Shown: piece after piece, positions 1-38,954 of the stretch
Layout: every line of letters starts with the position of its first letter
Numbering within the stretch: the stretch's first letter is position 1
Origin: Chiloscyllium plagiosum
Lineage: Eukaryota
DNA: 38,954 nt
NCBI RefSeq assembly: GCF_004010195.1
Contig: NC_057718.1
Location: 52,980,280-53,019,233 of the forward strand
Direction of reading: 5' to 3'
Notes under the pieces: generated by a model
Databases searched by the model: none
What the model was told of the DNA's origin: nothing
Seen by the model: the letters and a program-made list of their open reading frames with translations, nothing else
Made by a program: the position numbers and the translations under genes

Positions 1-399
1 ACGTGTCAGATTGTGGACATAGATACCACTATTATGCGTGGGAACACCTCCCACCTTGTACATGGCAGGTACTCATGTGACTCAGCCAACGTCGTCTATC
101 TTATACGTTTCAGGCAAGGATGCCCGGAGGCATGGTACATTGGGGAAACCGAGCAAAGGTTACGACAACGGATGAATGGGCACCGCACAACAATCAACAG
201 ACAGGAGGGTTCCCTCCCAGTTGGGGAACACTTCAGTGGTCCAGGACATTCAGCCTCGGACCTTCGGGTGACCATCCTCCAAGGTGGACTTCGGGACAGG
301 CAGCAGAGGAAAGTGGCTGAGCAGAGGCTGATAGCTAAGTTCGGTACCCATAGGGAGGGCCTCAACCGGGACCTTGGGTTCATGTCACATTACAGGTGA
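1..399 (+). CDS. C-terminal GIY-YIG endonuclease domain of the PLE polyprotein (frame open from the window start, so 5'-partial)
   Basis: Translation TCQIVDIDTT...HGRYSC..NVVYLI..WYIGET.Q.LRQRMNGHR..VGEHF...H...AEQRLI..F......GLN contains the VVY/YIG, R, E and N motifs of PLE GIY-YIG domains. Confidence 0.85.
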   Translation, partial: TCQIVDIDTTIMRGNTSHLVHGRYSCDSANVVYLIRFRQGCPEAWYIGETEQRLRQRMNGHRTTINRQEGSLPVGEHFSGPGHSASDLRVTILQGGLRDRQQRKVAEQRLIAKFGTHREGLNRDLGFMSHYR

Positions 400-410
400 T
401 CACCATTGCA

Positions 411-412
<2 letters not shown>

Positions 413-447
<35 letters not shown>
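413..447 (+). repeat. (CA)n microsatellite
   Basis: Directly visible ACAC run; explains the HT-repeat ORFs at 396-746 and 406-618. Confidence 0.97.
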
Positions 448-450
<3 letters not shown>

Positions 451-928
451 TCTCACACTCACAACCCCCACCCCAGACAGACACACAGACAGACAAAGAC
501 CCAAATGCACACATATATATTGTGTGTGGTGATTTGTTTGGTACTTTCAGAGTTACATTGCACTTTGCTCAAAAACCACATAGATTCATGTCAAACTCTG
601 AGCTCAAAAACTGCATGAATTTATGTAAAACTCCTTTATTTCTCTTTTTAGATTGGAATCAATCTAAACATCGGGTCATAGACAGAGAACACAGGAGGCG
701 AACACCTTCAACATATTGTCTAGATATCGCCATTGTAAACAGCTAACCCCAGAATGCAATTTTAAAAAAAAGGGTTTTGGGATTTACACATGAAAGTAGT
801 GAAACTATCACTGTATTCTAACAGATGAAAGGCTTAACAGACAATCAATTCTTCAATGTATAATTTCAGTTACATCACACTGCAAATTTTTGCTATAAAT
901 TCTGTGTTACGATCGAGCCCTCCACAAT

Positions 929-963
929 CACCTGATGAAGGAGCGTCGCTCCGAAAGCTAGTG
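929..963 (+). ncRNA. Minimal type-I hammerhead ribozyme, intact core
   Basis: CAC-CTGATGA-A-GGAGC-GTC-GCTCC-GAAA-GC-TA-GTG: stem I CAC/GTG, CUGAUGA core, stem II GGAGC/GCUCC, GAAA, palindromic AGCU stem III, UA cleavage site after 960. Confidence 0.85.
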
Positions 964-1019
964 TGCTTCCAATTAAACCTGTTGGACTATAACCTGGTGC
1001 TGTGTGATTTTTAACTTTG

Positions 1020-1170
1020 AACATTTAAAAGGCATTTGGATGGGTACATGAATAGGAAGGATTTAGAGGGATATGGGCGAAGTGCTGACAAATGGGACTA
1101 GATTAATTTACGATGTCTGGTTGGCACCAAAGTTTCTATTTCCAATCTGTACATTTCTATGACTGTATAA
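1020..1170 (+). mobile_element. CR1 LINE 3'-end fragment
   Basis: acatttaaaaggcatttggatgggtacatgaataggaagg...gggactag resembles the CR1 3' end at 24738-24900. Confidence 0.8.
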
Positions 1171-1499
1171 GATATTTCAATTGTCCATCTAGGAGAACAT
1201 ACTCTGAAAATGGCATGAGAACCCATTATTAGGCTGAGACTTGTATGAGACTTTGAGGCACAGCCTATAACGGACAAAGGTCACAACAGCTAGAATTGTC
1301 TCATGTCAAATCAAAAGGCCACAATTACTTGGGCTCTATTTTCAGGACGAATGCTGGAAACTTGTCCTGGACCAGAGAGACCACTTCATGCTTGTTCGTG
1401 AGCGCGTTGAGCTGGATGTGAGACAACCACTTTAGAGAAAGGGAAATGGTGTCCGTGCCAAGGCTTCCTGAAGGTGGACTCTGGTGCTTAGCTTGGCTT

Positions 1500-2050
1500 G
1501 AACCCTCCTACCTGGCCCTGCTGCATTCATTCCAGACTACTTTTCAGAAATTAAATTCTGGATGAACAAAAATGCCTTGCAATTAAATGTTATTCATATA
1601 AAGTTCTGCTCAGCTGTCAGCTCTATGCTTGCTCCCCTTCAAGTAATGCCAAAATTTTAAAAGTGAAATTCAAAACCCTTAATTTCAAATTCTTCCATGA
1701 ATTAACCCCTCCTTATCACTCTAATCTTCTCCTGCCTTCATGCTCCGGGTTACCTGCGCTCTTTTAATTCTGGCTTCCACACCATCCTTTATTTTAAATA
1801 CTGGGGCCATTATCAACTGACTTCCACATGCTTTTGACCAGAGCTCTGTCGTTTCCTCCCTTTATCTCTTTGCCTCCCTAACTCATTTTACTTCCTTAAC
1901 CCACTTTTGAAATCTGTCTCTTTGTTAAAACTTTTGGTCTTTGGTCTTGTATTTCCTCACGTGGCTTGGTGTCATATTTTGTTGGTTTTGGGATAGATTT
2001 TTGGACATTTTATGATTTTGAATGTGCTCTCTCAATATGAGTTGTTGCTA
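1500..2050 (+). mobile_element. Old L2-type LINE 3' fragment
   Basis: Degenerate peptides SEIKFWMNKNALQLN and FKFFHELTPPY resemble the L2 RT C-terminus; ends in an L2-like tail (...aatatgagttgttg). Confidence 0.6.
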
Positions 2051-2628
2051 TTATGAGACTTCCACAGTAGCAGACTTCGTAATCTTTTTATGCATCATGA
2101 ATATTTATTGTATCTGTGCAACAGAGTGAATTTTAGCACTATGAGATGAATATTTAAATGATTACCTGTTAGTATCTATCCTGATCAGCATTAAATGATT
2201 TGAGATAAAAGAAGTATAAAAAAAGGGTGATGTGTTGACTGTCATTCTGCATCTCACTGTTTATGAGGAGAGGATCCTAACTCTGACCACACTGAGCAGA
2301 GTCCAGACTGGGTATAGGAGGCTGCTCTTGACTTTCTGTGCCAGAATCTCTTTAGCAAAGACTGTCTCCCTTGACTGGACTGGAACCTGTTAACATCCAT
2401 GGCAATCTTCCTGGCTGTGTTTGAATGGCATGAGCCAGTAGTAATATGAGCCTGGAATCTCTGGCTGAGGGTGGCAATGTGCAAAAAGGCCAGGCAAGGC
2501 AATGCTGGGCAGGGATGTTGTACGCATTCAGGTTGGCACATGATTTGGAGATACTGGTGTTGGACTGGAGTATACAAAGTTAAAAATCACACAACAGCAG
2601 ATTATAGTCCAACAGGTTTATATGGAAG

Positions 2629-2663
2629 CATGGACTTTCGGAGCACTGCACCTTTATCAGGTT
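2629..2663 (-). ncRNA. Decayed hammerhead motif (probably inactive)
   Basis: Minus strand reads AAC-CTGATAA-A-GGTGC-AGT-GCTCC-GAAA-GTCC; the core G8 is changed to A and stem III is disrupted. Confidence 0.65.
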
Positions 2664-3044
2664 GTTGTGGAATGTAAGATCACAAGACACAGAATTTATA
2701 GTAACAATTTTCAGTGTGATGTAACTGAAATTATGCATTGAAAAAGACCAGGATTGTCTGTTAAGTCTCCCATCTCTTAGAATGAACATATTAGTTTCAG
2801 TTCTTTCGAATGTAAATTACAGAACATTTTTAAAGTTACATTCTCAGGTGAACTTCAACAATTGGTGTCATGTCAGCCTAGATAATGCATTGAAGGTGCG
2901 AGGTACCCTGTGAGACTGTCTGTGCCACAATGTTCAGACTGATTCTAATCTAAAAAAATGGATTTGCAAAATCTTACATGAATTCATGCAGTTTTTGAGC
3001 AAAATAAAATGTAAATCTGAAAGTACAAATTCATCCCACAAACT

Positions 3045-3282
3045 TATATGTGTGTTTGTGCGTCAGAGGGGACAGTTTATGGGGGACAGTTTATGGGTGT
3101 CTGTGAGAGAGTGTATGTGTTGTGTTAGTGGCAGTGTAAAGGGTATAAGTCTGTGAGAGGTTGTGTATGTGAAAGTGGGAGGGGATGTGTGAGCGTTTGA
3201 GAAAGAGCTTGTGTATGAGAGAGGGTCTGTGTGTGTGAGTGTGTGTGTCTGTAGGTGTATGTGTCTGTAGGAGTGTGTGTGT
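3045..3282 (+). repeat. Degenerate (GT/GA)-rich low-complexity tract inside the PLE 3' region
   Basis: Visible GTGT/GAGA runs. Confidence 0.85.
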
Positions 3283-4099
3283 GGCTCCTGGGAAGGACTG
3301 GACAATGAAGGGTACCCTGTTGGTTGCAGCTCACGTCTGTTTCCTGAGGAGGTCATGACAGTTTCTCATTGTGGCATGTTGGAACTGGTGGTCGATGAGT
3401 TGAGTATCGTACCCCATTCTTATGAGGGCACTTCCAGGTACCCGTCACGTTCCTCCTCATTGGTACAGAGTGTGTGAGCACTGTGACATCGAATGAACAG
3501 CTTGGAGATGCAGTCTGGACCTGTCCATGAGTTGGGTATGTGTTCCCCTGAGCACAAAGTGTCCTTGCTCCTGTATTAGTATGATAGCTACTGGTTCACC
3601 CTGAGATATTGCATTAAAATGTAGAAGAGGCCTGGGAATTGAAGGGAGATGTGCCAAATCTGAAAGGATGGCATATGTCAGATGTCAATATCCATGCATG
3701 TATGGCCAGTGCCCATGCAGTGTGACTGATGCCAAGTGTCCAATGCCCAAGTGTCCAAAATAGAAGTCTTTTGGAACAAATAGAAAGTTAAATCTGCTAC
3801 TAACCTGTTCTAGTTTCCGTGTTGAGTTTTCCAGATAGCTAGTTTGCAAGAGGACTTTGGTAAGAAAGTATTCTGTGATGGCGTGGGCTGTTAATAGTAC
3901 GTTTAACAATAAGGAACATCAACTACAACTGTACTGCTACCTGTAAGAATCTCATCATGTCACTTGAGGAATCATATAAAATGCAACAAGATGATCTTGA
4001 CATTGGTTTAGGCTTTGCCAAGATTATTTTTGATTCTGCCATACCCCTCGCCGTGGATAACATTGCTCAGAACATGATAAGCTTCCACCTTAAGTGACT

Positions 4100-4690
4100 G
4101 TTGAAACTAATCTTTTGGTCAATAATCAGTCCCATGCTATTGATGGTGAGGGATATGATGATGGTACTGAATATCAAGGTAAAGCAATTGAAAATATTTG
4201 TTGGAGATGAGATGATTCATTTGTGACATGATTATTATTTGCCACTTATTAGCCCTATTCTGGACGTAAGCCAGGTTTTGCTGCATCCAGGCATGAGCAG
4301 CTTCCTTATTAGAAGGAAAGGAGATGATTAGCTTCCAACACAGCAGCATCCTCTGTTCTTGGTAAAATTCTCTTGATTGAAGAGCTTTTTTACTATGATA
4401 GACAATTTTATTTGATTTTTTAATGCCGGACTTGAATAAACACTGCTTTGATCTCGGGGCAATAACTCCCCTCTCACCTCTCAGAGCTTGGTTTATTTGT
4501 TCACATTTAGATCTAGGTCATTGATGAGGTTCAGAGCCAATTGGCTTTGATAGAACCCAAACTGAACATCAGTTCAATAGCACTGTCAGCAACAGATCCC
4601 ATTATTTTTCCAATAGTTGAGAGTAGCCTGATGGGAAGGTCACCTTGAATTTGTTTTGCTTTTTGTGGACAGGATAATTTGCTGCATTTA
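4100..4690 (-). mobile_element. Old non-LTR retrotransposon RT fragment (CR1/L2 group; same family as 10230-11330)
   Basis: Minus-strand peptides WMQQNLAYVQNRANKWQ and PIRLLSTIGKIMG resemble LINE RT motifs. Confidence 0.6.
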
Positions 4691-5104
4691 AGCAACTTGT
4701 TAGTATTTAACAAACTGAAATCAGATTCACCAAATGTTATTAAGAATTTTGCATTCTCCCTTTAGATTATAAACTCAGACCTCTAGATTGTTGGTGCAGT
4801 GACATAACCTGTCAGCTAGCATGCTCAGTACTGCTCCTAACTTCACCCACAGTGCGCACTGACACCCACATACTGCTACCACGGTTAACACTTGTTGCAT
4901 TGAATTCATAGCAACACATTCTCCCAACACAACTTGCTGCAGTGTTAATGGGGGTATTAAAATCTGGCACTTTGCATTCACGAATTTAAATAGCATTGGA
5001 CTACATGTTGTGGTGTTAACTCCAATTACTGGTAGTGTAAAGGTAATAACATCGTGTAAGAAGAATAGAAAATGGTGGAGGTGTACAGCAAGCAATCCAG
5101 AATT

Positions 5105-5520
5105 TATGAATTTGGTTTAAATTGGACTGGAAGCCTGTGACAAGCAGTGTGCCATAAGGATCAGTGCTGGGTCCACTGCTTTTGTCATTAATACAAATGC
5201 TTTGGATGTGAATATCGGAGGTAGAGTTAGCAAGTGTTCAGATTACACTAAAATTGATTGTGTAGTGAACAGCAAAGAGGATTATCTTAGAGTACAATTG
5301 GATCTTGATCAGATGGACCAACAGGCCAAGGAGTGGAAGATAGGGTTTGATTTAGGGTGTGAGGTGTTGCTGTTTGGTAAGGTAACTCAAGGCAGGACTT
5401 ACATAGTTAATAGAAGGGCCCCGGGGGAGTGTTGCTGAATAAAGAGCCTGAGGTGTGCAGGTGCATAATTCTTTGAAAGTGGAGTTGCAGGTATACACAG
5501 ATGTAAAGAAAATGGTTGGT
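5105..5520 (+). mobile_element. CR1 LINE RT fragment
   Basis: [16 protein letters not shown] then LDVNIGGRVSKCSDYTKIDCVVNS...LQLDLD-like sequence, a degenerate KFADDTK motif. Confidence 0.85.
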
Positions 5521-6499
5521 GGGTAAATATGTAACTTCCAGACTATCCCTTAAGGCTCCCTAACCAAGATGGATGGGGTTATAGCCAGATTTTGTCAAAT
5601 GTATATACTAAGCAAATTCAAAGAAAATTTAAAATCCTTTTGAGTCTTTTTCTGGTCCTTTGCACTTTATCGGTAGTTCGGTTTGATTGGACTTCCACTG
5701 TGGTTTCCCATTGAAGAGGCCCAGCACATATTGCAGTCAGGTGCTGATGACACCATTGTAACTAAAGTGCATGTGCTAAAAAATATCCCTGATGGCTTTC
5801 TCTGATTTTCTTACCATCTGCTTAGTACAAGAGGTGGAAATTACAGTAATTCCAGATCTAGTCCTAATAAGTGATTTTAATTTCTAGCCTGAATGATTTC
5901 ACCTCAATATTTTAGGACTGATATGGTCAGGAATAGGATCCCATTAATAAAATTAGGAATAATTTCCTGTAGCTCTACAATTCCAATATTTTAGTGGATT
6001 CATTTCTCTCGAGCAACTCATTCTATTATGTATGCATTCAGTTCTTTTAGTGAGAACACTGAGGAACACAAGACATTTTTCATTCTGAGAAAAGGTGTCA
6101 AGCATTTATGATATGGACATATCTTTAGTTTATTTTAAATCTTTTATGTTTTTAGTATTTATATTTTTAAAAGTATAAAATGGGAAAGAACACTTGTTTT
6201 GTAAAACAGTAATCAGCATATCTGAAAATAAAACTCTTTCATCGTTAGTTACACAGTTTGACATCTCCAGATGAACATCACAGCTGGATCTAAGCAGTGA
6301 TTTCCTTTTATCAATTAGAACACCTGCAGACTGTGTTGATTGGATATCAGTTTGTTTATTTATGTATAAGCATTTTGTACAAGCAAAATGAATTAATTCA
6401 GGCTTCACCTGGCCACACCGACGGAGCTAGGAGGTGTATGCTTGTGATGTTTCACTCTGTAAATACAATGCTGAGTACAGCTTGATTCATGGGAAAGCA

Positions 6500-6835
6500 A
6501 TGGCCTTAGGGCATCAATGCTGGATTATTAATCCAGAAACTCAACTAATGTTCTCAGCGCAGAGGTTCAAAACTTGCCATGACAGGTGGAATTTGAATTC
6601 AATAAAAAAAAAATCTGGAATTAGTGTCTAATGATGACTATGAAGCATTTGTCAAAAACACCTATCTGGTTCACTAATGTGGGGAAGGAAATTTGCCATC
6701 ATCATCTGATCTGGCCTACATGTTGTTCCAGACCCACAATAATGTGGTTGACTCTTACTTGCCCTCTGGGCAATTAGGGATGTGCAATAAATGATGGCCT
6801 AGTCAGAGACACCCACATCCCATGAGTGATTTAGG
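6500..6835 (+). mobile_element. tRNA-derived SINE of a second (non-HE1) family
   Basis: tRNA-like head with a B-box-like ggttcaaaac, about 330 bp long, tail gggcaattagggatgtgcaataaatgatggcctagtcagagacacccacatccc; family recognised from memory of shark repeats. Confidence 0.6.
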
Positions 6836-6959
6836 AAATTCCCATGCACATGGTGACACAAATTTGCTTGTTTTGACAGGAAGGCGGGATTTATTTCAAT
6901 AAAAACATTGATGATGTCTCCAACAAGAAGAAAAATCTTCAGTTAAACTTGTAAGCTAT

Positions 6960-7210
6960 ATTAATCAACAGATATACAGGGCAGCAATCACACCTGATTG
7001 CTTCCAACCCACACCATTCCAATCTAGTGCCTGCACTGTCATCAGCTGAACTGCATGGAACTACCTACCCAATTAACAGTGGGTGCACATACTGCACATG
7101 AATGGCAGTGGTTTAAGAAGAAGGTTCATCACCATCTCCAGTGCAATGGGTCAATAAGTGCAGGCTTTCCACTGAGGTCATATTGTGAGGACTATGTTAA
7201 AAAATAAAAA
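6960..7210 (+). mobile_element. Old LINE 3'-end fragment sharing its tail with the SINE at 6500-6835
   Basis: gcagtggtttaagaagaaggttcatcaccatctc...gggtcaataagtgcaggc followed by an A-rich end. Confidence 0.5.
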
Positions 7211-7532
7211 CAAACCACTGTAATGATGTAATAGAGAACATGGTCATTCCCTACATATCTTGTGTTATAGGTTCTCTCTGTTTCACTTTTTCTTTTGATG
7301 CTTTCCATACAACTACAGTTTTCCTCTGCCCGACTTATGGAAGAATATTCATTGTGTGGTCTGTGGAACTTCGGGCTGTGGCTATAAAATGAACTACCAA
7401 TGGTTAGATTCTATATCTGTAAAGGGTATCACAGGCAAATTGTGGACCCTTTACATCCACTCCTTCAGTTATTCATGATTCCTCCAATTCTTGTGCTCTC
7501 TATTACACAATACTGCATATATTGGGAATTTG

Positions 7533-7717
7533 AAATAAAAGCAATAAGTGCTGCAGGAAGGCAATAAATCAGGTAGTGTCCATACAGAAAAAATAAGATA
7601 TGTAATGTTTCAGGCTGATAAATCTTTGCCATTGGCCTGAAATAGTAACTCTGTTTCTCTCACCACAGGTATTGACTTGTCCAACTGAGCATTTGCCACC
7701 TTTTCTGTTTAAGTTTC
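7533..7717. mobile_element. Ancient head-to-head pair of PLE termini (degenerate palindrome)
   Basis: Inner inverted repeat tttcaggc (7608-7615) / gcctgaaa (7635-7642). The right arm taactctgtttctctcaccacag...ctgagcattt resembles the PLE terminus at 12300-12370 (minus strand). Confidence 0.5.
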
Positions 7718-10229
7718 GCACTCTCTCTTTTGCACATGGTCTTTCACCCAACTGTCTCTGGCACTGTCAGAGAAAGCATTTTCACAACATTGCTTTTCAT
7801 CACACTTTTGTTTCCTGAATTCTGTCTCCATTGATCCTCGAAACAATCTCTCTCTTTCTCTAAGTTTATTCTTCCTTTTCTTCATCTCATAATTTCATGA
7901 AGTTGACACTACACAAATCAATAGCTATAACGGATGTTTCTTTAAAGCACTGGTATTTTCCTTTCCCTTCTCTCGAGTCTACTTGTCCAGACATGCTCTG
8001 GTTATTTTTGAATGTGATGAATCTTACCGAAGTATATTTTTGAACTTTGTTTACAAGATGGTTTTTAAGTAAATCTGACAGAGAATCTGATAGAAGTTGA
8101 AGAAAATAAGTCCTCAATCGATCTAAGTGAATGGAATGAATACATTCTGGTAAATCATGGGCACGGCAGACTTGAATCCAATGTCACTTCTGAGAGCCAC
8201 AGCTCTGGGCAAAAAATAATAATTGCAAACCTATGCATTTGGAAGAAAATGGGTCCTTCACAAAAAGCAATAGACAATTTGGTTGGATAGATTTAGTCAC
8301 ATGATTGTAAAATGGATTTTTTTAAACCTTTTGCTCTGTTTCAACATTGTGTTTTGAACATTAAACATCTTACATAGAGAAATAAAAGGAGATGAGAATC
8401 CAGTTTTGAAGGCACGTTGCATGACACATTTAACAATAAAATAGCTCAACAGAGTACTACTTATAGGAATGTCGATTGCAGCAAATATTTAATATACAGC
8501 AAGTTTTTGAGGGAACAGGTGTCTGTGTACATTGTCATAAAAATTATTATATAATATGTTAATTATATTATCTGTTACATTGACATAAAATTAATGAATA
8601 AATTGCATAAATTTGTATGAATATTAATGTTTTACATTCCTTCTTTTAAGTTTTGAAGAAGTATTATATTTATGGTGCTCCATGTGGAAATACATGTTGT
8701 TGTGTATACATGAATCACTTATTTAGGTTGCCCCTAGTAAAAAAGGTGGTTTGTGAACTGTTAATACTACTCTTACCAGGTAAGAGGGTGTAGTATTGTC
8801 AAGAACCCTTTCAGAAATCAAATAGATGCAGAGACAAATAGCATTGCTTTTCTCTGTTCATTTTTAAATGCATCTATTTAAAATGGCTTAATCTGATATT
8901 TTAGCAAAGACTATTATCGTTACCAATGTTACACCATGAGATTTAAACCCAATTGAGTGCTGATGGCATCTCCTGCAGTATTGATTTAATACTTGTCATA
9001 AATCCTGGGATGATTCAACATCAACTCGGCACATTAATTCAGCATCTTCACACTGTCAGGCTCAATAATCCTTCCAAGCTACATGTCCCTAATGATGCTA
9101 TTCCTCTTCTTACAGAATATTATAAGAGTGAACAATCAATAGATGAAAACAAGAGCATATTAAAGTTAACCATAATTCTTTATAACCACTATGGATTATA
9201 CAGCTTCCCATTACAACTGACAGCAAAATCCGCATAACTGATTTAAAGCTAGTATTTCTTATCAACAGAACAGGAATAGTGCACCAACCGCCTGGTAAAG
9301 CATAACCATTTATTGAATCTTACACCTTGTTTTGCAGTTTGCAAGAACTTATTATAAAAATAAATATTACTGATTTTTTTGAGTGAAATTAGCTTCAGAA
9401 TCACACTGACAATGGCAACATTTCCATTTCAATAAACTTTCCGCTGTCAGATTTCAAACAAAACTGAAAAAAAAAATCTAGTGACATTGGGAATTACGTA
9501 CTGCTGAATATGTTTCTCAGTTGTACTGTTATTTTTGTGGTGAAGCTATTCGGTAAATTTCTGACTGTGCAATTTGGAAATAATTTTACAGCATGGTGCT
9601 GATTTTGCTTCTTGCATGGATTTAGCCAAGTCAGTGGTTTTCTAGTCATAGACTGCATAAAGTGCTCAGAAATTTAGACCTATCCTTCAGTGAAGTCTGA
9701 CATTGCTGCAATTAGCTGTACAGCATTGCTGTTATGAGTGCTTAAGGATTTAGTGGCAGAGGCTGAACGTTATCAATGTGGCATTTTCTGAGTTGGATTA
9801 ATCCAAAAATGACTTTTTCATGCTCCAGCAACTTTATGCGTTAACAAGGAGAGGAAAAAATGGCTTTTCACAAAATGTATCACTTTTATTTATTAACCTG
9901 TTAGCATACAGAGCACGTGTTTAATATTGCTTCTTATTGATATAGTTCAACACAGACAGATTGGAAAGCAAGGAGAGGTGGCTTAACTTCTTATTACTGC
10001 TTAATGTGCACAAGACTGTCAGCTTATTCTGTACTCATTATATTCCACCATTTTTGTTAGTTTTATTGAAGGAAGAATATTGATCAAGAAATCTCTTATA
10101 TTTTAAGGAAATTTGGAAACATGTGAAGTCTAAATATTCAAATATCAACACATGTTTCTATATTTCCAATTTAGTAAAAAGGAAAGGAATATGAAATTAA
10201 AAGATGAGGCATAGTGTGCGACAGTGTGA

Positions 10230-11330
10230 CAGGAACAGCAATACGTTTCCAAGTCAGGATAATGTGTGGCTTGGAGGGGAATTTTTAGGTGGTTGTGTTC
10301 CCATGTATCTACTGCCCTTGTCCATCGAGCTGGAAATGTTTCTGTGTTTGGAAGATGCTCTGTAAGGATCTTTGGTGAATTTCTATAGAATATCTTGTAG
10401 CTAGGACACACTGCTGCTACTGAGTACCACTGGTGGAAGGAGTGGATGCTTGTGGCTGTGTTGCCAATCTAGAGAGCTACTTTTAGATTAGATTAGATTA
10501 CATTACAGTGTGGAAACAGGCCCTTCGGCCCAACAAGTCCACACCGACCCGCCGAAGCGCAACCCACCCATACCCTACATTTACTCCTTACCTAACACTA
10601 CGGGCAATTTAGCATGGCCAATTCACCTGACCTGCACATCTTTGGACTGTGGGAGGAAACCGGAGCACCCGGAGGAAACCCACGCAGACACGGGGAGAAC
10701 GTGCAAACTCCACACAGTCAGTCGCCTGAGGTGGGAATTGAACCCGGGTCTCCGGTGCTGTGAGGCAGCAGTGCTAACCACTGTGCCACCGTGCCCCTGT
10801 CCTGGATGATGTCAAGCTTCTTGAGTGTTGTTGGAGCTGTAATCATCGATGCAAGTAGGGAGTATACTATCACATTCCTGACTTGTGCCTTGCTGATGGT
10901 GAACAGGAAGTGAATTACTGACCAGAGTATTCCTGGTTTCTGGGATGTTCTGGTTACCACTGTGTTTATATGACAAGTCCAGTTGAGGTGGTGGTCAATA
11001 GTGAGCCCCAGGACTTTGATAGAGGCAGTTTCAGTGATGGTAACACCATTGAGTGTCAATAGGCAAAGGTGAGATCTCCTCTTATTGAAGATGGTCATTA
11101 CTTGGCATGTGAGTGGCACAAATTCTACTTGTCACTTGCCAGTTATTGCATTTGAACATTGACTGCCTCAGGGGTCGTGTATGGTGCTGAACATTGTGCA
11201 ATGATTGGAGAACTTCCCCATTTCTGACCAAGTGTTGGAGGGAAGGCCAGTGATGAAAGCAGTTGAAGATAGTTGGGCCTAGGACACTACCTTGAGGAAC
11301 TCCTTCAGAGATATCCTAGACTGAGTTGTG
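10230..11330 (-). mobile_element. LINE RT C-terminal fragment (CR1/L2 group) interrupted by an HE1 SINE
   Basis: ORF 10718-11119 gives KVLGLTIDHHLNWTCHI...KAQVRNVIVYS...TLKKLDIIQD; homology resumes left of 10483. Confidence 0.8.
10483..10796 (-). mobile_element. HE1-type tRNA-derived SINE, young copy
   Basis: Minus strand has A box TGGCACAGTGG, B box GGTTCAATTCC, the CR1-like hairpin GGGCCGAAGGGCC and a (TCTAA)n tail; four more copies occur in the window. Confidence 0.92.
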
Positions 11331-11463
11331 AAGCAGAGGAATGCCAGGTGAGCTGTAAAGTTCCTCAATTACAAATATATTGCAAGTTTATCTAATCTGC
11401 TCAAGATATAGGAACTATTCATGCCATAATCCTATATGCAAGGCTGCCTTTCACTGGTACTGT

Positions 11464-11519
11464 TGGGGATGGGGATGGGGATGGGGATGGGGGTGGGGGG
11501 GTGGGGTGGGGAGGGGAGG
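11464..11519 (+). repeat. G-rich (GGGGAT)n/(GGGGT)n tract, potential G-quadruplex
   Basis: Nine runs of at least 4 G separated by 1-2 nt. Confidence 0.9.
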
Positions 11520-12297
11520 TATCTAGAAGCAGAAGATGAGCAGCAACCTTCACTGATTGTGGATCAGCCTTGTAATGCAGTGCTTCCAGCCAAAGGTACC
11601 ATTATAACGTAGCAAAAGTTCAGGACACCCACAGCTTTGAGGAAATGTTATAGAGATTAGCAAGGAACACAGGCAATAAACTCTATATAGAGGTAGAGAT
11701 CAGAGTACTATATCATGATGCACAATGTATATACAATGCAATGTCTTCCACTGAGGCCAACAAGGCTCTTTTTAAAAGCTGGTCACCATACCTACCAAGT
11801 CTGGGAGTTCATAATAGTACAATGCAGATAGAGGAATTATTTAATCCTTGGATGCTTTCCTTAGGAAAATTGGGAGATGCAGCAATGATAAATGAGAATT
11901 AGTGAAAGCTGCAGCATTGTACCAAGTAGGAATTGAGAATGAAGTTGAAGCAGGGTAGTTAGTTAATGAGGCAGGTTTGACATAATAAAACGTGCAAATA
12001 TGCTGGACCTTAAGGAGAGAAACTCTCATTGAAACGTAATGAAAAGAGGGCAGAATTGGAGCAATGAAGGAAATGTTTTAAAGGATGACAGCATGATTTG
12101 CTGAGTCAAAATTGGCAAGAAGAATAAAACACTATGGGCAGAATCATACCAGCTTTCTGAGTAATGTAGGATATAGCAAGATGTGCAGTAGAATTGGGTC
12201 AGGCCCACCTTGACATCAAAATCATCTTGCTGCATTTTATTCACTTTTCTCAAGCAGTGTGGTGAGATTCTCACCGAGCACCAGCACATTCAGAATT

Positions 12298-12598
12298 ATT
12301 ACAAAAGCAGAAATTGCTGGAAAAGCTCAGCAGGTCTGGCCACATCTATGGAGAGAAATCAGAGTTAATGTTTTGAGTCCATGACCCTTCCTCAGAACTG
12401 ATGGTAACTAGGAAGATGTCAGTTTATATGCAGAAGATAGGGGTTGTGTGTAATAGCAGACTATGTGTTTACAAGGCCTGACGTATGGGAGTAGGGTAAG
12501 GACATAGGAGAACTCGGGCCCAAATGTTATTGAACTTGATATTGAGTCCAAAAGGCTGCAGGGTCTCCAAATGGAAAATGAGGTGTTATTTTTCCAGA
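12298..12598 (-). mobile_element. PLE 3' fragment of a second family: GIY-YIG C-terminus plus terminus with decayed hammerhead
   Basis: Minus strand from 12598 translates LEK*HLIFHLETLQPFGLNIKFNN; the terminus ccagacctgctgagcttttccagca resembles 22634-22660. Confidence 0.75.
12364..12398 (-). ncRNA. Decayed hammerhead motif
   Basis: GTT-CTGAGGA-A-GGGTC-ATG-GACTC-AAAA-CATT-AAC: stems I and II are retained; GAAACG appears to have become AAAACA, consistent with CpG decay. Confidence 0.65.
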
Positions 12599-13580
12599 TG
12601 CCTTTTAAATATTGCAACTGTACTAGCCTCCACCACTTCCTCTGGTAGCCCATTTCACACATGCACAACCCTCTGTGTGAAAACGTTGCCCTATGGGTTT
12701 CTTTTATACCTTTCTCCTCTTACCCTAAACCTATGATTATAGTTCTGGATGCCCCCATTCCCCCCAAGGAAGACACCTTGTCTATTTACCCTATCCATGC
12801 CCCTCATCATTTTGTAAACCTCGATGAGGTCACCCCTCAGCCTCCATGCTCCAGGGAAAACAGCCCCAGCCTTTTCATCTTCTCCCTAAAGCTCAAATCT
12901 TCCAACCCTGGCAACACCCTTGTAAGTCTTTTCTGAACCCTTTCAAGTTTCACAACATCCTACCCATAGGAAAGAGACCAGAATTGCATGCAATATTCCA
13001 AAATTGGCCTAACCAATATTCTGTACAGCCACAACATGACCTTCCAACTCCTGAACTCAATACTCTGACCAATAAAGGAAAGCATACCAAATACCTTCTT
13101 CACTATCCTTTCTACCTGCAACTCTACTTTCAAGGAGCTAGGAACCTGCACTCCAAGGTCTCTTTATTCAGCAACACTCCCTCAGACCTTACCATGAAGT
13201 GTGTAAGTCCTGCTAAGGTTTGCTTTCCCAAAATGCGCCAGCTTGCATTTATCTAAATTAAATTCCATCTGCCACTCTTCAGCCATTGGCTCATCTGATC
13301 AAGATCCTATTGTAATCTGAGGTAACCGTCTTCGCTGTCCACTACACCTCCAATTTTGGTGTCATCTGCAAACTTACTAACTATACCTCTTAAGCTCGCA
13401 TTCAAATCATTTATATAAATGAGGAAAAGTAGTGGACCCAGCACTGATCCTTGTGGCACTCACTGGTCATAGGCCTCCAGTCAGAAAAACAACCCTCCAC
13501 CAATACCCTAAATCTTCTACCTTTGAGCCAGTTATGGATCCAAATGGCTAGTTCTCCCTGTATTCCATGAACTATTTTCT
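12599..13580 (-). mobile_element. CR1 LINE ORF2 3' fragment
   Basis: Minus strand reads [26 protein letters not shown] and LYRILVRPILEYCMQFWS. Confidence 0.92.
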
Positions 13581-14072
13581 TTTAGAACCATAAGACAAGA
13601 CATTTTGCCTTTTTTGACTTCAACTATCACTGCTGATCTTTGTATAGCTGATAGAAGGTGGATCTGGAATTCCTTCAGAGTTATGCTAGTCACTTCCTGT
13701 AATTCTACTGGAACATAGAACATAGAACATTACAGCGCAGTACAGGCCCTTCGGCCCTCGATGTTGCGCCGACCTGTCATACCAATCTGAAGCCCATCTA
13801 ACCTACACTATTCTATATATGTCCATATGCTTGTCCAATGATGACTTAAATGTACTTAAATGTACTTAAGGTAATCTACTACCATTGCAGGCAAAGCATT
13901 CCATACCCTTACTACTCTCTGAGTAAAGAAACTACCTGTGACATCTGTCCTATATTTATCACCTCTCAATTTAGAGCTATGCCCCCTCATGCTTGCCGTC
14001 ACCATTCTTGGAAAAAGGCTCTCCCTGTCCACCCTATCTAACCCTCTGGTTATCTTATATGTCTCTATTAAG

Positions 14073-14321
14073 TTTGATAAGGTACCCCACAGTAGGCTAT
14101 TGTACAAAATTCAGAGGAATGGGATTGTGGGAGATATAGCAGTTTGGATCAGTAATTGGTTTGCGGAAAGAAGACAGAGGGTGGTGATTGATGGGAAATG
14201 TTCATCCTGGAGTCCAGTTACTAGTGGTGTACTGCAAGGATTGGTATTGAGTCTACTGCTGTTCGTCATTTTTATAAATGACCTGGATGAGGGCTTAGAA
14301 GGGTGGGTTAGTAAATTTGCA
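14073..14321 (+). pseudogene. Inverted CR1 RT-core block (FDKVPH...SKFA)
   Basis: The plus-strand frame of ORF 13938-14420 gives [15 protein letters not shown]...RRQRVV...[22 protein letters not shown]...VSKFA inside a minus-strand LINE. Confidence 0.9.
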
Positions 14322-14861
14322 ACCTTCTTCTCAACCTTCTTCTCTCTAACGAAAACAGCCTCAAGTCCCTCAGCCTCTCCTCGTAAGACATTCCCTCCAT
14401 ACCAGGCAACATCCCAGTAAATCTCCTCTGCACCCTTTCCAAAGCTTTCACATCCTTCTTATAATGCGGTGACCAGAACTGTACGCAATACTCCAAGTGC
14501 GGCCGACCAGAGTTTCGTACAGCTGCAGAATAACCTCATTGTTCCGGAACTCGATCCCTCTATTAATAAAAGCGAAAACACTATATGCCTTCTTAATAAC
14601 CCTGTCAACCTGGGTGGCAACTTTCAAGGATCTGTGTACATGGAAACCGAGATCTCTCTGCTCATCCACACTACCAAGAATCTTACCATTAGCCCGGTAC
14701 TTTGCATTCCGGTTACTCTGACCAAAGTGAATCACCTCACACTTGTCTGCATTAAACTTCATTTGCCACCTCTCAGCCCAGCTCTGCAGCTTATCTATGT
14801 CTCTCTTTAACATAGAACATCCTTCATCACTATCCACAACTCCACCGACCTTAGTGTCGTC

Positions 14862-16345
14862 TTAGTTACTCCCCTTCTTGAACAGGGCAACCACATTTGC
14901 TATCCTCCAGTCTTCTGGCACTATTCCTGTAGACAATGATGATTTAAAGATCAATGCCATAGGCTCAGCAATCTCCTCCCTGGCTTCCCAGAGGATCCTA
15001 GGATAAATCCCATCTGGCCCAGGGGACTTATCTATTTTCACACATTGCAGGATTTCTAATACCTCAATCCCACCTAGTCTAGTAACCTGTATCTCAGTAA
15101 TCTCCTTGACAACATTGTCATTTTCTAGAGTGAATATTGTTGAAAAATATTCATTTAGTACTTCCCCTTTGTCCTCTAACACCACAGACAAAACTTCCCA
15201 CTACTATCCTTGATTGGCCCTAATCTTATTCTTGTCATTCTTTTATTCCTTAAATACCTATAGAAAGCCTTAGGGTTTACCCTGATCCTATCCGCCAACA
15301 ACTTCTCATGTCTCCTCCTGGCTCTCCTGAGCTCTCTCTTTAGGTCTTTCCTGGCTACCTTGTAACCCTCAAGCGCCCTAACTGAGCCTTCACATCTCAT
15401 CCTAACATAAGCCTCCTTCTTTCTCTTGACCAGAGATTCAACTTCCTTCGTAAGCCACGGCTCCCACGCTCTACAGCTTCCTCCCTGCCTGACATGTACA
15501 TACTTATCCAGGACACACTGTAACTTTTCCTTCGATAAGCTCCACATTTCTAATGTGCCTATCCCCTGCAGTTTCCTTTCCCATCCTATGCTTCCTAAAT
15601 CTTGCCTGGTCGCTTCATAATTGCCTTTTCCCCAGTTGTAACTCTTGCCCAGTGGTATACACCTATCCCTTTCTATCACTAAAGTAAACATAACAGAATT
15701 GTGATCGCTATCACCAAAGTGCTCACCTACTTCCAAGGCTAACACCTGGCCCGGCTTGTTACCCAGTACCAAATCTAATGTGGCTTCGCCCCTCGTTGGC
15801 CTGTCTACATACTGTGTCAGAAAGCCCTCCTGCACACACTGGACAAAAACTGACCCATCTATAGTACTCATACTATAGTGTTCCCAGTCATTATTTGGAA
15901 AGTCGAAGTCCCCCATGACAACTACCCTGTCTCTCTCACTCCTATTGAGAATCATCTTTGCTATCCTTTCCTCTACATCTCTGGAGCTATTTGGAGGCCT
16001 ATAGAAAACTCCCAACAGGGTGACCTCTCCTTTCCTGTTTCTAACTTCAGCCCATACTACCTCAGCTGATGAGTCCCCAAACATCCTTTCTGCAACTGTA
16101 ATACTATCCTTGACCAACAATGCCACACCTCCCCCTCTCTTACCATCTTCTCTGTTCTTACTGAAACATCTAAACAACAACCATTCCTGTCCCTGCTCTA
16201 ACCATGTCTCTGAAATGGCCACAACATCGAAGTCCCAGGTACCAACCCATGCTGCAAGTTCACCCACCTTATTCCGGATGCTCCTTGCGTTGAAGTAGAC
16301 ACACTTCAAATCAACTTCTTGCTTGCCAGTGCCTTCTTGCGTCAC
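14862..16345 (-). pseudogene. CR1 ORF2 N-terminal part: apurinic-like endonuclease and linker (389-aa open frame, then frameshift)
   Basis: YFNARSIRNK, AISETWL, GGGVALLVK, FYRPPN, VMGDFDFP, LDLVL, GDSDHN motifs, then DKSPGPDGIYPRIL and VPEDWRIANV. Confidence 0.93.
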
Positions 16346-16394
16346 TGAAACTTGATTTCGGACCTCCCTACTCTCAACTTTTTCTATACTTGAA

Positions 16395-17103
16395 CTACAA
16401 TTTTGGTTCCCATCCCCTAGCTCTAAGCTTCCATCCTAGCTCCCTGAATTTCTGCCTTAAATCTCCATCTCTCTTTCTACCTATGTCGTTGGTGCCTATG
16501 TGGAACTTGACTTGAGGCTGCTCCCCCTCCCCCTTAAGGATCCCAAAAACACGATCAGAGACATCACGAACCCTGGCATCTGGGAGGCAACACACCAACC
16601 GTGAGTCTCTCTCATCCCCACAGAACCTCATATCTTTCCTGCTAGCTTTTGAGTCCCCATTGACTACTGCTCTGCTCCTCTTCCCCTTTCCCTTCTGAGC
16701 AGCAGGGACAGACTCTGTGCCAGAGCCCTGTACCCCACTGCTTTCCCTTGGTAAGTCCCCCCCCCCAACAGTATCCAAAACGGTATACTCATTGTTGAGG
16801 GAAATGGCCCAGGGGATCATGCACTGCCTGCCGGTTCCCCTTCCGTCCCCTGACTGTAACCCTTTTGCCTTTTTCTTGTACCTTAGGAGTGACTACCTCC
16901 CTGTGACTCCTCTCAATAACCCCCTCTGCCTCCCGAATGATCCGAAATTCATCCAGCTCCAGCTCCAGTTTCCTAGCGCAGTTTTCGAGGAGCTGGAGTT
17001 GGGTGCACTTCCCGCAGATGTAGTCAGCAGGGACACTAGTGGTGACCCTTACCTCCAACATTCTGCAGGAGGAACATTCAACTTCCCTAACCTCCATTCC
17101 CAC
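16395..17103 (-). pseudogene. CR1 ORF1 (CxxC...CxxC zinc finger/coiled coil plus SGNH esterase), frameshifted and C-terminally deleted
   Basis: CSSC...CGKC.QLQLLE....LE..LD, followed by the esterase blocks VNGDS, CLPDA and HIGTND. Confidence 0.88.
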
Positions 17104-20100
17104 TATTCTAAATTCCCAAAGAGACTGTTGAAAAAAAAGAATAAAAAAAACCTTGTTACCTTACCAATGTGGCGCACAGGTCCTTTTTTTTGGTCAGAGG
17201 AGGAGGATGGGTGGGAGACACTACCCGAGTACAATTTCGGGTAACGCAACCACACAAATATATGACTTCCCAGAAGTCCTTCGCTCCTCCCTCGCACCAA
17301 TCAGCAAATGGAGGCCTGACTCCTGAGGTAAGTCCCCTTCAATGCAGGAAAACTCACACTTCCCGGCAGCCCTCGCTTCACCTCTCCTTCTCTCCTCGCC
17401 GTTCTGGCAATTGTATATTTCCTTGGTCTTGTTATACCCCATTGTCAAATCAGACATGGAAACTCCATCTGTTCCTTAATCAACTATCAACATCGGACAA
17501 ACCACTTTGGTTTTGGAGGTCCGTCCACCAAGCTAAAAGAGGCCAAAATGCAGCTACAAATGGGTTATCTCAGGCAAGATTCAATCTTAGAATTCTAATG
17601 TTGAATACAGCATTTTTTTTTAATAATTGAAAAAGTAGAGCATAGGAGAGTTTCCTCATTTTGTTTTCTACATTATGGGCTCCCTTTCCCAGACTGTAGA
17701 CCTATTTGGTAGTGCTGTAGGATGAAATTGGTATAACTGGACAATCCTTTCATGAAGTCAGCCTAAATAATGGCCTCTTCTCTGTGTCATAAGACATCAC
17801 ATATGATAGCCTCATCTGGTGAGAAAATCTCCAAATACATTCCAATCACCAAAGACTAGCTCCTTTATGTCCCTGTGAAGTTCTGTAGGGCCAGTGGTGA
17901 CAGCAAAGAGTGGGTGCATTGAATCACTTACTTTGGGATCTGCCTGATCATTTTTGGGTGAGAGCTCTACAGGAGAAAAAATGATCTAATGTTGATCATT
18001 TCATGGTTTCTTGCAACATTGTTCCAATTTGAATGGTCAAGCTTTAGGCATATTGATGCTATAACTTAGAGAAGACAGGAATAAATTACTAGTGGCCTTA
18101 GAATCTATTCTGAATATCTTGATGTTACAGAAAAGTTGTGTTGAGAGTGGGAAGTTAATATTAAACAAGGGACAACTGCTCCTTTAACAATTTCTTTCCT
18201 ATATTCTGATCAGAAATGCCAAAGAGCTATTTTAAAAGCCTTATATATAGATGTCTTACATATTGAAGCTTTTCCTTTTTCTCGAACATATGAGGCTTTT
18301 ATATATGTCATAGAAAATAAGCATTTGGCACAAAAGGTGTAATGAGTATTTGGATGCAGCTTTATGTGGATATACAGGAGATCTATTTGAATTCATAGGA
18401 GGCTAGTGAGGCCAAGAATATCGATGGATAAAAAATTGAAAGGAACATAATTTTGATTGACCCATTGAAAAGCATGTAAGAAAGAAAGATGCATTGCAAG
18501 AGGACTAGAATTGATGTTGAGTGGGAATGTTTGATAAGATGAAAGTTGATGAATGTTGAGTAGAATCATCAGCACAGTAAGGCTGGGGTGGAATCATGGG
18601 CAGAGAATTCCATTGATATGAATGGGGAACAGAGTGAGGAGCGAATGACATTTTGAATAACTCTTGAGTTAATGAAATGGCTCAGAAATTGTTGTACATG
18701 AAGACCAATTTAGACAAAACTCGAGAGGTATGAACTAAACCTTGCTCTGAGGCTCTGATGGTAACCTAATTAGAATTACATTACAGCAGACTTTGTCAAA
18801 ATTTTAGGGACATTGAAGGTAGAGATAAGTGAATCATTGTTGAACAAGAGCAGACGTTCAACAGCAGTAACAACACTGGTGGACTAATCAATGCTGAAAT
18901 CATACTGGTGATCTCAGAGTCAACCAGAATTTCCAAAATGCTGTATAAATTTGCATTAGAATCATAACGTTAAAAGGTAACTATGTGAAAACAAGTAAGA
19001 AATAATCCTTAAAAGAAGATATAAGTTTCTTAGGACAAACAAAACTCAAGTCATCCATTGTGAAGATGATAGTGTTCTGCATAATAAAATAATTAATTTC
19101 AGAAATCAAAGTTGTGTACCGAAAACACTCATTTGTGTACTTTGGTATTTTTTCCATTTGTTAAAATCTATTCCCTCCCAACATATAGGAGCAAAGTAAC
19201 CTGAGAACTGTAGAAAACTAAGATGTTAAATCACACACCCTAAAGTCTTTCCAATTGTTTTCTGATTCCTAACTTTTAAAATAAATATTGTCTATTTTTC
19301 AATAAGCCCTTAAAAACTTTTGCTTTCATGATGAATCAAACTGTTTTATTTATGGAAGGTATTAAACCGTGTTTCCAAAAAAATCTCTTCATTTATTGTC
19401 AACGACTGGCCTGTTGGCAACTGCTTTTATTTCTTTACAATGTGACAAACCTTTGGATCTATTCCCTTGAGCTCTCCTTCGGTTGAATTAATACAAACAA
19501 CACAGTGGTTTTAAATTACCCCATTTTAAACTAATAAGTATTGCTCTGTTGCAATCTGAAGAATGACACACACCTAAGGCAAAATTGCTTTGCATATAAA
19601 CTTTGAAAAAGCTTCTGTGCTGCTTTTCATTTCAGGCTTCTGTTCATTTAGGTGGCATAAGAAAGAAGAAACTCCATTTCAAAGGAGCTTTTGCATAAAT
19701 TGACAATGATTTTAATAAAAAGAAAATCAGATCAAATGTAAGGTTCTGCATATCTAACAATATATACCATAACCTGACTGTTTAAGAAGTAATATTACAA
19801 ATGATTTTTTTTTGGCTGGTAAAATATTATTGCTTTACCTTTATGATTGGCTAGTCCTATGTTCAGGCAGAAGAGCACATTAAGTATGAAGAAATATGTT
19901 CAATGTGTTGCGTTTCTGCCGTCAGAATTCAGGTTTGAAAGCCTTTTGTCAAACCTGATTGTAATGCAAATGTAACTGCTACTTCAGTGTTGAAGAAGAC
20001 TAATTAATAAAACCAGACGGTATTGATTTCCTGCTGACATTGATTATTCACTTAAATGTTCATCTGGCACCTCTGTTGATGTCAGCAATGATGTTAGAGA

Positions 20101-20800
20101 AAATAATACCCAAAATATATAATAAAATGATTAGTATGCAGAGATAAGGAAAACAAGGCACAGTTTCCCACTCAACTACATTCTAATGCCAAGAGTGTTT
20201 ATTATTTTTTTCCTCAAATGCCAATTTCCAAAATTTAAGAATAGCAGGAAATAAATCCTAACTTGCAGATGCAGCATCATGCAGGCTCATGACAGTTGAA
20301 ACTTTCTTCAGTGTAGGTGTATCCATCTTTGTTCCTGTTTGATGAATTCCTCTTCATCTGGCAGTATAATATCAGAAGTGAACTGCTTTTTAGCACTTCA
20401 TCCATCTTTGGGGGCCTTGGATGGAAGGAAACACGACACAAAAACTCTGAGACATTCCTCCTACCCAACAATTGGAGTCTCAGATGGATGGCCACCATCC
20501 ATATGTGAACAGTCATCATGACACCTCTTGCATAGGTGAAGGTCAATCCTCATTCTGTCTTCTAAAGAATTACTCAATCTGTTAAATTTATTGCCAATAG
20601 ATTCACGCAAGTTGATGTCTCAGTGGCCTTATTCACAATACCTTATTCAAAGTTTCCGTTGAGATTTTAAATTTTAAAAACATAGCAGAGTGGACATTTG
20701 GTCCGATAGAATGTGGATTTGGAAAATTCACAATACAAAATGTGGAGATGGCAGATTAATCAACAGGTATTTTGCATCATATCCTCACTTTAGGGGGCAT

Positions 20801-21119
20801 GGGGATGGCATGGTGGCACAGTGGTTAGCACTGCTGCCTCACAGTGCCAGAGACTGGGTTCAATTCCCACCTCAGGCAACTATCTGTGTGAAGTTTGCAC
20901 TTTCTCCCCGTGTCTGCGTGGGTTTCCTCCGGGTTTCCTCCCACAGTCCAAAAAATGTGCATGTTAGGTGAATTGGCCATGCTAAATTGCCTGTAGTGTT
21001 AGGTGAAGGAGTAAATGTAGAGTAATGGGTCTGGGTGGGTTGCTCTTCAGAGGGTCGGTGTGGACTTGTTGGGCCAAAGGGCCTGTTTCCATACTGTCAG
21101 TAATCTAATCTAATCTAAT
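20801..21119 (+). mobile_element. HE1-type SINE
   Basis: TGGCACAGTGG A box, GGTTCAATTCC B box, (TAATC)n tail; homologous to 10483-10796. Confidence 0.92.
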
Positions 21120-21169
21120 AAATAATATTTCCCAGTGTTAATTGTCAATCAGGAAATGGAGGGATGAAC

Positions 21170-22400
21170 TAAATAAATTATCACCACAGAAACAAACTTT
21201 TGAAGCTATGATTGACAAGTCCTTGGATCATGGTGGACTTGATTTTTGAGTCTTACAAGAAGTGGCTATTGAGATAGTTGAAGTATTGGTTTTAAATTTT
21301 TTAATTTCCTTAGATTAATGGAACGTTAGATTAGATACAAAAATGTCAAATGTAACTCCTTTATCCAAAGGATAGGAAGACAAAAAGATGTAAAAACAGC
21401 TTATTATGTCATAGCGATAATGTTAGAATCTATTATTTAAAACATTACAACAGGGCACTTGGGAAAGTTCAAGATAATCATATGGAATAAACATGGATTT
21501 GTGAAAGAAACAGTATATTTAACTAATTTTTGAAGTTCTTTTAGGATGTTATATGTACAGAGGATAAAGGGAAACCAGTGGATATTCTGTACTTATATTT
21601 TCAAAAGCTATTTGATAAAATACCACATCAAATGTTATAATGGACAATAAAAGCTCATGGTGTATGGGGCAACATGTTGCTATTATTACAAGGTTGGTTA
21701 GGTAACAGGAAACAAGGTGTTGTCATTTCCTGGTTTGCCAATGTGCAGGTACAGCAAACAATTAGGAATACTGACAGGATTTAATCATTTATTGTGACTG
21801 AAATTGAGTACAATTGTAAGGACATTATGCTTCAGTCAAGCAGGACATAGGTGAGACCACATTTAAAGGGCATTCTTATTAATCGGTCTTCTTATTTAAA
21901 GAAGAATGCAAATGTGTAAAAAACTTTTTAAAGAAGGTTGACCAGACTGATATCTAGGATCGATGGGCAGCCTTTTGAGGAAATGTTTAACAGGAAGGAC
22001 TGGAACCTGTCGTAAGTAGGAGACAGTTTGATTGAAACATTTAAGATCCTGAAAAATCTTGACTGGGTGGATTCAGCAAATATGTTTCTTCTTGTGGGTG
22101 AATCTAAAACAAAGAGTCAAAATTTAAAAGTAAGGTATCACCAATTTAAAACAGAGATGAGTGTTTTCTCGTCATGTAAATTTGTGAGTCTTTGGAATTT
22201 ACATCCTCAAAACAAAGTGGAAGCCCTTGAATATCTTTAAAGCACAGGGAGGCAGATTCTTGAAAGACAATAGGGTGAAAAGATATTCAGGGAGGTAGAA
22301 ATGTTTGGAATCAGATCAGCCATGTTTTATGGAATAGTCAGCAGGCTTGAGGAACCAAGTGGTCTACTCCTGCTCTTAATACAAAGATTTGGATTCATAT
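21170..22400 (+). mobile_element. Old CR1 ORF2 3' half, degenerate with deletions
   Basis: Remnants DKSLG, NVTPL, VDILYL.FQK.FDKIPH, LIETFKILK and a CR1-type end near 22345-22380. Confidence 0.8.
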
Positions 22401-22419
22401 GTGCCTCTCCAAAAAGGTA
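22347..22419 (+). repeat. 73-bp direct repeat, left copy
   Basis: ttgaggaaccaagtgg...ctctccaaaaaggta is identical to 22713-22785. Confidence 0.95.
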
Positions 22420-22478
22420 GCTGAAAATGTGTTGCTGGAACAGCGCAGCAGGTCAGGCAGCATCCAGGGAACAGGAGA

Positions 22479-22512
22479 ATCGATGTTTCGGGCATAAGCC
22501 CTTCTTCAGGAA
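22479..22512 (-). ncRNA. Hammerhead motif (stem III palindrome broken)
   Basis: TTC-CTGAAGA-A-GGGC-TTAT-GCCC-GAAA-CA-TC-GAT on the minus strand. Confidence 0.7.
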
Positions 22513-22522
22513 ACCTGATTCA

Positions 22523-22556
22523 TTCCTGAAGAAGGGCTTATGCCCGAAACGTCGAT
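22523..22556 (+). ncRNA. Minimal type-I hammerhead ribozyme, intact core
   Basis: TTC-CTGAAGA-A-GGGC-TTAT-GCCC-GAAA-CG-TC-GAT: ACGU palindromic stem III, GUC cleavage triplet ending at 22553; stem I is short. Confidence 0.8.
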
Positions 22557-22580
22557 TCTCCTGTTCCCTGGCTGCCTTTA

Positions 22581-22614
22581 TTCCTGATGAAGGGCTTTTG
22601 CCCGAAACGGCGAT
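22581..22614 (+). ncRNA. Hammerhead motif with mutated cleavage triplet
   Basis: TTC-CTGATGA-A-GGGC-TTTT-GCCC-GAAA-CG-GC-GAT; GGC replaces GUC. Confidence 0.7.
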
Positions 22615-22712
22615 TTCGCCTGTCCTTGGATGCTGCCTGAACTGCTGTGCTCTTCCAGCACCACTAATCCAGAATCTGGTTTCCAGCATCTGCAGTCATT
22701 GTTTTTACCTCG

Positions 22713-22785
22713 TTGAGGAACCAAGTGGTCTACTCCTGCTCTTAATACAAAGATTTGGATTCATATGTGCCTCTCCAAAAAGGTA
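22713..22785 (+). repeat. 73-bp direct repeat, right copy
   Basis: Identical to 22347-22419. Confidence 0.95.
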
Positions 22786-22965
22786 CTCTGCCTCTCCAAA
22801 CAACGGTGATGAACATAGGTCTTTTCATGTGTAAAGCTTACAAGTCATGTTTTAGACATTCCATAACAGAAAGTTGTATATCTTTGAAGACAGCTTACCT
22901 TTTGCCTCCATAAATCATAATTGTATAAAGCCCAACCCCTGCTCTCCCTTGTTGAAAATGGTGGA

Positions 22966-23488
22966 TGTAATGATTGAAACAAGGTCAGCTCGGTGGACTT
23001 CATAGAATATGAGTTCCCTGACTTGTACTGTTAATCAGATCCAATCAGGGATGACAGATAAGAGCAGGAGTGTCAGACATCCTGTAGCTCAGTGGTTAGC
23101 ACTGCTGCTTCACAGCGCTAGGGACCTGGGTTTGATTCCAGCCTCAGGCTACTGTCTGTGTTGAGTTTGCACATTCCTCCCGTGTCAGCATGGGTTTCCT
23201 CCAGGTGCTCCAGTTTCCTCCCACAGCCCAAAGATGTGCAGGTCAGGTGAATTGGCCATGCTAAATTGCCTGTAGTGTGGGTGCATTAGTCAGAGGGAAA
23301 TGGGTCTGGTTGGGTTACTCTTTGGAGGGTCAGTGTGGACTTGTTGGGCTGAAGGGCCTTTTTCCACACTGTCGGGAATCTAATCTAATCTTAAACATCC
23401 TATTCAGTGTAAGAGCTAGCTCTGAGGGAATTGGATGAGTGTAAAGGGGAGTTGGTGATGGGATATTAGCCTCTGTGGAGTTACTTCA
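22966..23488 (+). mobile_element. Solo LTR (Gypsy-type) interrupted by an HE1 SINE
   Basis: TG...CA ends and flanks gtgga/gtggg. Shares tatgagttccctg, ccaatcaggga, ttggtga and agttac blocks with the LTR at 32947-33168 (minus strand). Confidence 0.75.
23084..23394 (+). mobile_element. HE1-type SINE with 7-bp TSD (ACATCCT)
   Basis: SINE homology; acatcct at 23077-23083 and 23395-23401. Confidence 0.92.
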
Positions 23489-23739
23489 GTGGGTACCAGG
23501 TTCACAGGTGGAATTTATGGAATCAGGGATCCCCTGCCATTTATGTTAAACCAGATAGTGTCTCTCTCGCTCACTCTCTTTCTTGATCTCTGTCTCTAAA
23601 ACTCAGGCTATAGACAGATGTATTGGTTTGATACATGATTAGTTGGTAGAGTCTCACTTAAGGATAGAGGATTACAAATAAGATAGTCTATTGAAAAAAG
23701 ATATAAATCTGAAAATGAAAGACCAATCCATCTATTATG

Positions 23740-24375
23740 ATGGAGGATGAACCTGCAGAGACAATAACTTGGTACAAAATGAATTGGCACTTGAAAAAGT
23801 ATGGGTTAATGAATGAAAGTCAGCATCAAATTGTTAAAGCCAAATCATGTCTGAACATCATGCTTGACTTCATTGATAGTGAAATGAAATGATTGATGAC
23901 TGTCATGTAATTGAAATCAAAAAGACATTTAGTAAAATATGACATGATAGAATCACTAGGAAAAAAAAGCACATCGGGGCTAAAGGACCAGTGAGAAAAT
24001 AAATACAAAATTGGTGAAAGAACAGGGAGCAGAAGTAAAAGGTAACAGGATTCTCCCATGAGTTGATATTAGGATCATTATTCTTTCAAATATATACCAA
24101 ATATTTCAAGGTGCAATGATACTTGGTAATGTAATGCACAGTGAAGACAATAATTGTAGGCTTCTTGAATCCAAAGTCTGGTGAAATAGACAAATAACAG
24201 ATGGAATTTAACATGGTGTGGAATAATGTACATTTTAGGAAGAATGAGATGAGGCAATCTAAATGAAATGCTATCATTTTAATCTGGGATGCATAAATCT
24301 TCAAGGTTGCAGATAAAGTGAGAAGCAGAAAACAGAAGAAAATGACCCTTGGCTTTGTCAATAAGGGCATAACTG
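23740..24375 (+). mobile_element. Very old CR1 ORF2 fragment
   Basis: Degenerate blocks: gggttaatgaatgaaagtcagcat (ESQH), aaatcatgtctga (KSCL), cagatggaatttaacatgg (QMEFN), cttggctttgtcaata (LGFVN). Confidence 0.6.
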
Positions 24376-24519
24376 TAAAATTCAGCTCCTTACTGCCTAG
24401 TTTCTCAGTAATATCAGTAGTGTTTTGGCTCTAAAATCACACACACAACATGCACACACACCCTCTGCAGTGTGAGCTGCACAAGGTATAATTTACTGAG
24501 GCCATTTATAAATGTTTTA

Positions 24520-24630
24520 TCATAATTTTAAAGAAACGGGCAGAGTTCTTTCTAGTGGCCTTTATCTCTCAATCAATATCAGAAAATTATACTGTCTGAT
24601 CATTATCACTTTGTTGTTTGTGACAGCTGA
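24520..24630 (+). mobile_element. Possible DeuSINE (SacSINE1/AmnSINE1-type) Deu-domain fragment
   Basis: gagttct...tttatctctcaatcaatatca...tctgatcattatcactttgttgtttgtg resembles the Deu-domain consensus as recalled; not verified by alignment. Confidence 0.5.
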
Positions 24631-24898
24631 GACAAGAAAGATTCAAAAGGAACCCGAGGAGCAACTATTTCACATAGAGGGCGATTTGTAAGTGAAATAA
24701 ACTGCCAGAGGAAGCGATAGATGCAGGTATAGATAAAACATTTAAAAGATATTTGGACAGGAACATGAATAGGAAAAGGTTAGAGGGATATTGGCCAAAT
24801 GCAAGCAAGTGGGACTAGTTTAGTTTGGGAAACTTGGGCAGCATGGATAAGTTGGACTGAAGGGTCTGTTTTTCTGCTGTATGACTCGATGACGCTAT
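24630..24898 (+). mobile_element. CR1 3'-end fragment
   Basis: RFKRNPRSNYF.*RA, LPEEAIDAG and FKRYLDRNM remnants, followed by a hairpin tail. Confidence 0.85.
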
Positions 24899-24939
24899 GG
24901 ATGCTCAGGGAACATCCGGTAGAAATATGTGGAGTAGTC

Positions 24940-25095
24940 AGTACAATACAGATAGCTAAGTTCTTGATTACCAAGGAGATCAAAGGTTACAGGAAAGTGG
25001 GAAAATGGGGTTGAAAGACCAATCAGCCATGATTGAATAGTGGAGCAGACACAATGGGCCGAATGGCCTAATCTCAGCTCCTCTTATGGTCTTAA
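24940..25095 (+). mobile_element. CR1 3'-end fragment (another subfamily)
   Basis: atcagccatgattgaatagtggagcagac...gggccgaatggcctaat...cttatggtctta tail. Confidence 0.8.
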
Positions 25096-25419
25096 CACCA
25101 GTGCAGTCACTTTGCAGATTCAACCCTCCAAAAGTAACAACATTTCTTAAACAGGCAGACCTGAACGTGCATTCAGTAGCAGGAAAAACAACATATTTAT
25201 CATTCCTCTCTCGCCGCTTGGTTCATGATTGATTTTTATCAGCTGTTACTTTGACCATGCCGTTGCTCTCACTAAGTGTTCAGTGGCTACTAGAGCTCAT
25301 TAAAGTTGCCAGCATCTGCGAGCATGGTGTGGTCCTTGCTGAAGGACTTTGTGTGAACCAGTTGTTCCAGACGTGATGAGGTAAGTTGGTCTCTGGCATA
25401 ACAGGCAGAATGAGAAGTG

Positions 25420-25858
25420 ATAGTGATAGAGGAGAAGGAGCTGGCAGAAGTGGGAGGTAAAGGGCTCTCAGCAGGAGGTCATACCCACCTAAGGTTTTCA
25501 AGGAAGCAATGCACCGAGCTGAATCTCAGAAAGGAACAATAAGTCAGATGTTTGTTCTGTTGTAAGAACGTCCTTATTTGTAATCTACTACTGAAGCCAG
25601 AACTCTAGCCTCTGAGCACAACAAGGACTGCATTGCTTGTGGCTGTGACCATTATCATGATCTTTACATGTTCGTCCCCTTCCAGGCAGTATTAAGGATA
25701 TTTATAAACTTTTCCAGTTTGGCAACTATCATTTCATGAGTCAGGTTACTGAGGCCTTATATTCTGAGAGAGATGAAAACATTTCAACTTATCTAACAGA
25801 GACAGAGAAAAGATGATATATTTCTTTGCTTGATTTCTGCGTTTCTCCATGGTGCAAT
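25420..25858 (+). mobile_element. PIF/Harbinger DNA transposon remnant (HARBI1-like transposase N-terminal half)
   Basis: Frame-broken peptides RRSYPPKVFK, LNLRKEQ*VR, L*PLSTTRTALLVAV, FQA and SQVTEALYSERDENIS appear in the order expected for Harbinger transposases. Confidence 0.7.
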
Positions 25859-26322
25859 ATGAGAGTTAGGTTTAGATTAGGTTTCATTGCCATGTTTTTT
25901 TTTGTTACGTTACTCATATACGGTGTACAAGAGGACATTGAAAACTAAGTGGATACATGTAACTTTGCAATTTTCCATGTTGTAAATTCTATGATGCAGC
26001 ATAATTGCAAGTGGAGCTAAAGTGCAATTATATGCAGAATATCACAGGACTTAATGTCTCAAATCCAGGCAGACGCCTTGACACCTAAATTCAATGTCTT
26101 TATTCTATGTGTCTCTTATCAATGTTAGATCATGACAAATAAAAACAGGAGTAGAGGTTGACCCAGCAAGACTGCTCCATCATTCAATAGGATCATTGCA
26201 CCACATTCATTTTCTTGCCCTTCCCCCTAACTCTTGATGCCTTTACTGGTCAAGAATTTACATAACTCAGCCTTAAATATACACAAGGACTCTGTGCCGA
26301 CAGCTCTCTGTAGCAACGAGAT

Positions 26323-27650
26323 CCAAGATGGTGGCGGAGGAGGACGCTCAGCCAGAGCGTGTCCATTCCATCTATTCTTCTTCCGCTTTCTTTCTTTTTC
26401 TTTCCTCTTAGTGTCTTTTACTTCTCTATCCCAGCCTCCGATGACTCCTGGCCTTGTGCAGCAGCCTCCTGGCGTGAAATGGCGACCTCCCAGCGTGATG
26501 CAGCAGCCTCCCTTAGCGATCTCCCGGCCTGGTGCAGTAGCCTCCCATAGTAGCCTTCTGGCATGGTGAAGCAGCCTCCCATAGTGGCCTTCTGGCCTGG
26601 TGCAGTAGCCTCCCATAGCAGCCTCCTGGCCTGGTGCAGCAGCCTCCCATAGTGATCTCCCGGCCTGGTGCAGCAGCCTCCTATAGCGATCTCCTGGCCT
26701 GGTGCAGCTGCCTCTATAGCGATCTCCAGGCCTGGTGTAGCAGCCTCCCATAGCGATCTCCTGGTCTGGTGCAGCAGCCTCCTATAGCGATCTCCTGGCC
26801 TGGTGCAGTAGCCTCCCATAGTAGGCTTCTGGCCTGGTGCAGCAGCCTCCCATAGTAGCCTCCTAGCCTGGTGCAGCAGCCTCCCATAGTGATCTCCCGG
26901 CCTGGTGCAGCAGCTTCCCATAGCAGCCTCCTGGCCTGGTGCAGTAGCCTCCCATAGTAGCCTTCTGGCCTGGTGCAGCAGCCTCCCATAGTAGCCTCCT
27001 GGGCTGGTGCAGCAGCCTCTCATAGCGATCTCCCGGCCTGGTGCAGCAGCCTCCCACAGCGATCTCCTGGCCTGGTGCAGCAGCCTCCTATAGCGATCTC
27101 CCGGCCTGGTGCAGCAGCCTCTCATAGCGATCTCCCGGCCTGGTGCAGCAGCCTCCCATAGCGATCTCCCAGCTTGGTGCAGCAGCCTCCCATGGAGATC
27201 TCAGGGTCTGGTGCAGCAGCGTCCCTTAGCGATCTCCTGGCCTAGTGCAGCTGCCTCCCATAGCAGCCTCTTGATCTGGTGCAGCTGCCTCCCATTGCAA
27301 CCTCCCGGTGTGGTGGAGTTACCTCCTGGTGTGGCATGGCAATCTCCCAGCCCAGCATGGTGGCCTCTCTACCTACTGAAGCAGCCTCCTGGATGGCAAT
27401 CTGAAGCACTCTCCCGGCCTTATAAATCTCAAGGTGAAACCCTGTGAAGTCTGCAGCTAGGGCCCAGTGTGGTCTGTTGTTCTGAACTTTTATTTCTGCA
27501 ATGCTGGACATTTTGTTTCTCAATTGTCTAAGATCTTATAACTAAAGAACCTGTACCTATGTATCTTTGTACCTAGGTTGGCACTGTAAGTGGTGACATA
27601 TAAACCTTCCACTATCCTCATTGTGTATATGTGACAATAGAGGCTAATTC
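26323..27650 (+). mobile_element. Putative non-autonomous retroposon with internal VNTR and Rex1-like 3' tail
   Basis: Interrupts the CR1. Starts ccaagatggtggcgg and ends aaaccttccactatcctcattgtgtatatgtgacaatagag, similar to the Rex1 tail at 37785-37825 (minus strand). Confidence 0.6.
26494..27308 (+). repeat. 34-bp minisatellite, 24 units
   Basis: Unit CCTGGTGCAGCAGCCTCCCATAG followed by either CGATCTCCYGG or YAGCCTYCTGG; units counted by eye, one is 33 bp. Confidence 0.95.
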
Positions 27651-27885
27651 TCATGAAAAGACCTATCAGAGAAGAAATTCCTCCTTATCACAAACTTAAA
27701 TTGACACACACTTAATGCTGAGTCTATGTTGACTGGTCATAGACTCTTCCATGAGGGGGAGTATCCTCTCAGTATATACCCTGTCAAGCTTAAGAATCCC
27801 ACATGTCTCAATAAGATCACCTCTCATTCTTTCCCAAGTAGAGTCACAACCTGTTTATGCTTTGCTCATAAGGCAGTCCCTCCAT

Positions 27886-28086
27886 GGTGGGTGCCTGGAA
27901 TGTGTTGCCAGCGGAGGTAGTAGGGGTGAGAACAATAGACAGATAGATGCATGGGCAGGAAGCAAAGGGATACAGATCCTGAGAAAATAGGCGGCAGGTT
28001 TAGATAGAAGATCTGGATCAGCGCAGGCCTGGAGGGCCGAAGGGCTTGTACCTGTGCTGTAAGGCTCTATGTTCTTTGGTCTTTGT
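27886..28086 (+). mobile_element. 5'-truncated CR1 3' end with 5-bp TSD (TCCAT)
   Basis: gggtgcctggaatgtgttgcca...ggagggccgaagggc...ctatgttct; tccat at 27881-27885 and 28087-28091. Confidence 0.85.
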
Positions 28087-28209
28087 TCCATACTGGAGAT
28101 CACCACAGAAAACTTTCACTGAACTGCTTCCAGTCAAATAACATCTTTCCTTCAATAAGGCAACCAAAACTGCTCACAGTACTCTAGATGTGGTCTCACC
28201 AGGACCTTG

Positions 28210-28521
28210 GGGGGCAGCATGGTGGCTCAGTGGTTAGCACTGCTGCCTCACAGTGCTAGGGACCTGGGTTCAATTCCAGCCTCGGGTGACTGCATAGAGT
28301 TTGCATGTTCTCCCTGTGTTTGCATGGGTTTCCTCTGGGTGCTCCGGTTCCCTCCCACAGTCCAAAGATGTGCAGGTCAGATGAATTGGCCATGCTAAAC
28401 TGCCCGTAGTGTTAGGTGGGAAAGTAGGGGAATGGGTCTGGGTAGGTTACTCTTCGGAGGGTTGATGTGGACTTGTTGGGCCGAAGGGCCTGTTTCTGCT
28501 CTGTAGGGACTCGAATCTGAT
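28210..28521 (+). mobile_element. HE1-type SINE (4-bp flanking repeat CTTG)
   Basis: A and B boxes, family homology; cttg at 28206-28209 and 28522-28525. Confidence 0.92.
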
Positions 28522-28869
28522 CTTGTACAATCGTAATGTGGCTTCCTGACTCTTATACTCCAATCCCTTTGAAATAAGGGATAACATTCCATTCGCTATC
28601 TGGATGAGGTGCTGCATCTGCGTGCTGGCTTTCTGTGCTTCATGCACAAGTATCCCCAAGTCCCTTTGTGTTGTGATTTTCTCAGTCTTCCTCCTTTTAA
28701 ATAATACTCTGTTCTTTTGTCTCCCCTTCTGAAATGAACAGCTTCACATTTTCCCACACTATGTCCACAACTTCTTGCCCACTTTCTTACCCTCACAATA
28801 TCTCTCCGTAAATTCTTCGTATCCCTGTCTCAACTTACCTATCCATTATTTTCCACACAGCTTCATTTG

Positions 28870-29607
28870 AGAAGGATTCACATTTTTGGATCATTGGAAT
28901 CTTTTCTGGGTAGAAGTGACCTGTACAAGAAGGATGGATTACACCTGAATTGGAAGGGAACTATAATGGAAGGAGACTATAATATACTGGCAGGGAGATT
29001 TGCTCGAGCTGCTTGGGAATATTTAAACTAGTAAGATGGGATGGGGGTGGGGGTGGGGGTAGGGGTGGAGGTGGGACCCAGGGAGATACCGAGGAAAGAT
29101 CAATCTGAGACTGGTACAGTTGAAGAAAGAAGTGAGTTAAATAGTCAGGGCAGGTAGGGACAAAGCAGAGAACGAGGTAGGACTCATAAATTAAACTGCA
29201 TTTATTTCAATGCAGGAGGCCTAACAGGGAAGGAAGATGAACTCAGGGCATGGTTAGGAACATAGTACTAGGATATCATAGCAATTACAGAAATCTGGCT
29301 CAGGGATGGACAGGACTAGCAGCTTAGGTGGAGAGGAATTTGTTAAGTGTCTACAAGAAAAGTTTCTGATTCAGTATGTAGATGTACCTACAAGAGAAGG
29401 TGCAAAACTTGACCTACTCTTGAGAAATAAGGCAGGGCAGATGAGTGATGTGTCAGTGGGGAGCACTTTGGGGCCAGTAAGGCACTCGACAAGGTTCCCC
29501 ATGGGAGACTGGTTAAATCTCATGGAATACAAGGAGAACTAACCACTTGGATACAGAACTGGCTCAAAGATAGAAGACAAAGGGTAGTGGTGGAGGGTTG
29601 TTTTCAA
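28870..29607 (+). mobile_element. CR1 fragment with two large internal deletions; same subfamily as 34290-37752
   Basis: High similarity to about 35605-36010, 36330-36485 and 37553-37695, in succession. Confidence 0.9.
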
Positions 29608-29844
29608 TGGATGTACATAAAAGCTCCTGGTATCTACATATGTTACAATCACAGGCATCTCCACTTCTGGGCTAGTACTGAACAATGCAGTTACAATTGT
29701 CATGTGCTTCCTTAATGTGGCATGCTACAAATATGGCCCCAGTATGATGGAGTCTGAGGCCTTTATACAATCAGATAAGCATGTCACTTAAAGGTATACT
29801 GCATAACAGCAATGAGAAGTAACATATTCACCAAGATTCACAGT

Positions 29845-29908
29845 GGTATGCGGAGTGGACTCGATGGGCCGAATGGCCTTACTTCCACTCCTGTGTCTTA
29901 TGTCTTAT
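29845..29908 (+). mobile_element. Very short CR1 3' tail
   Basis: ggactcgatgggccgaatggccttacttccactcctgtgtcttatgtctta. Confidence 0.7.
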
Positions 29909-31060
29909 AATGCATATCCTCACCAGTGTATGGAACACTTTGTCACAACATATAAAGTGAACAGCTAAGGGGGAGAAAGGAGGGACAAGAGGCAGAAGAG
30001 AGGGAGTGAGAAAGAAAGGAAAGGGTGAAACAACTTATAGACAATCATTTTCTGGATGGGATGAGTGACTTCATGAGTAACTTTTCCAAATGTGAGATCC
30101 AATAAACAGAACGCCAATTCCCCTATCACTACAATCTAACACCTTACCTTCTGTCTTTTATACATAATCACAATAGCTGGCCATGACACATATTTATCAC
30201 TAACCAAAATGGGCAAATCAAATTTACAAAGCAAAGATTCTTATAATGCATACAGAAAGCAACAAAACCCCATCTCTTATGCGTTTTCTTCATCCCTGTT
30301 TTCTGAGTGTACATGTCTGTACTACAATGACTGTGACAAGACTGGTGGAAGGCTGTTGTCCTTCATTGGAGGAGATTATAATTCCTATTGGGTGTTTTCA
30401 GGCAGCTGACCTTAAAAGTCTGGGCTTTAATTGGGACGGTATGATCTCAGCATGGGCAGCAATTATCTCAACTGGCTGGCTGACTGGAGATAGCAAAGAC
30501 ACTGGTAAACAAAGCAGAGGGAGGATTTATACTGTCATCCTGAGAGACAGGGCAGCAGGCTCATGCTCCATTAAACTATTTCCTATTACCCTTGACCGGT
30601 GCTTTAGCAAACCTGGTAACTTGCTGGAGGGCTATGAGCTCAATTTGCTCGTGGTGCAGAGGAGTTGGAAACTTATTCCATGGAACACCACATTTTTATT
30701 GGTTCCACAACCATTCTGAAAGAGTTGACCATCAAATCCAGGTGGAAGAGTATGAACTCTGGGCTCTTGTAAAGCCCTGTCCATGCTTCTTCACAACTTG
30801 CAGGTCCTACCTTGAAGCTGTCTTTTGAATTAAAGGCAGGGCCAATGCATGAGCTAATGAATGTGATGATAAAAGTGAATGATGTGTTTCTTCTTTATCC
30901 TGGCCTCACAGTTTTCTATCTCTTGCTCTCTAGCCCATTCGTACTTCTGGGTATCTAAGAGAAAGAAAGACACTCGAAGTGAAGAAAGGAGGGGTAAGTA
31001 AGAGGTCGCTGGTAATACAACATGTAGCTTATAAATCAGAAGAGATTCTATGATAAGAGA

Positions 31061-31388
31061 GGCATGGTGGCTCAGTGGTTAGCACTGCTGCCTCACAGTG
31101 TCAGGGACCTGAGTTCGATTCCAGCCTTGGGCAGACTGTCTGTATGGAGGTTGCACATTTTCCCTGCTTCTGCGTGGGTTTCCTCCGGGTGTTCCAGTTT
31201 CCTCCCACAATCCAAAGACATGCAGGTTAGGTGAATTGGCCGTGATAAATTGCCCGTAGTATTCAAGAATGTGTAGGTTAGGTGTGTTAATCAAGGGTAA
31301 ATACAGGATAATGGAGAATGTCTGGGTAGGTGTGAACTTGTTAGGCCGAAGGGCCTGTTTCTATACTGTAGGAATTCTATGATTCTAC
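31061..31388 (+). mobile_element. HE1-type SINE (variant tail, ATTCTATG repeat)
   Basis: TGGCTCAGTGG A box, AGTTCGATTCC B box, family homology. Confidence 0.9.
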
Positions 31389-32189
31389 GAGAAGATTAGA
31401 ATTTGGACTCAGATATGAGAATCCTGACTGCTTCAGTCCAGCCAGTGATCACGGTCTCTAGATGTGGGAGCAACATCTCCTCCACTTTGATTAGGACCTT
31501 CAGCCAAGCCTGTGTCTGCTGTTTAACTCCTGCTCCCTGCAGTTCTGCATCACATTGGGATGAAACAGAAAGGGGGATGTGTCAGTGATTGTGGTGCAAT
31601 CTTTATGGCTGATGCGTTTTTCATGGTTAAATAACTATAAGTATCTGGTAGGGTATGTACATTGGATTTTCTCATGTGGGCAATCATGTACAGCAGAGAA
31701 AATTCAATTTCAAGATGGAACTCTGACTAAACTGTTCAATGCAAAATTAAATACAATAAATTGTTTTATAATGAAAAATTCACCATCATCAAGGCAGGCA
31801 CAGCAGGGTCACCCATAGCTGCTTCAATGTTTCTGTTCCCTTGGGCATAGAATAAGATACAATGAAATTGAATGATTTTGAGAAAGCCCCAAGATATGGT
31901 GTTAATAATAATAACAGAAAGAATAAAATGACAGATATAAATTGTGAATTTTGCAATACATATCTGTCCAATAATCATTGTAATGTAAGCTAATTATTGC
32001 CTTCACAACAAGCTGTCCTGCATAAAGACATCTTAACTTGTTATCAGTTTAAAAGCAGTTTTGTGATGAAAGCACAGTGAGCTCAGTTTTGAGTGATTGG
32101 CTAAATTTCAGCAAGACCCAAAAGTGATATGGGAATCATGCTGATAAAAAGCAGGACAAATCCATTCTGGCCAATAACCATCCCATCAG

Positions 32190-32670
32190 CCTCCCCTTTA
32201 GTCTTTCAGCCACCTCCTCTTCACCAGGGACATGCAGTCCATCGACACTTCCACCCACCATCAGGACAGGCTGAAGGCACTCCACTTCTTCCTTGATCAG
32301 AAACCTGGACAGTCACTATCCACCACCACAACCCTCTTTCTAGCTGAGCTCATTCTCACTTGGAGCAATTTCTCCTTTAGACCGTCTCACTTTCTCGAGG
32401 TAAAACGTGTGGCAGTAGTCAAGCACATGGCTCTCAGTTATGCCTGCCTCTTTGTGGCATATGTAAAACATCCTGTTTAAGTTTTACTCAGGACTCGATT
32501 CATCTCTTTCTCTGTACATTCATAACTGTATTACTGGTGTTTCTTGCTCTTGTCTAAATTGAAAAAACAATACATTTTGCTTCCAATTTGCATCCATCTC
32601 TCCCCTTCACCTGATCCATCTGTGGTCCTTCCCTTCCCTTCCTTGACTTCTGTGTTTCCATTTCCATTTT
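32190..32670 (+). mobile_element. PLE reverse-transcriptase fragment
   Basis: LFTRDMQSIDTSTHHQD.LKAL.FFLD...LAELILT.SNFSF..SHFLEVK.VA...HMA.SYACLFV matches PLE RT motifs in degenerate form. Confidence 0.85.
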
Positions 32671-32946
32671 ATTTAGCTGAGACTGGTGGACAATGCACAC
32701 GGAAGTCCCTTTGATCCCCGGTGCTCAGATAGTGCTAACCCTGCCCGCAAGCAGCAAGATATAAACACCATGACAATTTATAATACACAATTATCAGAGA
32801 AAGACATTTTACATAAAGAGAGAGCCTATCATTCCACATAATTTAATGGCACTACTGTTCTTTGCACTCTCCCACACTCAACAATCCAACAGTGACCAGA
32901 AACTTAGTATAAACATTCACATACTTATTTACTGTGCCTACGAGCA

Positions 32947-34285
32947 TGTAGTAACTGCAGAGAGATCCTTATCTCCTCACCAAGTCACCCTTTATTTACA
33001 AGTGCACTGTCCATGGACTCTAACCAGCCAGCTCAGAGCCAGTCCCTAGAGTGAGAAGACTCCGAGACTCCTGTTTATACCCTGTCCCACAGGGGTCCCT
33101 GATTGGTCCAGGTTAACAGCCCCAGCCAGGGAACTCATACTCAATGAGATCCTCATTCCAATCACTATTTCCCCCCCACCTCTGGTAAGTCCGGGAATGT
33201 AGGCCTGCTCTGTTTTTTGGAGCTCCCCCCGGCATGCTTTCACCCAAGGTCTGGTTCCTCCAACTCTGATGCAGACACAGGCGGACCCATAGTTGGCCTC
33301 TTGCTTCCGAAGCATCTAAGAAATTCATCTTTTTCTTCTGGCAGTAACATTATCAAGGTTGCATTCACCTCGGCCTCTGAGGTTTGTTTGAAGCTAGACG
33401 GAAGAGGAGAACCCACAGTTTCTGACAGCCTTTGTGGCTGTTCTGAGGGGCCAGGTATGTTTAGATCTTGGCCTGCTTGTGCAGTAATTGCTTTCAGTTA
33501 GTACACGTGTGTTCGGGATTGTCTCACCTAACTGATCTTTTAATGTCAAGGGACCTGACCTTGTGTCAACCTTGCCTCGTACCCATGTGGTTTCTGTGGT
33601 TTCAACACCAAACTCTGTCCCCTGAAATAAACTGTCTCTCTCACTAAGAGGACGCATATAGTTGGCATTGGCATTCCTGTTGCCGTTTCATCTTCCCCTG
33701 CCCAGGTTTGGGAATATCAGATTTAACCTAGTGTGGTCTATTCCCATCGGCAACACTGCTAGAGCTATCTGTGTAGTTGTGTGAGGATGGCCCTATAATC
33801 AAATAGGAACCGGGACAGTTTGACATCGAGTGAAGCTATAGGCTATTTCTTTAAGTCTGCTTTCAACATTTGGACTGTTCTTTCCACCAGACCATTGAAT
33901 GATATATGGTATGGATCTGTCTGAACATTCTGAATCCCATTTGACTTTGGAAAATCCTTGAAGTCCCTGCTGATAAATTGGGTCCTATTGTTCATGACCA
34001 ATACTTCTCGGAGACCATATATCACAAACGATGCTCGCAGCTTTTCAATTGTCATCCCTGAGTTTGCCAAATGAACTCTATGCATGTCATACCATTTTGA
34101 ATGGGTATACACAATGACCAAAAAAATTGAGCTCATGAAAAGACCAGTAGATTAGGCCTGCAACCAAGTTAGGGGGTTTAGCAGCCATTCCCATGAATAT
34201 GGAGGAATGATAATTTTTGTCCTCATTGGCATTCTGGGCATTACCCCACCAATGCAGGATGGGTAATCCAAGATGGAGGATGGGA
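32947..34285 (-). mobile_element. Gypsy-type LTR retrotransposon 3' part: integrase remnant, PPT, 3' LTR
   Basis: CPECQ, FLVIV..HSKW, IEKLRASF..YGL.EVLV.NN.TQF.S and PYH.S.NGLVERTVQ. G7 polypurine tract at 33171-33177. LTR 32947-33168 has TATAAA, AATAAA and a terminal CA. Confidence 0.9.
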
Positions 34286-34289
34286 AACA

Positions 34290-37200
34290 TTTGTGGGTGT
34301 AAAAGCTGCTCCTTTTTTGAGGTATTTTAGGTGCTGGAGGTGATTTCCTCGAATTCCAGGAGCAGCAATTACTGTTTTATATGCTGTTATATTGTTTTGG
34401 AACTTTGGAGGAAAAAAGGCAAAACAACAGTATTTTTAAAAGGGAGAATTACAGACAATAGGCAGCACATAATCAGTGAAGGAGAGAGAGAGAGAATCCC
34501 ACTGCTAACTAACACAGTTACTGCCTTTGCTGTTTGAATTCATGTATCATTGGGCATGGGAGGATTTCTCAGAAAACTTAACAAATAGTGAAATTCACAA
34601 CTGATCTTGGAGGAACTGATCTTGCAGAGGTCACAGCACAGAAATAGATAAGTGTGTAACTTTAAGCATAGCCTTGCTGTAATTCTACAATAGTGAGTAG
34701 AGTGGCTTGTTTCTTCATTCCATGTTTTATTGAGATCTGTCTCTTGATTAAATTTTAAAAATATAAGCCATAGGTACTAAGTTAACCTGGAAAAGTGTTT
34801 TGTAGAGCAATAAGATGGTGCTATTTTCTGGGCCTGTAGAGCGGAAGAAGCAAAAATGGCCCTTTGTAAAGTGATATGCTCTTTTTGTCAGATGCGGGAG
34901 TTAAGGGAGAGTGTACGTGTTACTGAAGATTAGATCTGCAATAAATGTCATTGGTTGCAAATCCTATCCTATTGAATGGATCAGTTGGAGTGACAGTTCA
35001 AGCAAATGAGGATTTACAAGAGCAAAGGGGTGGGATGGATGGCAGTTACAGAAAAGGAGAAAAGTCGCAGATACAGTCACATAACTCCAGGAAAAGTAGG
35101 AGAGGTAGGCAGGTAGTGTAGCAGTCTTCTGTGGTTATCCCCATTTCAAACAAGTATGCTGTTTTGGAAAATGTAGGGAGTGATGGATTCTCAGGGAAAT
35201 GTAGCACGAACAGCCAAGTTTCTAGTATCAAGAATGGCTCTAATGTAATGAGGGATACATCGAGTTCCAAGAGATCAATTGTAATAGGGGACCTCTCTAG
35301 TCAGAGGCACAAACAAGTGTTCTGGTTCCAGCAGTGAGAAATCAGAATGGTGTGTTGCTTCCCTGCTGCCAGGATCAAGGATGTCTCAAGGAGGAGAGGG
35401 ACCAGCAGGATGTCATTGGAACCAATGACATAGGAAAGGAAAAGGATGAGATTCTGAAGGGAGAATATAGAAAGTTTGTCAGGAATTTAAAAAGGAGATC
35501 CTCGAGGGTAGTAATATCGAGATTACTCGTGGTGCTGCGAGCTAGTTAGAGTAAGAATAGGATAGAGCAGATGAATGCATGGCTGAGGAGCTGGTTGTAT
35601 CAGGGAAGGATTTACATGTTTGGATCATTGGAATCTCTTCTGGTGTAGACGTGACCTCTACAAGAAGGATGGATTGCATCTGAATTGGAAGAGGATTAAT
35701 ATACTGGCAGGGATATTTACTCGAGCTGCTCGGGAGGACTTAAACTAGTAAGTTTGGGGGTGGGATCCAGGGAGATGCTGAGGAAAGAGATCAATCTGAG
35801 ACTGGTACAGTTGATAAAAGAAGCGAGTCAAACAGCAAGGGCAGGCAGCGACAAAGCAGAAAACAAGGTAGAAATTAAACTGCATTTATTTCAATGCAAG
35901 AGGCCTAACAGGGAAGACAGATGAACTCAGGGCATGGTTAGGGACATGGGACTGGGATATCATAGTAATTACAGATAGGTGGCTCAGGGATAGACAGGAC
36001 TGGTAGCTTCATGTTCCAGGATACAAATGCTACAGGAAGGACAGAAAGGGAGGCAAGAGAGGAGGGGGAGTGGCATTTTTGATCAGGGATAATGTTACAG
36101 CTGTACATAGGGAGGATATTCCCAGAAATACATTCAGGGAAGTTATTTGGATGGAACTGAAAATAAGAAAGGGCTGATCATCTTATTGGGACTGTGTTAC
36201 AGAACTGCTAATTGTCAGCAGGAAACAAATTTGGAAGGAGATCTCAGTTATCTGTAAGAATAATAAGGTGGTTACGGTAGGGAATTTTAACTTTCCAAAC
36301 ATAGACTGGGACTGCCATAGTGTTAAGGGTTTAGATGGAGAGGAATTTGGTAATTATGTACAAGAAAAGTTTCTGATTCAGTATGTGGATGTACCTATGA
36401 GAGAAGGCGCAAAACTTGACCTACTCTTGGGAAATAAGACAGGTAAGGTGACTGAGGTGACTGTGGGGGAGCACTTTGGGGCCAATGAGCATAATTCTAT
36501 TAGTTTTAAAATAGTGAAGGAAAAGGGTAGGCTAGATCTAAAAGTTGAAATTCTAAATTGGACGAAGGCTAATTTTGACTGTATGAGGCAAGAATTTTCA
36601 AAAGCTGATTGGGGACAGATGTTCGCAGGTAAAGGGGTGGCTGGAAAATGAGAAGCCTTCAGAAATGAGAAAACGAGAGTTCAGAGACATTATATTCCTG
36701 TTAGGGCTAAAGGAAAGGCTGGTAGGTGTAGGGTAAACTGGATGACTAGAGAAATTAAGGGTTTACTTAAGAAAAAGAAGGAAGCATATGTCAGGTATAG
36801 ACAGGATAGATTGAGTGAATCCTTGGAAGAGTATAAAGGCAGTAGGAGTATACTTAAGAGGGAAATCAGAAGGGCAAAAAGGCGACATGAAATAGCTTTG
36901 GTAAACAGGGTAAAGGAGAATCCAAAGGTTTTTACAAATACATTTAAGGACAAAAGAATAACTAGGGAGAGATTAGTGGCCCCTCAAAGATCACAGGAGA
37001 TGGGAGAAGATACTAACCAAGTATTTTGTATCAGTGTTTACTGTGGAGAAGGACATGGAAGATTTGGATTGTGGGGAAATAGATGGTGACATCTTGAAAA
37101 ATGTCCATATTACAGAGGAGGAAGTGCTGGATGTCTTGAAACGTATAAAGGTGGATAAATCCCAGGATCCAATCAGGTGTACCCGAGAACTCTATGGGAA

Positions 37201-37752
37201 GCTAGGGAAGTGATTGCTGGGTCCCTTGCTGAGATATTTGTATCATTGATAGTCACAGGTGAGGTGCCGGAATACTGGAGGTTGGCTAACATGGCACCAC
37301 TATTTCAGAAAGGTGATAGGGATAAGCCAGGGAACGATAGACCAGTAAGCCTGACATCAGTATTGGGCAAATTGTTGGAGGGAATCCTCAGGGACAGGAT
37401 GTACATGTATTTGGAAAGGCAAGGATGGATTAGGGAAAGTCAACATGGCTTTATGCATGGGAAATTATGTCTCATAAACTTGATTGAGTTTTTTATAGAA
37501 GTAACAAAGAGGATTGATGAGGGCAGAATGGTGGATAAGGTCTATATGAACTTCAGTAAGGCGTTCGACAAGGTTCCCCATGGGAGACTGGTTGCCAAGT
37601 TAAGATCTCATGGAATACAGGGAGAACTAACTATTTGGATACAGAACTGGCTCAAAGGTAGAAGACAGAGGGTGGTGGTGGTGGGTTGTTTTTCAGACTG
37701 GAGGCCTGTGACCAGTGGAATGCCACAAGGATTGGTGCTGGGTCCTCTACTT
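34290..37752 (+). mobile_element. CR1 LINE with 5'UTR, ORF1 and ORF2 remnants, 3'-truncated
   Basis: ORF1 from ATG 34856 (CSFC...CNKC, IVIGD, IGTND); endonuclease (CIYFNARGL, VGNFNFP, LDLLLGN); RT (RPVSLTS, SQHGF, FSKAFDKVPH, PQGLVLGPLL). Confidence 0.93.
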
Positions 37753-38595
37753 TTGAATTGAATTGAATTGAAATGAATTGAATTTATTGGCACGTGTACC
37801 GAGGCACAGTGAAAATCTTTGTCTTGCAAGCATACAGGCAGATCACAGAGTTAAGTAGCATAGGTAGTGAATAATAGGTAATCAGCGGCAAAAACAAAAA
37901 CACAGGTACAGGAGAATATTAAGAGTTTGTGAGTCCATTCAGTATTCTAACAACAGTAGAGTAGAAACTGTTATGAAACAGGCTGGTGCGTGTGTTTAGG
38001 CTTGTAGATTGTAGAAAAACATTGCCAGGGTGGCATGGATCTTTAAGAATGCTGGCAGACTTTCCTTGACAGCAGGCATGGTAGATGGGTGGTTGGCCTT
38101 TGTGATTGTCCAGGCCGAGTTCACCAATCTCTGTAACCGTCTCAGATATTGAATGGTACACTAGCCATACCCGGCAGTGATATATCCAGACAGAATGCTC
38201 TCGATGGTGCACCGATAAAAATTGGCAAAGGTATTTGCCATCATGCCAAATTTCCTCAGCTGCCTGAGGAAGAAGAGAGGCTGTTGTAATCAGTGCATCC
38301 ACATGAGGAGTCCAAAAAAGCTTGCTCTGGATGACCACTCCCAGGAGCTTGACACTGTCCATTCGTTCCACCTCTGTGCTGTTAATGTGTAGAGGGGCAT
38401 AAGTAACATCCTGTCGAAAGTCAATAATGAGTCACTTGGTTTTGCCGGCATTAGAGCTAGGTTGTTCTCAGTGCATCATTTTTCCAGATCTTCTGCCTCC
38501 TGTCTGTAGTCTGTTTCGTCGCCATCTGACATTTGACCAACTATGGTGGTATCATCAGCGAACTTGTAAATGGCATTAGTCTGGTATTTGGCAGT
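37752..38595 (-). mobile_element. Rex1/Babar-type LINE 3' fragment with (TTCAA)n tail
   Basis: Minus strand YKFADDTTIVGQMSDGDETDYRQE, CTENNLAL, KTK*LIIDFR, VKLLGVVI, RTSLFHNSFY; tail cactgtgcctcggtacacgtgccaataaa plus (TTCAA)n. Confidence 0.88.
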
Positions 38596-38636
38596 TAGTT
38601 CCTGGTTTCAGTTATCGCTGATTGGTACTGGTGCAT

Positions 38637-38954
38637 ACCAGGGAGAAGGCAATTCTGGATCTGGTATTGTGCAACAAACCAGAATTGATCAGGGACCTCG
38701 AAGTGAAGGAGTCGTTAGGAGGTAGTGACTATAATACAATAAGCTTCAATCTGCAACTTGAAAGGGAGAGGGTACAATTGGTAGCGACAATATTTCAGTT
38801 GAATAAAGGGAACTATGGAGCTATGAGGGAGGAGCTGGCCAAAGTTCAATGGTGCAATACCTTAGCAGGGATGACAGTGGAGGAACAATGCCAGATATTT
38901 CTGGGTATAATGCAGAAGATACAGGATCAGTTCATTCCAAAAAGGAAGAAAGAT
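38637..38954 (+). mobile_element. CR1 endonuclease C-terminal fragment (different subfamily), runs off the window
   Basis: TREKAILDLVLCNKPELIRDLEVKESLGGSDYNTISFNL...NKGNYGAMREELA. Confidence 0.88.

Follow-up and report, generated by a model that had tools for sequence, protein, structure and literature searches.

A 73-bp direct repeat around a composite hammerhead-bearing stub in Chiloscyllium plagiosum: a left copy probably lengthened after insertion

In the Chiloscyllium plagiosum genome assembly, a cassette of hammerhead-bearing repeat stubs is flanked by a perfect direct repeat of 73 bp. This raises the question whether the repeat is the footprint of the inserting element or whether one of its copies acquired its length later. 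We analyzed the 38,954 nucleotides around the locus (hereafter the window) and compared them with four of 23 sequencing runs: X1 (sample S1), X4 (S2, a second individual with the same species label as the window), X5 (organism B, a sister species) and the raw reads X19.

The repeat and its host target

Positions 22347-22419 and 22713-22785 are identical over 73 bp at a spacing of 366, with no extension of the match on either side, as the preliminary description had stated for the window sequence. Among exact direct repeats with copies at most 3 kb apart, searched in the window without the minisatellite region 26300-27500, this pair is the longest; the runner-up, 39 bp, lies between two SINE copies. 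Coincidence is excluded as its origin. What is confirmed here is presence in the window; the left copy at its 73-bp length in a living animal is an assembly-level statement. The two copies flank the cassette to within 1 and 4 bases rather than exactly, as had been claimed: the A at 22419 and the TTGA past 22712, the first 4 bases of the right copy and common to the element's tail, recur in reads of the family and may be derived from the element or from the target. The repeat and its surroundings comprise the following features:

22347..22361, + strand: proposed original target duplication, the first 15 bases of the left copy, apparently also present left of the cassette in S2 (X4 record 9 and simulation, below)
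22362..22419, + strand: 58-base extension of the left copy, proposed to be secondary (assembly splice or templated repair), seen at this length in the window only; exact copy of 22728-22785
22713..22785, + strand: right-hand 73-mer, original host DNA (X4 record 15; single copy in X5 record 17)
21545..21637, + strand: remnant of the reverse transcriptase of the old LINE in which the target site lies
22270..22380, + strand, limits approximate: decayed 3' tail of the same LINE
22768..22800, + strand: 12-bp local repeat (22768-22779 and 22789-22800) that predates the insertion

The target lies in an old LINE, a putative CR1. Its reverse-transcriptase remnant shares 13 of 25 residues with the window frame 37159-37758, which matches Pfam RVT_1; none of five short frames had a Pfam hit, and the remnant itself has no Pfam match. 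The 3' tail was placed by loose alignment to four other LINE ends of the window and by multi-copy variants at 22354 and 22363. The opening ~30 bases of the duplicated stretch are the last part of this tail, so that of the earlier wording, a decayed CR1 tail plus flank, the LINE tail holds for these ~30 bases and CR1 is a putative label. The 12-bp local repeat was considered as an insertion product and rejected, as it is present in organism B, whose contig has no gap there.

The preliminary description contrasted the 73 bp with target-site duplications (TSDs) of 4-7 bp elsewhere in the window. This baseline is at chance level. The best flanking matches of six other elements are 5, 5, 7, 6, 10 and 6 bp, compared with 4-9 bp at 142 random positions searched identically (150 were drawn, and 8 that fell in the minisatellite or in the 73-bp finding were dropped). 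Only the 10-bp match, a direct repeat at 31045-31054 and 31374-31383 that flanks a SINE copy, exceeds all 142 random positions.

The cassette and its family

Between the 73-bp copies lie 293 bases that contain three stubs of one repeat group, arranged as an inverted, a direct and a tandem unit, with hammerhead motifs:

22420..22512, - strand: unit 1, a tail-less stub of subfamily A in inverted orientation; its hammerhead core, 22509-22486, has a UGAAGA box; a T at 22484 alters the cleavage triplet
22513..22519, no strand: 7-base filler at the palindrome centre, between family breakpoints behind 22512 and before 22520
22520..22571, + strand: unit 2, a short stub of subfamily A in forward orientation, with its hammerhead core at 22526-22549; complementary to unit 1 at 51 of 53 positions
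22572..22712, + strand: unit 3, a tailed stub of subfamily B; its hammerhead core, 22584-22607, has a CUGAUGA box; loose ends of the family before 22572 and behind 22710

The three minimal cores were found by pattern and are predicted ribozymes; Rfam gave no hit at gathering score for them. The GTC cleavage triplet is intact in unit 2 alone, and in unit 3 it is broken by a G at 22610, where 97% of family reads have T. The cassette contains no open reading frame, and its strand folds as a long, very stable hairpin (z -17.4; -107.9 kcal/mol as DNA). Reads of the family continue into tail sequence left of 22419 and into further element sequence right of 22512. At the join of units 2 and 3 (22571/22572), the motif CTGCC occurs in both subfamilies and the three subfamily-A bases that precede it are absent, suggesting that the template was switched between RNAs of the two subfamilies.

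Judged from its sequence, the cassette is a composite, non-autonomous stub of a Penelope-like family, a known kind of insertion. It has a minimal hammerhead in a terminal repeat and an inverted 5'-truncated copy combined with a partial tandem, with a tail at one end; the family is dispersed, and the orthologous site is found empty. The excerpted texts on pLTR insertions of endonuclease-bearing Penelope-like elements (PLEs) describe the same arrangement: a head-to-head inverted 5'-truncated and direct copy, a partial tandem, a tail of 30-40 bp at one end only, a palindrome at the inverted junction and a flanking duplication (PMC3846280, PMC8557442). Our case differs in lacking an open reading frame, in combining units of two subfamilies and in its flanks, since TSDs in those excerpts are 8-10 bp or absent, compared with 73 bp in the window and probably ~15 bp in S2. 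The cores also resemble the minimal hammerheads of metazoan PLEs, as far as the excerpts of PMC4209133 describe them, in the CUGAnGA box, one unpaired base before helix II, a G-C pair opening helix II, the GAAA box and the lack of helix III; solo copies and opposite-strand pairs occur there in large numbers. By contrast, helix II has 4 bp in the cassette and 7-8 bp in Schistosoma (PMC4209133), and two of the three cassette cores lack the cleavage triplet.

The family is very abundant. From raw-read depth and an assumed genome size of 2.8-4.5 Gb, the two best-covered cassette segments are present in 83,000-133,000 and 31,000-49,000 copies. X19, a ~0.5x run used for copy number and family ends, has a depth of ~57,000 at the cassette end (22429-22461) and 0 over 22726-22960. 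It has no read on the unique flanks, an outcome expected 20-37% of the time, and so gives no genotype. Judged by the depths, the 73-mer does not travel with the cassette to other loci. An LTR element or retrozyme with 73-bp terminal repeats was ruled out, as the 73-mer is absent from the family. In X1, 170 contigs with long unrelated flanks leave the cassette sequence at 22419. Pattern scans for related loci gave no match in viral contigs; 30 matches in metagenome contigs were dropped as chance, none matching the cassette over more than 46 bases around the pattern or matching the rest of the window. Elsewhere in the window, 12300-12430 (- strand) is an older stub of a third related family that resembles the region behind the cassette hammerheads, with no core found by pattern.

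Empty and filled alleles

In organism B, one contig of 1,565 bases (X5 record 17) covers 22000-22355 and 22722-22937, leaving out exactly 366 bases. It represents the empty allele with a single 73-mer, for which the preliminary description had advised searching. The duplicated DNA is therefore host DNA and, given also the X19 depth, not an LTR, as that description had held. The one copy in organism B also rules out an ancient tandem duplication before the insertion. Organism A, to which sample S2 belongs, and organism B are mismatched at 13 of 572 aligned bases (2.3%). Perfect identity over 73 bp is compatible with up to 4.0% divergence, and the cassette has a base other than that of the family majority at three or more sites, including 22441, 22484 and 22610 (84%, 84% and 97% of reads differ), with 22484 also mismatched between the cassette's own two arms; thus the claim that the insertion is very recent is unsupported.

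Individual S2 provides a second filled allele. At a depth of 15-18, and with 84% of X4 read, record 15 (depth 16) runs unbroken and with 0 differences over 22690-22808, crossing the cassette end, the whole 73-mer and the right flank. The right junction is therefore real and independent of the assembly. X4 record 9 (depth 18), the sole contig covering 22282-22286, matches the window as far as 22361, the 15th base of the repeat, beyond which follow 24 unmatched letters. Contigs of these runs are expected to break at every graph branch, as partly seen from their 30-base overlaps. Any second copy sharing at least 31 bases should accordingly split record 15, which is unbroken. S2 appears to carry the same insertion, with the same right junction and a left-hand repeat of no more than 15 bases; the extension 22362..22419 is missing beside its left flank. 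Past 22361, the S2 left junction probably enters the element's tail: AAGTG, the five letters before the departure, occurs in the tail consensus of the family (background 1371 of 38285 positions, 3.6%), and TTGA at the right junction likewise occurs in the family tail. That 24 letters are unmatched and the tail has 24 letters left was not counted as independent support, since both follow from 30-letter limits. Records 15 and 16 of X4 break at 22779-22808 with a 30-base overlap and no partner contig.

We simulated the contig graph at depth 17. With a short-duplication homozygote, all 300 runs gave the X4 pattern, whereas each of five other genotypes gave it in 0 of 300. The model is toy-level, with its own tip clipping and no removal of bulges or connections. 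Sample S1 is less informative. X1 has a depth of 4-6; its record 1 equals the window along the left flank (0 differences in 377) and runs on to 22376, ending 30 bases into the repeat, as an empty allele would also do, and record 8 begins exactly at 22713 and passes 22785 without the branch expected from the window's left junction. In S1 the left flank and, presumably, the cassette both enter the 73-mer. This pattern arose in simulation for empty/window (59 of 300), empty/short (41), window/short (18) and window/window (16) genotypes, and X1 therefore cannot tell them apart.

The left junction of the window shares 1 base only. No bridge over 22419|22420 was found among the 24 pieces listed of 222,483 or the 15 joints listed of 1,114. 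For the assembly artefact that the preliminary description had named as a risk, this means that the right junction is secured by X4 record 15 and that the left leaves room for an artefact. Compared with the filled allele of S2, the left flank of the window has a 5-base indel and 2 substitutions; at 22923 the window agrees with S2, and X1 record 8 and organism B have A. These markers weakly fit the window as a mosaic. The window is free of N, and its minisatellite of about 1 kb is resolved, which suggests a long-read assembly. This minisatellite (26377-27423) has a 34-bp unit in at least 23 copies.

Origin of the long left copy

We suggest that the 73-bp repeat is probably not the footprint of the jumping element and that its left copy was lengthened later, by repair or by an assembly splice. 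That the 58 extra bases are secondary by some route we consider about 75% probable; this figure and the grading of all readings below are judgement, not computation. Insertion into a formerly single site is observed. A composite Penelope-like stub entered the old LINE tail, either once the lineage had separated from organism B or on a haplotype that B does not show. Each cassette end would be the 3' end of a copied element RNA, with unit 3 primed from a bottom-strand nick at 22346|22347 and the inverted unit 1 from a top-strand nick ~15 bases downstream; the two cDNAs would meet at the 7-base filler, giving an ordinary duplication of ~15 bp, the S2 allele. Such a nick spacing would be near the TSDs of 8-10 bp given for rotifer Penelope elements in the excerpts of PMC3846280. 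Because a Poseidon-type protein nicks and extends both strands, a priming end may be expected on each side of the cassette; in vitro, the Anolis protein does so from two start sites that bound the tail. Unlike the cassette junctions, which share 4 and probably 5 bases, it primes without homology and prefers AT-rich ATT sites (PMC11167929, in part). At this one locus, the first nick is not in an AT-rich context and the end of the 73 bp is A-rich.

Within this secondary origin, the single likeliest cause is a splice of empty and filled haplotypes during assembly or gap filling at a heterozygous insertion, to which we give slightly less than an even chance. The window would then be a mosaic, in which the empty haplotype was followed for 58 bases past the true junction before a jump into the cassette of the filled haplotype, with the left tail dropped. 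We place this splice first, given a near-perfect hairpin with look-alikes by the tens of thousands, a single base in common at the junction and no supporting read for that junction among the listed pieces. Tandem and inverted PLE insertions are said to trouble assemblies (PMC8557442, in excerpt). False duplications and polishing switch errors are common in vertebrate assemblies, where perfect duplicates arise at heterozygous sites or contig boundaries and haplotypes are mixed in polishing; the errors in the excerpts of PMC8081667 are mostly read-length or larger, whereas an overshoot of 58 bp at an insertion is our extrapolation.

Several points weigh against a splice. That the 24 unmatched letters at the S2 left junction are element tail is an inference, the absence of a bridge covers only the listed pieces and joints, and X1 fits the window allele and the alternative equally well. 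The N-free window and the resolved minisatellite suggest long reads, with which such splices are rarer. The flank markers are few, one resting on a contig of depth 4; the simulation is toy-level, and the X4 break at 22779-22808 is unexplained. Moreover, since tail-less ends of inverted copies are normal for PLEs in the excerpts of PMC8557442 and 170 X1 contigs depart at 22419, the left junction of the window could be a natural end.

A real secondary event is a more tentative explanation for the same 58 bases. Breakage or stalling where the palindromic cassette begins on the left would have allowed the left end to copy them from the right copy or from an empty homologue, with the 15-bp duplication as primer homology, and then to rejoin the cassette near-bluntly with loss of the tail. 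Hairpin extrusion could be the trigger, as could re-cutting of the tail by the element's endonuclease; in D. virilis Penelope, the endonuclease reportedly depends on the tail for recognition and cleavage (cited in PMC11167929). All of the S2 evidence fits such a repair, as do the very stable hairpin, the equal compatibility of X1 with the window allele and the lack of N. On the other hand, the new junction has no read support among the listed pieces, the event would be rare per locus, and the window was chosen for looking odd. The return junction shares only 1 base, and templated end-joining usually leaves more.

A primary duplication of 73 bp is improbable. It would require opposite-strand nicks 73 bases apart, priming unit 3 with its tail and unit 1 without, and the S2 allele would be a later deletion from 22362 into the cassette. 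Two of its expectations agree with the data: the 73-mer is single in the empty allele of organism B, and it lies outside the element. Poseidon cleaves and extends both strands from two sites bounding the tail, so nick spacing could vary and a tail-less end could be natural (PMC11167929, in excerpt); the flank left of 22420 is A-rich, and a route for the deletion exists, as GTG ends both 22359-22361 and 22429-22431. Long TSDs occur in other non-LTR elements, with 126 bp in R9 and a median of 900 bp in Dualen, and are likewise host sequence on both sides, attributed to nick distance. In these LINEs, however, they are family-wide over many insertions (PMC9977147, in excerpt), whereas the 73 bp are seen at one locus and contradicted by a second allele. 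The 73-bp duplication does not recur on the insertion-bearing chromosomes of S2, where X4 leaves the window at 22361 and has no second copy of 31 or more bases. A later deletion would also explain this, but a primary origin then requires two rare events, a long TSD and then a deletion on both S2 haplotypes, and reduces the match of AAGTG to the tail to a 3.6% coincidence. PLE TSDs in the excerpts of PMC3846280 are 8-10 bp or absent. In addition, no bridge of the left junction is among the listed pieces, X1 record 8 lacks the expected branch, and the first nick site, GCAGGC^TTGAGG, is neither AT-rich nor furnished with an ATT motif.

Equally improbable is a general scheme in which head-to-head Penelope insertions arise by separate nicking and priming on each strand, at this locus from RNAs of two subfamilies, and in which the duplication length is the nick spacing of the GIY-YIG endonuclease and could reach 70 bp or more. 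The preliminary description had proposed the 73 bp as a possible signature of GIY-YIG integration; S2, with the same right junction and at most 15 duplicated bases on the left, makes this doubtful. Of its two suggested routes, repair synthesis is one of the two leading readings, and widely staggered nicks, as a primary 73-bp spacing, find no support in the other filled allele.

It is very improbable that S2 carries the window allele and that the stop of X4 record 9 at 22361 reflects the tool's splitting of letters found in two places, or graph cleaning. In favour of this, X5 record 17 was split 9 bases inside the repeat, so splits are not always true junctions, a contig could also stop 24 letters past 22361 owing to a variant at 22355, and 84% of X4 was read. 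Against it, no such split interrupts the first 30 repeat bases in X1 record 1, X4 record 15 is whole where a left copy sharing at least 31 bases would break it, and every genotype with the window allele gave 0 of 300 runs.

The completion of Penelope-like integration is still open, according to the excerpts of PMC8557442 and PMC11167929, and duplication length reads out the position of the second nick. If true, a primary 73-bp duplication would widen the known range of the class about seven-fold, and under the two-nick scheme a genome with ~100,000 copies would give the full distribution of nick spacings. The available part of the main text of PMC8934628 holds no usable distribution of duplication lengths. 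Titles and abstract openings yielded no report of long duplications for Penelope-like elements, in a weak search that left most subscription journals uncovered. For the long duplication, a secondary or artefactual origin is likelier than a new signature of integration. In this assembly, a perfect long duplication that flanks a palindromic stub of a high-copy family should be given a mechanistic reading only once reads support both of its junctions. The locus itself is useful, as its empty, short-duplication and long-duplication forms are distinguishable by one PCR.

Three other regions of the window contain relevant elements. Positions 1-1019 (+ strand) hold the 3' end of another Penelope-like element, a 132-aa frame followed by a terminal repeat with a hammerhead core at 932-956. 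The frame has GIY-YIG-like neighbours (PF01541 on 31-34% of members) and a weak match to T4 endonuclease II (E 0.095). Sequence similarity at this level indicates that hammerhead elements with a GIY-YIG-like frame exist in the genome; this one belongs to a different family and does not tie the cassette subfamilies to an open reading frame. At 2575-3000 (- strand), 1.55 kb away, lies an inverted, 74% identical copy of its terminal repeat in tail-to-tail orientation. The least decayed coding remnant among the frames listed is a 419-aa LINE endonuclease frame (Exo_endo_phos) at 15179-16435 (- strand).

Follow-up and report, generated by a model that had tools for sequence, protein, structure and literature searches.

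An old insert in a shark CR1 element is probably a non-autonomous Rex1-type retroposon, SVA-like in layout, with a tandem-repeat core

A 1.33-kb insert without an open reading frame (26324-27650) interrupts a CR1 fragment in the genome of Chiloscyllium plagiosum. It lies in the window analysed here, a stretch of 38,954 nucleotides (contig NC_057718.1, 52,980,280 to 53,019,233). The insert is probably a non-autonomous Rex1-type retroposon that resembles an SVA in layout but is not an SVA. On balance, we favour the reading that it is an old, dead copy of an abundant, ORF-less, non-autonomous shark retroposon family with a YY1-type head and mobilisation of Rex1/Babar type, and that its tandem array was amplified after insertion. 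The original prediction had named a head, a pyrimidine tract, a 34-bp array and a tail, and all of these were found where it had placed them. The features to which the text refers are the following.

26100-26328, minus strand: host CR1 fragment to the left of the insert (ORF2 end and 3' UTR), its final letters overlapping the AAGA of the head.
26324-26365, plus strand: head starting CAAGATGGTGGCGG, with a putative YY1-type initiator motif at the junction.
26366-26432, plus strand: pyrimidine tract, 59 of 67 letters C or T.
26445-26507, plus strand: three 21-bp units, the 5' anchor of the repeat core (lag-21 identity 0.60, 1 of 5000 shuffles).
26496-27310, plus strand: 34-bp array with 24 units, one of them 33 bp long, each unit a 21-mer plus a 13-mer.
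27302-27385, plus strand: four 21-bp units, the 3' anchor (lag-21 identity 0.54, 0 of 5000 shuffles).
27386-27458, plus strand: spacer with few matches among other contigs at 80%, its depth in organism A being close to single copy.
27459-27650, plus strand: tail conserved across the family and, by contig depth, present in high copy in each of the organisms A, B and C.
27574-27583, plus strand: second, decayed AAGATGG-type motif, where other copies mostly have A at 27576 and A at 27578.
27606-27650, plus strand: LINE-like 3' end (CACT, a stem and GTGACAATA, then a short CTAATT-type end), a putative reverse transcriptase (RT) recognition signal.
27650-27760, minus strand: host CR1, which resumes with CTCA; target without duplication.
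37755-38607, minus strand: decayed 3' part of a LINE with RT and PF09004, with a short 3' UTR and a (TTCAA)n end; the proposed partner type.
10483-10798, 20807-21118, 23084-23395, 28217-28523 and 31058-31372: tRNA-headed SINEs.

That the insert belongs to a dispersed family, as had been predicted, is borne out by its tail. With likeness set at 80%, matches to the interval 27243-27760 were sought in three sets of DNA contigs, from organisms A, B and C, and in one RNA run. The matching contig records numbered 978, 1045 and 799, counts that include matches to the CR1 flank, and the majority letter at 27515 alone was carried by 107, 101 and 100 contigs in the three organisms. Summed depth in set X1 was 309-2614 over 27459-27656 versus 4.8-6.8 at 27369-27422, summed depth not being the same as copy number. 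Judged by these contigs, the tail is clearly a dispersed repeat that occupies many loci in each of the three organisms. Within it, the T-rich stretch 27477-27530 reaches a depth of 1600-2600 in X1, two to three times that at the extreme 3' end; this stretch may be common to another repeat subfamily, or may simply be better preserved.

The longest pieces from other copies mostly show 27-38 differences per 160-190 nt. Among the differences listed, the copy under study departs from the family majority at no fewer than 12 of 126 tail positions (27499-27624), and it is old because it has accumulated so many differences from that majority. Contigs from organisms B and C also span the 3' junction, differing at 7 and 14 of 268 nt; the insertion is shared by all three organisms and therefore predates their split. 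The copy is thus old, and it is dead. About 2% of a single-cell RNA run was covered and gave 37 matching reads; these stem from other copies, since 0 of the 37 match at 95% or more. Most of them fall within 27549-27620, and one orientation predominates (peak 22 versus 4). Other copies are thus present in RNA at a low level, possibly within host transcripts.

Both flanks of the insert are CR1 sequence on the minus strand. The left flank was recognised by its minus-frame translation, SWISLLQRAVGTESLCIFKAELCKFLTSKGIKS, and by blastn matches to two other CR1 ends. In contigs of other CR1 copies, the uninterrupted host reads CAAGGAGTTCCAAAGACTCACAACCCTCTG (loose-end consensus). The left flank tracks the CR1 consensus to CCAAGA and the right flank restarts at CTCA (27650), about where the consensus built from loose ends picks up again. 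The CR1 host itself has CCAAAGA at the 5' junction, so that the AAGA of the head overlaps the target, and these four of the head's first letters are possibly host letters. Compared with this consensus, the insertion appears to have removed no host letters and to have left no obvious duplication. The absence of a target-site duplication agrees with the original prediction, the longest word common to both junction regions being 4 nt. A 5-nt duplication of AAAGA was considered and rejected, as it would require a deletion together with extra letters; a blunt join with microhomology is preferred because it fits the CR1 consensus directly.

The insert had been said to lack RT, and no trace of RT was found in its long reading frames by Pfam. 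None of four long frames over the insert (0/4) reached the Pfam cut-off for any family, and no homologue of the array reading frame was found among 8000 candidates scored; coding by the array frames was rejected on these two grounds. Self-comparison revealed no second copy of head or tail within the window. Patterns for head and tail had 0 matches in metagenome and viral contigs, collections that are not shark and are therefore uninformative here. Rfam returned a single chance-level match (E 1) over 25500-28700 and ARAGORN 0 tRNA genes in the region, blanks that say little, since both programs also missed the genuine tRNA SINE at 28217.

The tail had been likened to the 3' end of a Rex1/Babar LINE elsewhere in the window. 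We take the element at 37783-38607, which carries RT and PF09004, to be of Rex1/Babar type, on the assumption that PF09004 marks this clade; none of the programs used gave it the name Rex1. Its FADD RT motif is present, its PF09004 match lies above the cut-off (25.2 bits), and RVT_1 together with PF09004 occurs in 6 of 12 relatives scanned. Nine of the ten relatives looked up are fish or unnamed proteins, those with names being fish proteins. The element is 5'-truncated in the window, and its 3' UTR is only about 140 nt. Rex1/Babar LINEs are described as having a conserved 3' UTR with an oligonucleotide repeat after it (available text of PMC6274825), a description which the (TTCAA)n end of the LINE at 37783 fits.

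Aligned with 37775-37835 (minus strand), the tail scores 13 against a shuffle mean of 6.9. With lenient scoring this was reached by 3 of 2000 shuffles (10 of 5000 in another run), whereas with strict scoring 499 of 5000 reached the score. The predicted likeness is therefore genuine, if modest: it emerges under lenient scoring, is lost under strict scoring, and covers about 45 nt. The homology is confined to these last 45 nt or so, the sequence upstream being insignificant (261/1000), and the match does not stand out in a search of the whole window. The LINE end was the one match among eight retroposon ends, the seven others in the window giving 162-1964 of 2000 shuffles. The letters of other copies bear on the comparison in both directions: the family majority agrees with the LINE at 27609 and departs from it at 27616. 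Other copies mostly have A at 27616 and 27624, and a third to a half have G at 27614. These common letters, together with an RNA loose end, TGAGTACATGGGACAATAAAGCTAATTCAA, imply that the family would carry a GTAC-containing inverted repeat before CAATAAA, as the LINE does. The two decayed tails in the window folded no better than their shuffles (z -0.65 and -0.71). Similarity of the tail to one teleost LINE of the same domain type was insignificant (248/1000), which suggests that the shared end is possibly lineage-specific.

Several observations concern this LINE in its own right. Within 37159-38607, the LINE on the minus strand borders on a plus-strand piece of CR1 RT (RVT_1, E 3e-15); the LINE at 37783 sits at or within CR1 sequence, as does the insert. 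Two TRIM35-like isoforms of Chiloscyllium plagiosum, 3 and 4 (P0001 and P0008), match the 3' part of this type of LINE at their C-termini with 63-76% identity, which suggests that the isoform ends derive from an exonised LINE fragment. No relatives of the LINE were found in viral contigs. Among prokaryote genome contigs, two loci hold fish-type LINE fragments as pieces of ORFs (L001, 369-1220, and L002, 1-633); in these two bacterial genome records they are most likely host DNA carried into the assemblies. The tail had no significant match to the one locus that includes a 3' UTR.

At the other end of the insert, the predicted head motif CAAGATGGTGGCGG is present at 26324. In the window CAAGATGGYGGC occurs once when up to one mismatch is allowed, but 27 of 100 shuffles also contain one such 12-mer. 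The motif therefore counts only through its position at the junction, because more than a quarter of the shuffles yield one as well. It lies exactly at the junction and continues TGGTGGCGGA, near the start consensus of mammalian L1 5' ends, which ends CAAGATGGCGGA, a YY1 site (available text of PMC5381506). The head folds with z -1.8 (7 of 200 shuffles). The head motif gains indirect support from the tail, in which a related motif recurs. At 27576, other copies have A in 932/1037, 3458/3715 and 1480/1633 of depth, and at 27578 in 864/1031, 2745/3690 and 1280/1641, that is, in 74-93% of depth at the two positions; T at 27582 and G at 27583 are minor letters. These letters give the other copies a further AAGATGG motif, its CpG decayed, at a distance of 75 nt from the 3' end. 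More speculatively, the terminal module may be a fused LINE 5' end and 3' end, that is, a bipartite tail; a module of LINE start plus LINE end has been described for RTE-dependent SINEs (available text of PMC5786205 and PMC7245038).

These data bear on the reading in which the insert is what 5' truncation left of a longer element, such as an autonomous Rex1-type LINE subfamily with a long, repeat-rich 3' UTR, its head being a chance motif made in part of CR1 letters. The overlap of AAGA with the CCAAAGA of the host would fit this, as would the frequency of the motif in shuffled windows, and the loose ends before 27474 continue for a median of 255 nt. Against it stand the exact placement of the motif at the junction with its L1-like continuation, the repetition of the motif near the 3' end of the family, the shortness of the 3' UTR in the local LINE, and the lack of any RT trace in the insert. 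We consider a truncated longer element unlikely and retain the reading of a non-autonomous family with a putative head of its own.

The head had also been described as lacking a tRNA-derived part, and this held. It contains an A-box-like 12-mer, TGGCGGAGGAGG, at 26332 (+9), the position expected in a tRNA head, but a B box is absent: the best B-like word has 3 mismatches, so that none lies within 2 mismatches in this one decayed copy. A and B boxes at tRNA spacing were not found in the head, whereas 5 of 5 control SINEs from the window pass, each with a B box within 1 mismatch, 43-44 nt past the A box. These controls are the five tRNA-headed SINE copies, 74-88% alike and with intact A and B boxes, which we take to be of HE1/V-SINE type. 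Together with the CR1 content and with protein matches named Chiloscyllium and Scyliorhinus, SINEs of this type point to a shark host. Alignment of the head to four of four SINE heads was insignificant (380-1944 of 2000 shuffles). T-rich runs in the pyrimidine tract would be expected to stop Pol III, which counts against a Pol III element; the tract itself, 59 of 67 C or T, is as predicted. A tRNA-derived Pol III SINE with a Rex1-type tail and a decayed B box is nevertheless a reading with precedent, since a tRNA SINE of Nematostella, SINE2-5_NV, is paired with Rex1-24_NV (available text of PMC3747384), and the ARAGORN and Rfam blanks weigh little against it given the true SINE that they missed. 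Set against the box and alignment results, we regard it as very unlikely.

Three further elements were noted in the window. A short fold-back element, self-inverted, at 22429-22664 is presumably of Penelope type; it is flanked by a perfect 73-bp direct repeat (22347-22419 and 22713-22785, 100% identical), an unusually long and clean duplication. A second element, presumably also of Penelope type, has its 3' end at 1-1020, with a 132-aa open frame that has no Pfam match, and an older inverted copy at 2575-3055 (74-80%). A weak match to the rve integrase core at 33843-34148 on the minus strand (E 0.005, below the cut-off) is probably a decayed LTR retrotransposon between the short repeats 23000-23051 and 33096-33147.

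Between head and tail lies the repeat core, on which the original prediction needed revision. The 24-unit VNTR itself is real: TRF calls an array at 26499-27295 (period 34, 23.5 copies, 85% matches, score 1020), and a direct count gives 24 units, all of them 34 bp long except for a single unit of 33 bp. The neighbouring sequence, described earlier as unique, proved to be composed of 21-bp units. Every 34-mer splits into a 21-mer and a 13-mer, and pure 21-mers flank the array on both sides. The 3' block of 21-mers is multi-copy in the three organisms (peak depth 160, 231 and 103) and is joined to the tail in other contigs in the same order. Among 15 joints listed, at least five link 27270-27352 to 27474-27483; the short side reaches 30 letters or more in only two of the five core-tail joints listed, and joints at this likeness need caution. 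By contig set, the core-tail joints listed come from 4 contigs of X1, 3 of X13 and 2 of X18.

Joints that go back within the core have periods of 63 (X1 and X13) and 42 (X18); the letters inserted at them fill out 21-mers. The period-63 joints of X1 and X13 have identical letters and probably represent one orthologous locus. Both periods are multiples of 21, the period found independently in the window. The orthologue in organism B is 22 letters longer over 27243-27509; one of these is a listed single-letter insertion, and we infer that the remaining 21 amount to the length of one further unit. From such joints, unit number is taken to vary within the family. We therefore take the family core to be a degenerate 21-bp repeat, given the pure 21-mers on either side of the array and the blocks of 21-bp period in other copies. 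Depth over the block falls far short of that over the tail (peak 160 versus 713-2614 in X1): many tail copies may be truncated or without the core, or its CpG-rich part may fail the 80% filter.

The joining of block and tail also bears on the reading of the insert as a compound of unrelated events, in which a short retroposon consisting of the tail only came to lie beside an independent minisatellite. The near single-copy spacer between core and tail in organism A (27369-27440) could be taken in its favour. It is countered by the other contigs, in which the tail follows the 21-mer block as it does here, and by the CR1, which is broken at a single point and contributes no sequence between the parts. 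We regard a compound of this kind as extremely unlikely, and treat core and tail as parts of one family.

The 34-bp array is another matter. Private differences amount to 19 of 782 bases, or 9 of 646 in the first 19 full units; the 782 bases leave out the 33-bp unit, and recurrent CpG changes were excluded, which makes the count a lower bound. Identical pairs of units number 3 of 253. Private divergence is thus about 2% in the array versus about 10% in the tail, which argues for growth or turnover in place. The letters CAGCA are nearly fixed across the units, where another copy reads GCGGCGG, and this fits amplification starting from a genomic unit whose CpGs had already decayed. On these comparisons, the array is most likely younger than the insertion, through expansion or turnover in place.

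The opposing reading makes the 34-bp array a hallmark of the family that was transposed in RNA, with many copies consisting of head, long 34-bp VNTR and tail. Depth over the last two array units lies above the single-copy level in all three DNA runs (9-13, 14-15 and 27-31), a weak test for 34-mers elsewhere, given that interior 68-mers have 65-81% identity to the compared terminal units and only 2 of 20 exceed 80%. By the same token, 34-mer arrays elsewhere could be missed. In one contig of organism B, 24 nt resembling a unit are joined to the tail (27270 to 27478), and the VNTRs of SVA and LAVA are also remodelled at the DNA level (available text of PMC4432496), which makes homogeneity compatible with an inherited array. 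Inheritance is opposed by the low private divergence of the array relative to the tail, by the extra units of other copies, which are 21-mers and not 34-mers, and by the near fixation of CpG-decayed letters. We judge an inherited 34-bp array to be distinctly unlikely. The predicted VNTR retroposon therefore survives in altered form: other copies do carry a core of 21-bp period upstream of the tail, with differing unit numbers, but the unit of the family would be a degenerate 21-mer, and the 24 x 34-bp array, which appears younger than the insertion, is most likely a local expansion or turnover. A hairpin-repeat RNA was rejected as well, since each of 200 shuffles folded better than four array units did (z +3.2).

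Under the preferred reading, members of the family would be transcribed by Pol II from the YY1-type CAAGATGG head, in the manner of LINE 5' ends. A Rex1/Babar-type LINE protein would bind their RNA at the 3' stem and CAATAAA end, and target-primed reverse transcription would then integrate it; at this locus, the 5' junction would have formed through a microhomology of 4 nt (AAGA). Once the copy was in place, one 21+21 dimer of its core, shortened by 8 bp and stripped of its CpGs (21+13 = 34 bp), would have been amplified in the chromosome to 24 units by slippage or unequal exchange.

Among known systems, the insert comes closest in its workings to ORF-less, bipartite non-autonomous LINEs or SIDEs (Bov-A, RTESINE, RIME and the R2 SIDEs, PMC5786205; Persaeus, derived from CR1, PMC6740152), as described in the available text of these papers. 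It shares with them the lack of an ORF and of a clear small-RNA head, a LINE-like start motif, a LINE-like 3' end (in this case a modest likeness of about 45 nt under lenient scoring) and a presumed Pol II transcript. It differs in its tandem-repeat core. According to the same sources, ORF-less bipartite LINEs derive from RTE, Ingi, Vingi and R2 only (Kojima 2018, PMC5786205), to which CR1 was added in 2019 (PMC6740152); Rex1 has 0 occurrences in the available text of either paper.

The second comparison is with SVA, LAVA, PVA and FVA, which likewise consist of head, GC-rich tandem core and tail (available text of PMC4432496 and PMC6139936). As here, SVA and LAVA have conserved units at both ends of the core, a variable interior and remodelling of repeats at the DNA level (PMC4432496). 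These elements are described as hominoid-specific, use L1, contain Alu-like and (in SVA) retroviral parts, and have 30-50 bp units, poly(A) and target-site duplications (PMC4432496, PMC6139936). The insert differs in its 21-bp base unit, the lack of poly(A) and of a duplication, and a short-repeat end like that of the local LINE; it ends in GCTAATT, followed directly by CR1. Alu-like, hexamer, SINE-R or L1 parts were not seen: TRF found no hexamer array and Rfam no 7SL match, the latter having low sensitivity for decayed heads. Of the SVA-like architecture that had been proposed, the layout remains and the other defining parts of an SVA (poly(A), duplication, Alu-like part, retroviral domain) do not.

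Other systems share single features. SINE2-5_NV sets a precedent for non-autonomous elements whose tail pairs them with a Rex1 LINE, but it has a tRNA head, and a repeat core is absent from its description in the available text (PMC3747384). Rex1/Babar LINEs share the conserved 3' untranslated end and short oligonucleotide repeat (available text of PMC6274825), whereas the insert has no coding for RT or endonuclease. Minisatellites derived from transposons are similar as tandem repeats that grow by local duplication inside a transposon copy (Ahmed and Liang 2012, available text of PMC3389668); here the seed was a repeat core already present in the family. Rex is not mentioned in the available text of a paper on shark SINEs (PMC5499810). 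We found no description of this family, or of a Rex1-dependent VNTR element, in the papers covered; the family may already be present, unclassified, in Repbase or Dfam.

More tentatively, the family as a whole could be a VNTR-composite lineage of sharks, independent in origin from the SVA and LAVA of apes: ORF-less, transcribed by Pol II from a YY1-type head, with conserved units at both ends of a 21-bp core and a bipartite end derived from Rex1. Its copies would be moved by Rex1/Babar LINEs and would seed locus-specific minisatellites such as the 34-bp array. If the head is part of the family, Rex1/Babar would join the LINE clades that give rise to ORF-less passengers without a tRNA head (RTE, Ingi, Vingi and R2, PMC5786205; CR1, PMC6740152), as far as these are covered in the available text, and the family would provide a non-primate parallel to the VNTR composites that are called hominoid-specific in that of PMC4432496. 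If true, it would also allow us to ask whether a tandem core aids mobilisation when the LINE recognises a 3' sequence and not poly(A).
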